Assembly (NCBI GenBank): GCA_018657495.1
Contig: JABHXA010000001.1
Location: 39,832 to 103,831 of the forward strand
Reading direction: 5' to 3'
DNA: 64,000 nt
Origin: Fidelibacterota bacterium
Lineage (GTDB): Bacteria; Fidelibacterota; Marinisomatia; SCGC-AAA003-L08; JACNLC01
The notes below the pieces were generated by a model that was not told where the DNA came from, ran no database searches, and saw nothing but the letters and a program-made list of their open reading frames with translations. A program made the translations under genes and the position numbers. Positions 1-64,000 of the stretch are shown here, in pieces (positions within the stretch are counted from its first letter, which is position 1; each line of letters starts with the position of its first letter).

Positions 1-2049
1 GGTGGCGTTCATTCAAATTCTGGCATCCCAAATAAGGCCTTTCAAATGATGGTTGAAGGAGGCCTCCATTATGGTATTGAAGTTGAACCATTTGATATGG
101 ACCTTGATATATCCAGAGGAATAGCTGCTGATATATGGCATATTTGGAACACACAGTATCTCACACCAAACGATAACTTCTTAAGCGGGGCTTTTAAAAT
201 GCTGGATGTTTGCAATGATGTTTTCTCGCAGCATCCCTATTATTTTGATACTGCTTATGCCGGATGGTTATCCGTCGGTATTGACATTTATGCTGTTGAT
301 CTTGCCCTGACCGATGAGTTGATTTTAATCTCAAACGGGGATGACGATTCAGTAATTAACCCAGGTGAGTCATTTGATTTACATCCCATGATCACAAATA
401 TTGGGGTTAATCCAGCCACAGATGTATCAGCGTCAATAAGTTGTCTGAACGAAGGTGTTAACATTCTTGAAGATGAAATGGAATACGGATATATCGGGGT
501 AGACGAATCTGCTTATCCAACAGGATCTGGATTTCAGTTTGAATTAAACGATGATATATTGATGGGAGATCCGGGATGCACAATAACTGTCTCTGCAGTG
601 AATGTTTCCGGCCAGATAGATTCATTTGAATTTCCCTTATCATTGTTTGTGTCACTTTATCAGGAAAACTGGCCTATGATTGGTGATTTCCCAGTACAAA
701 CATCACCTGCAGTAGTGCATTATCAACAGGATGAACCATATTCCGAAATTTTCTTTGGAGATAATAATGGCTCATTCTATGGTCTGTCTAATGATGGAAA
801 TATTCTGGATAACTGGCCATATGATACTGGAGATGATATATGGGGTTCTGCAGCTATTGCAGATATTGATCTTGATGGCGAGCTGGAAATTGTCATTGGC
901 TCAAAAAATAAACATCTTTATATATTCAATACCTCCGGCGACATGTTATTGAATTTAAATATTAATAAATACATCATGGCTACCCCCGCTATTGGCAATT
1001 TGGATGATGATGATGAGCTGGAAATTGTCATTGGTACTTATGGAAGTCAAACAAGCTCAAATCAAATAATCGCTATAAATCCAGACGGATCTGCAGTTGA
1101 GGGATTCCCCGTCACTATTGTAGAAAAAATTCAAAAAGGCGCAGCACTTGCTGATTTCAATGGCAATGGAAAGATGGATATCGTCGTTGGTACGGATAGC
1201 GAGAATATCTACCTGGTTTATGATGACGGCTCAATTGCACCAGGATTCCCATTTACTGATGCCGGTGGTGACTTCAGGCAGGCGCCATCAATAATAAAAA
1301 CACATAATGATGAGCTGATCATCCTTGCCGGTTCAAAGGATGATAACTTTTATGGTATCAATTCTGACGGAACCACCAGATTTACTATTGAAACCGGTGG
1401 AAATATTTCAACGTCTTGTGGTTTCTTAGATGACCCGGACCTGGGATTAATTGTTTTATTTGGTTCTGACGATGGCTATTTATACGCAGTTAATCCAGAT
1501 GGGGCTGCTATTACAGGATGGCCAATAAATCTTAATTCTCCAGTAACTTCAACACCTTCGATTGCCGATTTGAATAATGATGGAATTCCTGAAATAATTA
1601 CCGGTACTAACGCAGGAGAAATACATATTTTTGATTTATATGGAAATATATACCAGAACTTCCCATTTGATTATCAACATCCTATCTATGGGGCTCCGGC
1701 AATTTCAGACACTGATGGCGATGGTGATCTGGAAATACTGATCGGTGCTTTAGATGGAATGATCAACCTGGATATAAAGGGTGAAGGATCTGTGGATGAT
1801 TATTGGAATCTCTTTCGCGGTAGCCTTACCCGCACCGGTTATTTTGAACCATCATCTCTGGATATTCAACCTGGCGATGTAAATGATGACCAAATTGTCG
1901 ACGTCCTGGATGTTGTAATTATCATCAATTTTGTCATGGGTAATACTACACCAGATCAACATCAGTTTGAAGCCAGTGATTTGAATGAAGATGGCATAAT
2001 TGATATTCTGGATATTGTCATGCTCATAGCAATTATCATGGGATCCTGA
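1..2049 (+). CDS. Secreted multidomain protein, 5'-truncated by the window edge: end of an M4 (thermolysin-like) peptidase domain + FG-GAP/VCBS repeats + C-terminal dockerin
   Basis: Frame 1 is open from nt 1 (GGVHSNSGIPNKAFQ matches the thermolysin-family GGVHxNSGIxNKA motif) and is continuous with the 46..2049 ORF. Repeats include DLDGELEIVIGS, DDDDELEIVIGT, DFNGNGKMDIVVGT, DLNNDGIPEIITGT and DTDGDGDLEILIGA. The last ~60 aa carry a duplicated Ca-binding segment (GDVNDDQIVDVLDVV / SDLNEDGIIDILDIV) typical of dockerins. TGA stop at 2047-2049. Confidence 0.8.
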   Translation, partial: GGVHSNSGIPNKAFQMMVEGGLHYGIEVEPFDMDLDISRGIAADIWHIWNTQYLTPNDNFLSGAFKMLDVCNDVFSQHPYYFDTAYAGWLSVGIDIYAVDLALTDELILISNGDDDSVINPGESFDLHPMITNIGVNPATDVSASISCLNEGVNILEDEMEYGYIGVDESAYPTGSGFQFELNDDILMGDPGCTITVSAVNVSGQIDSFEFPLSLFVSLYQENWPMIGDFPVQTSPAVVHYQQDEPYSEIFFGDNNGSFYGLSNDGNILDNWPYDTGDDIWGSAAIADIDLDGELEIVIGSKNKHLYIFNTSGDMLLNLNINKYIMATPAIGNLDDDDELEIVIGTYGSQTSSNQIIAINPDGSAVEGFPVTIVEKIQKGAALADFNGNGKMDIVVGTDSENIYLVYDDGSIAPGFPFTDAGGDFRQAPSIIKTHNDELIILAGSKDDNFYGINSDGTTRFTIETGGNISTSCGFLDDPDLGLIVLFGSDDGYLYAVNPDGAAITGWPINLNSPVTSTPSIADLNNDGIPEIITGTNAGEIHIFDLYGNIYQNFPFDYQHPIYGAPAISDTDGDGDLEILIGALDGMINLDIKGEGSVDDYWNLFRGSLTRTGYFEPSSLDIQPGDVNDDQIVDVLDVVIIINFVMGNTTPDQHQFEASDLNEDGIIDILDIVMLIAIIMGS

Positions 2050-2065
2050 CGATGGATTGAAGATG

Positions 2066-2103
2066 AAAGCCGCATACAATCAAATAATTCTGTGTACGGC
2101 TTT
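2066..2103 (+). terminator. Hairpin downstream of the dockerin protein gene (possible terminator, no clear U-tract)
   Basis: AAAGCCG (2066-2072) pairs with CGGCTTT (2097-2103). The stem is extended by AUACA (2074-2078) pairing with UGUGU (2091-2095), including one G-U pair, around a 12-nt loop. No run of T follows beyond the TTT inside the stem. Confidence 0.3.
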
Positions 2104-2190
2104 GCATAGCTGGATGATTTTCTACCTGAGCCAATATTTCATACCATTCGAATTTGAATAGTTTATTTAAATTTAGCATCCGGATATGGT

Positions 2191-3597
2191 TTGAAATTAA
2201 AATATAAAATATTATCCCTCGTTCTTGGAATTCTAATTGTGTCTCTCACAGCGTTGTCACTACCATTATATTGGTATTCACGCAGCGCAATAGAAGATGA
2301 ATTAGATAAACACTTTTTGAGTGTACTGCAAATCACCGAAAATATACTCGATAAAAAATTATTGTCATCTTTGGTCCAAGAACCATCCTTGCATACCGTT
2401 CGGGAAAAACTAGAGTCGCAATTAAATTTATTATTAACTCAAAAAATCCAGGGATTAGCCATATACACATTAGATGGATATGAACTGGTCTCAGCAGGTA
2501 GAATGGTTTCTCAGAAACCAATTATAAAAACCCTGTTGAGTAAATCAGATGAATCCTTTCAAAATGATCCCTCCTTTGTTTCAGATTTATACAGGTTAAG
2601 TAATTCTGATTACATAAAAGTGGCATATTTAAATATAATCGTTAATGAAAAGACATCCATAGCATTGGTAGCCTCAAGCGATGCAGAGTTTATGATTTAT
2701 ATAGATCAATTACGCGGAAGTATTTTTTGGATTGTAATTGTTGCTGTATTTATTGCCCTGAGCTTTGCAGCGGCATTTTCAAAATCTTTACTCTTACCTT
2801 TTTTGAAACTATCCGACTATGCAAATGCTATCCAAAAGAATATTAATACTAAAAAAATCAAACTTGGTCGCCGAGATGAATTTGGTGACCTAAATGAAGC
2901 ATTAATTGAGATGCACGATGAAATTAGAAATACCGATAGAAAGAATAAACAATTTCTCGCCGATGTAGCCCACGAAATAAAAAATCCCCTTGGTGGTATC
3001 GAGTTGTATCTTGGACTTGTTAGCGAAGAATTAAAAGAAGACTCCAATGAGAACGAGTATATAAAAAAAATAAAAACCGAATTCCGTAACCTAAAACAAA
3101 TTGTATCTTCATATTTGGATTATTCCCGTCCAACAAAAATTGATTTAGTTTCCTTATCATTGAATTCAATTATTGAGGACGTCCACCGCCTGGTAGAACA
3201 GGATATGAAACAAAGAAATTTACAATTTGAGCTAATTGGTGAAGGCAGTCTCATTGGAGATGAATCAAAGCTGAGAAGAGTCATTCTGAATCTTATTAAA
3301 AATAGCATAGATGCAGTTGAAGATGACCTTGGCAGGATATCTGTAGAAATAGTAACTTCACCGAATCAGACTCAAATCAAATTTTCAGATAATGGTATTG
3401 GTATTCATAAAACGGATTATGACAAGATTTTTGAACCATATCACACTACCCATGAAAATGGATTTGGATTGGGATTATCAATAGTCAAAAACATTGTTGA
3501 GGAGATGTCTGGCACAGTTTTTATTGATAGTACAGTTAATGTGGGAACGCAGATTGTGATAACATTGCCCAAAAAAGAAAATGACAAAAAAAGATAA
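2191..3597 (+). CDS. Membrane sensor histidine kinase
   Basis: TTG start. N-terminal TM, a second TM (IFWIVIVAVFIALSFAAAF) and a HAMP-like linker. H-box FLADVAHEIKNPLGGI, N-box LIKNSIDAV, G-boxes DNGIGI and GFGLGLSIVK. Confidence 0.9.
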   Translation: MKLKYKILSLVLGILIVSLTALSLPLYWYSRSAIEDELDKHFLSVLQITENILDKKLLSSLVQEPSLHTVREKLESQLNLLLTQKIQGLAIYTLDGYELVSAGRMVSQKPIIKTLLSKSDESFQNDPSFVSDLYRLSNSDYIKVAYLNIIVNEKTSIALVASSDAEFMIYIDQLRGSIFWIVIVAVFIALSFAAAFSKSLLLPFLKLSDYANAIQKNINTKKIKLGRRDEFGDLNEALIEMHDEIRNTDRKNKQFLADVAHEIKNPLGGIELYLGLVSEELKEDSNENEYIKKIKTEFRNLKQIVSSYLDYSRPTKIDLVSLSLNSIIEDVHRLVEQDMKQRNLQFELIGEGSLIGDESKLRRVILNLIKNSIDAVEDDLGRISVEIVTSPNQTQIKFSDNGIGIHKTDYDKIFEPYHTTHENGFGLGLSIVKNIVEEMSGTVFIDSTVNVGTQIVITLPKKENDKKR

Positions 3598-4939
3598 AAT
3601 CAAACTCCTTGTAATCGAAGATGATAATACTATGCGCCAGGGCATCCAGACCGTGCTTGGTAAAAGCGGTTATGATGTAATTGCTGCAAAGAATGGGTAT
3701 GAAGGTGTGAGACTATTTTCTGAAGAACATCCTGACCTGGTCATTTCAGATTTAAAACTACCCGGTAAAAATGGCATGGAGCTTCTAAAAGAATTTTTAG
3801 AAAAACGACCCAAGACCATCATGATTATAATTTCAGCTTACGGCACAATTGATCTTGCTGTAAATGCCCTAAAACTCGGTGCAAAGGATTTTATAACAAA
3901 ACCATTTACGGTTGATGAGTTAAGAACAAAGGTGAAACATGTCCTGGAAGAAAATCCAATAATAAAACCGATGAACAGTTATGAGTCCAAGTCTACCTTT
4001 CATGGCTTAGTTGGAAATTCACTTGAGTCTCAAAACCTTAACAAACAAATTACCCAGGTAGCAAAAGTAACCAGCGCTGTTTTGATTACCGGTGAAAGCG
4101 GTACGGGGAAAGAATTGATTGCCCGGGCTATTCATATAGAAAGTAATCGAAAACATAAATTATTTCTTGCAATTAATTGCAGCGCCCTTACCGAGTCGTT
4201 ACTGGAAAGTGAATTATTTGGTCACGAAAAAGGTGCCTTCACCGGGGCTGTTAAACTCCATCGAGGACTATTTGAACATGCTGACGGAGGAACTCTTTTC
4301 CTTGACGAAGTTGGTGATATCTCACAGAGAACTCAGGCAAAACTATTGCGGGTATTGCAGCAGAAAACATTCCAGAGAGTCGGTGGTACTGAAGAAATTA
4401 AAACAAATGTAAAAATCATCGCCGCCACCAATAAAGATTTGAAAAAAGCCATACAAAATAAAGAATTCAGGGAAGATTTATATTTTCGACTGAATGTACT
4501 TCCCCTACATGCTTTGCCGTTAAGGGAACGACGGGATGATATTCCACTTCTGATAGATTATATTAATGAAAAAAAAGCCCTGGAACTACAGGTTAAAATG
4601 CGTCAATGGAGTCCCAAAGCGATGGAGAAAATACAACAATACCCATGGCCGGGCAATGTCCGTGAATTAGAAAATTTTCTCGAAAGAGTGTTAATTTTTG
4701 CCCATGAAGAAATAATAACAGAAACAGAGATTTACTTCGATATGATCGAGTCTGAACCCCATTTAAAAAAAGGATCCTTGACGGATGTTTTAGATGATAC
4801 AGAGTATAAAATGATTAAAGATGCATTAAAAAAGACCGGGGGCATTAAACAAAGGGCAGCCAGATTATTAGGTATAAAAACCAGCACTCTTTATTATAAA
4901 ATGGAAAAATTTGGCATTGAAATTAATGATGATATATAA
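3581..4939 (+). CDS. Sigma-54-dependent response regulator (NtrC/AtoC family)
   Basis: Receiver domain (LLVIEDD...SDLKLPG...K), AAA+ Walker [15 protein letters not shown] motif (EKGAFTGAV), Walker B LFLDEVG, C-terminal Fis-type HTH ([18 protein letters not shown]). Overlaps the kinase gene by 17 nt. Confidence 0.95.
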
Positions 4940-4977
4940 TCCCAATAATCCACTAATCAACATTAGAATCCACTTAT

Positions 4978-5892
4978 TTGAAGATTAATAAACATACTTT
5001 TATCATTTTTATAGTTTGCTTTTCTTTTTCATGGATGCAATCCCTGGAGGATGAATGGGGGAAATATTTATCCATCAATAGTAAACTGCAGGTTGCAATT
5101 AGCAAAAATCAAAAGCTGAATATAAATAAAGAATCTCTGTTTATAAAAAAGCAGGAAATTAAACAAAATCAAGCCTGGTATAATGGCTGGATCAGCGAAA
5201 TTAAACTTACCAATATCAATAATTCTTTAGTGGAAATATCAGATTCTCTTATCGTTATCCAAAACAGAATAGAAACGCTTCAAGACACCAAAAATACTTC
5301 AATGCAAATTATCAAGGATAAATACAACACCTACATGCTCATAGCCGATGCCCCAAGCATGGAAGAGAATAGACTAGAATTTGTCATAAATTTGTCCAAG
5401 CTTCTTGATGTTAGCGGATTTAACTCACTTCCTCTCCCCGACTACAATTCGTTGATAAAAAATATCTGGAGTGATAAAAAAATGAAACAATTAATCTATG
5501 ATGATCTCCTTTTGATATTACATTCTAAATTAAGTTATATTGATTCCATTTTGGTCGAAAAAGAAAAGGATCTTACTTTGCTAAAGAATATACAGGACTT
5601 CCATAGTGATGTAGATTTGCAATTAAGTTCTGATAATGATATCATTTCCACAAATCTAGGTGAGGAGTATCTCTCCGATATAATTGAAGATGATGAGTCT
5701 TTTATTGATTTTGATGCCGTTATTACAGATATACAAGTTATGGAAAATTCTCATTTGTCGCCATCGGAAAATGTAAAGTCTCTATCCTTAACACCCCAAA
5801 ATAATATTGAAAGAGATGTATTGTTACTTGCACATAAACGCCTTCAATATAAGATTCTCATTGATGAGATGATGAATGAGCTTTCGCAATAA
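4978..5892 (+). CDS. Hypothetical secreted protein, probably coiled-coil
   Basis: TTG start and N-terminal hydrophobic signal (FIIFIVCFSFSWMQS). Long K/E/Q/L-rich heptad-like stretches with an acidic C-terminal half. No recognisable catalytic motif. Confidence 0.55.
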   Translation: MKINKHTFIIFIVCFSFSWMQSLEDEWGKYLSINSKLQVAISKNQKLNINKESLFIKKQEIKQNQAWYNGWISEIKLTNINNSLVEISDSLIVIQNRIETLQDTKNTSMQIIKDKYNTYMLIADAPSMEENRLEFVINLSKLLDVSGFNSLPLPDYNSLIKNIWSDKKMKQLIYDDLLLILHSKLSYIDSILVEKEKDLTLLKNIQDFHSDVDLQLSSDNDIISTNLGEEYLSDIIEDDESFIDFDAVITDIQVMENSHLSPSENVKSLSLTPQNNIERDVLLLAHKRLQYKILIDEMMNELSQ

Positions 5893-6931
5893 ATTAACAT
5901 TCTTCCTTCTTTTCGTTTTTTTATATTTCCCCCTATTATTGACATGCGCTTTTTCCGCCGAAGGACAATTACAGCTATCGTCCTATTATGACTCTAATGT
6001 TTTTGAATCAATAACTGGAGGTCTTGATAGTTACGGTTTTAAACTACACGGTAATCTCGGCCATGACTTTGAAATGAGTAATATCGCATTTTCGGCCAAT
6101 ATTTTGACACAAGCCATGTATGATCCCAGCAATAGTGAAGAGTCAAAAATGATCGTCAAATCAAATTTGATCTCAAGAATTTTGTTGACCAAATCAATAA
6201 TTAATACCTGGAAATTAACCCACTTTCAAAAAAAATTCTCAGAAAATTCCAGTTCTTATTCAAAAACGGATATCTCTACTTTTCTAAATAACCATATCAC
6301 CAAAAATTACTCGGCATGGATTGGTCTCAGACATAATTATTCAACGTACAGCATTCCCGATACTTTTAGATTTAATATCTCCACCATTGAATTGGGCAAT
6401 CTCATTAATTTTAATAAAAACGTTTCTCTTGAAGGTATCCTCTCCTATAATTATACCGACCATAAGGATCTTTTTGCAATTGACCATGGAACTGATTCAG
6501 AGCTTATCGACGGAACCTCATTGCAGCGAGATAAGGGATTAAAAGCAAATATCCACATCAAGTATCATGGAAAGAACATATTAGGGTGGTCCATTGCAGG
6601 TGAAACAATAGACTCCAACAGTTTAATATCCTCCAATCGAACATACAGTTCTCGATTATATCTTTCAGGACCCTGGTTAAAAAAAACATACTATCATTTT
6701 TTATTGAAAGTGATGAAAAAAAAATATTCACATATTAACACAGCTGGATTTAGCAGCCTGAGGGATCCTGAAACAGCAACATTGAATCAAATGCATATTC
6801 GCATTGAGCATATGCTGAAAAATGAAAATAGTATATATATTCAGCTGAATTTTCAAGAAAATGAGTCCATTTATAACTCTAAATATTTCTATAAAACTAC
6901 CATCGAAACCGGAATCAAGTACTCCTTTTAA
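5876..6931 (+). CDS. Hypothetical outer-membrane beta-barrel protein
   Basis: Signal peptide with AFS-AEG cleavage-like site. Alternating hydrophobic/polar strands rich in Y/S/N. C-terminal ...IETGIKYSF ends in Phe, as in OMP beta-signals. Overlaps the upstream gene by 17 nt. Confidence 0.6.
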   Translation: MSFRNKLTFFLLFVFLYFPLLLTCAFSAEGQLQLSSYYDSNVFESITGGLDSYGFKLHGNLGHDFEMSNIAFSANILTQAMYDPSNSEESKMIVKSNLISRILLTKSIINTWKLTHFQKKFSENSSSYSKTDISTFLNNHITKNYSAWIGLRHNYSTYSIPDTFRFNISTIELGNLINFNKNVSLEGILSYNYTDHKDLFAIDHGTDSELIDGTSLQRDKGLKANIHIKYHGKNILGWSIAGETIDSNSLISSNRTYSSRLYLSGPWLKKTYYHFLLKVMKKKYSHINTAGFSSLRDPETATLNQMHIRIEHMLKNENSIYIQLNFQENESIYNSKYFYKTTIETGIKYSF

Positions 6932-7113
6932 TTATTTTATCTTTAACAATTAGTTTCAGAATTCTGAGGAAACCATCAGTTTTCTGAAACTCATCAGGAG
7001 GTTTTCACTTTCTGGTTATATTTTTTTTATTTCCTTAAATTCGTGAACGGCATGTCATCAAATCCTCAATAATTTTCCTGATAATTCCTCTATCAAAATC
7101 TAAATTTCTAAAA

Positions 7114-7129
7114 TGGTATATCATTTGTC
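7114..7129 (+). promoter_or_regulatory. Weak candidate sigma-54 (-24/-12) promoter
   Basis: TGGTATATCATTTGTC has GG and TTG at the canonical spacing of TGGCAC-N5-TTGC, but three consensus C positions are T. It lies ~45 nt upstream of the ATG at 7171, downstream of a sigma-54 activator gene. Confidence 0.25.
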
Positions 7130-7170
7130 AACTTGTCTGTAGTTAGATCATATATAACTACGGAGACGGA

Positions 7171-7602
7171 ATGAAAATTAAATCAACCTTACTATTCTTA
7201 TTATTACCAACCATGTTTTCAATATGTGATGAGTCAAATGCAAACAAACAAGAGGACCTATTTAATACTGAATGGCAATTATATAAATATAACGATAGTA
7301 CGGGCCCACTTGATATTCAACCGAGTGAAGGAGAAAGTTATACTTTAATCTTCCATGAGGATGGAATTATGGAAGCAACAGATGCATGTAATTATTGTAC
7401 AGGAATTTTTGAAATAGTAGATGGCGATTCATTAATAATTAATGAAGTTAGCTGTACTGAGATAGCATGCGCCAGTAGTAGTTGGATCGCCTCAATGAGT
7501 GGTTCATTTGTGTATAACTTATCAGGCTTTGGTTTAATTATTAGTAGAAACTCTGAATTGGACCATGATTCATATTCATATTTTTTTGAGGAGTTAAGAT
7601 GA
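7171..7602 (+). CDS. META/HslJ-like domain lipoprotein
   Basis: Signal peptide with lipobox-like MFSIC. The pattern W-x-L...DG...ACNYCTGIFEI..GDSLIINEVSCTEIAC resembles the META domain (GCN..G.Y....L.i....T.maC). Confidence 0.6.
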   Translation: MKIKSTLLFLLLPTMFSICDESNANKQEDLFNTEWQLYKYNDSTGPLDIQPSEGESYTLIFHEDGIMEATDACNYCTGIFEIVDGDSLIINEVSCTEIACASSSWIASMSGSFVYNLSGFGLIISRNSELDHDSYSYFFEELR

Positions 7603-9440
7603 AACACAAAATTCAATTTTTTGTCGCTTTTTTATTGTTACTGACCAAGGGTTTTGCCTGGTATCCTTCATATTCTGTCATGGCAACGGACTTTGTACTG
7701 CCCTATGATTTCATAAAACCGCTTACTATTCACCCAGTCGGACTCCAGGCGCTGGGACCTCATTTTTACAGTATTTATAACCATCCGGTAAGTAATGTAT
7801 TTCAAAACCCTGCCTATTTGAGCCTTGAGTCACAAAATTATATCTATTTCGATATCGCGGGAAGCGATAATGATAAAGACCGATCAAATAGTAATTCTAC
7901 CCCGGGGATATCATATGGGTATGATGACTTTTATTATATGCCTTATTACTGGTCTCCTTATCGATATGTTCATGAACCTGAAAATAGCGAACCCATTGCA
8001 AGATTTATATATTTGGGGAAACCGTATGGGGAAAACTCTCCAATCGGAATTGGCGGAACCATAGAATATTATTACGAGCAGGAGCAGTTTTATCAACCCC
8101 AATGGTATCATAATGGATGGTGGGAGATGGATGCATTAGGTAATTATTTTGACTCCGAATCCAGCGACCCGTATGGAGATTATCGGATAGCAGAATTTGG
8201 CAACAATAAATTAATGTCCAGTGGAATCCAGGCAAGCGCCATGATATCCTTTGATATACACAGCAAATTATCCCTCGGCTTGAGATTTACCATACTGGAT
8301 AAAAAAACAGATGGTGACTATGTCAATTTAAATTTTACCGACGAAAACGATTATTATGATAATTACTTGAATTATTCAGATACCAAGGCGAATCAAAATC
8401 AGGATTATAAGATGAATGACTATTCATTTGGCGTGATTTGGAACGAACCCGACAAGATGGTATTGGGTGGCTCTTTGGGGTATGTCACAGGTGAGATAGA
8501 ACGCGATTTTGTGGAAACAGATTCCACCTTTTATCACAGTTATCATTTTGAAGGACCGGACACAAACAATTATAGCCTTTATGATCGTTTCGGCGGTTCC
8601 AGATCTGATAAACAATGGAAATATGCTGGAAGTACCTCATATGGAAATCTAAATGGAGACTTTTTTCTCAATTCAGATATTACCTTGCGTTTAGCCATAT
8701 ACGGTGAAAAAAGAAAATCGGACTTAACTGAATCTGAAATAATGAGAAGAGATAATTACTACGGTTCACGATACTGGAATACATATACCGATACTGTACA
8801 TCGCTTTTTAAATATTTCGAATGTCAATTTTAGCCGCTATGGAACCGGTGACAATATTCATAAACGATTCAAGCTGAGTATAGGGGCTGATGTGATTGTT
8901 TCAACAAAAATCAGATTTATTGGCGGTGTAGTTGTGGATAACATTGATGTTGATATGGATGCCCATGAACCATTTATCGGTAGTAAGTATTCATATTCAG
9001 AAAGAGAAAATTACTCATATATAAATTGGCAATTACAAGAATCTACCCAAGATGAGGAAAAAGAATTCCATTGGTATCGTAATGAAGATTTCTTTACGGT
9101 TGCTATTCCAACTGGCATCATAGTGAAAGCCGGGAGCAATTTAGAATTTCAACTGGGTCTGACAAAAGTTATAAAGAAAATAGATATTAAAGAAGGATAT
9201 GACCTCATTGTATATGACGAATCTACCGTTACCATCCAGGATGGAGTTACAACGGTATCCTCTGATTCGTCATATGTTGAGGGGCATCTTTTCCCGGCGA
9301 CAAATGAGTTCATGAATGAATATGAAATGAATGCCGGCATTTCTTTCAAGTATAAAGAGTATTTCAAATTAACCTGTGCCCTAAAAGAGTCAATATTAGA
9401 GCCTAGTTATTACAAAATAGGGGTAGAGTTCATTTTTTAA
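7599..9440 (+). CDS. Hypothetical large outer-membrane beta-barrel protein
   Basis: ATGA overlap with the upstream gene. Signal peptide, an N-terminal ...NVFQNPAYL motif (NPA-type motif seen in many FCB/spirochaete OM barrels), extremely Y/D/N/G-rich, C-terminal ...YKIGVEFIF ending in Phe. Confidence 0.65.
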   Translation: MKHKIQFFVAFLLLLTKGFAWYPSYSVMATDFVLPYDFIKPLTIHPVGLQALGPHFYSIYNHPVSNVFQNPAYLSLESQNYIYFDIAGSDNDKDRSNSNSTPGISYGYDDFYYMPYYWSPYRYVHEPENSEPIARFIYLGKPYGENSPIGIGGTIEYYYEQEQFYQPQWYHNGWWEMDALGNYFDSESSDPYGDYRIAEFGNNKLMSSGIQASAMISFDIHSKLSLGLRFTILDKKTDGDYVNLNFTDENDYYDNYLNYSDTKANQNQDYKMNDYSFGVIWNEPDKMVLGGSLGYVTGEIERDFVETDSTFYHSYHFEGPDTNNYSLYDRFGGSRSDKQWKYAGSTSYGNLNGDFFLNSDITLRLAIYGEKRKSDLTESEIMRRDNYYGSRYWNTYTDTVHRFLNISNVNFSRYGTGDNIHKRFKLSIGADVIVSTKIRFIGGVVVDNIDVDMDAHEPFIGSKYSYSERENYSYINWQLQESTQDEEKEFHWYRNEDFFTVAIPTGIIVKAGSNLEFQLGLTKVIKKIDIKEGYDLIVYDESTVTIQDGVTTVSSDSSYVEGHLFPATNEFMNEYEMNAGISFKYKEYFKLTCALKESILEPSYYKIGVEFIF

Positions 9441-9506
9441 AATTTGAATCTGTTCATCATTAATATCATTCACATAATCAATCAATTTCTTAAGAAAGGT
9501 TCAATT

Positions 9507-9893
9507 ATGAAATTTATTATTTTAATACTGACAGCAACCATTTTTACTGCCTGCAATACATCAGATAGTCTTATGGAACCCAAACGGGGTCGTGAATTTG
9601 AAATTCAATACGGCCAGAGCATCACACTTGAGGATCAATCTCTAACTATAGAATTCACAATGGTTGAAAACGATTCTCGTTGTCCCCAGGGAGCACTCTG
9701 TTTTTGGGAAGGAAATGCCCGCATTGGCATTGAAGTGTCTCAATTTCCATTCTATCTAAATACATCCTTAGAACCAAGAGAGATTGATCATTTTGGTTTT
9801 AGGATTGAATTGATATCAGTCAATCCTTATCCAGTAGTCGATGAGAACATTAATCTTGAGGATTACCGTATTACACTTACTGTCAGTGAATAG
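9507..9893 (+). CDS. Hypothetical lipoprotein
   Basis: I prefer ATG 9507 (MKFIILILTATIFTACNT, lipobox, AAGAAAGG upstream) over the TTG at 9444 in the ORF track. No recognisable domain. Confidence 0.6.
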   Translation: MKFIILILTATIFTACNTSDSLMEPKRGREFEIQYGQSITLEDQSLTIEFTMVENDSRCPQGALCFWEGNARIGIEVSQFPFYLNTSLEPREIDHFGFRIELISVNPYPVVDENINLEDYRITLTVSE

Positions 9894-9935
9894 AAAATTC
9901 TGACTATTAAACCTTTTCTAGGGAGAATATGAAAT

Positions 9936-10325
9936 ATGAAAATAATGTTGATTATCTGTTCATTGTTATTAATATCGTGCAACAATACAATCAACGAACA
10001 TTCCGACAGTGTTGCCCCTTTAGGAAAATGGGGATTTATCGAATCAGATAGTACCAGGGATATTTATGAAAAGGTCGACGAATTTGATCAAGCTCAAGGG
10101 GGGTTCACTTTTGCTCAAAATGGTGTCTTTTATTTAAGATCTTTTGGGTTTTGCGGAACCCCACCCGTAGCGTATTATGATGTGGAAGGCGAATGGGAAT
10201 TGATTGATGATAGTTTATTCAGGATTACATATTCTGAAGATTGGTTTGAAACAAACAGTATAAACACCATTGAGATTGTATCCTTAAGCGAAAATGAGTT
10301 ACATATTATTTGGGACCATCTCTAA
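9936..10325 (+). CDS. Hypothetical lipoprotein (lipocalin-like size)
   Basis: Signal plus lipobox LLISCNN. GGAGAA lies upstream of the ATG. Confidence 0.6.
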   Translation: MKIMLIICSLLLISCNNTINEHSDSVAPLGKWGFIESDSTRDIYEKVDEFDQAQGGFTFAQNGVFYLRSFGFCGTPPVAYYDVEGEWELIDDSLFRITYSEDWFETNSINTIEIVSLSENELHIIWDHL

Positions 10326-10465
10326 TTTATTAATTTCTCAAAACTTATTGATTAGTGGTTCATGAAACAGGCTTATACCTGATAAATCATTTTGTCAATT
10401 CATTGGGAAATAGCCCCAATTTCCTAATTCCTAATCAAATACAAATCGCAGTAATTTTATGGCTT

Positions 10466-11962
10466 ATGATTCATAAGATATTAATAGCCAATCGTGGGGA
10501 AATTGCTGTTCGTATAATCCGTGCCTGCAGGGAAATGGGGATTGCAACCGTTGCCATGTATTCAGATGCGGACCGCCTTGCTCCTCATATTCTCAAAGCA
10601 GATGAAGCTTATTATGCTGGACCATCCCCATCATCGGAGTCCTATTTAAACATAAGTAGAATATTTGAAATTATACAGCAATCCGGCGCCGATGCCGTTC
10701 ATCCCGGATATGGTTTTCTCTCTGAGAATACTGCTTTCTCCGATGAAATAATCCGCATGGGAGTTACCTGGATAGGTCCATCTGCAGAATCAATAACGAC
10801 TATGGGTGATAAAATGGCCGCCAGGAAACTGGCGATGGAGGTTAATGCTCCCATTATTCCCGGTACTACACAATCCATTACCGATCCTGAAAAAGCAAAA
10901 AAACTGGCCGATGAGATTGGATATCCAGTATTGATAAAAGCTGCCGGTGGCGGTGGTGGTAAAGGTATGAGGATTGTCCATGATGAAAAAGAAATCATCA
11001 GCGCCATGGAAAGAGCTTCATCTGAGGCCGGTAAAGCATTTTCGGATGATCGCATTTATATTGAAAAATATTTAGAAGAGCCCCATCACATTGAAATCCA
11101 GGTATTCGCCGATCAGTTTGGGAATATTGTTACCTTTGGAGAACGCGAATGTTCAGTGCAACGACGGTACCAGAAAATAATTGAAGAATCCCCCTCTCCT
11201 TTTATAACAGATGATCTTCGTCAACAGCTGCAAAAGACAGCCTATGATATCACAAAAAAATGTAAATATCTTGGGGCTGGCACCATTGAATTTTTGGTGG
11301 ATAAACATCGTAAATTTTACTTTTTAGAAATGAATACTCGGCTCCAGGTTGAACATCCAGTAACCGAAATGATATACGGTGTGGATTTGGTAAAAGAACA
11401 ACTCCATGTTGCATCAGGTAAACCTCTGTCATTCAATCAAAATGATTTGCAGCCAAACGGTCATGCTATAGAGTGTCGAATATATGCTGAAGATGGCTAT
11501 CAAAATTTTGCTCCTTCCATTGGATTTATTAAAGAAATGGAGACTCCCAATGGACCCGGCATACGGCTGGATGAGGGCGTCCGCGAGGGTCAGGAAATCT
11601 CACCTTACTATGATCCACTCCTCGGCAAGTTGATTGCCTGGGGAATAGATCGTGAGGAATCCATGCATCGCATGATTCGGGCCTTGGATGAGTTTCGCGT
11701 TGTTGGTATCGATACTACAATTCCTTTTTGCCGGGAGTTTATCGCTCATTCTGCATTTAGACAGGGCCAATACTGCACACATACTTTGAATGAAATCATT
11801 TCAGACCTGAAAGAGAAAATGCAAATCAGCAAAACCGGGGATCTCATTGCCGGCAGTATCGCTGCAATTATCCATAGTTCAAAAAAAATAGTAAAACCCT
11901 TAAAAAAAGATCAAATAATTTCAAAGTGGACCACTGCAGGTCGAATGGAAAGTCTTCGATGA
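10466..11962 (+). CDS. accC: Biotin carboxylase subunit of an acetyl/propionyl-CoA carboxylase
   Basis: Canonical N-terminus MIHKILIANRGEIAVRIIRAC from ATG 10466; the 37-codon extension in the ORF track is not family-like. ATP-grasp glycine loop KAAGGGGGKGMR, then EMNTRLQVEHPVTE. Confidence 0.95.
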   Translation: MIHKILIANRGEIAVRIIRACREMGIATVAMYSDADRLAPHILKADEAYYAGPSPSSESYLNISRIFEIIQQSGADAVHPGYGFLSENTAFSDEIIRMGVTWIGPSAESITTMGDKMAARKLAMEVNAPIIPGTTQSITDPEKAKKLADEIGYPVLIKAAGGGGGKGMRIVHDEKEIISAMERASSEAGKAFSDDRIYIEKYLEEPHHIEIQVFADQFGNIVTFGERECSVQRRYQKIIEESPSPFITDDLRQQLQKTAYDITKKCKYLGAGTIEFLVDKHRKFYFLEMNTRLQVEHPVTEMIYGVDLVKEQLHVASGKPLSFNQNDLQPNGHAIECRIYAEDGYQNFAPSIGFIKEMETPNGPGIRLDEGVREGQEISPYYDPLLGKLIAWGIDREESMHRMIRALDEFRVVGIDTTIPFCREFIAHSAFRQGQYCTHTLNEIISDLKEKMQISKTGDLIAGSIAAIIHSSKKIVKPLKKDQIISKWTTAGRMESLR

Positions 11963-12471
11963 AATTCAAAACCATTATCGGTAAAACTGAATCTAATTTT
12001 GAGATGAATTTTCATTCCAATGGAATTGAAATCTTTCTGGATGGAAAATCTGTAAATGCCGAAGTTGAAAAATTATCCAATCATTCATATTCAATTATTG
12101 TAGAGGGAAAATCTCATATCGTCAGTATTTTGAATTATGAAGATAGCGTTTCCGCTCTCATTAATCAAAAAAAATCTCAAATCGTCGTAAAAGATGAAAC
12201 ACAGATATTGCTTGAGACATATGGTTTCGCAAAACCAGAATCAAATCATGTCGGTGAAATTCATGCCCCTATTCCCGGATTGGTAACAAAACTATTTGTA
12301 TCAAAAGACGATGTAGTTGAGAAGGGTCAGAAAATATTTATACTTGAAGCAATGAAAATGGAAAATGAGATTGACTCCCCCATATCAGGAAGCGTCACAA
12401 AGATACTTGTGGAAGAAGGGAAGGCCGTCCAAAAGGGACAGTTGATTCTTCATATTGCTGAAGATAAATAA
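11959..12471 (+). CDS. Biotin carboxyl carrier protein-like (biotinyl/lipoyl domain)
   Basis: ATGA overlap with the accC stop (ATG 11959, TGA 11960-11962). C-terminal biotinylation motif EAMKMENEI. Confidence 0.85.
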   Translation: MKFKTIIGKTESNFEMNFHSNGIEIFLDGKSVNAEVEKLSNHSYSIIVEGKSHIVSILNYEDSVSALINQKKSQIVVKDETQILLETYGFAKPESNHVGEIHAPIPGLVTKLFVSKDDVVEKGQKIFILEAMKMENEIDSPISGSVTKILVEEGKAVQKGQLILHIAEDK

Positions 12472-12578
12472 TTTAAAATAATTGAAACAACTATCGATAA
12501 AAGACCTGAATAGTGAACAATAATTTTGTCCATTTAAAATCTGGTCTTCAAATAAAATATTAAGGAGAATTAAATTTA

Positions 12579-13319
12579 ATGATTAGTATGAACAAACTTT
12601 TCTGGGGAGGACTTGGTTGGGCTGTATTTGGTCCTATTGGTGGTATCCTCGGGTATGTAATGGCATCTGATGATATAAAAACAGCTCGATCTCGCCCATC
12701 ATCAGGAATTTTTTCAGGTGGTCCCAAAACAACTACTCGGGCAGGGGATTTTGGTTTATCCATGCTTGTATTATTTGCTGCAGTAATGAAAGCAGATGGT
12801 CAGGTTTTAAAATCTGAGTTAGAATTTGTAAAGCAGTTTTTTATCAAACAGTTTGGTTCTACTTATGCAAAAGAACGTATTGCATTATTTCAGGATATTC
12901 TTAAACAGGAATATCCCCTTAGAGATGTTTGCCGACAAATAAAAAGTAATATGGATCACCCCGCCCGGCTACAAATGATTCATGTTTTATTTGGTCTTTC
13001 GCAGGCTGATGGGCATGTCCATCCCAGTGAAGTGAATATCATCAGGGATATTACTGGATACCTGGGGATCAGCCAGAAAGATTTTGAATCTATCAAAGCC
13101 ATGTTCTATAAGGATACTCAATCCTCGTACACGATTTTGGAAATTGACAAAAGTGCCACAGATATTGAAGTGAAAAAAGCCTTTAGACGAATGGCAACAA
13201 AATATCATCCTGATAAAGTGAGTCATCTTGGCGAGGAGTTTCGTTCAATTGCCGAAGAAAAATTCAAAAAAGTGAATGAAGCATATCAGCAAGTCAAAAA
13301 GGAAAGAGGAATTTCCTGA
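12579..13319 (+). CDS. djlA: DjlA-like co-chaperone (TM + TerB-like domain + C-terminal J domain)
   Basis: AAGGAG RBS, N-terminal Gly-rich TM segment, and a C-terminal J domain (YTILEIDKSATDIEVKKAFRRMATKYHPDK, with the HPD tripeptide). Confidence 0.8.
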   Translation: MISMNKLFWGGLGWAVFGPIGGILGYVMASDDIKTARSRPSSGIFSGGPKTTTRAGDFGLSMLVLFAAVMKADGQVLKSELEFVKQFFIKQFGSTYAKERIALFQDILKQEYPLRDVCRQIKSNMDHPARLQMIHVLFGLSQADGHVHPSEVNIIRDITGYLGISQKDFESIKAMFYKDTQSSYTILEIDKSATDIEVKKAFRRMATKYHPDKVSHLGEEFRSIAEEKFKKVNEAYQQVKKERGIS

Positions 13320-13375
13320 CACAATAAACTCTAACACTTTGGATATTAATAATCTACATTTGAAAATTATTTATA

Positions 13376-14920
13376 ATGAATAAAAAAACAAGTTCCGGTA
13401 TTCCTTTAAAATCCTTTTATGGACCTGATAATGCAGAGCAGCCAGGTGAGTTTCCTTTCACCCATGGTGTATATCCTTCAATGTATCGAGGCAGATTATG
13501 GACTATGCGGCAATATGCCGGATTTGCCTCTGCCGAGGAAAGTAATAAGCGATACCATTATCTCCTCGATCAGGGAGTAATGGGTCTGTCTGTTGCTTTT
13601 GACCTGCCCACCCAGACAGGATATGATTCTGATCATGATATGGCATATGGAGAGGTGGGTAGAGTTGGTGTGCCTATATCCTCACTTGCTGATATGGAGA
13701 TTCTATTTAAGAATATCCCGCTGGAAAAAGTATCTGTATCCATGACAATCAACTCTACTGCTGCCATTTTACTGGCCATGATTATCGCCATGGCAGATAA
13801 AACCGGAGTCAAAAGGCCAGCACTTCGCGGCACCATCCAAAATGATATACTAAAAGAGTATATTGCCCGCGGCACCTATATTTATCCACCAAAACCCAGT
13901 ATGCGTATTGTTACTGATATTTTTGAATACTGTGGTGAAGAACTACCAAATTGGAATACCATATCCATATCTGGCTATCATATTCGAGAAGCCGGTTCGA
14001 CTGCTGTCCAGGAAATTGCTTTTACTTTGGCTAATGGTATTGAATATGTGAAATCGGCTATTAATGTCGGTTTGGATGTAAACTCATTTGGTAAACGTCT
14101 CAGTTTTTTCTTTAATAGTCACAATAATTTTTTTGAGGAAATTGCCAAATTTCGCACAGCCCGCCGGATGTGGGCCAGAATCATGAAAGATCGGTTTGGG
14201 GCCACCGAACCAAAGGCCCTTGCCTGTCGATTCCATACACAAACAGCAGGTTCAACTCTCACTGCACAACAAATTGATAACAATGTGATCCGAACTACAC
14301 TTCAGGCTACTGCTGCCGTCCTTGGTGGGACCCAGTCTCTCCATACCAATTCCAAAGATGAAGCCCTGGCTTTGCCTACTGAGGAATCCGTAAGGCTCGC
14401 ACTTCGAACCCAGCAGATTATCGGTTATGAATCCGGAATTCCCGATGTGGTTGATCCCCTTGCAGGATCGTATTATATAGAATCCCTCTGTAATGATTTA
14501 GAGGAAAGAGCCCTTGAACTCATCCAGAAAATTGATGACCTTGGTGGTTCAGCCAAAGCAATAGAACAGGAATTTCAGCAGAATGAAATCGCCAATAGTG
14601 CATTTGATTACCAGAAAAAAGTCGATAATGAAGAGAAGGTCATTGTAGGTGTAAACAAATTTGTTTCCGAAAATACGACCTCTCCCCCTTTACAGCCAAT
14701 CAACCCGAAAGCCGTTGAATCCCAACTTATCCGATTAAAACAGGTTAAAACGGATCGGGATCATTCCAAGGTTGAAAACTCACTATCAATGTTACAACAA
14801 GCCGCCGAAAAAAATGATTGTAATTTGATGCCCTATATCCTCACCGCAGTAAATGAATATGCCACTTTGGGTGAAATTTCAGGCAAACTAAAAGAAATAT
14901 TCGGCGAATATTCAGGTTAG
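13376..14920 (+). CDS. Methylmalonyl-CoA mutase, catalytic (N-terminal TIM-barrel) subunit only
   Basis: Family-typical [39 protein letters not shown] and [14 protein letters not shown]. Ends at 514 aa with no B12-binding DxHxxG domain, so this is a split-type mutase. Confidence 0.9.
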
Positions 14921-14925
14921 AAATC

Positions 14926-15684
14926 ATGTTTATGATCAAACGGTTTCAAGACAAATTGACAACCCGGTATATGGGCCGCGAAATGAAATATTATCAAATG
15001 ACCGAATCCACCAATCAGGATGCCTGGCATTTGTATGAAGAAGAGTATATAAAAGGCTCCGTTGTATTGACCGATAGACAGTATAAAGGACGCGGACGGC
15101 ATGGATCACATTGGTTTTCAACAAAAGATACCAGCCTGACATTTTCAATCATATATGAGGTCACTCTGCCAATGGAAAAGTTGGGTTTGCTTGCCCTGTT
15201 ATCGGCGGTAGCAGTCGCCACCGGCATTCGGGTTTCAACTGGATTTGGACCAGCGGTAAAATGGCCAAATGACATCATAGTCAATCATCGAAAATTATGT
15301 GGTATACTGGTTGAAACACGTCGGGCAAAGGATAAAACGATTGTTGTTACCGGTATTGGGCTGAATGTAAATGAACGTAAAATTGATTTTGAAGGAGACT
15401 TGAAGGAAACAGCAACATCCATTAATATCGAGACTGGAAATAAAACTATTCGAGAATATCTCCTTGCCCAAATTCTGTATCATTTTGAATACTATCTAGA
15501 AAATATGAGACAGGTTATCCCCCAATGGCGTTTCCTTTGTGCACATAAAAATCAGAAAATTTTCTTTCATCAGGGAAAAAATATTATAGAAGGGATATTC
15601 CTTGATCTGGACGAATATGGACATGCCCTTATTGAAACCAATGGTAAAGTTGAAACTTATTCAGGGAACAGCATAATCTTATGA
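14926..15684 (+). CDS. birA: Biotin--protein ligase (group I, no N-terminal HTH)
   Basis: GRGRHGSHWFS matches the BirA GRGRxGRxW biotin-binding loop. The KWPNDI motif is present. 252 aa. Confidence 0.85.
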   Translation: MFMIKRFQDKLTTRYMGREMKYYQMTESTNQDAWHLYEEEYIKGSVVLTDRQYKGRGRHGSHWFSTKDTSLTFSIIYEVTLPMEKLGLLALLSAVAVATGIRVSTGFGPAVKWPNDIIVNHRKLCGILVETRRAKDKTIVVTGIGLNVNERKIDFEGDLKETATSINIETGNKTIREYLLAQILYHFEYYLENMRQVIPQWRFLCAHKNQKIFFHQGKNIIEGIFLDLDEYGHALIETNGKVETYSGNSIIL

Positions 15685-16424
15685 ATATCCTGGCAATTGA
15701 CATCGGTAATACAAATGTGGTGATCGCGGTATTTGAAAATAATGACATTATTGATACGGTGAGAGTGGAATCTGATTTGAAGTTTTGGGCATCATTCCAA
15801 AAAATCAAGAAATACAAAGTTGATGGTATTATTATCAGTTCAGTGGTTCCCAAACTAAACGAAATTTATGTTCAGGCCTGTATTAACCTTTTCCAAATCG
15901 AACCTGCAATTATCTCCGTAAAGAATGCCGGTGTCTCAACAATTGTAGATAAACCTGTTGAAATCGGTGCCGACCGTTTATGCAATATTGCTGCGGCAAT
16001 AGAATTTTATTCGACCCCTGCCATTGTTGTTGATTTTGGAACAGCCACCACATATGATGTAATCGACGAAAAGAATAAATTCATCGGCGGTGCCATTGCC
16101 CCTGGCATTGATGTTTCTGCCCGGTATCTTTTTGAATCAGCATCGCTGCTTAGAGAAACCGCATTTACTTTCCCAGAATCAGCCATAGCCATTACCACGG
16201 AATCAAATCTGCAATCCGGTATCATGTTTGGTGCTGTTGATGAAGTAGATGGGATGATACATAGAATTCGATCTGAGATGAATGTTAAAAAAACAGCGAT
16301 TATACTCACCGGGGGATTCAGCACTGTAATTGCACCCGGTTTAAAAACTGACCATATTATCGACAAGGCATTAACCTTGAAAGGTATGAAATTAATCTAT
16401 CACCGAATGGAAAATAAATTATGA
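15681..16424 (+). CDS. coaX: Type III pantothenate kinase
   Basis: N-terminal ILAIDIGNTN, then GADR and VVDFGTATT motifs of the ASKHA-fold CoaX/Baf family. ATGA overlap with birA. Confidence 0.9.
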   Translation: MNILAIDIGNTNVVIAVFENNDIIDTVRVESDLKFWASFQKIKKYKVDGIIISSVVPKLNEIYVQACINLFQIEPAIISVKNAGVSTIVDKPVEIGADRLCNIAAAIEFYSTPAIVVDFGTATTYDVIDEKNKFIGGAIAPGIDVSARYLFESASLLRETAFTFPESAIAITTESNLQSGIMFGAVDEVDGMIHRIRSEMNVKKTAIILTGGFSTVIAPGLKTDHIIDKALTLKGMKLIYHRMENKL

Positions 16425-17203
16425 AAAATCCTGTCAAATTAATTCTGTTATTTATTATCCCCATTTTTATTTTGATCGGTTGTGGAGACGACCTATTCTT
16501 GAACACCGATAAGAATACTGCAGAGGATTCATTTAATGATATTACTTTCCTTCATGATCATTTTTACACAACAAATTATGATCTTTCAGGTCACTCCGGC
16601 GCCCAAATAGACCTCTTTGAAATCGCCCCTGATGGAGTCTTGTCTGATAGATATGAACTGGACTATAATGGTTTGGGTTATGTTTCGATGACAAATGATG
16701 GAACTGACCTGTACCTACTGCCACGATTCAACTGGTTTATGATAAAATTAACTAATGTCGGTGAGCAATATCCTTTGCTGCCATTGCCTTATGATGATGA
16801 TGACCCAGATTGGTCAGCAAGTACCTTTTGCTATAATTCAGATGTAGATTCCCTCTTTGTACTTTTTCAAAATAGAAACTACCCAGATCAATACCGCGGA
16901 GTATATCTTGCCCCGGATAATCCGGGCATTGAAGGATCAAAAGTCAATATTACTTTTGATTTCCTGGATAATACTCAATATGGTTGTTATGCAATGACTT
17001 ACCGTAATAATAAATATTACCTGCTGGCAGTAAGAATTGATGGAACCGATATACTGATATCAACTGATGAATATTTGACTCCCATTTCTACAACCGACAT
17101 AACAGATTACACGGTAACAGGTTTAGACTTTTATGCGGGGAGCGATAGTCTGTTTTTTAGTTATCGTGATCGCCGAGTATCATTTTTTATGGAAATGGAT
17201 TGA
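16421..17203 (+). CDS. Hypothetical lipoprotein
   Basis: ATGA overlap with coaX. Signal plus lipobox ILIGCGDD. No recognised domain. Confidence 0.6.
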   Translation: MKNPVKLILLFIIPIFILIGCGDDLFLNTDKNTAEDSFNDITFLHDHFYTTNYDLSGHSGAQIDLFEIAPDGVLSDRYELDYNGLGYVSMTNDGTDLYLLPRFNWFMIKLTNVGEQYPLLPLPYDDDDPDWSASTFCYNSDVDSLFVLFQNRNYPDQYRGVYLAPDNPGIEGSKVNITFDFLDNTQYGCYAMTYRNNKYYLLAVRIDGTDILISTDEYLTPISTTDITDYTVTGLDFYAGSDSLFFSYRDRRVSFFMEMD

Positions 17204-17267
17204 TATATTTATTTGTAACCCCAGGTTCAAAAATTAATCAAACAGGTAATTAATTGAGGAATCTGAA

Positions 17268-17612
17268 ATGTTCAACTTATTCAAAACAAAAGAAAAATCA
17301 ACAATTTCCATTAACGATGCCAATTGGGACGAAATTATAAATTCAAATTCTGGCCCCGTGATGGTTGATATATGGGCACCCTGGTGCGGTCCATGTAAAT
17401 TAATTGGACCCATTGTTGAAGAGCTGGCTGAAGAATATAAAGGGAAAATTATTATCGGAAAATTGAATGCCGACGAAAACACCAAGTCTCGGCAGATGGG
17501 TATCCGCAGTATTCCAACCCTCTTGTTTTTTAAAGATGGGAAAAAAGTGGACCAAATAACCTGCGCTCAACCCATGAATATTATCCGTGAGAAATTCAAT
17601 AAATTAATTTGA
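17268..17612 (+). CDS. trxA: Thioredoxin
   Basis: VDIWAPWCGPCK active site, GIRSIPTLLFFKDG, 114 aa. Confidence 0.95.
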   Translation: MFNLFKTKEKSTISINDANWDEIINSNSGPVMVDIWAPWCGPCKLIGPIVEELAEEYKGKIIIGKLNADENTKSRQMGIRSIPTLLFFKDGKKVDQITCAQPMNIIREKFNKLI

Positions 17613-17648
17613 AGATTTTTTAATTATTTACATGCACCATCTTATTAT

Positions 17649-19085
17649 ATGAAGAAGTTTCTTCCTTTTATCATCCTGTTATCACTTGGCTGTGGTGGAA
17701 CCAATAACAAGATTGTCAACCAGAACCCAGATGATCTTCGCCGTTTAACAATTCTATATACAAACGATGAACATGGATGGATGCTTCGTGAAGGACAAAA
17801 CGGTGGTGCAGCTCAGTTGATGAATACCTGGATTGAGGAAGAAGGATATGTTGAAGATGGTCCCTTCTTGATTTTAAGCGGTGGTGATATGTGGACTGGT
17901 CCGGCAATATCAACATGGTTTAAGGGTGAATCTATGGTTGATGTGATGAATTCAATGAATTACGATGCTGCCGCAATCGGGAACCACGAATTTGATTTTA
18001 ATCAGTTGACGCTGCTGGAAAGATCGCAACAGGCAAACTTTCCATTATTATCTTCAAATATGAGATCAGAGAGTTCAGGCGAAATCGTCAATCCTGCTCT
18101 GCCATATATTATCAAAACCGTAAACGATATTTCAGTTGGCATTATCGGATTGACTGCAACCGAAGCAGATGATATCAATTTTCCCGAAAACGTTGCCGGT
18201 ATTGATTTTATTGACTATCAGGATGTTTTATATGAAATCGTCCCTCAAATTAAATCTGAAGGCGCTGAATTAATTATAATTGTTGGGCATATATGCAGTT
18301 TTGAGATCACCAGCCTTGTTCCTCTTGCAAAGGAACTGGGGATTGCTCTAATCGGCGGTGGACATTGTCATGAGACTGTTTCAAAAATTCAAAATGGCAT
18401 TGGTGTGATGGAAGGTGGATCATATTTGTCCGCATATGCAAAGGCCGAAATTGATTTTGATATCATTACCAACACCGTGGTGGATATAGACGTTTCTACT
18501 CATAATAATACGGGATTGACCAAAAATTCTGTTGTCGATTCAGTCATATCTATCTGGCAGGGGCAAATGGATTCGGAGCTCTCTCAGGTGATTGGTTATG
18601 TTGCACAGAATATTAGCAGCAATTCGGATGCAATGTATAATCTCATTACCGATGCATGGTTATGGTCTTATCCGAATGTGGATATCGCAATTACAAATAC
18701 CGGTGGAATCAGGGCTGATATGCCTCCAGGTGATATTACATTTGAAACCTGGGTAGGAATACTCCCATTCGAAAACTTTCTTTATGTTATTGATATCACC
18801 GGTGAGCAATTAATTCAAAATATACCCTACTATGTGATTGGCGGCATGACCACGATTCCAGAGATAATGCTCATTGATGGTACACCAATTCATCCAGATT
18901 CGGTATACTCTGTTTTAGTTACAGATTATATTTATAGTACCTCTGAATATTTTCAAACTGCTGATCCAGACCCATTAGATACTTCTATTCATTGGCGGCA
19001 ACCTGTTATCGACTGGATCCAGAGCCTGAATACAAACATCGATGATCCTCTGGATAATTATTTGGACTATGAACCACGGCAATAA
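17649..19085 (+). CDS. Lipoprotein 5'-nucleotidase / metallophosphoesterase (UshA-like)
   Basis: Lipobox LSLGCGG. Metallophosphatase motifs YTNDEHG, GGDMWTG, GNHEFD and GHCH. C-terminal 5'-nucleotidase substrate domain. Confidence 0.85.
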   Translation: MKKFLPFIILLSLGCGGTNNKIVNQNPDDLRRLTILYTNDEHGWMLREGQNGGAAQLMNTWIEEEGYVEDGPFLILSGGDMWTGPAISTWFKGESMVDVMNSMNYDAAAIGNHEFDFNQLTLLERSQQANFPLLSSNMRSESSGEIVNPALPYIIKTVNDISVGIIGLTATEADDINFPENVAGIDFIDYQDVLYEIVPQIKSEGAELIIIVGHICSFEITSLVPLAKELGIALIGGGHCHETVSKIQNGIGVMEGGSYLSAYAKAEIDFDIITNTVVDIDVSTHNNTGLTKNSVVDSVISIWQGQMDSELSQVIGYVAQNISSNSDAMYNLITDAWLWSYPNVDIAITNTGGIRADMPPGDITFETWVGILPFENFLYVIDITGEQLIQNIPYYVIGGMTTIPEIMLIDGTPIHPDSVYSVLVTDYIYSTSEYFQTADPDPLDTSIHWRQPVIDWIQSLNTNIDDPLDNYLDYEPRQ

Positions 19086-19151
19086 ATTTTAAGCCCTTGA
19101 CGACAATTTCGATGTAAGAACTCAGGATCTATACTCACTAATTTATATCAA

Positions 19152-19736
19152 ATGAAAACAGATGAAATTGTACTAATTGAGAAGGCTCAAAGTGGAGATC
19201 GTGAAGCCTTAACATCGCTGATTACGCAATACTCTTCACGGATATATAATCTTGGCTTAAGGATGATGCGCAATGAAAAGGATGCCGAGGATATTCTGCA
19301 GGAGACATTTCTCATATTAATAAAAAAAATTAATACATTCCAAGGCAGATCATCCCTGTATACCTGGCTTTACAGAGTTGCTACAAATCTGGCCTTAGAA
19401 AAATTGAAGGATAAACATCGAACGCATGTCACAGCTTCAATTGATGATTTAGGATTTGATAATTTCCAGAAATACCACCCGGTAGAATTTCCTGAATTCA
19501 CAGATGAAAAACTATCTGACCGTCAATTTCGCCGTTATTTAAATAAAGCGATGATTGAGTTGAATGAAAAATTAAAAGCTGTGTTCGTTTTACGGGATAT
19601 TGAAGGTCAATCTGTGGCAGAGACAGCAAAAATACTGGCTATCACTGAATCCAATGTAAAAATTAGACTTATGAGAGCCCGTTTGTTTTTAAGAGATAAA
19701 TTATCACATACTTTCAGTAAGGAGGGTTGGTTATGA
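19152..19736 (+). CDS. ECF-type RNA polymerase sigma-70 family factor
   Basis: Region 2 (DAEDILQETFLILIKKINTFQGRSSLYTWLYRVATNLALEKLK) and region 4 HTH (GQSVAETAKILAITESNVKIRLMRAR). Confidence 0.9.
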   Translation: MKTDEIVLIEKAQSGDREALTSLITQYSSRIYNLGLRMMRNEKDAEDILQETFLILIKKINTFQGRSSLYTWLYRVATNLALEKLKDKHRTHVTASIDDLGFDNFQKYHPVEFPEFTDEKLSDRQFRRYLNKAMIELNEKLKAVFVLRDIEGQSVAETAKILAITESNVKIRLMRARLFLRDKLSHTFSKEGWL

Positions 19737-19981
19737 GTACTTTCAATCCAGACAAAGAGATCACACATCTCATCTGTGAACAAATGGGTGGTGATATTGA
19801 TAAGCAAGCCTGTGAGGAACTTCAGCGATATATGGAGGAATGCCCTGATTGCAAAGTATATTTTGATTCTGTCACCAAGGTTGTAAAAATGTACCGGAAA
19901 TGTGATGAAGAGCAGGATGTACCAGAGGATGTGACAAATCGATTATTTAAAGTCTTAAACCTGAAGAAAAAGGATGAATAA
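19733..19981 (+). CDS. Small soluble anti-sigma factor, zinc-finger (zf-HC2-like, variant)
   Basis: ATGA overlap with the sigma gene (ATG 19733). The Cys cluster ACEELQRYMEECPDC (C-x9-C-x2-C) sits where zinc-binding anti-sigma (ZAS) factors have H-x3-C-x2-C. No TM segment. Confidence 0.6.
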   Translation: MSTFNPDKEITHLICEQMGGDIDKQACEELQRYMEECPDCKVYFDSVTKVVKMYRKCDEEQDVPEDVTNRLFKVLNLKKKDE

Positions 19982-20345
19982 GGTGGAAATATTTTTAGTA
20001 CCAGCCCAAATAAATGATATTAACTCGAAAGTGGATAACCATTTTGGTCGATCAAATTGGTATTTGATTGTTGACAGCGAGGGAAGTTTAATAGATTCAA
20101 TTCCAGGGAATCAACAATCCCATCATAAAGGAATTTACAATTGGAAAAACAAATTGGGATTTACAAAAATTCTAACATCTCATATGGGTCCGGGTGCATA
20201 TGATGCTGCAGCATACCTGGGAATTGATATTTATATGGTTCCCCCCGGAGAGTCCTTACTTGATGCTGTCAAAAAATATAATGACGGACAATTAACAGCG
20301 CTATCAAGTTCCGAAGGTTTGAACTGCGGAGGTAATTGCCACTAG
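19974..20345 (+). CDS. NifX/NifB-C-terminal/NafY-type (Nitro_FeMo-Co-like) domain protein
   Basis: HFGRS motif near the N-terminus followed by YLIVD, with an alpha/beta layout typical of this family. Cys-rich tail NCGGNCH. Overlaps the anti-sigma gene by 8 nt. Confidence 0.65.
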   Translation: MNKVEIFLVPAQINDINSKVDNHFGRSNWYLIVDSEGSLIDSIPGNQQSHHKGIYNWKNKLGFTKILTSHMGPGAYDAAAYLGIDIYMVPPGESLLDAVKKYNDGQLTALSSSEGLNCGGNCH

Positions 20346-20380
20346 CTTAAACTGCAGGTTCTTTATTTCAATTACAATAA

Positions 20381-20410
20381 AAAAGGGGATGAAATTCATC
20401 CCCTTTTTTA
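20381..20410. terminator. Bidirectional intrinsic terminator between convergent genes
   Basis: Perfect palindrome GGGGATGAA (20385-20393) / TTCATCCCC (20395-20403), flanked by AAAA upstream and TTTTTT downstream. It lies between the + gene ending at 20345 and the - gene ending at 20431. Confidence 0.75.
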
Positions 20411-20430
20411 TATCATATTTAATTATCTGA

Positions 20431-22137
20431 CTATTGATTTAGTTTATCCAATTCGGTTTGTACAAACTTCATCAATTCACGGATATTCTCTGACGAAAAA
20501 TCGAATTTAATATTCATTGCATTCCACACTTCAGGTAAAGGTTTGCTTGATCCCAAAGTCAACCCTTTGATATATCCGTCCAGGCCTGCTTTTGGGTCTT
20601 CGAGGAAATTACGATAAATCTGTAAAGCACCGAGCTGGGCAATCCCGTATTCGATATAATAGAATGGAGAACCAAAAATATGACTCTGTCTCTGCCAGCC
20701 AAATCTTTTAAGTTCTTCGTATCCAGTCCAATTCACCAAACCTGTACCAAATCGATCGGAAAGTTCAGCAAAATACTCGTCCCTTTCCTCAGGAGTGTGC
20801 TCTGGATTCAAGTATATCCAATGTTGAAAAGCATCGACAATCGCACACCATGGAAAGAATGAAATTATTCCTTCAAGATGTTCTTTTCTGGCACGAAGAT
20901 GATCGGCTTCATTATAATATTTATCCCAGTGGGGGGTGGTCATTAATTCCATACTCATACTGGCAGTTTCGGCCATTTCAGCAGGTGTATTTCTGTAATA
21001 AACCAGTGGTTCATCATTGGTAAGGAATGTATGCATGGCATGTCCGCCTTCGTGCATCATGGTAGTTACATCTCTTTGTGTTCCCGCTGCATTCATGAAA
21101 ATAAATGGCATCCCAGTTACCTCAAGGGGATAGTTATATCCACCGGGGGCTTTTCCTTTTCTAGAATCTAAATCAAACAGGCCGTTTTTGTTCATTTCCT
21201 GCAGATTTTTGCTAAAATCCGGATGAAGTTTATCAAAAATAGATATTGCACCATTTAATAGTTCATCGCCTTTGTCAAAAGGTTTTAGTCTGGTCTGACC
21301 AGCCGGTTCACCGGCAAGATCCCAGGGTCGGTAATCCCCATCTTTGATTCCCAACTTATCCCGATGCTTTCTGGTAATCTCCCTGGCAAGTGGAACGACA
21401 AACTCTTCAACTGCCTCTTGAAATTTCTCAGCATCAGCGGTGGTATAATCAAATCGATGCAAGCTGTCATGCTGATAGTCCCGATAATTTTTATACTCTG
21501 CATTTAGAGCAACTTGATTTCTCAAGTTAACCATTTCATTGAATAATCCATCCAGATCTTTCCTCACGGTAGCTCTTGAGTCCCAGATAGCCAACCAGGC
21601 ATTTTTTCTTTCTTCACGGTCATCCGATTGAAGTTTCACCGATGCCTGCGGCATTGGGAGTTCCTTCCCATCAATCGTGGCCATCAATCCACCTGTGAGC
21701 TGATCTACTTTAGAGGAGCATTTACTAATTTTTGCGAATAAATCAACATTTTCCTCGCGGAATAAATCAAGATCTCGTTTCAGGGCTTTCCTGAATTGGT
21801 TGAATCGCTCAGGATCCAGTTCTTTAAAAAAGGCATTTGATGCGATTTTCTTTTCGACCTCATTTGAAGACTTACTCATCTCAGGGGCAATCTTTGTTGA
21901 GAAATTTTCATATTTTTCAACATATGATTTATCATCTGTATGGCAGGACATATTGATATATGACCAGGCATATCGCTCATAAAATACCGAAGTTGCGTCA
22001 GAATAATCCTGGATTAATTTTTGGACGTCATCCTTGGTTTGAATGTCCCTGCTGATCATCATTTCAAAATAGGGTTTAATATCTTCCCAATTTTCAATGT
22101 TTAGATTTCCGGGGATAAAACCGCTGGGTTTATACAT
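20431..22137 (-). CDS. pepF: M3B oligoendopeptidase F
   Basis: Zinc motif HEGGHAMH, 568 aa, family-typical C-terminal PFYYIEYGIAQLGALQ. Confidence 0.9.
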   Translation of the reverse strand: MYKPSGFIPGNLNIENWEDIKPYFEMMISRDIQTKDDVQKLIQDYSDATSVFYERYAWSYINMSCHTDDKSYVEKYENFSTKIAPEMSKSSNEVEKKIASNAFFKELDPERFNQFRKALKRDLDLFREENVDLFAKISKCSSKVDQLTGGLMATIDGKELPMPQASVKLQSDDREERKNAWLAIWDSRATVRKDLDGLFNEMVNLRNQVALNAEYKNYRDYQHDSLHRFDYTTADAEKFQEAVEEFVVPLAREITRKHRDKLGIKDGDYRPWDLAGEPAGQTRLKPFDKGDELLNGAISIFDKLHPDFSKNLQEMNKNGLFDLDSRKGKAPGGYNYPLEVTGMPFIFMNAAGTQRDVTTMMHEGGHAMHTFLTNDEPLVYYRNTPAEMAETASMSMELMTTPHWDKYYNEADHLRARKEHLEGIISFFPWCAIVDAFQHWIYLNPEHTPEERDEYFAELSDRFGTGLVNWTGYEELKRFGWQRQSHIFGSPFYYIEYGIAQLGALQIYRNFLEDPKAGLDGYIKGLTLGSSKPLPEVWNAMNIKFDFSSENIRELMKFVQTELDKLNQ

Positions 22138-22172
22138 ATATATCCTTTATATCACTTAAAATAGTTTGAAGC

Positions 22173-23210
22173 TTATGAAGCTGATTCCAGAAACTTGGTC
22201 TTTTGATCCTGAAAATATTGATAATCCGGGCTGATTTTAATGGCCTTTTCAATCGCTTCAACTGCTTCATCAATTCTCCCAAGTTTCCAGAGAACTTCTG
22301 CTTCAGTATCAATGATGTTTGCCTGGGTATCCGGTTTATCAGCAAGTAATGATACGGCGTGACGAACCTTCACCAGAGCTTCATCAAGCTGAGTCTCCAA
22401 TTCGGTCATCCGCCATGCAAAAGCATTCAAGGCGGAATAGTCATCCGGGTACTTGTTTGACCATTCGGTTAATACGATTAATTCATTTTCAGTATCTTTT
22501 TCAGAAGCATAAAATCGTGAAACTTTTGAGTATGCTTCATAAACATATTCTGAAGAAGGATAAGCCTTAATGAAAGATTCTATCGGTGCTTTATCTCCAT
22601 CATAGAATTTTTTCATGGCAAGATAATATCTGGCTCCGTTAATTTCTTCTGAGACATTTCCTGGGGAATTCACTAATAATTTTTCGTATAGTTCTGTTGC
22701 CCCATCATCATTTCCCATCTCTACATATTTACCTGCAAGTGCTGAGAGTAATTCATTGTTATTAGGGTCATTTGTCAATCTATCCTTTAAATCAGGTAGA
22801 GTGTTATTTCCGTCCAGAATGTCCTGTACACGAACGATAAAATCATCTGGTTTTCTGTATCCGATAATGCGATCAATTTCATCTTCATTATTATTGACGA
22901 AAACCATTTGGGGTACACCATTTATATTATATCTTTCAGCTATCTCTTTTCCAGGCTCTTTGCCAGCATTTATCTTTATGCTTATAAACTGTTCAGAAAA
23001 TTCAATTACATTGCCATCTGAAAATGTATCGGCATCCAGCCGAGTACACCATACTCATGTATCAGTATAGAATTCAAGCATTACCAGGCGATTGCCTGAT
23101 GTGTTAATTGCTTCCTCAAATCCACCTTTAAACCAGCCGATTGAAGAGGGCGCTTCGCTACAAGATATCAACAGAAAGAGTAAACTGCTGAATAATAAAC
23201 CTTTTTTCAT
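22173..23210 (-). CDS. Candidate selenoprotein: thioredoxin-fold (UxxC) + TPR lipoprotein, read through an in-frame TGA at 23057..23055
   Basis: ORFs 23055..23318 and 22173..22907 share one frame and are separated by one TGA only. The joined sequence ...RLVMLEFYTDT-U-VWCTRLDADTFSDGNVIEFSEQFISIKINAGKEPGKEIAERYNINGVPQMVFV... matches the FYxDWCGWCK thioredoxin-like layout, with TGA at the first Cys. Start ATG 23210 (MKKGLLFSSLLFLLISC lipobox) is preceded by AGGAG. The C-terminal ~190 aa are TPR-like. Confidence 0.7.
23025..23048 (-). promoter_or_regulatory. Candidate bacterial selenocysteine insertion sequence (SECIS) hairpin downstream of the in-frame UGA
   Basis: RNA: UGA GUAUGG [UGUA C UCGGC UGGAU GCCGA UACA]. 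It has a 9-bp stem (4+5) with a bulged C and a 5-nt loop UGGAU. The stem starts 6 nt after the UGA, and the loop is ~16 nt downstream. Confidence 0.5.
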
Positions 23211-23394
23211 AAAAACTCCTGTTATTTTAGTCCGAAACTTAAATATTAATTGTTTCATTACCGAATTGAAATATTTACTTTGTCGTGCATCTGATATTTT
23301 ATTCCGCATCAGCTTCATTCACAGAGCACCATTGACAATTATATATAGAAAGCTATCGAGTGTCAAACAGACAATTCTGAGCAATAATTTTCTT

Positions 23395-23420
23395 TTTAGA
23401 CCGCTTCTGATTTAGACCGC
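23395..23420. repeat. Tandem direct repeat TTTAGACCGC x2 (16-nt period)
   Basis: TTTAGACCGC at 23395-23404 and again at 23411-23420, separated by TTCTGA. It lies in the intergenic region between the NSS symporter stop and the selenoprotein-candidate start. A third TTTAGACCG occurs at 34242-34250. Confidence 0.9.
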
Positions 23421-23462
23421 ACAAGAAATGTTACGATCGTTGTACCAGAAAAATTAAATACC

Positions 23463-24851
23463 TTAGCTGAAATCTTTTCCAAAAATCACAGAAATTATCA
23501 CGGCTAAAATAGCCACAGGTGCAATAAACCGGATAAAGAATTTGAACATGTTGTATGTGAAGTTTACTGATCCGTCATCATTGAATTTACCAACTTCATC
23601 CTGTATAATCTTTTGATCCATAAACCATCCAACAAAAATGGTTATGAATAATCCCCCAACAGGAAGCATCCAATTAGAAGCCAGATGATCCAGCGTGCTT
23701 AAGACACCTTCTTTCCCCGGACCAAATATTGAAAAGGATGAAAGCGCATCCACTGCACCAAGAGATAACGCGCAAAAGATTGATATGACATATGTTGTAC
23801 CGGCACCAATTAGGGTAGCTTTTTGTCTGGACATCTTCATCTTATCAATAAGAAGGGATACAATTACCTCCAGCAGTGATATAGTCGACGACAGGGCTGC
23901 AAAGCCAACCAGGATATAGAATACCGGGGCCAGAATTGTCCCGAAAGGGATTTCTGTATAAAGCAGATTTGGTAAGGTAATGAATAACATCCCTACTGTT
24001 GATCCGGATATGCTATCCTTAACGCTAGGTACGGAAAAGATGATAGTATACATAATAACGCAAGCAGCTATTGCTAAAACAGTATCTAGAATTACCACTA
24101 AGGCAGCATTTTTAAAAATTGATTCTTTTTTGTCCATATAGGATCCATAGGTTATCATCGCTCCCATACCTAGGGAGAGGGTAAAGAATGCATGACCTAC
24201 AGCCTCAAGTATACCAGATGGTGGAAGATTTGAAAAATCAGGTGAAAAAATGAATGAAAATGCCTCGTTGCGACCTGGTAGACCCAGTGCCATTATCACC
24301 ATGTATACGATGATAAGAAAAAGAATTGGCATGAGGATTTTTGTGGCTCTTTCAATACCCTTCTTTATTCCTTTGGAAATTACTCCTGCGGTGAGAGCTA
24401 AGAATATAAACGATAAAAGCAGCTGTAGTTTGCCATTACCTATGAACTCGCCAAACGCTCCCTCTTCTGGGGCAGTATATCCATTCATACTCCAGTTCAT
24501 ACATGAGATAAATGATGTGATTGTCCACCCGGCAATGACAGCATAATAACCAAGAATAACCAATCCTGTTAAGACGCCAAGCCAGCCAATGAGACTCCAA
24601 TTAGATCCGCCAAGTTCATCAAATGCGAGAACTGGATTCTTTTGCGATTTCCTGCCGATGAGAATCTCAGCAGTCATGATTGGCCATCCGATAAGGATAA
24701 CTGCAATTAGATAGACAATTACAAATGCCCCGCCATTATTGTGCCAGGTGATATAAGGGAATTTCCATAAGTTTCCTAACCCAATCGCTGATCCGCTTGC
24801 AGCCAGAATAAATCCTACTCTTGAACCCCATTGTTCTCTGTTTTGACTCAT
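23463..24851 (-). CDS. Sodium-dependent transporter, neurotransmitter:sodium symporter (NSS/SNF) family
   Basis: N-terminal W-x-S-R-x-G-F-I-L-A-A-x-G-S-A-I-G-L-G-N-x-W-K-F-P-Y signature (WGSRVGFILAASGSAIGLGNLWKFPY). About 12 TM segments. Confidence 0.9.
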   Translation of the reverse strand: MSQNREQWGSRVGFILAASGSAIGLGNLWKFPYITWHNNGGAFVIVYLIAVILIGWPIMTAEILIGRKSQKNPVLAFDELGGSNWSLIGWLGVLTGLVILGYYAVIAGWTITSFISCMNWSMNGYTAPEEGAFGEFIGNGKLQLLLSFIFLALTAGVISKGIKKGIERATKILMPILFLIIVYMVIMALGLPGRNEAFSFIFSPDFSNLPPSGILEAVGHAFFTLSLGMGAMITYGSYMDKKESIFKNAALVVILDTVLAIAACVIMYTIIFSVPSVKDSISGSTVGMLFITLPNLLYTEIPFGTILAPVFYILVGFAALSSTISLLEVIVSLLIDKMKMSRQKATLIGAGTTYVISIFCALSLGAVDALSSFSIFGPGKEGVLSTLDHLASNWMLPVGGLFITIFVGWFMDQKIIQDEVGKFNDDGSVNFTYNMFKFFIRFIAPVAILAVIISVIFGKDFS

Positions 24852-24956
24852 TTTATCCTCTGTTTATAGTGGTTTGTAATGATTAGAAGGACATCAATTT
24901 ACAAAAATATTCGTTGTTTTTAGAAGTGGGAAAAGTTCAATATTTAGGATTTAACT

Positions 24957-26030
24957 TTAAAAATGCTCATTATTGATGGCATCGCACAATGTTTCTATAT
25001 CTTTAATACTATGCGCCGCAAAATTTGCGATTCTAATTTGATCCATTTTATACTTGCCATAACCAAACCCAACCTGCATTCCTTCTGTCATCAATTTTGA
25101 AACGATTCGTTGCGAACCACCCTTCACACTTATTGTACTTACCGATGGCGATTGAAATTTTTCAAGCCCCACAAACATCGATAAATCAGGATGTGCCTGG
25201 ACCATTTTTTTTATCAAATTGAATTTATGCATGGTTTCAGCCCTGATCTTGTCAATCCCCACTGCAATCATATCGTGGATAATTTTTCCTAATAGATATA
25301 TTCCAATTACATTGGGAGTTTCAGGGGTTTGATATTTGCTTCCATATTTATACCAGCTTGAGATGCTGTGATATCGTTCGTCATCTCCGAGGTCATCGGC
25401 GGTTAAGACATCCTGCAGGAAGGTATTTTTCATCAACAGAACACCAAGACCTGATGGTAGACCAAATCCCTTTTGTACTGAGAAAAAGGCGCAGTCTACA
25501 GCAGCAGCGTTAAAGGGAATTACCGGTATCGACGAGACCACATCCAGAATGATTTTCAATTTGGGAGATTTTAATTTTACTGATTCTATAAAGGACAGTG
25601 GTGTAATCACTCCTGTGCTGGTTTCATTATGAGTCAGACACAAGACATCTGCATGTCCAGGGATTTCTTCCATTGGCATGTCAAATCCTTTACCGTCTTT
25701 TCTGAAAAATATGGTTGTGTCCAGGTTTTCTGCCCTGGCGATTTGATAGAAACGTTTAGAAAATGCCCCGTTTACCAAATGAACACTATGTTTGACCAGC
25801 CTGATTTGAAGAACTCGCTCCATCATCTCAGTCGCCGATCCACCAAAAAAAACAGTATATTGATCATTCAAATTTAGAAGTTCATCCAAACCATCCACGA
25901 CCGCTTTGTGGATTTCCTTATATTGATCACTTCGATGTGAGATGGATGTTATATCCAAATCCAATGCGGTGTTTATATGTTTTTTCACAGTTGGATATAA
26001 TTGTGAAGGGCCGGGAGTGAAGAATAACAC
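24957..26030 (-). CDS. Class V aminotransferase, probable phosphoserine aminotransferase
   Basis: GTG start overlapping the serA stop by 1 nt. N-terminal FTPGPSQL. PLP-lysine context FFSVQKGFGLPSGLG. Located immediately downstream of serA. Confidence 0.75.
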   Translation of the reverse strand: MLFFTPGPSQLYPTVKKHINTALDLDITSISHRSDQYKEIHKAVVDGLDELLNLNDQYTVFFGGSATEMMERVLQIRLVKHSVHLVNGAFSKRFYQIARAENLDTTIFFRKDGKGFDMPMEEIPGHADVLCLTHNETSTGVITPLSFIESVKLKSPKLKIILDVVSSIPVIPFNAAAVDCAFFSVQKGFGLPSGLGVLLMKNTFLQDVLTADDLGDDERYHSISSWYKYGSKYQTPETPNVIGIYLLGKIIHDMIAVGIDKIRAETMHKFNLIKKMVQAHPDLSMFVGLEKFQSPSVSTISVKGGSQRIVSKLMTEGMQVGFGYGKYKMDQIRIANFAAHSIKDIETLCDAINNEHF

Positions 26031-27256
26031 TAATACAATATCCTAAAACGAATGCTGTGTTTTACACCTGCCAATTCAGTAATTACCGATCGATTATACT
26101 TTTTGCTGATATCCGTAATTACGTATCCAATATTATCTTTTGTTTTTAGATATTGACCAACGATATTCAAATTGTTCTCGCCCATGATCCTATTTATTTC
26201 GGCGAGGACACCAGGTTCATTTTGATGAACATGAATAAGTCTATGAGCATTTTCAGCAGGCGACAAATTTATTTGTGGAAAATTCACACTCATAAACGAA
26301 TTCCCAGTATTCATGTACTGAATGATATTTTGCGGGACAAATTTGGCGATATTCATTTGCGCTTCTTCGGTACTGCCGCCAATATGCGGTGTAAGAATTA
26401 CATTGGGCAGATTTTGAAGCTCTGATTGAAACGGATCTGAATTTGATGATGGTTCTTCAGGATACACATCTATTGCGGCCCCGGTAATTTTACCTGATTT
26501 TAATGCTTTTACCACTGCAGGAATATCAAGTACAAAACCTCTGCTGAGGTTTAATATCCGAGAGCCCTGTTTCATCCAGCCAATTTCTTTTTCACCAATT
26601 AAATTATGATTTGATTGTTCACCATCAACATGGATTGAGACAACATCAGATTTCTCAAGCAATTCTTTCAATGTTGAACATTTTCGGGTGTTACCAAGAG
26701 ATAACTTCTCTACAATATCAAAATAATAAACGGACATACCAAAAGCTTCCGCAAGTATGGATAACTGTGAACCAATGTTTCCATAACCTACAATCCCAAG
26801 AGATTTTCCCCTGATTTCGTGATTATATGATGCAGATTTATTCCAAATTCCACGGTGCATATCTTGATTTTTGCTCCAGATATTTCTTACCAACAGGATA
26901 ATTTCAGCCATCGCCAATTCCACAACACTTCTAGTATTGCTGTATGGAGCATTAAATACGGCAACACCATGATCGGCACAAGCTTTCAGGTCGATCTGGT
27001 TTGTACCAATGCAAAAGGCACCAATAGCCCATAGCTTTTTTGACTCTTGCAGGACCCGTCTGGTGATTTTTGTCCGGGATCTTAGCCCTAAAATTCTTAC
27101 ATCCTTCAAATTTGTAATTATTTCTGCTTCGGATAATGAACCGGCAATACTTTTAACAGGATATCCTTCGTCCTTGAATTTTGAAGATGCTGAGGAATGG
27201 ATATTTTCCAGCAATAGGGTTTTGATTTTATTCTTAGGGAAGGAAGTGTTGATCAC
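26030..27256 (-). CDS. serA: D-3-phosphoglycerate dehydrogenase with C-terminal ACT domain
   Basis: NAD-binding GIVGYGNIGSQLS, catalytic region LTPHIGGSTEEAQ, ~408 aa with an ACT-like C-terminus (HRLIHVHQNEPGVLAEIN). Confidence 0.9.
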   Translation of the reverse strand: MINTSFPKNKIKTLLLENIHSSASSKFKDEGYPVKSIAGSLSEAEIITNLKDVRILGLRSRTKITRRVLQESKKLWAIGAFCIGTNQIDLKACADHGVAVFNAPYSNTRSVVELAMAEIILLVRNIWSKNQDMHRGIWNKSASYNHEIRGKSLGIVGYGNIGSQLSILAEAFGMSVYYFDIVEKLSLGNTRKCSTLKELLEKSDVVSIHVDGEQSNHNLIGEKEIGWMKQGSRILNLSRGFVLDIPAVVKALKSGKITGAAIDVYPEEPSSNSDPFQSELQNLPNVILTPHIGGSTEEAQMNIAKFVPQNIIQYMNTGNSFMSVNFPQINLSPAENAHRLIHVHQNEPGVLAEINRIMGENNLNIVGQYLKTKDNIGYVITDISKKYNRSVITELAGVKHSIRFRILY

Positions 27257-27274
27257 GGTTCTTTATGATGGAAT

Positions 27275-27769
27275 CTAATTCAGATTCTCAAATAGACCCA
27301 GTTTGGTGTTTTTTCGAACATTATCCCAATTAAAGCAATTGCCATTCATTGCTACAAAAACTCCAGATGGAAGGGTCTGTACAAATGATAGAGCACTGCC
27401 AAGATTGAATAGTCCGTCTGAACTGCCAAATTTAAATGGTATCATAGCACCGGTGAGGATAATCGTTTTATCCATATTTGCTTCACCAAGACATTTGGCC
27501 GTTTCAACAAGAGTGTCAGTTCCATGAGTGATGATGATCTGCTTCTGAGGAATTTCCAGACATCTTTCAATGATATAAGACCGTTGGCTATCGGTCATCT
27601 CCATGCTGTCAGCCATCATAAGGGTTTCAATATCTGTATCTAAATGACAGCGACCTTTTTCAAGCATCTCATATAAATGTGTTTTTTTAAAATACAGACG
27701 ACCAGTCAGTTCATTATATTCCTTATCAAATGTCCCGCCGGTGATGAATATTTTTATGTGTGGTATCAT
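27275..27769 (-). CDS. Short asparaginase-family protein (N-terminal domain only)
   Basis: IFITGGTFDK (TGGT motif) and ITHGTDTL (HGTDT motif) of the L-asparaginase/GatD N-domain. Only 164 aa. Confidence 0.7.
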   Translation of the reverse strand: MIPHIKIFITGGTFDKEYNELTGRLYFKKTHLYEMLEKGRCHLDTDIETLMMADSMEMTDSQRSYIIERCLEIPQKQIIITHGTDTLVETAKCLGEANMDKTIILTGAMIPFKFGSSDGLFNLGSALSFVQTLPSGVFVAMNGNCFNWDNVRKNTKLGLFENLN

Positions 27770-27819
27770 GATTTATCCAAAATTTTCAGGCGAAATTTAA
27801 ATGAATAAATAATGTTTTT

Positions 27820-28314
27820 CTAATGGGTTTTATTATGAATTTTTATCCATTGAGTAAATTGCGCTATCTCACTCAATTGTTCAGTGTAATTGATGGTCCA
27901 CTGAGATTTTATATTATCCAAAGTTACTGGAAAGTAGGTGTCAATATTCCTTACAAGTTTATTTATAATCGTTATATGCAAATCGGTGGCAATAGGGTAA
28001 AAGGATCGATAAATGGAGGCACCACCAATTACAAAAATATTTTCAATGTCTTCATTTTCTAATTGTTGGATGCATTCGTTAATTTTTGAATAACATTCCT
28101 GATCGGGTATATGATGCGAGGTAATAATAATGTTGCGTCTCATGGGAAGTGGTTTGACAGGTAAACTTTCCCAGGTAAGCCGTCCCATGATAATTGGTCG
28201 ATTTAGGGTGAGCTTTTTAAAATTCCTTAGATCTTCTGAAACAGACCATGGCAGCTGGTTTTTTTTTCCAATTCCGCCATTTTCGTCCTGTGCCCATATC
28301 AAATTAATCTTCAA
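27820..28314 (-). CDS. folA: Dihydrofolate reductase
   Basis: INLIWAQDENGGIGKKNQLPW, PIIMGRLTWESLP, FVIGGASIY. ATGA-type 4-nt overlap with thyA. Confidence 0.9.
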   Translation of the reverse strand: MKINLIWAQDENGGIGKKNQLPWSVSEDLRNFKKLTLNRPIIMGRLTWESLPVKPLPMRRNIIITSHHIPDQECYSKINECIQQLENEDIENIFVIGGASIYRSFYPIATDLHITIINKLVRNIDTYFPVTLDNIKSQWTINYTEQLSEIAQFTQWIKIHNKTH

Positions 28315-29129
28315 ACTGCCACTCCAAATTTTATGGGTGGATGTGGATTATAATTCAATAGTTGAAAATCTTCAAACTGTATATCCCAGAAGGGCTTTTT
28401 TTGAATTTCAAGCTGTGGTAATGTTTTTGGAGATCTTTGTAATTGTTCTTTAAGACCATCAATATGATTCACATAAATATGTGCGTCATTAATATAATGC
28501 GAAAATTCTCCAGGCTGTAATCCAGTTTCAGTGGCAATCATTTGAGTCAGTGCTGCATAACATGCCACATTAAAGGGAATGCCGAGAGCAATATCACCAC
28601 TTCTCTGGGTTAAATGACAATTTAACTTATTGCCCATTACGTTAAATATAAAAAATGAATGACAGCTTGGCAGCGCAACCTCATCTAAAACGGAAGGATT
28701 CCACGCAGTCACTACCATTCGGCGTGAATCCGGATTGTTTTTAATCAAATTGATGACTTCCTGGATCTGGTTGATAAATTCACGGCGGTATTCTCCAGTC
28801 TGCGGGTTCAAGTTATACTTTTCCCAGTTTACCCATTGGTAACCATACATTCTTCCCACTTCCCAGTTTTTTTCTTCAGAGGTCCAGGCATCCCAGATTT
28901 TTGTATGTTTTCTTAAATCACGAATATGAGTTACACCGGATAGATACCATAGTAGCTCCCGGATGACCGATTTGATATATACTTTTTTGGTTGTGAGTAG
29001 TGGATATCCATTCTGAAGATCGATTTTATAGTGAGCTCCAAAATATGATATGGTGTCAATGCCGGTTCGATTTTCTTTTCTTAAACCGTTTTCAAGAACA
29101 TTTTTTACTAAGTTCAGATATACTTGCAT
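28311..29129 (-). CDS. thyA: Thymidylate synthase (ThyA type)
   Basis: NRTGIDT, LWYLSG, ALPSCHSFFIFNV (catalytic Cys), SGDIALGIPFNVA. Confidence 0.95.
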   Translation of the reverse strand: MQVYLNLVKNVLENGLRKENRTGIDTISYFGAHYKIDLQNGYPLLTTKKVYIKSVIRELLWYLSGVTHIRDLRKHTKIWDAWTSEEKNWEVGRMYGYQWVNWEKYNLNPQTGEYRREFINQIQEVINLIKNNPDSRRMVVTAWNPSVLDEVALPSCHSFFIFNVMGNKLNCHLTQRSGDIALGIPFNVACYAALTQMIATETGLQPGEFSHYINDAHIYVNHIDGLKEQLQRSPKTLPQLEIQKKPFWDIQFEDFQLLNYNPHPPIKFGVAV

Positions 29130-29137
29130 GGTCTATT

Positions 29138-29929
29138 TTAACTTGCGGGTTTATTTTCCCAAAGTTTGGAAAACTCATGGATGAGTTCAGCATTGCCGCC
29201 GACTAATCCTGGTGTGATTAGTGGATTGGGTTGATTATACATTCGCTCAGATTTATCAGCAAGATTTAGCAACAATCCTCCCGCCTCTTTTAAAATCACA
29301 TGGCCGGCACATACATCCCATTCATTTTTGGGTCGCAATGTGGCGAAACTGTCATATTTACCCGATGCGGTTAGACCCAATTTGTATGCAACACTGCCAA
29401 TATGGGCCTGTTCGGAAAACCAGGACTCCGTTCCTTTCCATAATCCTTTTCTTGTTTCAGAACGACTGATGACAACAGAGGATTCATTAAGCTTTGTTTT
29501 ATTTGAACAGGTTACCGGGCTACCATTATATCTTGCTCCCATCCCTCGGGCAGCATCCATCATTTCCTGGGTGACTGGATTATAGAGAACACCTAAAATG
29601 GGTATTCCATTTTCAACCAGTCCAATACTCACCACAAAATTGGGAACGCCTTCGATAAATTCTTTTGTACCATCGAGGGGATCAACAATCCAGACACGGG
29701 TTCTGCTCAGTCTCTCCTGAGAGTCAGCCGTTTCCTCTGACAGCCAACCATATCCAGGGTATTCATTTCTCAAGATATCGTGAATTGATGTGTTGGCGGC
29801 AAAATCAGCATCGGTGACCGGATTGTGATAACCTTTATCAGTGATATTGTACTGACTTTTATAAAATTTCATTATTTCTGCACCTGCTTTCAGACAGGCA
29901 AACTGGGTGATTTCCAATAAATTTTTCAT
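29138..29929 (-). CDS. Inositol monophosphatase family protein (SuhB/CysQ-like)
   Basis: WLSEE metal site, WIVDPLDGTKEF motif, WDVCAG near the C-terminus. Confidence 0.85.
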   Translation of the reverse strand: MKNLLEITQFACLKAGAEIMKFYKSQYNITDKGYHNPVTDADFAANTSIHDILRNEYPGYGWLSEETADSQERLSRTRVWIVDPLDGTKEFIEGVPNFVVSIGLVENGIPILGVLYNPVTQEMMDAARGMGARYNGSPVTCSNKTKLNESSVVISRSETRKGLWKGTESWFSEQAHIGSVAYKLGLTASGKYDSFATLRPKNEWDVCAGHVILKEAGGLLLNLADKSERMYNQPNPLITPGLVGGNAELIHEFSKLWENKPAS

Positions 29930-30350
29930 GTATTAATTTAGCATAGAATTCTTTCCATGATGGGGATACTTTTTCCTGTCAGAAATAAAAAATTTACATC
30001 GATATTGATTATGCATCAAATTCGAAAAACATTTCAAATCAACAATACTATATAGTACTAGTTGTATGTTGTTAAAAAATAATGTAATTTTATTTTAGAT
30101 TTCTTAAATATTATTTTAAGCCAATCTATCATAAGTCTTATATTTTTTGGACTGTCTGGCTGGATGAAAAGACACTACCATATAGTCCTCGTCGCTAATT
30201 ATTAAAAATCCAACAAAAATCCTAAATCACCGGGGAAGATGATCATTATTTTTTGTTCTAACAGAGAATGTTATTATTTCAGTTCTATGGATATCATTTC
30301 CAGTTTTTCTCCTTCGGTAGAACCAGCGCAACAGAAAGGACTACCCGACC

Positions 30351-32861
30351 GTGACCTTCAGTAATATGTTCAGTTACGATGGTAAAACCACCCGTGTTAT
30401 TGGTAAAAAGAATATCTCTATATATCGGGATTTATATGAATATTTGACTGCTGCAATTGATAGTGAATCACTTCCATCTGAATTTAATTATTTAGGTGAT
30501 AGCGAGCTTGCCAAAAATATTTATAGAAAAAAATATTACTTAAAAGATTTAAACAATAAGCTTATTGAAACGAGACCTGAAGACGTTTTCAAGCGTGTTG
30601 CAGCATTTATGGCTGTGAATGAAGGCACGCGGGGAAAACAACGTAAATGGGCAGACCAGTTTTATACTGAATTATTTGAAGGGCGTTTTGTGCCCGGTGG
30701 CAGAGTCCTTGCCGGATCGGGTGACCTCTTCCGCCTAAAAACGCTCGCCAATTGTTTTGTTGCGAAAATCCAGGAAGATGATATCGACTCCATTTATAAG
30801 GCTGCCTACGAATGTGCCCGAACATATTCATATGGTGGAGGTATCGGTGTTGACATATCCTGCCTGAGACCACGTGATGCAATCGTTCATAATGCTGCTG
30901 ACACATCATCCGGTGCCGTATCTTTTATGGAACTGTATTCACTGACAACCGGGTTGATTGGACAAAGCGGCCGACGCGGTGCTCTGATGTTGACAATTGA
31001 CATCAAACATCCTGATATTCATCATTTTATTCGAGTGAAGAAAATACCCAACTGGGTCACCTCCCAAGTCGTAGAACAATGTAAATTTTCTGGACTATTC
31101 AGTGACAAGCAATTACGGAATATTGAAAGACAGGTCATGGAGAATACCCAGGTGAGGTTTGCCAATATTTCTATCAAAGCCAGTGACGAATTTATGCATG
31201 CAGTGGATGAACAACGCCAATTCGGTGATGATCAGTATCTGGTGTATAAAAAAATGAATAAAGATATACTTCTCACAGCTCCGCAGGATGATGGTTATCA
31301 TTATTCTATCGGAATTCCATCCAAGGATCCTGCAGATTACAAACTTTTAAAATCTTTTTCATCATTTTTAGAAATGAATAACTGGTTATTTCAGGAATAT
31401 GGTATATCTTCCCGCGAAAAAGATCTTCACAATGTGAAGTTGAGGGATGTTTATGGTGATCTTGTTTATCCATGTGATAAAAGTGATTTTGATATCACCA
31501 TCAAACAATCTGGTGATTTCCTATTGTATTTCAGCAGCCAGCCAACTGGGGAAATCAGGGAATTGGTCAAAGCCCGGGATATATGGGATCAATTCATTGA
31601 AGGCAATTATAAAACGGCTGAACCAGGGTTGATTTTCTGGTCCACAATGACTAAATATTCCCCTTCAAATTATGTTGGCAAACCTATCATCAGCACAAAT
31701 CCATGCGCTGAGGTGCCCCTTGAAGATGGCGGTGCCTGTAACCTGGGGTCATTGAATCTCTCACGATTTGTGAAAAATGGCTACGAGGCAAATGCTGAAA
31801 TTGATTGGGACCAATTAGCAGATACCACTAGAACACTCGTAAGATTCCTTGATAATGTAGTAACCTGGAATGAATCTCTCAATGCTTTGGAAAAACAGAG
31901 AAATGCCGCCTCAGAGACACGGCGTTTAGGGCTTGGTATCATGGGAGTGGCTGATATGCAGAATCAATTGGGGGTTGCTTATGATTCACAACAGGGGATA
32001 GAGATTTTAGACAAACTGATGGAATTTATTGCCAATGCATCCTATCAGGCTTCGGCAGGACTTGCAGCAGAAAAAGGGGTGGCCCCATCGTATTCTAATA
32101 AATATTTGAAATGTCCCTTTATTAAAGAAGCTTTAAGCGTTGAAACCCGTAAGCAAATCAAGGAAAATGGCGTCAGGAATATTGCCATCCTGTCTATAGC
32201 TCCCACAGGAACTATTTCAAATATTGTGCTTGGTTATAAAAGCGAAGAGAAAAACTACATTGGTGTTTCAGGGGGACTTGAACCCATCTTTGCGATGTAT
32301 TATACCCGTCGATCAGAATCATTTGGCAACCAGATATTTAAGGTTTTCCACTCAACAGTTCAAGCGTACATTGATAAAATGGATCTTCAGGAGATCGTAA
32401 ACGAATCAGAGAATATCGAAGATGTTCTGCCTGATTACTTTAGTGCAACGGCGCATAACTTGAATCCGCAACAGCGTGTAAAAATTCAGGGACATTGCCA
32501 AAAATATATCGACCATAGTATTTCTTCCACTGTAAATTTAGCTGAGGATATAGAGCCGGAAATTATTTCGGATGTATATATTCATGCCTGGAAACAAAAA
32601 CTCAAAGGGATTACTATATATCGAGATGGAAGTCGCTTCCCCATTCTCAGTACAGAAGGAAAACGAACTCGATTCCAGGAAAATAAAGACACAACATATA
32701 CAATTACATTACCCGATGGCGAAGAAACACAATGCAAAGGCGATGAAATTCTGAAACTGCCAAATGGCGATTTAAGTACCGTTTATCATTACATGTTGAA
32801 TATAGGTAAAAGCAAACATGTTAAAAATTCAACCACTCAGTTAGAGGAAGTTTCTCAGTGA
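30351..32861 (+). CDS. nrdJ: Class II (adenosylcobalamin-dependent) ribonucleotide reductase, catalytic polypeptide
   Basis: GTG start 10 nt after AAAGGA. TNPCAEVPLEDGGACNLGSLNL (thiyl-radical Cys loop), PTGTIS, GITIYRDGSR. 836 aa, lacking the usual C-terminal Cys tail. Confidence 0.9.
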   Translation: MTFSNMFSYDGKTTRVIGKKNISIYRDLYEYLTAAIDSESLPSEFNYLGDSELAKNIYRKKYYLKDLNNKLIETRPEDVFKRVAAFMAVNEGTRGKQRKWADQFYTELFEGRFVPGGRVLAGSGDLFRLKTLANCFVAKIQEDDIDSIYKAAYECARTYSYGGGIGVDISCLRPRDAIVHNAADTSSGAVSFMELYSLTTGLIGQSGRRGALMLTIDIKHPDIHHFIRVKKIPNWVTSQVVEQCKFSGLFSDKQLRNIERQVMENTQVRFANISIKASDEFMHAVDEQRQFGDDQYLVYKKMNKDILLTAPQDDGYHYSIGIPSKDPADYKLLKSFSSFLEMNNWLFQEYGISSREKDLHNVKLRDVYGDLVYPCDKSDFDITIKQSGDFLLYFSSQPTGEIRELVKARDIWDQFIEGNYKTAEPGLIFWSTMTKYSPSNYVGKPIISTNPCAEVPLEDGGACNLGSLNLSRFVKNGYEANAEIDWDQLADTTRTLVRFLDNVVTWNESLNALEKQRNAASETRRLGLGIMGVADMQNQLGVAYDSQQGIEILDKLMEFIANASYQASAGLAAEKGVAPSYSNKYLKCPFIKEALSVETRKQIKENGVRNIAILSIAPTGTISNIVLGYKSEEKNYIGVSGGLEPIFAMYYTRRSESFGNQIFKVFHSTVQAYIDKMDLQEIVNESENIEDVLPDYFSATAHNLNPQQRVKIQGHCQKYIDHSISSTVNLAEDIEPEIISDVYIHAWKQKLKGITIYRDGSRFPILSTEGKRTRFQENKDTTYTITLPDGEETQCKGDEILKLPNGDLSTVYHYMLNIGKSKHVKNSTTQLEEVSQ

Positions 32862-33553
32862 TTAAAATACCTACGACCAAAACAAAAATTGAAATTGTAA
32901 CAGACAATAAACCTGAACCAAAACAAAATCAAGACAAAGTAAAAAACAAATCTGAAAAAAAACAAAACAAGGCAAAACCCATTTTTGAATCGGGAAACTA
33001 TCGACCCGATGTTGTAAGTGCCAAAGTATATAAACTGAAAAGTGCATTTGTAAAAAATTCAGTTTTTATTACTTTAGGGTATTTCAAACATAATGATGTG
33101 ATCAGACCAATAGAAATTTTTATCAACTCAAAAGATTTAACTCGAGCCCCGGAATATGTCGTATTGACGCGGTTAATTTCAGCCATCTTTAGACGTTCAC
33201 CAAACCCCTTTTTCATACTTGAGGAATTACGAGGAATATTTGATCCCAATGGCGGGTCATTTAAAGCGGGAAAGTATTATCATTCTTTCTATGCCGAAAT
33301 TGCCGATGTAATAGAACAATTCTTTTTTGAAGTTGGTATACTGGATCAGCCTCATCTCATGCCTGCCTCTGATAACGGTGTAGTTAGTGAGAGTGTCATA
33401 AAAAATGTAACGGATGAAATTGAAAAACAACCGTTTGATGTTAACTCATTATTTAAAATTTGCCCGGAGTGTAGTTCTAGAACCTTAAAAATTGAAAATG
33501 GATGTGATATCTGCGTCGATCCCGATTGCGGTTACAGCAAATGCGATAAATGA
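32858..33553 (+). CDS. NrdJb-like protein: TSCPD-like domain + C-terminal Cys-rich zinc ribbon
   Basis: GTGA overlap with the nrdJ stop. Lys-rich N-terminus. The central region (VFITLGYF...IEIFINSKD...LTRLISAIFRR) resembles the TSCPD domain found at the end of class II RNRs. Tail CPECSSRTLKIENGCDICVDPDCGYSKC. Confidence 0.7.
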   Translation: MIKIPTTKTKIEIVTDNKPEPKQNQDKVKNKSEKKQNKAKPIFESGNYRPDVVSAKVYKLKSAFVKNSVFITLGYFKHNDVIRPIEIFINSKDLTRAPEYVVLTRLISAIFRRSPNPFFILEELRGIFDPNGGSFKAGKYYHSFYAEIADVIEQFFFEVGILDQPHLMPASDNGVVSESVIKNVTDEIEKQPFDVNSLFKICPECSSRTLKIENGCDICVDPDCGYSKCDK

Positions 33554-33836
33554 TATGTAGCTATTAGCTCTTTGCTACCAACTCTTAGTCATTTGAAGAA
33601 CGATTTCCAATCGATGTCTAAAACTTATCTCAAAACAATTTGAAAAGTTATCATCTGTAAAGTAGTTCTAATTACATTCTACCAAAATTCTTCCTATCCC
33701 GCATCGTTCAGTGCATCATTTTGTTGATTAATAAATACTGCCAGTCATAATACTTGTTTAATACTATTAAAGAATTGATGGTGGGAGTCCAAGATATTCA
33801 AGTAATTGTAAATACACCAAAAACAAGGAGAACGAA

Positions 33837-34166
33837 ATGGCCCAATATGTTATTGTTTATCTCGGTGGTGATCAGCCATCCACCCCAGAGGAAGGTAAAA
33901 AGCATATGTCTAAATATATGGATTGGTTGTCTTCATTGGGTGACTCTGCAATTAGTCCCGCAAATCCACTTAAAAATACACATACTGTAAACTCTGATGG
34001 TACAGTTTCTAGCGGTGGCACATCATCAATGTCAGGTTACACAATAATTGAAGCTGAATCCATGGAGGCGGCACTGTTAATTGCCAAGGCCTGTCCTTTT
34101 CTGGATATTGGCGGTTCGCTTGAAGTGTCAGAGTTAATACAGATGCCAGGCCAAAAACAAACATAG
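33837..34166 (+). CDS. YCII-related/DGPF-like small protein
   Basis: AAGGAG RBS. 109 aa. GYTIIEAESMEAALLIAKACPFL...GSLEVSEL resembles the C-terminal half of YCII-family proteins. Confidence 0.55.
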   Translation: MAQYVIVYLGGDQPSTPEEGKKHMSKYMDWLSSLGDSAISPANPLKNTHTVNSDGTVSSGGTSSMSGYTIIEAESMEAALLIAKACPFLDIGGSLEVSELIQMPGQKQT

Positions 34167-34302
34167 TGACCATGTTTCCTTGCCCAAAACAACAAAACCA
34201 TGATGCACAGTCAGTTAGATGATGTTCGATTAAACTGACCATTTAGACCGAGTTATGACCCTGTATTCAATTAAAATAATATTTGGGCCATTGTCAGAAA
34301 TG

Positions 34303-34325
34303 GTTCTCACTATATTTATGAGAAC
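34303..34325. repeat. Perfect inverted repeat GTTCTCA-N9-TGAGAAC upstream of the cupin gene
   Basis: GTTCTCA at 34303-34309 and TGAGAAC at 34319-34325. The 3' end is 33 nt upstream of the ATG at 34359. Confidence 0.9.
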
Positions 34326-34358
34326 AGAAAACAATATCATGAAAAGGTAAACACAATT

Positions 34359-34721
34359 ATGCCAAAACTTATTAAAACACCAACGTTGATTCAAGCAGCC
34401 GGAAATAAATCCAAGATTATTGAAGAATTTGTTGGCAATGTGAATACACAAACCCAAAACATTAGTGTTGCTAAAATGTCGGCACCGTCCGGTTGGTTAG
34501 AACCTGGGCAAAAACCAGAATTTCAAGAAATTACGATTGTCCTCAAAGGTGAATTGCATGTGCAGCATAATGACGGAATCATTATCGTAAAGAAGGATCA
34601 ATCAATAATTACCGAGGCAAATGAATGGGTTCGTTACAGCACACCCAGCCCTGAAGGGGCAGAGTATATTGCAGTATGTCTGCCGGCGTTTTCACCGTCT
34701 TCAGTCCATCGAGATGAGTAA
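34359..34721 (+). CDS. Cupin domain protein
   Basis: 120 aa with a beta-rich pattern (GWLEPGQKPEFQEITIVLKGELHV...EWVRYSTP) consistent with a small cupin barrel. Confidence 0.55.
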   Translation: MPKLIKTPTLIQAAGNKSKIIEEFVGNVNTQTQNISVAKMSAPSGWLEPGQKPEFQEITIVLKGELHVQHNDGIIIVKKDQSIITEANEWVRYSTPSPEGAEYIAVCLPAFSPSSVHRDE

Positions 34722-34746
34722 ACCACTCTAAATTATCAATTGTGAA

Positions 34747-35295
34747 ATGGAAAACAATATATCACATAATGTGATTCCCATAGTCGTTGCTATATTGATT
34801 GGAGGCGGCATCATCTCTGGTATAGCCTATTATCTTATTCGGTTTATGCGAGGGTCAATCAAGCTATCCGTTGATTCGTCAACATTCAATTCCGGTGAGA
34901 CTATTTCAGGTAGCTTTGATCTTTTCACCAAGAAACCTATCGAAGGAAATAAACTCACTGTCAGCCTGATTGGTAAAAAAGTTACCATTACTCACCGAGG
35001 GGGGAAAAGACGCACCCATACCAAGGAGATTTACCGGGATGAGATAATTCTTGAAAAAAACCGGGATTATCCAGCAAATTATTCTGAAAAAGGAAGCTTT
35101 CAGATGAATGCACCAAATATATCTTCTCCGGATTTTCTGGAGTCAGCTATTGGCCAATCTCTGACTGCAGCTGTTCGACTTCTCAGTAATCGACAAACCT
35201 ACTTAAAATGGAAAATTGAAGTTAGACTCGATGCAAAAGGTGTGGATTTAACTGCATCTAAGAAAGTGACAATTAATATATCCCCGTCAATTTAG
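34747..35295 (+). CDS. Hypothetical single-pass membrane protein (arrestin-N/Spo0M-like beta-sandwich?)
   Basis: N-terminal TM (VIPIVVAILIGGGIISGIAYYLI), then IKLSVDSSTFNSGETISGSFDLF..., reminiscent of arrestin-like/Spo0M N-domains. Confidence 0.45.
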   Translation: MENNISHNVIPIVVAILIGGGIISGIAYYLIRFMRGSIKLSVDSSTFNSGETISGSFDLFTKKPIEGNKLTVSLIGKKVTITHRGGKRRTHTKEIYRDEIILEKNRDYPANYSEKGSFQMNAPNISSPDFLESAIGQSLTAAVRLLSNRQTYLKWKIEVRLDAKGVDLTASKKVTINISPSI

Positions 35296-35302
35296 TAAAT
35301 TT

Positions 35303-36979
35303 TTAATATTCCTTTGTCATCAATGCATGTCTTCCCCATTTCAAAGGGAAGTATATGAAAAATATATTTAATATAATAACTGCCACAAATATTATCAGGA
35401 TGTATTGTGCCATCCCGGAAAAATCCTTCAAGTATATTATACCCACGAGGGCGGCCACCATAATCGCCACGTAAAAGAGGCTGATTACAATGGTGATGAT
35501 TCCACCGGTGCCTGAACTGATTTTCATTGGATTCGACTCCGAGAACTGGGCATAAACCGCTCCAAATCCAAGTGATAAACTAATAAGTGATATGCTCATC
35601 ATGAGGAGGAATCCAGTAGAAATCAAACTTACCACCAGATTTTGCTGCAGGTAATAATTACTGGCAAGGGCTACTACCTCTGCCAGTGTGAAAAAAATTA
35701 TAAATGACATCCAGAATTTTTCTCTAAATAATCTATTGATAGAAAATGGGGCTGTCCTTACAATCCAGATTGCTTTTCCCTCCATGCTCACCAGAGGAAA
35801 TACAAACCGGGCTGTGAGTGCTGCCAGAATGTATCCATTAAATCCAAAATTGAATATAAAAACCATTGTTCTCCAAAATGGCATCATCGCATCCACCCTT
35901 ATATCTATCCATGCCAAATTAATGAGATAGATGCCAATGAAGAATCCAAAGAGTAAAAATTGCACCCATTGCTGTGGTGATCGAATAAACTGCAGGGTAT
36001 CTTTCATGACAATACCTCTGGTAGGTGACGGTAGCCAGGTAAAGCGTTCGACATAATCTTGCGAAGTACTTGATGTTCTCGCTGAGCTTTTGCCGATATT
36101 TCCTTCCATAATCTGGAATGTCCTGTAATAAATATGCTTTGCCAAAACGCCGGTACCGATCCATAGAACTTGCGCTGTTAATATCAGCAGAGCCCAATAA
36201 AACAGCAATTCCTGCGGTTCTGATTTTGAATATGATGTGACAAGTTTGGTAAACCAGTGACTGGGCATAAATGGAAAGGGCTGTTGAGATAAATTAAGCA
36301 GATAGCGATCAATTGCTCGAAAGCTGGCCATATTGCCAAGGACAGGAAGATCCTGTCTGCTCAATGCAAAATATAAGCGCAAGATTAAAAATCCTGATAA
36401 ACCGACAAAGGCAAAAACCGATCGCATTCTGATCCATTGCGACAGCCAAACAATTATAAGAAGAGTTGCCAAACCAATTGCGGTTGCAATTACTAGAAAT
36501 GGTGGAAGACCGAAGAGCAGAACCAATGACATTTCAAAAAGTGAGAGGTTTTTTATGGCACTGTATGACAAAGTAAGTGGAAATCCAAGTATCAGCAGTG
36601 CCCATGAACTATATAAGAGATTTTCACCAAATTTTAACCTGAATGTCTCCAAAAATGAAACTGGCATGGTCATCAAAAAAGAGACTTCTGATGAACGGTA
36701 AAGTGTGGAAAATGCCGTGATAATATTTGACAGAATTAATAGAGTAAAAATGATACTCCAACCAATATAAAACATCCTGTCCAGAAACAAAACGCCAATT
36801 TCACCTTGAGCCTCCAGAAATCTAGCCCCTTTTAAAAACATAAAATAGCTGCCAACTGATATTGTTGAGATGATGAATAGAGATACGGAGAATTCAAGCC
36901 TTTTGGAATTGATTCTAGTGAGAATCTGGGAGAAGTAGGACTTTATCCGAATGGTTAATATGTTAAATAATCGAGACAT
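35303..36979 (-). CDS. Large polytopic membrane protein, putative ABC exporter permease
   Basis: 558 aa with >=12 hydrophobic segments. Lies 14 nt downstream of an ABC ATPase gene. Confidence 0.65.
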   Translation of the reverse strand: MSRLFNILTIRIKSYFSQILTRINSKRLEFSVSLFIISTISVGSYFMFLKGARFLEAQGEIGVLFLDRMFYIGWSIIFTLLILSNIITAFSTLYRSSEVSFLMTMPVSFLETFRLKFGENLLYSSWALLILGFPLTLSYSAIKNLSLFEMSLVLLFGLPPFLVIATAIGLATLLIIVWLSQWIRMRSVFAFVGLSGFLILRLYFALSRQDLPVLGNMASFRAIDRYLLNLSQQPFPFMPSHWFTKLVTSYSKSEPQELLFYWALLILTAQVLWIGTGVLAKHIYYRTFQIMEGNIGKSSARTSSTSQDYVERFTWLPSPTRGIVMKDTLQFIRSPQQWVQFLLFGFFIGIYLINLAWIDIRVDAMMPFWRTMVFIFNFGFNGYILAALTARFVFPLVSMEGKAIWIVRTAPFSINRLFREKFWMSFIIFFTLAEVVALASNYYLQQNLVVSLISTGFLLMMSISLISLSLGFGAVYAQFSESNPMKISSGTGGIITIVISLFYVAIMVAALVGIIYLKDFSGMAQYILIIFVAVIILNIFFIYFPLKWGRHALMTKEY

Positions 36980-36993
36980 AAAAAATCAGTGAT

Positions 36994-37731
36994 TTATACT
37001 TGGGATTCAGTCTGATTCTGGACTAATTCCAGAAAAATATCCTCCAGATTTCCTTCTTTTTTTATCTCGCTTTTGAATGTTTCTAGATTGCCCATAGCCA
37101 GCAGTCCGCCATTATTAATAATGCCGATTCTATCTGACAATTCTTCGGCGACATTCAAATTATGAGTGGATAAAAAGACGGTAACACCTGCATCTGCTTT
37201 CTCTCTCAGCATTGTTTTTATGATTCTGGCACTCCCCGGATCCAGACCAACCATCGGTTCATCAATAATAAGAATTTCAGGATCATGGAGAAATGCAGCT
37301 CCAAATGCCATACGCTGTCTCATTCCTTGTGAATAGCCCTCTATCCGATCATTTAACCATGATTCAAATCCCAGGCGCTGTGCATAATGGCGGATGCTTT
37401 TGGTTATTTCTTTTGGTGCCATATTAAAAAAATTACCGATAACATGGAAAAATTCCAAACCGGTTAATTTCCCGTATAGATATGCCTGGTCAGGAACGTA
37501 TCCAATGATACGCTTTGCAGAAATTGGATCCCTGGCGATATCCTTCCCTTTGATAAGAATTTTCCCTGAATCTGGAGACATCAGTCCCACCATCATACTT
37601 ATGGTTGTTGTTTTGCCAGCACCATTTGGCCCCAGAAAACTGAATAGTTCACCCTTCTTAATGTGAAATGATACATTGTCAACTGCCTTTAACTCTCCAA
37701 ATGACTTGCATAAATTTTCGATTTGTATCAT
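36994..37731 (-). CDS. ABC transporter ATP-binding protein
   Basis: Walker A GPNGAGKTT, signature YSQGMRQR, Walker B ILIIDEPMVGLD, H-loop STHNL. Confidence 0.9.
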   Translation of the reverse strand: MIQIENLCKSFGELKAVDNVSFHIKKGELFSFLGPNGAGKTTTISMMVGLMSPDSGKILIKGKDIARDPISAKRIIGYVPDQAYLYGKLTGLEFFHVIGNFFNMAPKEITKSIRHYAQRLGFESWLNDRIEGYSQGMRQRMAFGAAFLHDPEILIIDEPMVGLDPGSARIIKTMLREKADAGVTVFLSTHNLNVAEELSDRIGIINNGGLLAMGNLETFKSEIKKEGNLEDIFLELVQNQTESQV

Positions 37732-39209
37732 TGTCCGTTTTCCTTTTGAACCTGGTTAACTACTTTTATGGATATCCTGCCCAATACTGGAATAAGATCA
37801 GATAAATTGGTAAAATCACTTTCCATGATGGCAATATGGGTAATATCGGCGACAGGTTGATCCAATGTAGGATCAATTGAAATCCATTTATTATCTATAT
37901 ATACTACCGGCCAGGCATGATAGAGAAATTTTCCATTTAGGTAAACAACACCAATATGAATTTTGGTGGGTATGCCTGCTGCACGACTGAGGGATGTATA
38001 TAATATTGTATGTTCACTGCAATCACCTTCCCCATGTTTGAGAATTTCAAGGGCAGAAGAGAGACTTACTACCGGGAATTTTTTTAGATATCGATAAACC
38101 CACCTTCGGATGCTTTCAGCTTTTTCAGAACTGTCTAAGGAGTTTCCAATGATCTCTTTCATCTTAGAAATAATTTTTGGTCTATCCGGTTGAATAATTT
38201 CAGATGAATAAAGGAATACACCGTTGCTGTCAGGTTCATTACCAAAATCTGAGAGGGTGAATTTTACCTGAAGAGGGTTTTCACTGATCACCCTCTGCCT
38301 TGGTGAATCCATATTTTTGAAATATATTGGATCGATACCGGTTATCTCTAATATCAATTCTTCTATATTATTTTGTTTTGGAATATGCTTATCAGGCGTG
38401 ATTGCATATATGTCAAGAAGATCGATACCGGACAAGTTCGACTCATCAATGCTTAATGCTTCCTCGGCGCTAGTTCGCTCCATCATCAGACCCATCAATG
38501 TTTCTTCACGATAAGTAAGGCCGCTATCATCCAGCCATCGTATTGCCGGGATTCCACGGTACAGAATTTTGATACGATTTAATTCAAATTCTTCATCACC
38601 GAAAGTCAATGTTTCCCGGCCCTCATGAATAACTTCAACATCATCCATTTCCATCGATACAGGATCGAATGAGGGAATTTTGAATCTGTCACCTTCTATT
38701 ATACCCTGTTGAGCAATTAATGGCTGAATGCCAATATAGGTGTACAATTCCTCAGGAATGGCAATTTGAAAGCTAGTACTGTCAAGGCCATGAATCGTAG
38801 TGATTTCCATGGTGGTTCCAGATTTTCTGCCAAGCAAATGAGTGCTATATTGATCGGATGTAAGCTGGAACTCGAATTCATTCAAACGGAAAAGAGTATC
38901 GAGTTTTACCTCATTATCTAAAATTATATTGGCTTCTAATCCGGCGATAGCTGCTTTCATACGTGTGGTGCTGGTTATTACATACCCTTCATTATCCATA
39001 TTATAAATTGAGAATACCGAATAACCCAGTTTTTTTCCATCATGATAAATTGTCATCCACTCAGAATCGGTAGGGATTGATTTAATACCGGTACCCAGGG
39101 AAAAATAATTTACTGAAGCATTTTCATCCAGATAATGTTTTTTTATCAAAAGACCCATCATGAAAACCCACAAAATGAGGATGATGGTAATGTATAGTTT
39201 CTTAATCAT
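37728..39209 (-). CDS. Membrane-anchored transglutaminase-like (papain-fold) protein
   Basis: N-terminal TM. C-terminal core with an intact Cys-His-Asp triad context: GEGDCSEHTILYTSLSRAAGIP, FLYHAWPVVY, WISIDPT. Its stop overlaps the start of the downstream ABC ATPase gene by 4 nt. Confidence 0.8.
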   Translation of the reverse strand: MIKKLYITIILILWVFMMGLLIKKHYLDENASVNYFSLGTGIKSIPTDSEWMTIYHDGKKLGYSVFSIYNMDNEGYVITSTTRMKAAIAGLEANIILDNEVKLDTLFRLNEFEFQLTSDQYSTHLLGRKSGTTMEITTIHGLDSTSFQIAIPEELYTYIGIQPLIAQQGIIEGDRFKIPSFDPVSMEMDDVEVIHEGRETLTFGDEEFELNRIKILYRGIPAIRWLDDSGLTYREETLMGLMMERTSAEEALSIDESNLSGIDLLDIYAITPDKHIPKQNNIEELILEITGIDPIYFKNMDSPRQRVISENPLQVKFTLSDFGNEPDSNGVFLYSSEIIQPDRPKIISKMKEIIGNSLDSSEKAESIRRWVYRYLKKFPVVSLSSALEILKHGEGDCSEHTILYTSLSRAAGIPTKIHIGVVYLNGKFLYHAWPVVYIDNKWISIDPTLDQPVADITHIAIMESDFTNLSDLIPVLGRISIKVVNQVQKENGQ

Positions 39210-39242
39210 CGGGAAAGCGGTTCCCGGTAAGGATAGGTAATC

Positions 39243-40193
39243 TTAGGCAAGTCCTTCCATAATTTCAATTAATTTACTGCGAATTCCAGGTTCAAGCATT
39301 GAGTGACCCGAATCTGGTATAATATCAAATTTTGCTTCAGGCCAAACATTATGCAGATCCCATGCTGTTCTCATTGGGCATACAACATCATATCTTCCCT
39401 GAACGATATATGCAGGGATATGACGAATTTTATCAATTTGTTTCAGCAGCCAGCCGTCGGATTCAAAAAAGCCTTCGTTTATAAAATAATGACATTCTAT
39501 TCGTGAGAAAGCCTCGGCAACTTTTGTATCATCATACTGATGTAGACTTTGCTCATTTTGAAGAAGTTTACAGGTCCGTCCTTCCCAGGTTGCCCATGCT
39601 CTTGCAGCTTTCTGGCGCTTCGCAGTATCCTCACTGGTAAGCTGCGCATAATATGATTTTACCAAATTATCTCGTTCCTCAACGGGGATTGGAGCGAGAA
39701 AGCTTTCCCATTCATCAGGAAATATAAAGCTGGCACCCTCCTGATAGAACCAATTTATTTCTGATTTACGGAGTAAAAATATCCCCCTAAGTATGAGGTT
39801 TTTACAGTTTTGCGGATGAGTTACAGCATAAGAAAGAGCAAGGGTTGATCCCCAGCTACCACCAAACACATCCCATGAATCAATATTTAGATGATTTCGA
39901 ATTTTTTCAATATCATCAACCAAATTCCATGTCGTATTCTCCCGTAATTCTGCATGTGGAGTGCTTTTTCCGCACCCCCTTTGATCGAAAATGATAATTC
40001 TCCATTTCTCAGGATCAAAATAGCTGCGATATACGGCTTCAATGCCGCCACCTGGACCTCCATGAAGAAAAATTACCGGCTTCCCATGCGGATTCCCTGA
40101 TTGTTCATAGTGTACGGTGTGTAAATTAGATACTTCAAGGTAACCATCATCAAATGGTTCAATTTCTGGATATAATTCCTTCAACGGGGACAT
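39243..40193 (-). CDS. pip: Proline iminopeptidase
   Basis: HGGPGGG oxyanion region, nucleophile elbow GGSWGSTLAL, C-terminal SGHS. 316 aa. Confidence 0.9.
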   Translation of the reverse strand: MSPLKELYPEIEPFDDGYLEVSNLHTVHYEQSGNPHGKPVIFLHGGPGGGIEAVYRSYFDPEKWRIIIFDQRGCGKSTPHAELRENTTWNLVDDIEKIRNHLNIDSWDVFGGSWGSTLALSYAVTHPQNCKNLILRGIFLLRKSEINWFYQEGASFIFPDEWESFLAPIPVEERDNLVKSYYAQLTSEDTAKRQKAARAWATWEGRTCKLLQNEQSLHQYDDTKVAEAFSRIECHYFINEGFFESDGWLLKQIDKIRHIPAYIVQGRYDVVCPMRTAWDLHNVWPEAKFDIIPDSGHSMLEPGIRSKLIEIMEGLA

Positions 40194-40551
40194 AAAAAAT
40201 ATTCCTAGTATTGGTTGTACTTAATCAAAAATTTGGGTTTAATCAAAACCCTTAAATAAAAATACATCTATAGAATGTCAAAAATTCAAAAAACCATCCT
40301 TTGAAACAACTAAAATATTTGAACAAACCGGTATTTCTCATTTTAGAATATATATTAAAATATAGTGTATTAATTTACTGCAAATTCGTTTTCAAACCTT
40401 CGGAGTAAACCTGTTGTTACAAATCTTTACCTATTCGAAAATGTACTCACTTATTTTTGATTCAAACTCATTTTGACGATAATCAAACTAATTTCATATT
40501 ATTTTCATTGAATTATTGAATGTCAGGGACTTGTCTAATTTGACCTTATTC

Positions 40552-41532
40552 TCAATACATATATTGCTTACTAATTATGTTGAATAAGGATTTATTTCGA
40601 AGAAAATTTTCAAGATTATTACCAAACTGGGTGGCTACCATCGATTGATATTCTGGGAAATTCCCTGAAACGTGAGGAGATAGAAATACATTTTCTAATT
40701 GCAACAAGGGGCTATCTTCTGCGAGTGGCTCTTTAGAAAAAACATCCAAAGCTGCACCTGCTATTTTCCCATTTGATAATGCGCATATTAATGCTGGTTC
40801 ATCAATAATCTTACCTCGGGAAATATTTAAAAGGAAAGCAGTAGATTTCATCTGCTCAAATGAGCTGTTGTTTATCATTCCTTCTGTCTCATCAGTGAGG
40901 GGACAGGTTATCGCCACAAAATCACTTCGCTTTAGCAAATCAGAAATTTCTTTTTTTTGGACTAATTCGATAGAATCAGAATCATTTTTTTTCAATCCTG
41001 TACGACTGGAAGCTATCACATGCATCCCAAATGCTTTTGCCTTTATTGCCAGAACTTTTCCAATTGAACCATAGCCGATGATTCCCAGCGTTTTACCAGC
41101 TAACTGGATAGTCTGCTCAGCGATTTCCCATTGTTTCCATTCACCACTTGATCTGAATTTTTCGCAATCACCAAATCTTTTGGCGAGATATAACATCATC
41201 CCTATTATAAATTCCGATACAGGTCCGCCATGTATTCCCCTGGCATTGGTGATGGCCACGTCGCTATTGATTAAATCTGGACACAGACTTTTCTCCACCC
41301 CGGCAACACCAAAGTGAACCCATTTGAGATTTCTGCTCCGGAGTGAAAAAGATGATTCCCTCAATCGATAACATGCTAAAATATCCAAATTTGAAATATG
41401 TATCTTTAGGTGATCATCATCTAAGATTTGGATGAATTGAACTTCATCGCAATTGGTGATTTGAGATTTAATCTTCTCAAGGAGAAATTGGTATTTATCC
41501 GGATTTTGAGTTAATTGCAGTCCAATGCGCAT
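40552..41532 (-). CDS. D-isomer-specific 2-hydroxyacid dehydrogenase
   Basis: NAD site GIIGYGSIGKVLA, LLNISRG, AALDVF, SPHVSG. Confidence 0.85.
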   Translation of the reverse strand: MRIGLQLTQNPDKYQFLLEKIKSQITNCDEVQFIQILDDDHLKIHISNLDILACYRLRESSFSLRSRNLKWVHFGVAGVEKSLCPDLINSDVAITNARGIHGGPVSEFIIGMMLYLAKRFGDCEKFRSSGEWKQWEIAEQTIQLAGKTLGIIGYGSIGKVLAIKAKAFGMHVIASSRTGLKKNDSDSIELVQKKEISDLLKRSDFVAITCPLTDETEGMINNSSFEQMKSTAFLLNISRGKIIDEPALICALSNGKIAGAALDVFSKEPLAEDSPLLQLENVFLSPHVSGNFPEYQSMVATQFGNNLENFLRNKSLFNIISKQYMY

Positions 41533-41561
41533 AGCGATAATATTATTTTAGAATAAAGTCA

Positions 41562-42212
41562 TTATAGATACATTTTCAACTTGTCATATAGCTGGAAAGT
41601 GGCTTCTACATCACGCATTACATATTCATTTACCAGATCAATTTCACCATCATTATAGGCGGTTGCAACAGAATCTCCTTTTACCTCCCCCTCTTTGGGG
41701 GATGGAATCCCAAATGACTGACAAACAATGTCAAGACTCACTGCATTGTAAGTGCTCCAACCGGATAAAAACATCATAAGGTCAATGTGATTATCATATG
41801 TAAATCGTCTGAGATTACGGAATTTTCGGTTTTCAATTTTTATTCCATGATGGGCAGATCGAATGATCAAAAATGGGATATCAAATCCCAATCCATTATA
41901 GTGAATAAACTTCAAACCCCTGGAATTGCTATGATTTATTATTTCAGCAAATTTAAGGAGAGTGGCTTTTTCATCTTCCTCACAAATCACTCTATCTTTA
42001 TGTTCACCGCTCATTTCGTCATAAAGCCGCATACCAATGCATAAAACTCTACCAAAAAACGGTGATACGGATCTGATTAATGATTCAGCATCTTCAGGAT
42101 CATCACCGGTTCGTTCAACTCGCTGCTGGACTTTTTTGGCTACTTCATCATCCAGCGAATTAGGAAGATCATCACGTGGGATAGTTTCAATATCCAGAAT
42201 CAAAAACTTCAT
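41562..42212 (-). CDS. RNase H-fold 3'-5' exonuclease related to the PolB exonuclease domain
   Basis: N-terminal FLILDIETIP (ExoI D-x-E). HYNGLGFDIPFL and a C-terminal Y-x3-D-like region (NEYVMRDVEAT), as in the predicted PolB-exo-like family. Confidence 0.65.
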   Translation of the reverse strand: MKFLILDIETIPRDDLPNSLDDEVAKKVQQRVERTGDDPEDAESLIRSVSPFFGRVLCIGMRLYDEMSGEHKDRVICEEDEKATLLKFAEIINHSNSRGLKFIHYNGLGFDIPFLIIRSAHHGIKIENRKFRNLRRFTYDNHIDLMMFLSGWSTYNAVSLDIVCQSFGIPSPKEGEVKGDSVATAYNDGEIDLVNEYVMRDVEATFQLYDKLKMYL

Positions 42213-42700
42213 GATGTTTTGATGCAGTCATACCAGGGACCTGCTGCAAGGTCAGATTTAAATAGTTTTTTATCTCCATCCTTTTTGATCGTTTCACCAA
42301 TCTCTTTGGCTTTAGTATAGAATTCAATGGCTTTTTCTTTATTATTACAGGCGGCATATGCTCTGGCCATTCCCTCCATCGTATAACCCAGATCAAAATC
42401 TACAAATCCGTGTTTAGTATTAATCGCCAGACTTTTTTCTGCTGCTACCAGGGCCTGTTCGCCTTTCCCCAACACAGCATATACATGGGAGACCATCCAT
42501 TCACCACGTTGTTCATTAATGGGTTTGAACAAGGGAGATCTTAACCAGTGATAAAGTGATCCTTTGGCGAAAGCAATCATTCGAGAATCATCTTTATCTT
42601 TGCGATTTTTCATCCCTAATAGATTCCACGTCTGCATATTTAATTCGATTCCCAAAAAATGATGTAATTTCTGTTCATCAGTATATTCAGGTTTTGTCAT
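42209..42700 (-). CDS. Hypothetical helical (TPR-like) protein
   Basis: 163 aa, helical-repeat-like (GKGEQALVAAEKSLAI..., ARAYAACNNKEKAIEFYTKAKEI). Overlaps the downstream exonuclease gene by 4 nt. Confidence 0.5.
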   Translation of the reverse strand: MTKPEYTDEQKLHHFLGIELNMQTWNLLGMKNRKDKDDSRMIAFAKGSLYHWLRSPLFKPINEQRGEWMVSHVYAVLGKGEQALVAAEKSLAINTKHGFVDFDLGYTMEGMARAYAACNNKEKAIEFYTKAKEIGETIKKDGDKKLFKSDLAAGPWYDCIKTS

Positions 42701-42727
42701 AGACTCTCCTCTTCTTATTTAATTAAA

Positions 42728-43633
42728 TCATTTATCAATTACTTCTACCAATTTTACGATTGACTCACTTAATACATCCAGATCATATCCACCTTCCAAA
42801 CCGATGAGTAATGGGTCTTGTATGGATTTACATTTTTGTAAAAGATCAGCAAAATCTTCAGATTCCAGATTCATTCCCGCTAAGGGATCCAATCGAGCAG
42901 CATCAAATCCGGCACTGATAATAAACAGATCTGGATCAAAATTTCTAATAAATGGATCTACTTTTTGGTCGAATTCATGATTATACCCCGATCCATCTGA
43001 TCCAGCCGGCATCGGTATATTCAATACATTATTAAATTTACCCGTTTCTATTGATTGTCCCGTTCCCGGGTAGAGTGGATGTTGATGCATTGAACAATAT
43101 CCAAATCTTGAATCGTTTTCAAGGATATGCTGGGTTCCATTACCATGGTGCACATCCCAATCGAATATGGCTACTCGTGAAATTAATTTTTGCTTTACAG
43201 CATAATGAGCTGCCAATGCTGCGTTAGAAAACAAACAAAATCCCATTGCCCTATCCCTTTCGGCGTGATGCCCCGGCGGTCTGGAGAGAACAAATGCCCA
43301 TTCCCTTCTATTCACAACAATGTCGACTGCATCCAGCCAGGCACCAGCACTCAATAGCGCTGTTTCATAACTTGCAGGGGAAATATATGTATCAGGATCA
43401 GCATATCCCCCACCTGATTCTGATAAAGATTTTACATTCTGGATATGTTCATCGTTATGGATCCACCTCAATTCATCCAATGTTGCTTTTCTCGGTTTGA
43501 CCCAGTTGAACCGCTGTTGAGGTTCTAGTTTTTTCAAAGCATTAATAATTGAAGTTAATCTTTCGGGGCGTTCCGGATGACCATAACCATTATCATGTTC
43601 CAAAAATTGATCATCATAAATTATATGAATCAT
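42728..43633 (-). CDS. Histone deacetylase-family (acetoin utilisation/acetylpolyamine-type) deacetylase
   Basis: PPGHHAERDRAMGFCLFSN, DWDVHHGNGTQ, GFDA. Confidence 0.9.
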   Translation of the reverse strand: MIHIIYDDQFLEHDNGYGHPERPERLTSIINALKKLEPQQRFNWVKPRKATLDELRWIHNDEHIQNVKSLSESGGGYADPDTYISPASYETALLSAGAWLDAVDIVVNRREWAFVLSRPPGHHAERDRAMGFCLFSNAALAAHYAVKQKLISRVAIFDWDVHHGNGTQHILENDSRFGYCSMHQHPLYPGTGQSIETGKFNNVLNIPMPAGSDGSGYNHEFDQKVDPFIRNFDPDLFIISAGFDAARLDPLAGMNLESEDFADLLQKCKSIQDPLLIGLEGGYDLDVLSESIVKLVEVIDK

Positions 43634-43650
43634 GTTTTGCTTTATTTGGA

Positions 43651-46600
43651 TTAGTTAAAAATTTCCTGTAAACTGTGATATCTGATTTTACCCGACTGTA
43701 TGGCGCGGATGGCCCTTACTGCAGCCCGTGCCCCTGAAATGGTGGTTATTGCCGGGACAGAATGTCTCACGGCATCTCGCCCAATCATGTACTCATCCCG
43801 TCGGGACCATTTACCCATTGGTGTATTAATTATCAGGTGTATTTCTCCATTTTTTATCGCATCAAGAATGTTAGGGCGACCTTCTGTTGCCTTTAAGATT
43901 TCAGCTACAGGTAAACCATTTTCATTTAATAGTGCTGCTGTACCCGATGTGGCCACAAGTTCAAAATCTAACTCCAGCAGATCTCTGGCAACAGATACTA
44001 CTTGAATTTTATCCTCATCATTCACGGATATGAAGGCAATCCCTGATTTCGGTAACCGATTTCCCGAGCCGATTTCTGCCTTTGCATAGGCAGCTCCGAG
44101 ATGAGAGTCGATTCCTATTACTTCACCGGTAGATCTCATTTCAGGGGATAAAAATACATTTTCACCGGGGAACTTATTAAATGGAAAAACAGGTTTTTTG
44201 ATGGCAATCAGATGATTTCTCTTTTTGGACAGCAAGTCAAAATCTGATAATTTCTTACCTGCGGCCAGCTGAGAAGCAATTTTTGCAATTGGGATATTAA
44301 TAACTTTACTGATAAATGGTACCGTTCGACTAGCTCTTGGATTCACTTCAATAACGTATATCGTATTATGCTTCATGGCAAATTGAATATTTACCAGGCC
44401 GATTGTATTTAAGGATAGAGCCAGTTGACGAGTATAATCCTCAATCATTAACCGGGAATTCTTCGGTAGCCAGTATGGCGGGATGACGCAGGCTGAATCC
44501 CCTGAATGGATCCCTGCTTCTTCGATATGCTGCATTATCCCGGCAATATAGACATCTGAGCCATCGCATAAAGCATCCACATCAAACTCAAAAGCGTCCT
44601 CAAGGAATGAATCGATCAGAATGGGATAATTACCGGATATTTCAGTAGCGTTTTCAACATACCGTTCTAATTCAGCTCCATCATAGACAATCTCCATACC
44701 ACGCCCACCCAATACATATGAAGGTCGTACTAATACTGGAAAACCAATTTTCTCAGCAATGACAATAGCTTCAGACACCGTCGTTGCAGTCCCCCAATCC
44801 GGCACCGGAATTTGCAGTTTCGTAAGAATCTCACCAAATTTTTGTCGATTTTCGGCAAGGTCAATAGCATCCGGTGATGTACCCAGGATTGAAACACCGC
44901 TTTCTTTTAGTCGAGATGCAATGTTCAATGGAGTTTGTCCACCAAATTGGATCAATACACCATCAGGTTTTTCAAAATCAACGATATTCATAACATCTTC
45001 GTAGGTAAGCGGTTCGAAATATAATCTGTCTGAGATATCAAAATCCGTTGAAACTGTTTCTGGATTACAATTCACCATTATGGTTTTATAACCGATAGAC
45101 TGCAAACCGAATACTGCCTGAACACAGCAATAATCAAATTCCAGGCCCTGGCCGATACGATTGGGTCCACTGCCAAGGATTATTATCTTTTTACCATCCA
45201 GGGGTTCGATTTCATCAAATTGCTCATATGTGGAATAACAATAGGGTGTTTGCGATTCAAATTCAGCGGCACATGTATCGACAATTTTGTATACTGGCAA
45301 TATGCCGTGAATTTTTCTATAGGACCGGATATCATCCTCTGATTTCCCACTCATTGTAGCAATCTGAATGTCAGAAAACCCATTTTTCTTTAGGAGGATT
45401 ACACACTCAGGTCTCAATGAAAATTCTAATGTTTTTTGATAAAGCTGACGAATATGATGTAAAAACCATGGGTCTATTGATGTGGCATCATGTAGTTCTT
45501 TTAAAGACCGGCCCTGCTTGAATGCTGACCATATCTTTTGGACTCTGAAGGCCGTACCAAATCTCATTGTATATAAAGATAAATCCCGTGATGGTGTTTT
45601 TTTAGGCTCAATTCCGGATAATCCTGTTTCCAGGGATCTAAAGGCCTTTTGAAGACTTTCAGGAAATGTCCTTCCAATGGCCATGACCTCACCAACTGAT
45701 TGCATCTGCACACCCAGGGTTCCATCTGCACTGGGAAATTTTTCAAAATCAAATCTTGGGATTTTCGTCACCACATAATCCAGTACCGGTTCGAAGGCCG
45801 CCGTTGTATAGCCGGTGATGTCGTTACGGATTTCATCGAGAAGATATCCCACAGCAAGTTTAGCTGCAACTTTAGCGATAGGATAACCAGTGGCCTTTGA
45901 TGCTAATGCCGATGACCGACTAACCCGTGGATTCATCTCAATTATAATCATTCTACCATTCTGGGGATTTACAGCAAACTGAACATTTGAACCACCAGTA
46001 TCCACACCAATTTTTCTGAGACATTTGATAGACCAGTTTCTCATTTTCTGATATTCTTTGTCTGATAATGTCTGAGCAGGGGCAACCGTTATAGAATCAC
46101 CTGTATGAATTCCCATTGGATCTAGATTCTCAATCGAGCAGACAATTACGGCATTATCAGCCCTGTCCCGCACCACCTCCATTTCATATTCTTTCCATCC
46201 GAGAAGCGATTCCTCAATGAGGACCTGGTGAATGGGGCTGGCATTGAGACCGATATCCACCAAATCACTGAATTCCTCTATATTGTATGCAGTTGAACCG
46301 CCGGTTCCACCCATAGTAAACGACGGTCGAATAATTATGGGAAATGGGATTTCCCTGACAATTTCCATTGCCTCATCGATTGAAGATGCAAATCGACCTG
46401 CAGCAGTTTCAATACCCACCTCGTGCATTGCCGATTTAAATTTCTCTCGGTCCTCAGCAATTTCAATGGCCTGCACATTGGCACCTATGAGTTCAACGTC
46501 ATATTTTTGTAGCAATCCATTTTTTTCCAATTGAATAGCAAGATCCAATGCAGTCTGTCCCCCTACAGTTGGGAGAATTGCTGACGGTTTTTCTTTTTTG

Positions 46601-46833
46601 ATGATTTCTTCAATGGCTGTAATTGTAATCGGCTCAAGATAGGTGGCATCGGCAAGATTGGGATCTGTCATTATAGTAGCCGGATTTGAATTTAGCAGGA
46701 TAATTCGATATCCCTCTTCACGTAATGATTTGCAGGCCTGGGTCCCGGAATAATCAAATTCGCAAGCCTGGCCAATGATAATAGGACCCGCCCCAATGAT
46801 AAGTATGGAATTTAAATCATCGCGTTTAGGCAT
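43651..46833 (-). CDS. carB: Carbamoyl-phosphate synthase large subunit
   Basis: 1060 aa with a duplicated ATP-grasp architecture. N-terminus [24 protein letters not shown] and internal repeat [25 protein letters not shown]-like C-terminus. Confidence 0.97.
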
Positions 46834-46838
46834 TTTAG

Positions 46839-47552
46839 CTATTCCGGTTCTTCGAGGAAAAAGGCTTCATCCAATCCCTGATTTACTTTATAGTTTTTAT
46901 ACACTAAGGTGATCTTCCCTGATTGCGGTGCATTGCCCTCTCGCATATGAAATTCAGGATTTGCATCCATTTCAGGGATATCCAATTCTATAACTGTCTC
47001 CACCGGAAGAAACAGACCATTTTCAAAATTTGAAAACCCGGTATCAATACGTAATATCTTTTCAGCGCCAGCATATACTTCAAACGACGGAATCACCCAT
47101 CTTTCAGTATCTATTGACACTGACATTGTCATGGATTGATTGCCTTTATCCGAGAAATTCCAGATATCCTCTTTATCAACTCCCAACTGAATATTACCTT
47201 TGAGAATTAATCGATGCGATATTTCATCCACGGAGTCAATGGTAATATCTGACAAAGAATTCAGTAGTACTTCTGGTGATAGTGGTAATCCATACTGGGG
47301 AACGAGGGCAAATCCTTTTGATTCTATTTTAAAATGGTCAGGGTTTTTATAATGGAGAGTGATTTTTTTCTTTGGCATCCTTAACCCTGTCATCTGAACT
47401 GACAGCTTGATATCAACTGTGAAGTCTTCCACCTTTGAGAATTGTTCAGTTAGTTTTTCCCGAACCATGGTGACGCTGAAACTTGAGTCCATGGCATCAA
47501 GACATGTAAAGATTAAACCGACGATAATCAATGGTATTGTTCTTCTGATCAT
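46839..47552 (-). CDS. LolA-like / outer-membrane lipoprotein-sorting-like hypothetical protein
   Basis: I prefer ATG 47552 ([17 protein letters not shown]), which forms an ATGA overlap with the permease stop. Beta-rich with no catalytic motif. The LolA-like assignment is tentative. Confidence 0.55.
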
Positions 47553-48403
47553 GTAAGAATATCCTTTCGGGTAAAAATCCAAAAACTAATAGAAACAAAA
47601 CTGATGATGTATATGGCCAATACACCTATTCCTTTGAAGATGGCATCCCAGGGAACTGGATCGTAAAAGGCTTTCATCCAGATATCGAAATATGTGGTAA
47701 ACAGATATGGTTTGACCGTTATAAATATATCCAAAGGAATATTTGATATGGCAATAGAAATGATTATCACTGCCATGGCACCCACCATAGGTCCAATGCC
47801 ATTATTCACCATTGATGAAAACATATAGGTAAGTGATGCCACCGAAAACATAATAAATATGGCCAGAGTATAAGCCAGCAAAAATCGAATCAAAGCGGTT
47901 TCAGGTCCAAGGATTAGAATTCCGTCATGGAGTACAAATAAATCACCGGTTCCATGCCACGTTACACCAAGACCAAGACTTAATAATCCAAAAAATATGA
48001 TCAATGCTGCTGTATAGATATAAACTGCTAGTAATTTGGATAACAGAATTTTAAATCGAGACACAGGTCGGATGAGATAAATTCTGAATGTACCGGCAGC
48101 GCCTTCTCCTGCCACCACATCCCCGGCAACCAAAGTTATGAGAAAAGGGATATGCACCCAGAGAAAATTCATTATCATGTGGGCAATAAAATATCCATTT
48201 ACAATTGATCCAACTACAAGAAAACCACCACCCATACCTTTGGCTTTTTTACTCAATTCATTGGCAAATCCTCCCTCGCTATAACTAAAGGCAATCATGA
48301 TAACTGGAATCAACACACCCATTGCAATAAATCCAATCAAACTTCTTTTTTTACCAAGAATTTTTTGAATTTCATTTTTTATCAATGTAAGCATGAATTT
48401 CAT
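47549..48403 (-). CDS. ABC-2 type transporter permease
   Basis: 284 aa with ~6 TM segments. ATGA overlap with the upstream ATPase gene. Confidence 0.75.
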   Translation of the reverse strand: MKFMLTLIKNEIQKILGKKRSLIGFIAMGVLIPVIMIAFSYSEGGFANELSKKAKGMGGGFLVVGSIVNGYFIAHMIMNFLWVHIPFLITLVAGDVVAGEGAAGTFRIYLIRPVSRFKILLSKLLAVYIYTAALIIFFGLLSLGLGVTWHGTGDLFVLHDGILILGPETALIRFLLAYTLAIFIMFSVASLTYMFSSMVNNGIGPMVGAMAVIIISIAISNIPLDIFITVKPYLFTTYFDIWMKAFYDPVPWDAIFKGIGVLAIYIISFVSISFWIFTRKDILT

Positions 48404-49329
48404 GATCTTGAGTTATTTCCTTTTGAATTCTCTTCTGTTATTGTGAGAAAATAATCTTCAAGGGTCATATTGGGGATCACTGATTTGATTTGGATGCCCT
48501 GATCAACAAAAATTTTAATTATATCTGAAATTCGGTCTTTCTCCGAAGTGATTTGCAAATATTCACCATCCGTATTCACCAATTTAGCAAAAGATAAATT
48601 CTTAATTATGGTTTGGGCCTTGTCTACTTGATTTACTGATATGGTAAAGTATATATCAGATATCTCTGAAATGAGACCTTTTACATTTCCCTCCCGGATA
48701 ACCACACCATTTTTGATAATCATCATTGAAGTACAAATCTTTTCCACTTCACTCAGGAGGTGAGATGAAATAAATATAGTGATGCCTTCGTTGGATAATT
48801 TTAGAATCAAATCTCTTATTTCTTTCATACCGCCAGGGTCAAGACCATTTGTTGGTTCATCCAATACCAACAGTTTGGGATAGTTTAAGAGAGATTGAGC
48901 AATGCCTAATCTTTGTTTCATCCCCTGACTGTATTTCTTGACTTTGTCCATTCGTCTGGATTCAAGTCCAACAATATCCAAAACCTCATCAATACGTTTG
49001 GATGGTGTTTTTGTCATACTGGCCAGCATTTTTAAATTTTGTTCAGCAGACAGGTTTTGATAAAAATCGGCCTTTTCGATCATGGCACCTGTATGAATGA
49101 GAGTTTTTTCCTTATACTCCGACACTGACTGACCAAATATTTTAACCACCCCAGAATCTGCTTTTGTCAGTGACAGTATAATTCTGATGGTAGTGGATTT
49201 ACCAGCACCATTGGGACCGAGAAAGCCATATACTTCTCCTTTGTTCACACAAATGGACAAATTGTCCACCACTTTCCTCTTACCATATGATTTACAGATA
49301 TTGTGAATTTCGAGGGCGGGAGTGCTCAT
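48400..49329 (-). CDS. ABC transporter ATP-binding protein
   Basis: Walker A GPNGAGKST, signature YSQGMKQRLG, Walker B LLVLDEPTNGLD, H-loop SSHLL. ATGA overlap with the carA stop. Confidence 0.9.
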   Translation of the reverse strand: MSTPALEIHNICKSYGKRKVVDNLSICVNKGEVYGFLGPNGAGKSTTIRIILSLTKADSGVVKIFGQSVSEYKEKTLIHTGAMIEKADFYQNLSAEQNLKMLASMTKTPSKRIDEVLDIVGLESRRMDKVKKYSQGMKQRLGIAQSLLNYPKLLVLDEPTNGLDPGGMKEIRDLILKLSNEGITIFISSHLLSEVEKICTSMMIIKNGVVIREGNVKGLISEISDIYFTISVNQVDKAQTIIKNLSFAKLVNTDGEYLQITSEKDRISDIIKIFVDQGIQIKSVIPNMTLEDYFLTITEENSKGNNSRS

Positions 49330-50450
49330 TGTTGATCCATTAATTCAATAAAATGATTAAACAAATATCGTGAATCATGAGGGCCGGGGCTGGATTCCGG
49401 ATGATATTGAACCGAAAAAGCTGGGAAATTCAAACTTTGTATTCCCTCCAATGTATTATCATTCAAACTAATATGAGTTGCCTGCATTGATTCGGGTAAC
49501 GACTCAATAGCCACAGCAAATCCGTGATTTTGACTGGTAATCTCCACCCTTCCAGTTGACAGATTTTTTACAGGATGATTGCAACCTCGATGACCAAACT
49601 TCAATTTATACGTGGATGCACCAAGGGCATGACAAAGTATCTGATGACCAAGGCAGATTCCAAATATTGGTTTTTTGCCAAGCAACGATTTTACCAGGTC
49701 AATACCATAGTTCACTGCAGCTGGATCTCCAGGTCCATTTGAGAGGAAAACACCATCGATTTCGGCAGCCAGTAATTGTTCTTTTTCAGTTGCAGCTGGA
49801 TACACTGTCAACCGGCATCCGGATTCAGTAAGTTGTTTTAAAATATTGGTTTTTACACCGTAATCCACAACGGCAACATGGTATTTATTATTTATCATCT
49901 CCTTTGGCGGAGGGTATGGATAACTTTCCTTGCAGGTCACTTTTGAGACCAGATCCAAACCTGTCATTTTGGGTACCGTATCTAAAGTTTTTGTGATACC
50001 TGCGATGTCATCTACATCCGTTGAGATGAGCGCATTCATGGCACCTTCAGACCGAATGATTTTGGTCAGCGCCCGCGTATCTACATCTTGTATGCCGGTA
50101 ATGTTTTGTTCTTTTAGATAATCCTGCAGAGATGATTGAGACTGGAAATTAGAAGGAGTATCACATAGATCTTTTACAACTAAACCGGCAATTTGAATTT
50201 TTTGACTTTCATTATCGATATCATTGACCCCATAATTCCCAATATGAGGATAGGTCATTGTTAGGATTTGTCCATGGTATGATGGATCGGTGAATGTTTC
50301 CTGATATCCTGTCATGCCCGTGTTAAAACAGACTTCACCACCAGCATTTTTTTCAGCACCAATTGATGTTCCGTGAAATATTATTCCATTTTCAAGAACA
50401 AGTACCGCTGGAATTCCGGTCAAATTATTTTCTTTCGATAAACGGTTCAT
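49326..50450 (-). CDS. carA: Carbamoyl-phosphate synthase small (glutamine amidotransferase) subunit
   Basis: LVLENGIIFHG N-domain, GATase triad context GICLGHQIL, and HGF...QYHPE. Confidence 0.95.
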   Translation of the reverse strand: MNRLSKENNLTGIPAVLVLENGIIFHGTSIGAEKNAGGEVCFNTGMTGYQETFTDPSYHGQILTMTYPHIGNYGVNDIDNESQKIQIAGLVVKDLCDTPSNFQSQSSLQDYLKEQNITGIQDVDTRALTKIIRSEGAMNALISTDVDDIAGITKTLDTVPKMTGLDLVSKVTCKESYPYPPPKEMINNKYHVAVVDYGVKTNILKQLTESGCRLTVYPAATEKEQLLAAEIDGVFLSNGPGDPAAVNYGIDLVKSLLGKKPIFGICLGHQILCHALGASTYKLKFGHRGCNHPVKNLSTGRVEITSQNHGFAVAIESLPESMQATHISLNDNTLEGIQSLNFPAFSVQYHPESSPGPHDSRYLFNHFIELMDQQ

Positions 50451-50838
50451 ATTTCACAAGCAGACTATCCTCAAATACAAATTGAAGAAAATATACCCGG
50501 TCAAAAGTTCCTTTATTGAAAAACCGACTATTCCGGTAGTTGAATTTCCCCTCGATCTGATCAGCGGATAATGGTCCTAATGCTTCATTATGTTTATCAA
50601 AGGGATACAATTTATATCTTACAGGATACTGGTGAATAAAAATATTCTCGTCACGGGCACCTTCATAAAGATGAGATATTTTATATGGTTTACCCAGTAG
50701 ATTTTGTACCTCAGTTACGGTCATTCCTGCCTGTATTAACTCAACTTGCTCTACAGAAACTGCCAGGGGTTGATGTGTTATTGGCGAACAGCCTATGAAT
50801 AATACAAAAATAATAATGAATACTTTTCTCAAAAGCAT
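50425..50838 (-). CDS. Lipoprotein with BamE/SmpA_OmlA-like domain
   Basis: Lipobox FIGCSP. IQAGMTVTEVQNLLGKP resembles the BamE-fold motif. Overlaps the carA start by 26 nt. Confidence 0.55.
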   Translation of the reverse strand: MLLRKVFIIIFVLFIGCSPITHQPLAVSVEQVELIQAGMTVTEVQNLLGKPYKISHLYEGARDENIFIHQYPVRYKLYPFDKHNEALGPLSADQIEGKFNYRNSRFFNKGTFDRVYFLQFVFEDSLLVKYEPFIERK

Positions 50839-51067
50839 AGAATTCCCCGTTAATTATCTTAAAAATACCAATGGTGAAATTAAAGGGATTGAAGGGGTAT
50901 AAATTAGTGGAAAGTTATAAAGTTGAAAGGTTTTCGTGACAATTCAACTTGACATAATTATAAATTTTGAGATTCTTGCCTCAAACTTGAAATTGAATAC
51001 TGAAAACAATCCCTTTGACAATGGAAAGTAGTTTGAATAATTTTGCCCAAATTTATATGGACAATTA

Positions 51068-51688
51068 ATGATCATAGAGTATAAAACAATTTTCTTCGAC
51101 CTTTTTGGTGTACTCATTGGCAGGGATGAAACATCCATTGTCAGATATGTCTCAAAAGAGTTGGATATTCCCTTTTACCAAACCAGAGAAATTGTTACTG
51201 GGGAAAATTATATGCGCTTTGTTCGCCTGGAACTCAGTTTTGATCAATATTTTCAAAAAATACAATACCAGCTGGTTAACGGGGATAAACTAAACCGTAA
51301 TGATTTTCTTTCAAGACTTCAGCAACAGGAAATGGGGATTTTACCTATTGCCAGCTTATTGCCAGGTTTAAAAAAGCAATTTAATCTTCACATCATATCC
51401 AACACAGTAAACAGTCATATAAATTCACTCAAAATGAAATTTGATTTTTTTAAATATTTTGATTCTGTTATTACCTCTGAAAGTGCTGGCGTATCAAAGC
51501 CCAATAATGAAATTTTCAAATATGCTCTATCGATTACTGGATCTGTTGCAGATTCATCTATTTTCGTTGACGATGCGTCAGAAAATGTTAAAGCGGCAAA
51601 TCGAAATGGAATGCATGGATATCACTATACTCAATTTGAAGATTTTGAAAACTATATTTCAAAACTTATGAACGATACATCTTCATGA
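51068..51688 (+). CDS. HAD-superfamily hydrolase (variant motif I)
   Basis: Motif I is IFFDLFGVL: the second Asp is replaced by Phe, as in DxYG dehalogenase-like members. Motif II ISNT, motif III K (VSKPN), motif IV FVDDASEN. Confidence 0.75.
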   Translation: MIIEYKTIFFDLFGVLIGRDETSIVRYVSKELDIPFYQTREIVTGENYMRFVRLELSFDQYFQKIQYQLVNGDKLNRNDFLSRLQQQEMGILPIASLLPGLKKQFNLHIISNTVNSHINSLKMKFDFFKYFDSVITSESAGVSKPNNEIFKYALSITGSVADSSIFVDDASENVKAANRNGMHGYHYTQFEDFENYISKLMNDTSS

Positions 51689-51723
51689 GTTTAGATTTAC
51701 ATCGATTTATTAGAAAGTAAAAT

Positions 51724-51990
51724 ATGAAAATTAATATTATCAAACCGGAGGATCAGAATATTAATCGAGAGGAAATATCATCCTGGCCTATTTGGACTTG
51801 CGATGTTTCCGAATTCGATTGGTTTTACGACGAAGAAGAACGCTGTCTCATACTTGAGGGTGAAGTTTATGTCACAGTTAACCTTGAGTCTTTCCATATC
51901 CAGAAGGGTGATTTTGTAGAGTTTCCACAAGGACTGAAATGTCGATGGAAAGTAATTAAACCTATTAAAAAACATTATTCTTTCGGTTAA
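51724..51990 (+). CDS. Small cupin (cupin_3/DUF861-like)
   Basis: 88 aa. SSWPIWTCDVSEFDWFYDEEERCLILEGEV matches the typical W-x-x-W...F-x-W-x-Y layout of this family. Confidence 0.7.
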   Translation: MKINIIKPEDQNINREEISSWPIWTCDVSEFDWFYDEEERCLILEGEVYVTVNLESFHIQKGDFVEFPQGLKCRWKVIKPIKKHYSFG

Positions 51991-52005
51991 TCTAACGAGG
52001 TAAAT

Positions 52006-53259
52006 ATGAATATATATTTGATAATCATCATCTCAGCACTCGTTGTTGATTTCCTGCTCAGCAATATCTCGCAATATCTTACACTTAAATCCCTATCCCC
52101 GGTTTTACCTGAGGAATTTTCAGGTGTATATGATAACCATAAATACGAAAAGTCACAGAACTATACTCGCGAGAATATAAAATTTGCCTCTATTCAATCA
52201 GTATTTAGTTTTATTATCACATTATTATTCATCCTTTACGGCGGATTTAATTATATTGATATATTCGTTAGAGAGTACACCAATCATCCCATTTTTGGTG
52301 GTTTATTTTTTATCGGCCTTCTGTTTATCATGCAGGATTTTCTATCCATGCCATTTAACCTTTATCAAACATTTCGTATTGAAAAAAAATATGGCTTCAA
52401 TAAAATGACGCCGAGACTATATATAACTGACAAATTAAAGGGCTATTTACTTACAATTATTCTAGGTTCTTTAGTTATGGGTTCTATTCTCTATGTATTC
52501 GAATTTCTCGGAAATTTGGCATGGCTTACCGCCTGGATAATCATGACAGTACTCACTTTTGTTCTTCCCCCGCTGTATATAAATTTTATCGCACCACTAT
52601 TCAATAAATTCACTCCTTTGGAAGATGGTGACTTAAAGGATAAACTCACAAATTATGCAAAAAAGGTCAGTTTCCCGCTAAAAGGAGTTTTTGTTATGGA
52701 TGGTTCAAAACGATCCACCCATTCAAATGCATACTTTACCGGTTTCGGGAAAAATAAAAGAATCGTCCTTTTTGATACTTTGATGAAGACCCATGAATCA
52801 GATGAGCTATTGGGAATCATCGCCCATGAAGTTGGTCACTACAAGAGGAAGCATATCTTGAAAGGTATGATTATTTCAATTATCCATACCGGCGTTTTGC
52901 TCTATCTCATGTCATTGTTTATTAATAATCCACATTTGTTTTCTGCCTTCAAAATGACTCATCTTTCTGTTTATGCAAGTCTTTTATTTTTTGGATTATT
53001 ATTCTCACCAATTGACATAATATTATCGGTGGTGATGAATTATTATTCCCGGAAAAATGAATTTGAGGCCGATACTTACGCAGTAGAAACCACCAATAAC
53101 GGTAATGCATTTATTGATGGCTTAAAAAACTTATCTTTATCAAACCTGAGCAATCTAACACCTCATTTCTTCACAGTATTTTTATCTTATAGCCATCCCC
53201 CTGTACTGGAACGAGTTCGTAATATCAGGGAAATAATTATAAACTCGGAACAATCATGA
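52006..53259 (+). CDS. M48 family (Ste24/CAAX prenyl protease 1-like) integral membrane metalloprotease
   Basis: HEVGHYKRKH zinc motif, downstream NEFEAD glutamate, multiple TM segments, C-terminal HPPVLERV. Confidence 0.85.
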   Translation: MNIYLIIIISALVVDFLLSNISQYLTLKSLSPVLPEEFSGVYDNHKYEKSQNYTRENIKFASIQSVFSFIITLLFILYGGFNYIDIFVREYTNHPIFGGLFFIGLLFIMQDFLSMPFNLYQTFRIEKKYGFNKMTPRLYITDKLKGYLLTIILGSLVMGSILYVFEFLGNLAWLTAWIIMTVLTFVLPPLYINFIAPLFNKFTPLEDGDLKDKLTNYAKKVSFPLKGVFVMDGSKRSTHSNAYFTGFGKNKRIVLFDTLMKTHESDELLGIIAHEVGHYKRKHILKGMIISIIHTGVLLYLMSLFINNPHLFSAFKMTHLSVYASLLFFGLLFSPIDIILSVVMNYYSRKNEFEADTYAVETTNNGNAFIDGLKNLSLSNLSNLTPHFFTVFLSYSHPPVLERVRNIREIIINSEQS

Positions 53260-54446
53260 GTCCATTACTGCGATCTGTTTATTCCTTTTTACTCATTCTT
53301 TCAATAGCTCTCCCTTCATTGGCATTTTCATCCAATCGTCATCCAATCATTCTAATACATGGTTTTATTGGCTGGGGTAGAGATGAAATGCGTGATTATA
53401 ATTATTGGGGGGGGCATACAGATCTTCAACAGGTTCTTATTGATGAAGGTTTTGAGGTTTATACTGTCTCCGTTGGACCCATTTCATCAAATTGGGACCG
53501 GGCTATCGAGGCATACTATCAGATAAAAGGCGGTAAAGTAGATTATGGCATCTCTCATTCTGAGGAATATGGTTTGATTCGATCACCGGAAGGTAAAGTA
53601 TATGATGGTCTTTTTCCTCAATGGGATGCTGACCACCCGGTACATATTATCGGACACAGCATGGGAGGACAGACTACCAGGATGCTTGAATACCTGTTGA
53701 AAACCACTTTCCCAGATGAGAAAAGTTCGTTGCTCACTTCCTCAGATTCCGGTTGGATAAAAAGCAATACAACAATTTCCACACCTCATAATGGCACCAC
53801 TCTCATGCCAATTGTCTATAATTTTTTCCCATTTGTTCAAAAAATGGTCGTCTACCTTGGTGGAATGCAGGAAGATAGCTTTGTCGAAAAATACTATGAT
53901 TTCGACCTTGAGCAATGGGGATTATCTCGTGATGAAGATGAATCCATAAAACAGTATCTCCGTAAAATAAAGGCATCCAAACTTTCAGAATCAAAGAATT
54001 TTTGTGCCTGGGATTTATCTCTTGAGGGGGCATTATCATTCAATGATTTATCCGAAACCGATTCTTCAACATATTATTTTTCCTATGCTACGTACGCGAC
54101 CCAGAAAAAAGAGAACTCAGATTATCATCGTCCAGACGAGATGATGAATTGGCGATTATGGACATCTGGTTATATGATGGGAAAATATTTGACCTCCGAG
54201 ATAGATTGGTATGAAAATGATGGGGTTGTAAATACAGTATCCATGTGGGGACCGGTAGGAAGCGAATTATCTGCACATGTTATCGAAGAGTACAGTGGAG
54301 TACCTGCTCCCGGGGTGTGGCAAAAAATGGGGAAGCTACATTATGATCATGAAGAAGTGATTGGTCATAAACTTGGGAAATTTGATCCTACTGATATGAA
54401 AAATTTATTTATTACTCATTGCCAATTATTATATTCATTAAACTAA
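53256..54446 (+). CDS. Secreted triacylglycerol lipase-like alpha/beta hydrolase
   Basis: Signal peptide. PIILIHGFIGWGRDEM...YWGG oxyanion region and nucleophile elbow IIGHSMGGQT, as in family I.5/I.6-type lipases. ATGA overlap with the M48 gene. Confidence 0.8.
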   Translation: MSPLLRSVYSFLLILSIALPSLAFSSNRHPIILIHGFIGWGRDEMRDYNYWGGHTDLQQVLIDEGFEVYTVSVGPISSNWDRAIEAYYQIKGGKVDYGISHSEEYGLIRSPEGKVYDGLFPQWDADHPVHIIGHSMGGQTTRMLEYLLKTTFPDEKSSLLTSSDSGWIKSNTTISTPHNGTTLMPIVYNFFPFVQKMVVYLGGMQEDSFVEKYYDFDLEQWGLSRDEDESIKQYLRKIKASKLSESKNFCAWDLSLEGALSFNDLSETDSSTYYFSYATYATQKKENSDYHRPDEMMNWRLWTSGYMMGKYLTSEIDWYENDGVVNTVSMWGPVGSELSAHVIEEYSGVPAPGVWQKMGKLHYDHEEVIGHKLGKFDPTDMKNLFITHCQLLYSLN

Positions 54447-54464
54447 ACAGATACATAGGGAAAT

Positions 54465-55172
54465 ATGGTAAAAGCAGTATTATTTGATCTTGATGGAGTA
54501 GTTGTTGATTCAGAACCTTTATATGCAAAAGCAGAAATAAAATTATTTGAAGAGTACGGTGTTACCATTCCGGATGAAGATTGGAAATTATTCCGCGGCA
54601 GTACAGAAGAAGGGTTTTACCAATTGGCAATGGAGAGATATCAAATCCGTGAAGACAAACAGAAATTGATGGAAAAAGGACGTTTATATGTGCGGAATCA
54701 ATTTAAAAGTGAATTGAGATTCATGTCCGGTTTCAAATCTCTTTCTGGTAGAATTTCTGATGCTGGTTACAAAATCGGTTTGGTCACATCCTCACCAAAG
54801 CCCATGTATGAATATGTCAATGAATTAATGTCAATAAAACAATATTTTCCCGAAGTGATTTACGGTGGCATGACTAAAAATAGTAAACCACACCCCGAAC
54901 CATATCTCTTAATGATGAAATTGCTTGATGTTGAACCATTTGAGTGTATAATTATTGAGGATTCTGTACATGGATTAAATGCAGCATTGGCATCTGGCGC
55001 CATGGTTATTGCCCTCGCTGGATCAGTGGAACCAGAAGATATGCCTAAAGCACATCACTTTGTAACACATTTGGATCAGGTAACATTTGAATTAATGAAG
55101 GAGGGTGATGCTGCCTGCAGTTGCGGCAAGTCACCTGTATGGGAATGTAATGATATCTGTTTACGTGACTAA
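54465..55172 (+). CDS. HAD-superfamily phosphatase (beta-phosphoglucomutase-like) with Cys-rich tail
   Basis: Motif I AVLFDLDGVVVDSE, VTSS, K (SKPHPEPY), IIIEDSVHG. Unusual C-terminal CSCGKSPVWECNDIC. Confidence 0.85.
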   Translation: MVKAVLFDLDGVVVDSEPLYAKAEIKLFEEYGVTIPDEDWKLFRGSTEEGFYQLAMERYQIREDKQKLMEKGRLYVRNQFKSELRFMSGFKSLSGRISDAGYKIGLVTSSPKPMYEYVNELMSIKQYFPEVIYGGMTKNSKPHPEPYLLMMKLLDVEPFECIIIEDSVHGLNAALASGAMVIALAGSVEPEDMPKAHHFVTHLDQVTFELMKEGDAACSCGKSPVWECNDICLRD

Positions 55173-55416
55173 ATTGATAGTCATGTGTCAATTCATTCAG
55201 ATACTTCTAAAAGAATTGATAAATCCCTTCGCGCTTTTATCAGTATGTTTTAGCATCGATTTTCGTTTCCAGCGAGTTCATTTATGGACTCGTATATAAA
55301 CAGTTATAAATTTATCAGCTATCACACTTTTACTTTGCCCTATGAACCAATATCATTAAAATATAACTATCAGTGAGTCCTAATTCCCACGATTAGATAT
55401 TAACATTCGGCCGGAA

Positions 55417-56232
55417 TTAGCAATTCAATTTCAGCCAGTCGATTAGAATATTCCGAAAAGTTACCGGCTCTTCCAAATGCACGGTATGGCCGCAGGATGG
55501 AATGACATGTACTGAGCTATGTCTGAGGCATTTCCACATTCTATTGGCAATTTGTGAGAATTTATTATCCTCTTCACCGGCGATTATCATTATGGGGAAT
55601 GGAAACTCATTCAGATGCGGCCAGAGGTTATCCTGCTTCCCAGGTCCGAGAAATTCAAGTGCCTTCGATAACTGCCAAATCTCTGAGTTTCTTCTAATAT
55701 CCGAAAGTATTTCATATTCTTTAGGATTTCTCTGTTTATGATTTCTGAATAAAAACTTTTTGTCCCAAATACTTAAAAATCCTTGAAAATCAGTTCTTAT
55801 TTTTTCTGCTAATGCCATGTCATCCATCAGCCTTTTACTACGGTCATCATCATTTTCAAAGCCTGGAGTGGTACTTTCCAATATAAGCGACTGGACACAT
55901 TCTGGAAAGCGATTTGCAAAAATAAGTGCTAATCTTCCACCCATGGAATATCCCAGGAGATTGATTTTTTGAATATTTAATTTCTGTAATATATTGTAAA
56001 GATCGTTGCACCAGTCATCAATCGTATACGTCTCGATATTTTCAGCAAACCGGGATTGACCGTGGCCAGGGATGTCAATGGTAATACAGGGACAGGGAAA
56101 ATATTGACAAAAAGGATTCCAAACCCGACTGCTCCCGGTAAACCCGTGTAGCAGAACAACAGGAATGGTGTCATTTTTTATTTCAGGATCTACATCCAAA
56201 TAATACTCTACAGAAGATGTTTTATAAATCAT
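55417..56232 (-). CDS. menH: 2-succinyl-6-hydroxy-2,4-cyclohexadiene-1-carboxylate synthase (alpha/beta hydrolase)
   Basis: VVLLHGFTGS, nucleophile elbow GYSMGGRLAL, C-terminal CGHTVHLE. Immediately downstream of menD. Confidence 0.8.
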   Translation of the reverse strand: MIYKTSSVEYYLDVDPEIKNDTIPVVLLHGFTGSSRVWNPFCQYFPCPCITIDIPGHGQSRFAENIETYTIDDWCNDLYNILQKLNIQKINLLGYSMGGRLALIFANRFPECVQSLILESTTPGFENDDDRSKRLMDDMALAEKIRTDFQGFLSIWDKKFLFRNHKQRNPKEYEILSDIRRNSEIWQLSKALEFLGPGKQDNLWPHLNEFPFPIMIIAGEEDNKFSQIANRMWKCLRHSSVHVIPSCGHTVHLEEPVTFRNILIDWLKLNC

Positions 56233-56241
56233 GGGGCAATT

Positions 56242-57960
56242 CTACTTTGTTGTTAGGGATTCTAATAAGGCCTTATGAGCAGTGGTATTTTCATTCATAT
56301 CTGAGCTCACTTCAATGATCGTAACACCATCTTTCTGCCTGCTGCTTTCCAAAGATTCATTCAATGCTTTAATGTTGTCAGCAAAAAAGTATAAACAATT
56401 AAATAATTGCGCTGCTTTCGGAATACTAAGATTTGGATTTGTCAGCCAGAACTCTTCAAAATATTCTGTCCCATAATTTGACACCGGTAAAAATGAAAAT
56501 ATACCTCCACCTTTATTATTGATTACCACTATTGTCAATTTCATCCCATAACGCATTGACTGATATAGACCTGAAAGATCATAAAAGAATGCCAGGTCAC
56601 CGGTGATAAGCATTGTATTTTCAGATTTTAATTTTAAGGATGTAATGGCCGCAATCCCCATCGCTGTGGATGTAACGCCATCAATACCACTGGTACCGCG
56701 GTTTGCAAACACGTTTATATCAACACCAAGATTTGGTGTAAACATATCGGCATCCCGTATCGGCATGGAATTACCCAGAATTAGATTATCACCCTTTTTC
56801 AATGACTCAATACAGGCAGTCACCACCGAACCCTCAAACATTGGTTGGTTCTGAATATAATCTGAAATTGTATTTCGATATTTTGATTCAAATAATTTAA
56901 TTATCTCAGCCGTTTTAGATTTTTTGGATGCTCTAAGATTTTGGGATATTCCTTTTTCACAGAAGTTCTTGATCCTTGAATTAATAACAATTTTACAATT
57001 ATCGTTGAATCGACCAATACTATCAACCAGAATTGTTTTATCATTCCAGTCATTTAGTTTATTACAAAGGATTTTTGAAGCTGGCTTTGACCCAAAACGA
57101 ATGACCAAATTCGGTTCAATATTTTCATTTCTCAAGAATAAATCATATGTTGTTATGATATTTTCATGATGTTTCCAATATCTTAGACCTGAAGTTGGAT
57201 CTGCGAATATGGGAGCGTTAATAAACTCAGATAATTCTAGAATAGATAGCTTTGATTGGTCATCATCCATTCTTCCACAAATGATAATCGTATCGCCATC
57301 CGGTAAGTTTTTTACCGCATCTTCGGAAACCTTTGAATATTGGATCGGAGGAATTGCATATTGAATGCCTGGTTCAATATTTTCTAAAGGTATATTTATG
57401 TTGTCGGGAATAAGCGGCTCTTCAAATGGAACATTAATATGAACCGGTCCTGCCGGGTTAAGAAGTAATCCTTCACCATTGATTCCCAGTGACATGATTA
57501 CGGCCGAGAAAATATGATGAGTCATATTTATGGGGTCCTCTACAGGTAATCCCACATCCTTGAAATATCTAACATGACAGCCGTAAAGATTTTTTTGATG
57601 AATGGTTTGATTTTCGCCGGATCCAACCAGGTAATCAGGTCTATCGGCGGTGATGACAATGAGTGGAACCCGACTATAATTTGCCTCGATTATTGCCGGA
57701 TAGTAATTAGCGGCTGCGGTACCGCTTGTACATATTAAAATTACCGGTTCGCTCAATTTTTTTGCCATGCCCAAAGCAAAATAACCGGCAGAGCGTTCTT
57801 CAAAATGACTGATGCAATTGATTGATGTCTGCTCTACAATCGCCAGGACTAAAGGAGTATTGCGGCTGCCTGGTGAAATGCAGGCATGTTTTATACCAGT
57901 AGTTACCAAAATTTCAACCATGGCCCGGGACCAGGCTAAATTCAGTTCACCTGTATTCAA
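56242..57960 (-). CDS. menD: SEPHCHC synthase (2-succinyl-5-enolpyruvyl-6-hydroxy-3-cyclohexene-1-carboxylate synthase)
   Basis: ThDP-enzyme N-terminus WSRAMVEILVTTGIKHACISPGSRNTPL. ThDP-binding GDLAFFYDLSGL...NNKGGGIF. Confidence 0.92.
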   Translation of the reverse strand: MNTGELNLAWSRAMVEILVTTGIKHACISPGSRNTPLVLAIVEQTSINCISHFEERSAGYFALGMAKKLSEPVILICTSGTAAANYYPAIIEANYSRVPLIVITADRPDYLVGSGENQTIHQKNLYGCHVRYFKDVGLPVEDPINMTHHIFSAVIMSLGINGEGLLLNPAGPVHINVPFEEPLIPDNINIPLENIEPGIQYAIPPIQYSKVSEDAVKNLPDGDTIIICGRMDDDQSKLSILELSEFINAPIFADPTSGLRYWKHHENIITTYDLFLRNENIEPNLVIRFGSKPASKILCNKLNDWNDKTILVDSIGRFNDNCKIVINSRIKNFCEKGISQNLRASKKSKTAEIIKLFESKYRNTISDYIQNQPMFEGSVVTACIESLKKGDNLILGNSMPIRDADMFTPNLGVDINVFANRGTSGIDGVTSTAMGIAAITSLKLKSENTMLITGDLAFFYDLSGLYQSMRYGMKLTIVVINNKGGGIFSFLPVSNYGTEYFEEFWLTNPNLSIPKAAQLFNCLYFFADNIKALNESLESSRQKDGVTIIEVSSDMNENTTAHKALLESLTTK

Positions 57961-59369
57961 ATCTGACCACCTGATAATGCTGAAATAACCGGCATGAGTT
58001 TTAGCTCAGACTCTTTCCATTCGTTTTCTGGGACTGACTCTGCCATAATACCACCACCAGCAAATACATGCGCCTCTTCCTTGTTAACCAAAGCCGAACG
58101 AAGTGCCACACAAAATTCACCGTCACCATTTTTATCTATCCACCCTACCGGTCCAGAATACCAACCTCGGTCATGGGTTTCATATTGACGAATAATATTC
58201 ATTGCTTTTTCGGTTGGTGTTCCAGCTACGGCCGGTGTGGGATGTAACTGCTGGATCAGATCCAGGATATTTTTACCATTCTCCAGCTTACCTTTAATTT
58301 CTGTCCTGAGATGATGGACATTTTTTAATTTGAGAATCCCCGGTGTATCCTCTACTTCTAAAATCGAAACAAGTGGTTCAAGTTTTCTTCTAATCTGATC
58401 GATGACAAAAGTATGCTCCTCTCTTTCTTTATGGCTGTCCATCAGATTCTCCATAAGCAATCGGTCCTCTTCCATATTTCGTCCCCTACCCATTGTACCG
58501 GCAAGGGCTTCCGTTTTAATCAGGCTGCCCTCTTTATTAATTAGAAGTTCAGGGGTGGAACCAAAGAATATTCCTTCTCCAGGAAAACTGAACATAAAAC
58601 TTGTGCAGCCGTGATAGGTACTTCGTAAAACCTGCAATGCAGATATCGCTTTAAACTTCCCATCCACTCTCACATGATGAGATCTGGAAATAACAACTTT
58701 ATCGACTAATCCAGGTTTAATTTTCTTTAATACCGAGCAAATGGTTTTTTTATAAGAAGGCCAATCTGGATTTTCCCGATACTTATCCACCGGAATATAT
58801 TGGATTGGCGGCAGAGTTACGGGTAATCGATTGGTATAATGAATACAGGTGCGGTAGAATTCTTCAAATAGAGATTTCTGCTTGTCATCTGGTTTAACCA
58901 CCCTGGAAATTATCAATTTACCAGATCCATTCTCATGTACTGCCAAACATTCAGGCAAAATAAATCGTCCGCGCGGGAAATTTGACCAGGTTTTATCCGG
59001 TTTCGCCGATAGGTTAAAAGCATGCCCACCCAGGATAAACGGAGTTGTGTTATCCTCATCGCAGGATACAAAATTATTCATGCATGAGGTGATTTCTTTA
59101 TTGATTTGGTGGAAATCTTTGGAATTACAGAAATTAAAAACCCGGGCGGCACCCAGACCAGCAATGGTAAATTGTTTTGACGGCTGTTCCCAATATATTC
59201 GCGTCACATCTCTATCGGCAGGATGGGTCAATACGGGTAACAGATCATCCGATTCAAAAGGAAACGAACATAACAGTATGATGTCAATGTTTTGGTCCTT
59301 GGATTTTTGAATCGCTTGTTCAACACCACTTTTTATTTTATTTAGAAGAGTTTTCGTTGGCGCAGTCAT
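57957..59369 (-). CDS. menF: Isochorismate synthase
   Basis: Chorismate-binding C-terminal region LHPTPAVAGTP, GWYSGPVGW, VALRSAL, GGGIMAESVPENEWKESELK. 4-nt overlap with menD. Confidence 0.9.
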   Translation of the reverse strand: MTAPTKTLLNKIKSGVEQAIQKSKDQNIDIILLCSFPFESDDLLPVLTHPADRDVTRIYWEQPSKQFTIAGLGAARVFNFCNSKDFHQINKEITSCMNNFVSCDEDNTTPFILGGHAFNLSAKPDKTWSNFPRGRFILPECLAVHENGSGKLIISRVVKPDDKQKSLFEEFYRTCIHYTNRLPVTLPPIQYIPVDKYRENPDWPSYKKTICSVLKKIKPGLVDKVVISRSHHVRVDGKFKAISALQVLRSTYHGCTSFMFSFPGEGIFFGSTPELLINKEGSLIKTEALAGTMGRGRNMEEDRLLMENLMDSHKEREEHTFVIDQIRRKLEPLVSILEVEDTPGILKLKNVHHLRTEIKGKLENGKNILDLIQQLHPTPAVAGTPTEKAMNIIRQYETHDRGWYSGPVGWIDKNGDGEFCVALRSALVNKEEAHVFAGGGIMAESVPENEWKESELKLMPVISALSGGQI

Positions 59370-59465
59370 GTTTATTACTGAAAATTTGACGTAAAATTTA
59401 CACTAAAATTCGCTGTATTTACAGTGGTTTACCAATTCATCTTTAATAAAACATTAATCGGAACT

Positions 59466-60188
59466 ATGACTGAATTCAAACATCAGGGTGCTGAAAAGAA
59501 AAAATATGTCAAAGATATGTTTGATGATATATCTGAAAAATATGATTTTCTTAATCACCTGTTAAGCTTTGGTATTGATTATTATTGGCGATTTCGCCTG
59601 GTGAGATTTATACAACCGCAGGCTGCACAACGTATTCTTGATGTTGCCACCGGGACAGGTGACGTTGGTTTTGCCATCTTAAAAAGAAACAATAACCTAA
59701 ATATTATCGGTTTGGATTATGCCTATAACATGGTGAAAATTGGCTTACAAAAGGCCAAAAAACGAAAAATTCATAACTTTAAGTTTGTTCAAGGTGATGG
59801 TGAACATTTACCATTTAAGGATAATCAGTTTGATACTTTGACCATTGCCTATGGATTTCGAAATATCGGTCATTATGATCTGGCATTAAACGAGTTCTTC
59901 CGTGTATTAAAACCAAACGGAAAACTGGCGATACTTGAGTTTTCAACACCACAATCAAAAATATTTGATATCCTCTATCAATGGTATTTTAAAAATGTTC
60001 TGCCAAGAATTGCCGGTCTTTTCTCACGATCTGATGCATATCGATACCTTCCAGAATCAGTTGAAAACTTTCCCGAAAGACCTGAAATGCTGGAGATGAT
60101 CAGATCCGCTGGGTTTTGTAAACCGGGATGCATCGATTTAACATTTGGAGTGACAAGCATATTTCATGGTTTAAAAACTGAATCATAA
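59466..60188 (+). CDS. menG: Demethylmenaquinone/ubiquinone methyltransferase
   Basis: I prefer ATG 59466 over the GTG at 59424. VKDMFDDISEKYDFLNHLLSFGIDYYWR, SAM motif ILDVATGTGDV, LKPNGKLAILEFS. Confidence 0.9.
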   Translation: MTEFKHQGAEKKKYVKDMFDDISEKYDFLNHLLSFGIDYYWRFRLVRFIQPQAAQRILDVATGTGDVGFAILKRNNNLNIIGLDYAYNMVKIGLQKAKKRKIHNFKFVQGDGEHLPFKDNQFDTLTIAYGFRNIGHYDLALNEFFRVLKPNGKLAILEFSTPQSKIFDILYQWYFKNVLPRIAGLFSRSDAYRYLPESVENFPERPEMLEMIRSAGFCKPGCIDLTFGVTSIFHGLKTES

Positions 60189-60216
60189 ATCAAAAACCCA
60201 TCTTGCTGTTGCCGGA

Positions 60217-61044
60217 ATGATAATAACGACCTTTATTTGGGGAGCAACATTTGTTCTCGTAAAGGATGCCTTGTTAAATATTCCCCCTTTTGCTTTTTCT
60301 GCCTGGCGCTTTCTTATAGCATCCCTAATCTCATTGATAATATTTTTTCGACATTTAAAAGGATTTACAAGGCTGGAGATTATCGGCGGTATTTTTACAG
60401 GTATATTCTTGTTTTCTGGATTTGGATTCCAGACTTTCGGTCTCACTATCACCACAGCCAGTAAATCAGCATTTATAACCAGTATCAGCATTATCATGGT
60501 ACCGGTTATCCTGGTGATGCTCAGAATTCAAAAAGTGCGTATAAAAATTTGGCTTTCCATGATATTGGCCATAATTGGTTTGTTTTTTGTTTTGAATCCC
60601 AGTGGAGATGGGGTAAATAATGGAGATTTATTCACCCTTGGTTGCGCCCTGTCTTTTGCATTGCATATTATTGTTCAAGATAAATATGTTCAGCAGTCAG
60701 TAAACATATATAGATTTTTTATTATTCAGGGATTTACGGTTGCCATTCTATCTTTTGGAAATCATTTTATATTGGAATCCCAGCCCACCGTGTGGTCAAA
60801 TCATTTAGTGATCGTATTAGTTATTACTGCCTTGTTCGCCACCCTTTTTGGATTTACCGTGATGATTGCTGCTCAGAAAATTTTGAGTCCTTCACGTACA
60901 GCTATAATTTTAAGTCTTGAACCTTTGTTTGCCGCCGCCATTGCAATTGTATTTGCCGGTGAATGGCTGTCCCTTTGGGGATGGTTTGGCGGAGTACTCA
61001 TTGTAGCAGGCGTTATCCTGGCAGAATGGGGAGATAAATCTTAA
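60217..61044 (+). CDS. EamA/DMT-superfamily transporter
   Basis: 10-TM pattern with two EamA halves (FIWGATFVLVK...). The first TM is short at this ATG, and no in-frame canonical start lies between the upstream TAA (60187) and 60217. Confidence 0.8.
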   Translation: MIITTFIWGATFVLVKDALLNIPPFAFSAWRFLIASLISLIIFFRHLKGFTRLEIIGGIFTGIFLFSGFGFQTFGLTITTASKSAFITSISIIMVPVILVMLRIQKVRIKIWLSMILAIIGLFFVLNPSGDGVNNGDLFTLGCALSFALHIIVQDKYVQQSVNIYRFFIIQGFTVAILSFGNHFILESQPTVWSNHLVIVLVITALFATLFGFTVMIAAQKILSPSRTAIILSLEPLFAAAIAIVFAGEWLSLWGWFGGVLIVAGVILAEWGDKS

Positions 61045-61083
61045 GAAATCCACTAAGACTTAAAACCAAAATAGAACCTTCAT

Positions 61084-61222
61084 GATGATTGTTATTCACC
61101 ACCTCTAAAAAGTGGTCCGTTCTTAAATCATCATTCGTTAATCAATAATCAATATTCAGTCTAATTCTATAGAAATCCGCATAGGGTGAGAACTAAAGGG
61201 AAACAATCAGGATGATTGTTAT
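61084..61222 (+). repeat. Imperfect ~40-nt direct repeat pair sharing GATGATTGTTAT
   Basis: GATGATTGTTAT at 61084-61095 and 61211-61222, with flanks that also align (GATGATTGTTAT-CA..CCT.T.AAAA..TG). Each copy opens a mini-ORF (MMIVIHHL*, MIVIHFLSKTAIPR*). The second copy is also part of the hairpin AACAATCA-gga-TGATTGTT. Confidence 0.8.
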
Positions 61223-61308
61223 ACATTTCCTATCAAAAACTGCCATACCGAGATAACTAATTCTATTCTCCTATTCCCACTATCTACCTTACCCTAATTG
61301 GACTGGAT

Positions 61309-61340
61309 AAAAAAACGGGAGACATTTCTGTCCCCCGTTT
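61309..61340 (-). terminator. Rho-independent terminator of the cohesin-like surface protein gene
   Basis: Minus-strand RNA: ACGGGGGACA-gaaa-UGUCUCCCGU (10-bp stem with one G-U pair) followed by UUUUUUU. It lies ~30 nt downstream of the stop at 61368. Confidence 0.8.
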
Positions 61341-61367
61341 AAGAGTAAAGTTAGATATTGGGTTTTG

Positions 61368-64000
61368 CTATTTCAGCATAACCATTTTCTTTGTGTCATT
61401 AAATCCATTACCATTTAAAGTATAGATATAGAGACCTGCAGAAACTTCGCTTCCATTGGCATCTTTACCATCCCAAAGAATGCTATGATAACCCTGAGTG
61501 ATGAATTGACCACTAACTAAGGTTCTAATCTGCCGACCAGTAATATCAAATACTGTGAGGCTGATTTTCATATCTGCCGGAATGGTGAAATCTATGGTTG
61601 TGCTTGGATTGAATGGATTAGGATAATTCTGACCCAATTCAAATGTAGTTGGAATCGCATCACCATTTGTAACAACTATGGATCCAGAAGTAAGAGGATT
61701 CATACCAAACCAATTATTATCCAAATCAGCATTGACATACAGTTCTCTATTCTGATTTTGGCTCCATACTCTTAATTCTATTGGATCGCCAGTTTCAAAA
61801 CCAGGTAGTTCAAAACCGTATTCATCAAATGCTTTCCATGCTGCAATTACTAATGGTTTGTTCGCATCAATAATTCTGGTGGCACCAACAACTTCGCCAT
61901 AGGCATATACTGCAACTTCATCACCGGCTTCAATCATTCCATCCATTTCAGTAAGGATTATTGCATAAGCATCACCTGTCTGAACTATATCATATTGCTG
62001 TGATTGGCTGTCCAACTTGTATTGTTCACCAAACTCGTTGTCAGATAATCTGGCACCATTGGCAAGACCTCCACCCATTGGATAGACAAAATCTACCGGA
62101 TTAGGTCCATTCACGAATACTTCATATCCTTCACCAGGTTCGAGATCGGTGAGGGTAAAGATATTCAATGATGGTACATAGAATCCACCTGAATCATCAC
62201 TAATGATTAGGATATCATCGTGATAGCTTCCAAATGCGTCCATGGCTGACATACCTACGGAGAATGGATATCCAAACATGTTTTTCATGAATGGAGACCA
62301 TCCATAAACAGAACCAGCATCCATCATTGGACCTGTCACAGAAACAGTAACTGGTGATTGTCCATTAACAAATACTTTATATCCTTCTGTATTTGATAAA
62401 GTCCCGATACCATCGATGCCATATGCAGGTACATAGAAGTTGCCACTATCATCAGATGCTATGAGGAAATCATCTCCAAGTACAGTATCTGTGCTCATAT
62501 CTTCCGCAGTCACATAGAATGAAATCATATTATTCATAAATGGATTCACAACAATATCCTGTGTTTCTTCACCAGCATCAAATGGATTGGTGAATACAGC
62601 ACATTCAGTTGCGGTGAAATATGGCGATCCTGTTTCGTCTGATACAATTGCTGATGTGAAACAGACATCCGTTTCAGAATCATCAGGAGCATTAACATTC
62701 ATGGTAACGGTGACAACGGCTCCAGAACCGGCAGAAATCACAGATCCATTGAATGAGAATCCAAGGATTCTGAAATTCCCATCCAGTTCACTTCCAGTGA
62801 TATTCCATCCATCTGGTAATCTTGGTGTGCCAGCAGCAGAAGCAAACGAATAATAATCAGGTAAATCCTGAATATCCATCTGGAATCCAGCAACCTGATC
62901 GGTATTATTCATGTGTACTTCAAATGTATTATCTGTAGTCTGAACTAATGAAAGCATGACATCGGGTAATCCGACTTCAATGGTTCCAACATTTGATGTA
63001 TAGAACATGCTTTGTCCGATTTCATTGGAGAATACAGACAGTTCAGGATTCATAAATAATTCGGCAGTACCATTTGGTGCATCTTCATTTACTTGATACG
63101 TAACCGTGAATAATTCCCCTGCACCTGGTTCGATTGGAACCAATGTGAGGCTAAACCAAAGGGCGGTAAGCTCACCATTATTGTCGCTGAAACTAAAGAA
63201 TGCTGGTTCAGGTATTCGACCAGAAGGAACAACGTCAACAGCTGTTACAGATTCTGGTAGATCACCCAGGTGCAATTCAAATCCATAAATAGGATCGTCA
63301 TTATCAATATCAACATAGATATCGACCATACCACCCTGATCAACAGCCTCTGTTGCGCTGGAGATCATCACTTCGATACCATCTGGTACTAATGTGACTG
63401 TTCCGCAGCCGGGGGTAACACCATAACCAATACCATTTTCATCAGAAATAACTTCATTGGCAGTACATAGTGAGACTTCAGCAGGTTGTCCAACCATGGT
63501 AGTGCTGAAGGTAATTTCAAAGATCGAGCCTTCTCCTGCAGCAATGGTTGTACCTGTGAATGAGAAGCCAAGAATTCTAGAAACACCATCATTCATCTCA
63601 GAGGTTGAAAGTGCCCAGTCTCCTGGTACCCTGGCAGAACCTTCTACAGAGTCAATCACCAGATAATCAGGTACATCAATTAGATCAACCTGAACACCGC
63701 CAACGAGACCGTCATTGGTCATTGAAAGTGTGACCGTAACATTTTCGCCGGCATTTGCAGTAGCATCAGATAATGACATCAAGACAGAGCCCATAGGTGT
63801 TGCAGATGCTTCGTTTGAATCTTGTGATTCAACACCACCAGAGTAAAGCGCTGTAACCACATAATAGTATGTGGTGCCATTTGTTACACCTGTATCTGTG
63901 TATTCAGTAACAGAAGGGTCAGTAGTTTCAATAACCGAGTAACCGGAGCCTGAAACCAGAGAGCGATAGACATTGTACCCTGTGAGATCACGGGTATTAC
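61368..64000 (-). CDS. Large surface protein, 5'-truncated by the window edge: FN3-like end + 3 cohesin-like modules + tandem beta-domains + T9SS type-A C-terminal sorting domain
   Basis: The frame stays open upstream of the GTG at 63860 to nt 64000 (...TGVTNGTTYYYVVTALYSGG, an FN3-type end). Three ~130-aa modules share the pattern (V/I)xLSL...G..V.V......V.G(V/F)Q(V/M)D(L/I).D(V/L)PDY...GFSF.G..I.AG.G. Two tandem repeats follow (FLIASDDSGNFYVPAYGI / ILIISDDSGGFYVPSLNI). The C-terminus NYPNPFNPSTTIDFTIP...LTVFDITGRQIRTL...GYHSILWDGKDANGSEVSAGLYIYTL matches the T9SS sorting domain. Confidence 0.8.
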   Translation of the reverse strand, partial: NTRDLTGYNVYRSLVSGSGYSVIETTDPSVTEYTDTGVTNGTTYYYVVTALYSGGVESQDSNEASATPMGSVLMSLSDATANAGENVTVTLSMTNDGLVGGVQVDLIDVPDYLVIDSVEGSARVPGDWALSTSEMNDGVSRILGFSFTGTTIAAGEGSIFEITFSTTMVGQPAEVSLCTANEVISDENGIGYGVTPGCGTVTLVPDGIEVMISSATEAVDQGGMVDIYVDIDNDDPIYGFELHLGDLPESVTAVDVVPSGRIPEPAFFSFSDNNGELTALWFSLTLVPIEPGAGELFTVTYQVNEDAPNGTAELFMNPELSVFSNEIGQSMFYTSNVGTIEVGLPDVMLSLVQTTDNTFEVHMNNTDQVAGFQMDIQDLPDYYSFASAAGTPRLPDGWNITGSELDGNFRILGFSFNGSVISAGSGAVVTVTMNVNAPDDSETDVCFTSAIVSDETGSPYFTATECAVFTNPFDAGEETQDIVVNPFMNNMISFYVTAEDMSTDTVLGDDFLIASDDSGNFYVPAYGIDGIGTLSNTEGYKVFVNGQSPVTVSVTGPMMDAGSVYGWSPFMKNMFGYPFSVGMSAMDAFGSYHDDILIISDDSGGFYVPSLNIFTLTDLEPGEGYEVFVNGPNPVDFVYPMGGGLANGARLSDNEFGEQYKLDSQSQQYDIVQTGDAYAIILTEMDGMIEAGDEVAVYAYGEVVGATRIIDANKPLVIAAWKAFDEYGFELPGFETGDPIELRVWSQNQNRELYVNADLDNNWFGMNPLTSGSIVVTNGDAIPTTFELGQNYPNPFNPSTTIDFTIPADMKISLTVFDITGRQIRTLVSGQFITQGYHSILWDGKDANGSEVSAGLYIYTLNGNGFNDTKKMVMLK

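Follow-up and report, generated by a model that had tools for sequence, protein, structure and literature searches.

An in-frame UGA codon almost certainly encodes selenocysteine in an exported thioredoxin-TPR protein of Marinimicrobia/Fidelibacterota

Introduction

Selenoproteins with a UxxC active site in a PF13098 or DsbD-gamma-like domain are a class known since 2004-2008. The "thiol:disulfide interchange protein" family (PF13098, UxxC; Kryukov & Gladyshev 2004) is listed in Table 1 of a 2026 catalogue (PMC13188914), and the GOS survey lists "Trx-like 2" (cd02953 DsbD-gamma, UxxC) and "Trx-like 3" (PMC2398784, Table 2). These two tables bear out a statement in the first-pass annotation of the locus described here, that thioredoxin-fold proteins with selenocysteine (Sec) are known as a class from marine surveys. 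The entries are defined at the level of the domain, and the two papers name no TPR, lipoprotein or Marinimicrobia. The catalogue also includes the UxxxxU-type protein of TsoB, under the name rhodanese-like domain-containing protein (PMC13188914). In SAR406 genomes, SelD is present (PMC5029168, Table 1); Peng et al. (2016) found no SelA or SelB in single-cell genomes of SAR406, which were incomplete, and placed them in the class "orphan SelD" (PMC5029168).

Three relatives carry Cys where these families carry Sec: DsbD-gamma, Chlamydia DsbH (2ju5), and the putative disulphide isomerase 2kuc from Bacteroides thetaiotaomicron, all of them extracytoplasmic and belonging to reducing pathways. DsbD-gamma is one of three domains of a membrane protein, the others being a periplasmic alpha and a transmembrane beta domain. 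CcmG and ResA are membrane-anchored, periplasmic, thioredoxin-like proteins. CnoX (YbbN) has an N-terminal thioredoxin fold and, C-terminal to it, a TPR domain. This cytoplasmic protein acts together with GroEL and DnaK, both of which are absent from the periplasm.

Results

Two open reading frames (ORFs) on the minus strand of the window, the 64-kb stretch of DNA analysed here, share a frame and are separated by a single in-frame stop, the TGA at 23057..23055. The 49 codons from this TGA to the Met at 22907 are open. The first-pass annotation had described this arrangement, a joined product of 345 codons, and a start at 23210 preceded by AGGAG, all of which we confirmed on the sequence. A mechanical ORF call begins upstream, at 23318; homologs and independent gene calls begin at the 23210 Met, and in related contigs independent gene callers likewise begin the N-terminal fragment at the equivalent Met. 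We consider it highly probable that a single gene occupies 23210..22173 (minus strand) and encodes an exported selenoprotein with a thioredoxin domain, a TPR domain, and Sec at codon 52. Its main features are as follows.

22173..23210, minus strand: putative selenoprotein gene, complete; 345 codons plus a TAA stop at 22175..22173, translation open save for one TGA
23216..23220, minus strand: Shine-Dalgarno-like AGGAG, 5 nt 5' of the ATG at 23210, read from the sequence
23055..23057, minus strand: predicted UGA selenocysteine codon, codon 52; TGA or a Cys codon at the aligned position of homologs
23046..23057, minus strand: predicted redox motif U-V-W-C, codons 52-55, aligned to CGPC of 2kuc and CxWC of full-length homologs

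Around the TGA, the joined product reads ...EFYTDT-U-VWC-TRLDADT. Matches from tblastn searches of related genomes covered residues 1-345 and ran across the TGA. An alignment to homologs, proposed earlier as a check, showed them to be continuous over the junction, with the Cys of CxWC at the U position. The TGA had also been placed on the first Cys of a CxxC motif, and alignment to 2kuc puts it on the first Cys of CGPC.

The encoded protein has three recognizable parts.

23160..23210, minus strand: putative signal peptide with lipobox, MKKGLLFSSLLFLLIS-C17 (LISC), by sequence pattern; Cys17 codon at 23162..23160
22839..23093, minus strand: thioredoxin-fold domain of the DsbD-gamma/DsbH type, Pfam residues 40-124
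22176..22811, minus strand: C-terminal all-helical TPR domain, about residues 134-345 (~210 residues), Pfam TPR_2/TPR_14/TPR_19

The earlier description of a thioredoxin-fold/TPR lipoprotein was upheld by Pfam for both domains and by pattern for the lipobox. Pfam Thioredoxin_2 (PF13098) matched residues 40-124, across the junction, with an E value of 3.7e-12 and 46.9 bits against a cutoff of 27; the protein thus has both a PF13098 domain above the gathering score and a UxxC active site. A profile built from the Cys homologs matched 2kuc at an E value of 2e-25 (36% identity to the thioredoxin domain) and DsbD-gamma at about 2e-20. Target-normalised TM-scores from Foldseek were 0.81 for 2kuc and 0.68-0.75 for DsbD-gamma. 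The TPR domain carries two family-invariant motifs, NxxAWRM and DTxAExxW, and in the AF2 model of homolog P0014 helices extend from residue 136 to 345 with pLDDT > 90. The window protein fits the bacterial lipoprotein pattern, defined here as [LVI][ASTVI][GAS]C after an n-region and an h-region and scored by pattern match alone. In 63 of 80 loci a strict lipobox precedes the U by 31-42 residues, in most cases by 33-36. Most of the remaining loci come close to the canonical pattern, and a single subclade instead carries a signal peptide of type I.

To examine codon 52 across species, we compared 80 genomes, comprising the window and 79 species-level genomes that are nearly all from Marinimicrobia/Fidelibacterota. 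The codon is TGA in 62 and TGT or TGC in 18, and none of the 80 has any further stop in the gene. The recurrence of a single in-frame TGA at one codon in 62 of 80 genomes, among homologs with 33-61% protein identity, is far beyond chance. The TGA is also kept in six independent assemblies from different samples, at 87-100% nucleotide identity, which we used as a stand-in for raw-read inspection. The dN/dS ratio was 0.03-0.08 over the 51 codons upstream of the TGA and 0.11 downstream. Sec and Cys forms, intermixed on the tree, have switched at least 11 times. Two Fidelibacterota chromosomes, CP070656.1 and CP070638.1 (loci L050 and L075), hold the TGA form. The gene is a phylum-wide trait of Marinimicrobia/Fidelibacterota in which Sec and Cys are frequently exchanged.

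Directly 3' of the TGA, the coding sequence folds into a SECIS-like hairpin, recognized by its fold, covariation, and loop conservation.

23023..23050, minus strand: SECIS-like hairpin inside the coding sequence
23050..23045 / 23028..23023, minus strand: lower stem
23044, minus strand: bulged C
23043..23039 / 23033..23029, minus strand: upper stem, CGGC/GCCG core
23038..23034, minus strand: apical loop UGGAU, bases U-G-G-A invariant

The 41-nt stretch from the UGA onward has a minimum free energy (MFE) of -13.9 kcal/mol (z -2.6). The spacer from the UGA to the upper helix is 11 nt, and the loop starts 16 nt past the UGA. Zhang and Gladyshev's 2005 consensus for bacterial SECIS elements reportedly calls for a stem-loop immediately 3' of the UGA, whose apical loop lies some 16-37 nt past that codon and holds a conserved G. 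The window hairpin agrees with it in stem-loop position, loop distance, and loop G. The first-pass annotation had suggested looking for a SECIS element in 23000-23060, and the covarying hairpin, at 23043..23029, lies within that region. At gathering thresholds, Rfam returned no RNA family match in the window.

The hairpin is associated with the TGA form of the gene. Among Sec-type loci, 98-100% form the core pairs, against 39-83% of the Cys type; most Cys-type loci lack the hairpin, and two Cys forms (L057 and L067) still have it. Double, compensatory changes occur in all four core pairs found by RNAalifold, and 1 of 248 cells breaks the pairing. In the covariation test, 84% of cells pair compared with 25-50% in slid controls, and none of 500 shuffles attained the observed score. 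Synonymous codon choice, fixed in the Sec type, follows the same division: the Leu+6 codon is CTG in 61 of 62 Sec-type loci versus 8 of 18 Cys-type loci, and the Arg+5 codon is CGG in 50 of 62 versus 4 of 18. By comparison, the MFE of the whole segment over 63 nt barely separates Sec from Cys loci (-13.8 versus -12.5 kcal/mol). What tells the two types apart is this particular hairpin rather than overall stability.

In geometry, the window hairpin resembles the SECIS element of E. coli fdhF. Both lie in coding sequence and begin immediately after the UGA, with an 11-nt spacer, an upper helix from +15, and a single 5' bulge. The loop GG lies about 20 nt after the UGA in both, at +21/22 in the window and +22/23 in fdhF. 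The loop itself is 5 nt (UGGAU) in the window versus 4 nt (GGUC) in fdhF, and the bulged base is 5 bp below the loop versus 3 bp. The likeness is one of geometry, with no sequence similarity between the two, and SelB is predicted to bind the window hairpin.

With Cys at the aligned codon in homologs, no further stop in the gene, a low dN/dS, and a hairpin that tracks the TGA, it is almost certain that the apparent stop specifies an active-site selenocysteine in a thioredoxin-like protein that is exported. Three other readings of the TGA were weighed against this one. Were it a nonsense mutation, or an assembly or sequencing error of a Cys codon, the gene would be a pseudogene or an artefact; TGA is indeed one substitution from TGT or TGC, Cys-type homologs exist, and the window is without Sec machinery. 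The recurrence of TGA among divergent homologs and in six independent assemblies, the constraint upstream of it, and a conserved hairpin that goes with TGA and not with Cys codons all argue the other way. Decaying reading frames were not seen in TGA-bearing lineages either, and we regard this reading as effectively refuted, with next to no probability left to it. Two genuine genes, a 51-residue lipopeptide ending at the TGA and a TPR protein from an internal start at or near 22907, would match the output of gene callers and of NCBI/JGI, which annotate a 51-aa ORF together with a protein of 244-297 aa labelled "TPR repeat protein" or "hypothetical protein." This is very improbable, given that the 49 codons from the TGA to Met 22907 are conserved as well as open and encode the thioredoxin-fold core, and that no such fold can form when the upstream beta-strand and active-site residue are missing. 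The called internal starts vary by genome, aligning from window residue 53 to 102; short database entries are ORF calls from arbitrary starts just past the TGA (e.g., "MWCSRLDADT"). Cys-type orthologs, moreover, are single proteins of 346-414 aa. The earlier proposal of a single selenoprotein gene cut in two by ORF callers is therefore supported, the halves never being separate genes.

A genome-wide reassignment of TGA to Trp (code 4) or Gly (code 25), so that the residue is not Sec, has a negligible chance of being correct. Two database proteins, P0007 and P0040, show Trp at the Sec position. Their DNA reads TGA, and translation under code 11 does not give the database protein, which identifies them as artefacts of code-4 calling; we rejected them as evidence for reassignment or for a Sec-to-Trp change. 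The codon aligns with Cys in 18 homologs and never with TGG or GGN, each gene has only one in-frame TGA, and a scan of the window found no housekeeping gene with an in-frame TGA where Trp or Gly is conserved. TGA ends 19 of the 46 well-supported (Pfam-matched) genes in the window, in agreement with the first-pass annotation, which had cited TGA stops at 2047-2049, 11960-11962, and 32859-32861 as ordinary and had judged global reassignment unlikely.

Pfam scans of 58 ORFs in the 64-kb window did not find SelA, SelB, or SelD, and ARAGORN found no tRNA-Sec there. A tRNA scan of loci L001-L060, part of about 0.5 Mb of related flanks, found no tRNA-Sec, and a scan of the related flanks for TGA-joined ORFs gave no further selenoprotein candidates above noise. 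Among 32 same-frame TGA-joined ORF pairs scanned in the window, only the one at 23057 was convincing.

Compared by descriptions alone with the WP_011366075.1 family and GOS Trx-like 2/3, the window family shares with the PF13098 "thiol:disulfide interchange" and GOS Trx-like families a PF13098 domain, DsbD-gamma-type similarity, Sec in place of the first Cys of CxxC, and a marine distribution. Sec forms outnumber Cys forms in GOS "Trx-like 3" (212 versus 183) and in the window family (62 versus 18). DsbD-gamma, DsbH, and 2kuc were the best matches in sequence and structure; they differ in having Cys rather than Sec, no TPR, and the dipeptide VA or GP where the window protein has VW. Identity with DsbD was rejected, as the match to its model NF001419 is confined to the gamma-like domain (46 bits versus a cutoff of 330, profile positions 475-572) and the rest is TPR. 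The best NCBIfam match was the TsoB rhodanese/DsbD-fusion-like model (NF045694), by way of its C-terminal DsbD-gamma-like thioredoxin domain. The scores of 51-67 bits are far under the cutoff of 805, and membership was rejected; TsoB also has Sec in a UxxxxU motif and a distinct overall architecture. Neither the window protein nor two Cys homologs matched UGSC (NF041046), GOS_C (NF045500), or Trx7/PDZ (NF041199), and UGSC-, UPGC-, or UGGC-type relatives likewise gave no match to these three models.

Discussion

The combination of a Trx-TPR architecture with this lineage is absent from the 2026 catalogue of 119 prokaryotic selenoprotein families, the GOS survey, and NCBIfam, and our literature search found no description of Marinimicrobia/SAR406 selenoproteins or of Trx-TPR selenoproteins. 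We tentatively suggest, as a proposal with somewhat less than an even chance, that the gene represents an uncatalogued selenoprotein family specific to Marinimicrobia/Fidelibacterota, a Trx-TPR "seleno-chaperedoxin" or isomerase held in the periplasm by a lipid anchor. How the codon is decoded is textbook knowledge, and the advance is incremental, not conceptual. Exported selenoproteins with a client-binding TPR domain are missing from current catalogues, and a curated model could be built from the family.

If the family is as proposed, its near-universal Sec form would make Marinimicrobia, formerly listed only with an "orphan SelD," a regular user of selenocysteine. Thousands of public gene models, whether for truncated TPR proteins or for code-4 artefacts with Trp, would in that case misname the family. 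Retention of a Sec codon by 62 of the 80 aligned genomes, nearly all of them from Marinimicrobia, gives good indirect support to a dependence on selenium in SAR406, an abundant uncultured group of the deep ocean and oxygen-minimum zones, and suggests that the published "orphan SelD" label reflects incomplete genomes. The annotation of this widespread ocean gene is consistently wrong (split, truncated, or with Trp at the Sec site), and correcting it restores a complete thioredoxin active site. The roughly 11 natural Sec/Cys switches, two of them with a "fossil" SECIS, offer a ready comparison for why Sec is favoured in a periplasmic redox enzyme.

If decoding follows the standard bacterial route to Sec, SelB with Sec-tRNA(Sec) would read the UGA at codon 52 as selenocysteine. 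SelB would be recruited by the in-gene SECIS hairpin 11 nt 3' of the UGA, which overlaps the codons for C-T-R-L-D-A-D-T and would display the conserved GG in its UGGAU loop. The mature protein would be lipid-anchored outside the cytoplasm via the lipobox LIS-C17. Sec52 is predicted to attack a substrate disulfide or sulfenate, Cys55 to resolve the mixed selenenylsulfide, and the TPR domain may hold a client protein or a redox partner. Recycling could be carried out by a DsbD/CcdA-type membrane electron transporter encoded elsewhere in the genome. The protein probably functions as a periplasmic thiol-disulfide oxidoreductase, either a reductase or an isomerase. Gene context lends this no support, since no DsbD/CcdA, ccm/ccs, or cytochrome-maturation gene is adjacent in the 80 loci and synteny around the gene is weak and mostly of housekeeping genes.

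Two other functions were considered for a true selenoprotein at this locus. An exported counterpart of CnoX/YbbN would be a stress-activated holdase forming protective mixed selenenylsulfide bonds with clients. E. coli YbbN (3qou) was the top full-length Foldseek match (E 1.1e-7), the AF2 model and Foldseek show the same order of an N-terminal thioredoxin fold and a C-terminal TPR domain, TPR_19 is above cutoff, and an FKBP-type PPIase lipoprotein is directly upstream in 21 of 80 loci. We nevertheless consider this function unlikely: TM-scores of 0.25-0.31 and an rmsd of 22 Å indicate a different domain arrangement, YbbN was outside the top 60 profile matches, and the GroEL/DnaK partners of cytoplasmic CnoX are not in the periplasm. 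CnoX also lacks Sec (SxxC in E. coli). The signal peptide with a lipobox speaks against a cytoplasmic location of the window protein, and homology to CnoX was rejected as a likeness of architecture alone. A role in cytochrome c maturation, pairing a CcmG/ResA-like reductase domain with a CcmI/CycH-like chaperone TPR domain, would suit a membrane-anchored, periplasmic, thioredoxin-like protein and draws on a weak Pfam match to PF23914 (TPR domain of CcmH/CycH). That match scores 28.4 bits, under the cutoff of 42, ccm/ccs/ccdA genes are adjacent in 0 of 80 loci, and the thioredoxin domain is nearest to DsbD-gamma, 2kuc, and DsbH, not to TlpA/ResA/CcmG (cd02966), all of which make this role distinctly improbable. 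As a separate observation on the neighbourhood of the gene, besides the upstream FKBP-type PPIase lipoprotein, an M3 peptidase gene lies downstream in 10 loci.

A single thioredoxin-TPR gene is interrupted by a conserved TGA

The gene under study occupies 345 codons of the minus strand, with the following features.

23210, minus strand: start codon ATG, preceded by AGGAG at 23220..23216
23057..23055, minus strand: in-frame TGA, codon 52, the sole interruption of the frame
22175..22173, minus strand: terminal stop TAA, end of the joined frame

Re-reading the sequence bore out the first-pass annotation, which had claimed two same-frame ORFs joined by one TGA, with the 49 codons from there to the Met at 22907 open. 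The lipoprotein-type start proposed at 23210 is the real one, and 23318 is only a mechanical ORF start. The gene translates as MKKGLLFSSLLFLLISC...LVMLEFYTDT-[TGA]-VWCTRLDADTF... and then runs into helical repeats. When Cys was substituted at the TGA position, Pfam Thioredoxin_2 matched across the junction (residues 40-124, E 3.7e-12, 46.9 bits vs a cutoff of 27), and the C-terminal half matched several TPR families. Alignment to PDB sequences placed the TGA on the first Cys of CGPC in 2kuc, consistent with its proposed position at the first Cys of CxxC.

A protein search returned two classes of relatives: full-length proteins (346-414 aa, 93-100% query coverage) with C-x-W-C at the site, and numerous shorter entries (240-297 aa) whose various start codons lie just past it (for example, 'MWCSRLDADT' and 'MRLDADT'). 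Searching one genome per species yielded 345 relatives, the best 80 of which come nearly all from Marinimicrobia/Neomarinimicrobiota/Fidelibacterota MAGs and give tblastn matches continuous over the junction. Among these 80 and the window gene, the codon at the site is TGA in 62 (61 loci and the window) and TGT or TGC in 18; the remaining locus is truncated by its contig end and has no codon reading. Homologs thus run through the junction with Cys at the Sec position, as had been anticipated, and TGA-type genes have exactly one in-frame TGA each and zero other stops. The TGA is also kept in six contigs, each from a different sample (JGI, ENA, and Logan) and 87-100% identical to the window gene in nucleotide sequence, and all share the same split into 51-aa and 278-aa gene calls. 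Among these close relatives, dN/dS is 0.03-0.08 for the 51 codons upstream of the TGA vs 0.11 downstream; the low upstream value indicates that the N-terminal segment is translated in the same frame. Three loci labeled Gammaproteobacteria (L029) or Lentisphaeria (L037 and L078) nest among Marinimicrobia genes, probably through mis-binning or mislabeling.

The 46 Pfam-supported genes of the window end in TGA (19), TAA (19), or TAG (8). TGA is therefore an ordinary stop here, as first proposed, and the genetic code is not reassigned. Given the conserved TGA, its presence in six contigs, the dN/dS values, and the normal TGA stops, sequencing error, pseudogene, reassignment, and 'two genes' are excluded for practical purposes. 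In two public protein entries (L081:1334-2389, P0040, NCBI GCA_001757085.1; L082:68-1150, P0007, ENA), the Sec position is filled by Trp. We rejected these forms as code-4 gene-calling artifacts because their DNA reads TGA; gene callers evidently applied genetic code 4 to short contigs. Such artifacts mask selenoproteins as full-length Trp forms.

Elsewhere in the window, an ordinary thioredoxin gene (17268-17612, plus strand) ends in TGA, and a UshA-like 5'-nucleotidase gene (17649-19085, plus strand) follows in the same frame 12 codons on. We rejected these as a TGA-joined pair: they are two genes, since the TGA is a true stop and the second gene opens with its own ATG after a gap of 12 codons. 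In other settings UshA-like proteins form an established selenoprotein family; this UshA-like gene showed no Sec site.

A covarying hairpin follows the UGA

The first-pass annotation had pointed to 23000-23060 for a SECIS-like element, and one was found there. RNA 3' of the UGA forms a hairpin (-13.9 kcal/mol, z -2.6 for the 41-nt stretch from the UGA), with these elements from RNA folding.

23050..23045 / 23028..23023, minus strand: lower stem
23044, minus strand: bulged C
23043..23039 / 23033..23029, minus strand: upper stem, UCGGC/GCCGA
23038..23034, minus strand: loop, UGGAU

The loop bases U-G-G-A never vary (62/62) when the TGA-type sequences are aligned without gaps in codon register (A2). 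The four core pairs, also predicted independently by RNAalifold, are formed in 100, 100, 100, and 98% of TGA-type sequences vs 83, 39, 39, and 56% of the 18 Cys-type genes, with one broken cell in 248 among the former. All four show compensatory double changes (CAGC/GCUG, CGAC/GUCG, CUGC/GCAG, CGGU/ACCG, and UUGC/GCAA). An 11-pair model pairs 84% of cells vs 25-50% with slid partners, and none of 500 shuffles reached the observed covariation score. The 18 Cys-type genes encode the R-L-D-A peptide alike despite their weaker core pairing. Synonymous codon choice shows the hairpin constraint: Leu+6 is CTG in 61/62 Sec-type vs 8/18 Cys-type genes, Arg+5 is CGG in 50/62 vs 4/18, and Ala+8 is GCC in 44/62 vs 4/18.

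We folded the E. coli fdhF SECIS alongside, using a sequence that matched 100% inside fdhF in >5,400 genomes. Both hairpins have an upper helix from +15 (11-nt spacer) and a single 5' bulge; the apical-loop GG lies at +21/+22 in the window hairpin vs +22/+23 in fdhF. Such geometry is a SelB requirement established for E. coli, and by analogy SelB of the window organism may require it as well.

Sec and Cys have been exchanged repeatedly

A neighbor-joining tree of the loci implies at least 11 Sec/Cys switches, and repeated switching is the usual pattern of selenoprotein families. Two Cys-type loci, L057 (Cys codon at ~3151) and L067 (~3124), keep the CGGCUGGAUGCCG hairpin and are nested within Sec clades, suggesting that Sec gave way to Cys recently and left a 'fossil' SECIS behind. 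The inner dipeptide of the U/CxxC motif varies among Sec forms (SW, GW, GG, GS, GA, PA, PG, PW, TW, VW, and others; A2), and Trp at +2 occurs in 36/62 Sec forms vs 18/18 Cys forms, which hints that Sec loosens constraint on the active-site dipeptide.

Export, architecture, and nearest relatives

In the window protein, the signal peptide terminates with the lipobox L-I-S-C17. Strict lipoboxes lie 31-42 residues (mostly 33-36) ahead of U in 63/80 loci; in most of the remainder the box is near-canonical, and a single subclade carries a type-I signal peptide instead. From these patterns, the whole family is predicted to be exported. In the type-I subclade (L040, L042, L044, L055, and L058), the lipobox Cys is absent and a cleavable signal peptide (...AQA|QQ) is present, so these proteins would be soluble and periplasmic rather than lipid-anchored. 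L047 groups with them, its N-terminus removed by a contig end.

AlphaFold modeling of P0014, a Cys-type homolog (alignment A3), gave a confident structure (pLDDT 93.3, pTM 0.82): a thioredoxin fold to about residue 130, followed by a TPR domain of eleven helices that extends to the C-terminus. Invariant family motifs in the TPR domain (N262, A265-W-R-M268, D301-T, A304-E, and W308) suggest a specific binding surface.

The three closest matches of the thioredoxin domain are 2kuc (profile E 2e-25, TM-score 0.81, 36% identity), the DsbD gamma domain (E ~2e-20, TM-score 0.68-0.75), and DsbH, all extracytoplasmic and in reducing pathways. In NCBIfam, matches to this domain of TsoB, DsbD, and DsbH were all sub-threshold, and the curated selenoprotein models matched neither the window protein nor its UGSC-, UPGC-, or UGGC-type relatives.

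Gene context and proposed role

An M3 oligoendopeptidase gene lies 35 nt downstream of the window gene and likewise downstream in 10 loci. The commonest upstream neighbor, directly adjacent in 21/80 loci (e.g., L024:2094-2927), encodes a two-domain FKBP-type PPIase lipoprotein, which points weakly to periplasmic protein folding. Overall, gene context is uninformative on function. Sec machinery genes were not found within the 64-kb window, nor tRNA-Sec in loci L001-L060, nor a second selenoprotein candidate in the flanks of related loci.

The thioredoxin-TPR gene is single and its product is predicted to be exported. Its UGA, in the attacking position of CxxC, is conserved, as is the covarying hairpin located at SECIS distance. 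The original proposal of one selenoprotein gene split by ORF callers agrees with the 62 TGA and 18 Cys codons, the hairpin, and the 51-aa and 278-aa calls; the product is almost certainly a selenoprotein. Following the bacterial pathway, SelB carrying Sec-tRNA(Sec) would bind the hairpin and insert Sec at codon 52, and the protein would then be exported and lipidated. Sec52 would attack substrate disulfides or sulfenates, Cys55 would resolve the selenenylsulfide, and the TPR domain may hold a client or partner. Recycling would fall to a DsbD/CcdA-type transporter encoded elsewhere.

A general periplasmic oxidoreductase role is the reading we favor as reasonably probable. E. coli YbbN/CnoX is the best full-length structural match and shares the thioredoxin-then-TPR order, which would suit a CnoX-like holdase; however, the superposition is poor (TM-score only 0.25-0.31) and YbbN was not found among the top sequence-profile matches, so the resemblance is architectural and a holdase role seems unlikely. 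A role in cytochrome c maturation is less plausible still, since neither cytochrome-maturation nor DsbD/CcdA genes were found near the gene in the window or related loci.

UxxC thioredoxin-fold selenoproteins are a classic class; PMC13188914 lists a UxxC 'thiol:disulfide interchange protein' family with the PF13098 domain. The GOS survey (PMC2398784) reported 'Trx-like 2' (cd02953, DsbD-gamma), with 22 Sec sequences, and a marine-enriched group, 'Trx-like 3', with 212 Sec against 183 Cys. The window gene may well be among those it counted at read level. Neither PMC2398784 nor PMC13188914 mentions TPR, lipoprotein, or Marinimicrobia. In the literature searched, the only link of Marinimicrobia/SAR406 to selenoproteins was a table in PMC5029168 that places three single-cell genomes of SAR406 among 'orphan SelD' organisms. 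Public annotations of the gene are truncated. What is newly recognized is therefore the family, with its architecture and lineage; decoding and chemistry are standard.

Other genes of the window

A 164-aa ORF (27275-27769, minus strand) matches only the N-terminal domain of asparaginase, and the C-terminal domain cannot fit before the next gene (26030-27256). Another gene (12579-13319, plus strand) encodes a fusion of a TerB (tellurite-resistance) domain and a DnaJ J-domain. Two large secreted proteins (46-2049, plus strand; 61368-63860, minus strand) have cellulosome-type modules, one with FG-GAP/beta-propeller repeats and a dockerin and the other with a cohesin and a T9SS C-terminal sorting domain, a combination that suggests this organism builds a cohesin-dockerin assembly on its cell surface.

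Follow-up and report, generated by a model that had tools for sequence, protein, structure and literature searches.

Introduction

An in-frame UGA codon on the minus strand of DNA from a Fidelibacterota bacterium, followed at once by a short stem-loop, raises the question whether this codon is translated as selenocysteine (Sec) and whether the stem-loop acts as a bacterial selenocysteine insertion sequence (bSECIS). The locus lies within a stretch of 64,000 nucleotides (GCA_018657495.1, JABHXA010000001.1:39832-103831), all of which was analysed and which is called the window from here on; all positions refer to it. A first-pass annotation had proposed that the stem-loop is a bSECIS overlaid on conserved coding sequence and that its presence exactly at this position is unlikely to be incidental. 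This proposal was followed up by RNA folding, by the comparison of orthologous loci and by comparison with published bSECIS models and selenoprotein families.

Gene and Predicted Protein

The features assigned to the gene are listed in Table 1. The UGA is in frame, as the first-pass annotation had it: the reading frame is open for 51 codons upstream of the UGA, counted from the ATG, and for 293 codons downstream. The start at position 23210 is supported by the AGGAG sequence 5 nt before the ATG and by the orthologs, which likewise begin with MKK. The N-terminus MKKGLLFSSLLFLLIS-C presumably is a lipoprotein signal according to the general L-x-x-C lipobox motif, and a Cys equivalent to the lipobox Cys was seen in the aligned homologs. 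Among solved structures, the N-terminal domain is closest to a putative disulphide isomerase (2kuc) and to the C-terminal domain of DsbD. Residue 52, which is encoded by the UGA, aligned with the first Cys of the WCxWC motif in full-length homologs; full-length Cys homologs align across 93-100% of the protein. Judged from its sequence, the product is a lipoprotein-type protein with a thioredoxin fold and TPR repeats that is predicted to be exported.

Table 1: Features of the gene with the in-frame UGA codon and of the stem-loop (positions in the window).
Feature	Position	Strand	Remarks
Promoter-like TTGACA-17-TATAAT	23338..23366	-	12/12 consensus positions; pattern match only
Shine-Dalgarno sequence AGGAG	23216..23220	-	Upstream of the ATG
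Predicted selenoprotein gene, 345 codons + stop via in-frame UGA	22173..23210	-	One TGA in otherwise open translation
Predicted signal peptide with lipobox	23160..23210	-	Read from the translation
Thioredoxin-fold domain, residues 40-124	22839..23093	-	Pfam PF13098 Thioredoxin_2, E 3.7e-12
In-frame UGA, predicted Sec codon (residue 52)	23055..23057	-	First position of the U-V-W-C redox motif
UGU, resolving Cys of UxxC	23046..23048	-	5' end of the lower stem; T10 and G11 invariant among Sec-forms
Full hairpin	23025..23048	-	9 bp, one bulged nucleotide; extends to 23023-23050 (11 bp)
Core helix, 5' arm CGGC	23039..23042	-	Columns 16-19; Arg codon and base 1 of the Leu codon
Apical loop UGGAU	23034..23038	-	Columns 20-24
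Core helix, 3' arm GCCG	23030..23033	-	Columns 25-28; Ala codon and base 1 of the Asp codon
C-terminal TPR-repeat region, residues ~137-334	22209..22802	-	Pfam TPR_2, TPR_14, TPR_19, TPR_CcmH_CycH

Structure of the Hairpin Downstream of the UGA

On the minus strand the UGA (23057-23055) is followed by the six nucleotides GUAUGG and then by UGUA (23048-23045), C23044, UCGGC (23043-23039), the loop UGGAU (23038-23034), GCCGA (23033-23029), UACA (23028-23025) and UUUU. UGUA pairs with UACA and UCGGC with GCCGA, which yields a 9-bp stem with the single bulged C at 23044 and a 5-nt loop. The distance from the UGA is 6 nt to the stem and 16 nt to the loop. This sequence, the helix with its bulge and both spacings agree base for base with the hairpin that had been drawn by eye in the first-pass annotation.

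Folding of positions 23000-23060 with ViennaRNA returned this hairpin as both the MFE and the centroid structure at -14.5 kcal/mol, and no different fold was preferred. The same hairpin was again the MFE and centroid structure inside a 141-nt context. The isolated 24-nt hairpin with its 9 bp has a folding energy of -10.3 kcal/mol; the two G.U pairs G23050.U23023 and G23049.U23024 lengthen it to 11 bp and -12.2 kcal/mol, and the upper 4 bp plus loop by themselves amount to -5.5 kcal/mol. As a single sequence, however, the 61-nt segment is unremarkable in its folding energy (z -0.99), with 33 of 200 dinucleotide shuffles at least as stable. The statement that the hairpin is unlikely to be incidental thus draws no support from the folding energy alone; it is the comparative data described below that bear it out.

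For the 141-nt segment a z-score of -2.69 was obtained, which is helped by a 7-bp hairpin located upstream at 23100-23083 (-10 kcal/mol). This second hairpin was dropped as a candidate element because the orthologs do not conserve it.

Orthologous Loci and the Sec/Cys Codon

A protein search revealed two length classes of homologs, one of ~346-414 aa with a CxxC motif and one of ~240-297 aa starting just past the motif. The short class is expected if gene callers stopped at the UGA. From collections of genomes and metagenomes we retrieved 160 loci; the labels Marinimicrobia, Neomarinimicrobiota, Fidelibacterota or FCB group cover nearly all of them. One of these loci (L081), which comes from oxygen-minimum-zone waters, has 95% protein identity to the window. 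The carriers of the UGA-form gene include CP070656.1 (L048) and the MAG of JABMOW010000104.1. In the 151 loci that could be mapped the motif codon was TGA in 126, TGT in 16 and TGC in 9, and a motif search added 8 TGA loci missed by the mapping. In total, 159 orthologous loci carry TGA in 134 cases and TGT or TGC in 25, with both flanks conserved in frame. The UGA-to-loop spacing was 16 nt in all 133 orthologous TGA loci in which it was measured by a search for the loop-and-helix motif.

The motif, TGA and then a 4-bp helix that carries a TGGAN loop, was also searched for in the 790 kb of DNA made up by the window and the loci. This search uncovered no second selenoprotein gene: every in-frame match with long open frames on both sides was the orthologous gene.

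Conservation and Covariation of the Helix

Gapless alignments over 54 nt from the UGA were built from 108 distinct Sec-forms (alignment A2) and 24 Cys-forms (alignment A3); columns are counted from the U of the UGA. Among the Sec-forms, 99.8% of the cells of the upper four base pairs (CGGC/GCCG) are paired, a number of cells that exceeds the number of independent events since the aligned sequences are mutually related. This value was reached by none of 500 column shuffles, and controls with slid partners gave at most 71%. The same four pairs were recovered independently as the RNAalifold consensus. Pair by pair, 16-28 is CG in 106 sequences, UA in one and broken in one; 17-27 is GC in 82, GU in 14, UA in 9 and AU in 3; 18-26 is GC in 86, GU in 12 and AU in 10; and 19-25 is CG in all 108. 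The loop columns U20, G21, G22 and A23 are invariant in 108/108 Sec-forms.

Compensatory changes occur at three of the four core pairs, and they alter the codons while the pairing is preserved, which is the behaviour that the bSECIS proposal predicts of Sec-containing orthologs. CAGC/GCUG replaces Arg by Gln, and CUGC/GCAG replaces Arg by Leu. CGAC/GUCG, reached via the G.U intermediate CGGC/GUCG, changes Ala to Val. In one locus (L008) UGGC/GCCA converts Arg to Trp and at the same time Asp to Asn, and its ~95% identical neighbours have CGGC/GCCG. UUGC/GCAA was also found among the Sec-forms.

Below the core, pairing is kept less strictly: pair 15-29 in 73% of the Sec-forms, 13-30 in 46%, 12-31 in 64% and 10-33 in 69%. 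Pair 11-32 stands at 100%, yet both of its sides are fixed by coding. The bulged C showed no conservation among the 108 Sec-forms. Nevertheless, the hairpin that contains the core is longer than in flank shuffles (median 7.5 bp versus 5 bp), while 13 of the 108 Sec-forms have only the 4-bp core. An energy of -7.5 kcal/mol, the threshold of the published model considered below, is reached by just 44% of the 108 orthologous elements, and the other 56% are weaker. Taken together, the alignment shows that the element maintained by selection consists of the upper 4 bp (23042-23039 with 23033-23030) and the loop U-G-G-A-N, with variation in the lower stem and at the bulged C. With respect to the extent of the element, the first-pass annotation therefore has to be narrowed: the upper helix and its loop, as annotated, are conserved, whereas the UGUA/UACA helix, kept at 46-69% in its freely varying pairs, and the bulged C are not part of what the orthologs share.

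RNA Constraint and Protein Constraint

The codons under the hairpin were compared between Sec-forms and Cys-forms. The Leu codon is CUG in 108/108 Sec-forms versus 11/24 Cys-forms, and CUG makes up 16% of the Leu codons in the genes of the window. The third base of this codon, a synonymous site, is the loop nucleotide G21. CGG is used at the Arg position in 84 of 108 Sec-forms. These make up 88% of the 95 Sec-forms that encode Arg there, compared with a background in which CGG accounts for 12.5% of Arg codons. R-L-D is followed exclusively by Ala or Val (GCN or GUN) in the Sec-forms; E, K, A, S and Q are found there in the Cys-forms. The Cys-forms keep the peptide R-L-D with other codons, namely AGG, CGC, CGT, CGA or AAG at the first position and TTA, TTG, CTA or CTC for Leu.

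Only 49% of the core cells are paired in the Cys-forms. The complete core together with the loop UGGA is present in 107/108 Sec-forms and in 2/24 Cys-forms (Fisher p ~1e-21). Had the Cys-containing orthologs kept the same hairpin, it would have had to be regarded as driven by the codons; this is not what we found. The placement of a bSECIS upon coding sequence, as originally proposed, is hence borne out by the 108 Sec-forms and the 24 Cys-forms.

The two exceptions among the Cys-forms, L049 and L060, carry TGC or TGT and retain the complete CGGC-UGGAU-GCCG hairpin. In a tree built from the part of the protein encoded downstream of the hairpin, both have Sec-forms as their closest neighbours. 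For this reason the most fitting reading of the two loci is a recent change from Sec to Cys that left a remnant SECIS. Remnant bSECIS-like structures 3' of Cys codons after Sec-to-Cys conversion have been described (PMC1794560, Figure 4), and L049 and L060, which are orthologs in other genomes and not the window itself, resemble them.

Alternative Explanations

The hairpin thus has the structure and position described, the codon before it forms a Sec/Cys pair among the orthologs, and selection maintains its helix and loop in the UGA-containing orthologs only. Could it nonetheless be a by-product of the conserved codons for C-x-R-L-D-A-D-T that has no function at the RNA level? The peptide x-R-L-D-x-D-T-F is indeed conserved in the Cys-form homologs as well, the coding sequence fixes both sides of pair 11-32, and the single-sequence folding energy is inconspicuous. 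But the Cys-forms spell this R-L-D with different codons and have lost the helix (49% versus 99.8% of core cells paired), the G at the synonymous site of the Leu codon does not vary in any Sec-form, and the compensatory changes swap amino acids and keep the pairs. On these grounds a purely codon-driven hairpin is hardly conceivable. The UGA might also be a real stop codon, lying in a pseudogene or in a gene that has been split, or created by faulty assembly, with the hairpin either irrelevant or an intragenic terminator or attenuator. Gene callers do stop at the UGA, so that public protein models begin past it, and a terminator scan flagged the core hairpin together with UACAUUUUCA. The U-run in question, however, is a Phe codon plus one base, and the orthologs of alignment A2 do not conserve it. 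Moreover, 134 loci, drawn from many independent assemblies, have TGA at exactly this codon with conserved in-frame flanks, a signal peptide precedes the TGA and 293 codons follow it, and it aligns with the catalytic Cys of full-length homologs. We consider termination at this codon extremely unlikely.

A third possibility is that the UGA is translated, but not as Sec: the code might be reassigned (UGA for Trp or Gly), or the hairpin might promote near-cognate read-through in which SelB has no part. Two database proteins, P0007 and P0041, show W at the UGA position, and the Sec machinery was not seen in the window or the related loci. For P0007, however, the corresponding DNA (L092) has TGA, and its W consequently stems from the translation table used. 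In the window, 22 of the 56 ORFs end in TGA. The window was scanned for TGA codons with 30 or more codons free of stops on either side; of the 74 candidates obtained, only that at 23057 was credible, and the other 73 were antisense, out of frame or merely adjacent genes. Since 22 of the 56 ORFs terminate in TGA and the window holds no other credible in-frame TGA, UGA is not reassigned. Besides, the UGA alternates solely with Cys codons at a position that is a redox-active Cys, a pattern that characterises Sec/Cys pairs (PMC13188914), and loop and spacing fit a SelB-type model. Decoding as another amino acid is therefore very unlikely. We conclude that the hairpin is very probably a genuine bSECIS within the gene of an exported U-x-x-C thioredoxin/TPR lipoprotein of Marinimicrobia; the binding of SelB and the insertion of Sec are the part of this conclusion that we infer.

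Proposed Mechanism and Sec Machinery

On the model of E. coli fdhF, the stem-loop would form in the mRNA 3' of the UGA. With the UGA in the A site, the lower stem would be drawn into the mRNA channel and melt. The upper helix of 4-5 bp, closed by C19-G25 and carrying the loop U20-G21-G22-A23-N24, would remain folded at the channel entrance, where the C-terminal domain of SelB, together with GTP and Sec-tRNA(Sec), may bind loop and helix. Sec-tRNA would then be delivered to the UGA in competition with RF2, and Sec would be inserted at residue 52, presumably as the residue with which the thioredoxin active site attacks. It has been reported that the lower portion of the SECIS has to be unwound in the 30S mRNA tunnel and that the upper part alone is intact during UGA decoding (PMC4513850). 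Such unwinding would explain why strong selection is limited to columns 15/16 to 28/29.

The genes selA, selB and selD were found neither in the 64-kb window, where NCBIfam and Pfam were applied to the ORFs of at least 110 aa except four overlapping longer ones, nor in 790 kb of related loci. ARAGORN detected no tRNA in the window and, in the related loci, only tRNA-Gly and tRNA-Glu, with tRNA-Sec absent. SelD is listed for SAR406 single-cell genomes (PMC5029168), the sole lineage-level hint that was found.

Tentatively, one may go a step further. The SelB of Marinimicrobia might recognise a small rigid unit of 13 nt, consisting of the C-G-closed 4-bp helix and U-G-G-A-N at 16 nt from the UGA, which would be sufficient without a stable lower stem and would dictate the sequence of the active-site helix. 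The lower stem appears dispensable in this proposal because 13 of the 108 orthologs have the core alone. We regard the 13-nt unit as possible rather than probable. If it holds, the lineage signature could be used to read out the still undescribed selenoproteome of the phylum, and the thioredoxin-TPR lipoprotein would be its most widespread member and a systematically misannotated one.

Significance

The gene belongs to a widespread family, with UGA in 134 of 159 loci of a major, mostly uncultured marine phylum. Its public gene models, named "TPR repeat protein", start past the UGA and have thereby lost the signal peptide and the redox centre. The literature searched contained no description of selenium use in Marinimicrobia or of this thioredoxin-TPR family; its combination of lipoprotein signal and TPR repeats and its distribution in Marinimicrobia were likewise not described there. 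The family offers a natural example of an RNA structure that overrides protein sequence through compensatory changes which alter amino acids. The compact signature C-UGGAN-G at +16 can be used to find further selenoprotein genes in these genomes.

Comparison with Known bSECIS Elements and Selenoprotein Families

In E. coli fdhF the minimal element begins at nt 15, 11 nt past the UGA, and displays GC-AGGUCU-GC with G22 and G23. Like the bSECIS elements of E. coli fdhF and fdnG, the present hairpin is part of the coding sequence and follows the UGA directly on its 3' side. It shares with fdhF a G-C-rich upper helix closed by C-G and a small loop with consecutive Gs, and GC-UGGAU-GC with G21 and G22, counted from the U of the UGA, stands opposite GC-AGGUCU-GC with G22 and G23. 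The conserved part starts at nt 15-16, similar to the fdhF minimal element, and in both cases the lower stem would need to melt in the ribosome. Unlike in fdhF, the loop has 5 nt (UGGAN) instead of 6, and the GG is followed by A and not by U. A conserved bulged U is lacking, and conservation does not extend to the bulged C of the present hairpin. The conserved helix comprises only 4 bp.

The consensus model of Zhang and Gladyshev (bSECISearch), as summarised in Figure 2 of PMC13188914, specifies 3-9 nt for the apical loop, 4-16 bp for the upper stem, a G in the first two loop positions that is usually followed by G or U, a UGA-to-loop distance of 16-37 nt and an MFE of -7.5 kcal/mol or stronger. 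The element of the window, a stem-loop at 23048-23025 in the coding region immediately 3' of the in-frame UGA, agrees with every one of these published constraints, as a bSECIS assignment would have it. Its loop is 5 nt long; its stem has 9 bp overall, 5 of them between loop and bulge, with 4 bp conserved; G occupies loop position 2 and is followed by G; and its energy is -10.3 (9 bp) or -12.2 kcal/mol (11 bp). In addition, the structure covaries in the Sec orthologs and is lost in the Cys orthologs. Compared with the model, the element is at the lower limit of the spacing, 16 nt, and of the upper-stem length, and the energy filter of bSECISearch, which 44% of the orthologous elements pass, would miss many members of this family. 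A conserved G ~20 nt downstream of the UGA has been described (PMC4605307); the loop Gs of the present element lie 18-19 nt after the UGA. Searching Rfam at gathering thresholds gave no matches in the whole window, and only spurious ones with E > 2 in 22900-23250, where values up to 10 were considered.

On the protein side, the selenoprotein families listed in PMC13188914 include a UxxC-containing "thiol:disulfide interchange protein" with a thioredoxin fold (PF13098), and "Trx-like 2" (cd02953) selenoproteins were reported in the GOS survey (PMC2398784). No NCBIfam selenoprotein model matched at its cutoff; the best was TsoB (NF045694) with 51.5 bits versus 805, a match that spans only the C-terminal DsbD-like domain. 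The protein encoded in the window belongs to the UxxC PF13098 class, and its Sec aligns with the N-terminal Cys of CxxC. In common with this class it has the thioredoxin fold, PF13098 as its best Pfam match, the UxxC motif, similarity to the DsbD C-terminus and existing Cys homologs. It differs from the published family, with which it was compared by description, in its lipoprotein signal and its C-terminal TPR region of ~200 residues, and its subfamily appears confined to contigs of the Marinimicrobia type. Thus, the protein falls within the broad class of "thiol:disulfide interchange" selenoproteins with UxxC and a thioredoxin fold, a class that has been listed before. At the RNA level the element is a typical bSECIS, situated at the small and close end of the model range, and it represents a known mechanism and no new principle.

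Conservation of the Hairpin in Orthologous Loci

The complete CGGC-UGGAU-GCCG hairpin of the selenocysteine insertion sequence (SECIS) was also found in two orthologous loci with a cysteine codon in place of the UGA, namely L049 (2651-2704; TGC) and L060 (2624-2677; TGT). The nearest relatives of both loci are Sec-forms, which carry TGA at this codon. L049 and L060 are probably recent Sec-to-Cys conversions in which the SECIS was left as a remnant.

In locus L008 (1133-1186) two changes were observed at a pair of the core helix, C16 to U and G28 to A (columns counted from the U of the UGA). They result in UGGC/GCCA, while the closest relatives (distance ~0.05) possess CGGC/GCCG. At the protein level Arg is replaced by Trp and Asp by Asn. 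This is a very recent compensatory pair which alters two residues, seen on a single MAG contig, so that the double change may also stem from a sequencing error.

Other Signals around the Selenoprotein Gene

A second hairpin lies 26-43 nt 5' of the UGA (see table). Even an ortholog of 95% protein identity does not conserve it, and this hairpin is therefore probably incidental. The perfect sigma-70 consensus is located 128 nt 5' of the ATG, and this match suggests a strong promoter of the selenoprotein gene's own. A simple terminator scan rated the SECIS core hairpin together with UACAUUUUCA as terminator-like (23029-23043, tail to 23019, minus strand). The U-run following the hairpin corresponds to a Phe codon plus one base and showed no conservation in the orthologs.

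Further features of the window
Feature	Position	Strand	Remarks
7-bp hairpin AUCAGGC-AAUC-GCCUGGU	23083-23100	-	-10 kcal/mol
Sigma-70 consensus TTGACA-17-TATAAT	23338-23366	-	consensus match, 12/12
FG-GAP/beta-propeller and dockerin type I protein	46-2049	+	one window end
Protein with weak, sub-threshold cohesin match	61368-63860	-	Pfam E 3.4e-10, no individual stretch passing by itself; opposite window end
Canonical thioredoxin gene	17268-17612	+	5' of UshA-like 5'-nucleotidase
UshA-like 5'-nucleotidase	17649-19085	+	3' of canonical thioredoxin gene
Six consecutive ORFs, 143-613 aa, with kinase/regulator pair	7171-10325 and 4978-6931	+	ORFs without Pfam match at E <= 1e-6

Public Gene Models and Taxonomic Labels

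In public models of the family (22173-22907 in the window; database proteins P0001-P0006, P0007 and P0041), which carry the name "TPR repeat protein" or else "hypothetical protein", the start was placed 3' of the UGA. Therefore, these models include neither the signal peptide nor the redox motif. P0007 and P0041 have Trp at the Sec position, whereas the DNA reads TGA (e.g., L092), which indicates that the translation table applied reads UGA as Trp.

The records of loci L028, L030, L076, L077 and L080 are titled Gammaproteobacteria or Lentisphaeria, yet contain the Marinimicrobia-type gene. These labels probably reflect binning or labelling problems and not the true distribution.

Other Genes in the Window

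The six-ORF run, in which no ORF matched Pfam at E <= 1e-6, lies 3' of a plus-strand pair of histidine kinase and sigma-54 response regulator. The 5'-nucleotidase gene contains no in-frame TGA; its product weakly matches NF041198, "UshA-like (seleno)protein" (E 4.5e-16, below cutoff). The dockerin protein and the weak cohesin match hint at a possible cohesin-dockerin pair in a Marinimicrobia genome.
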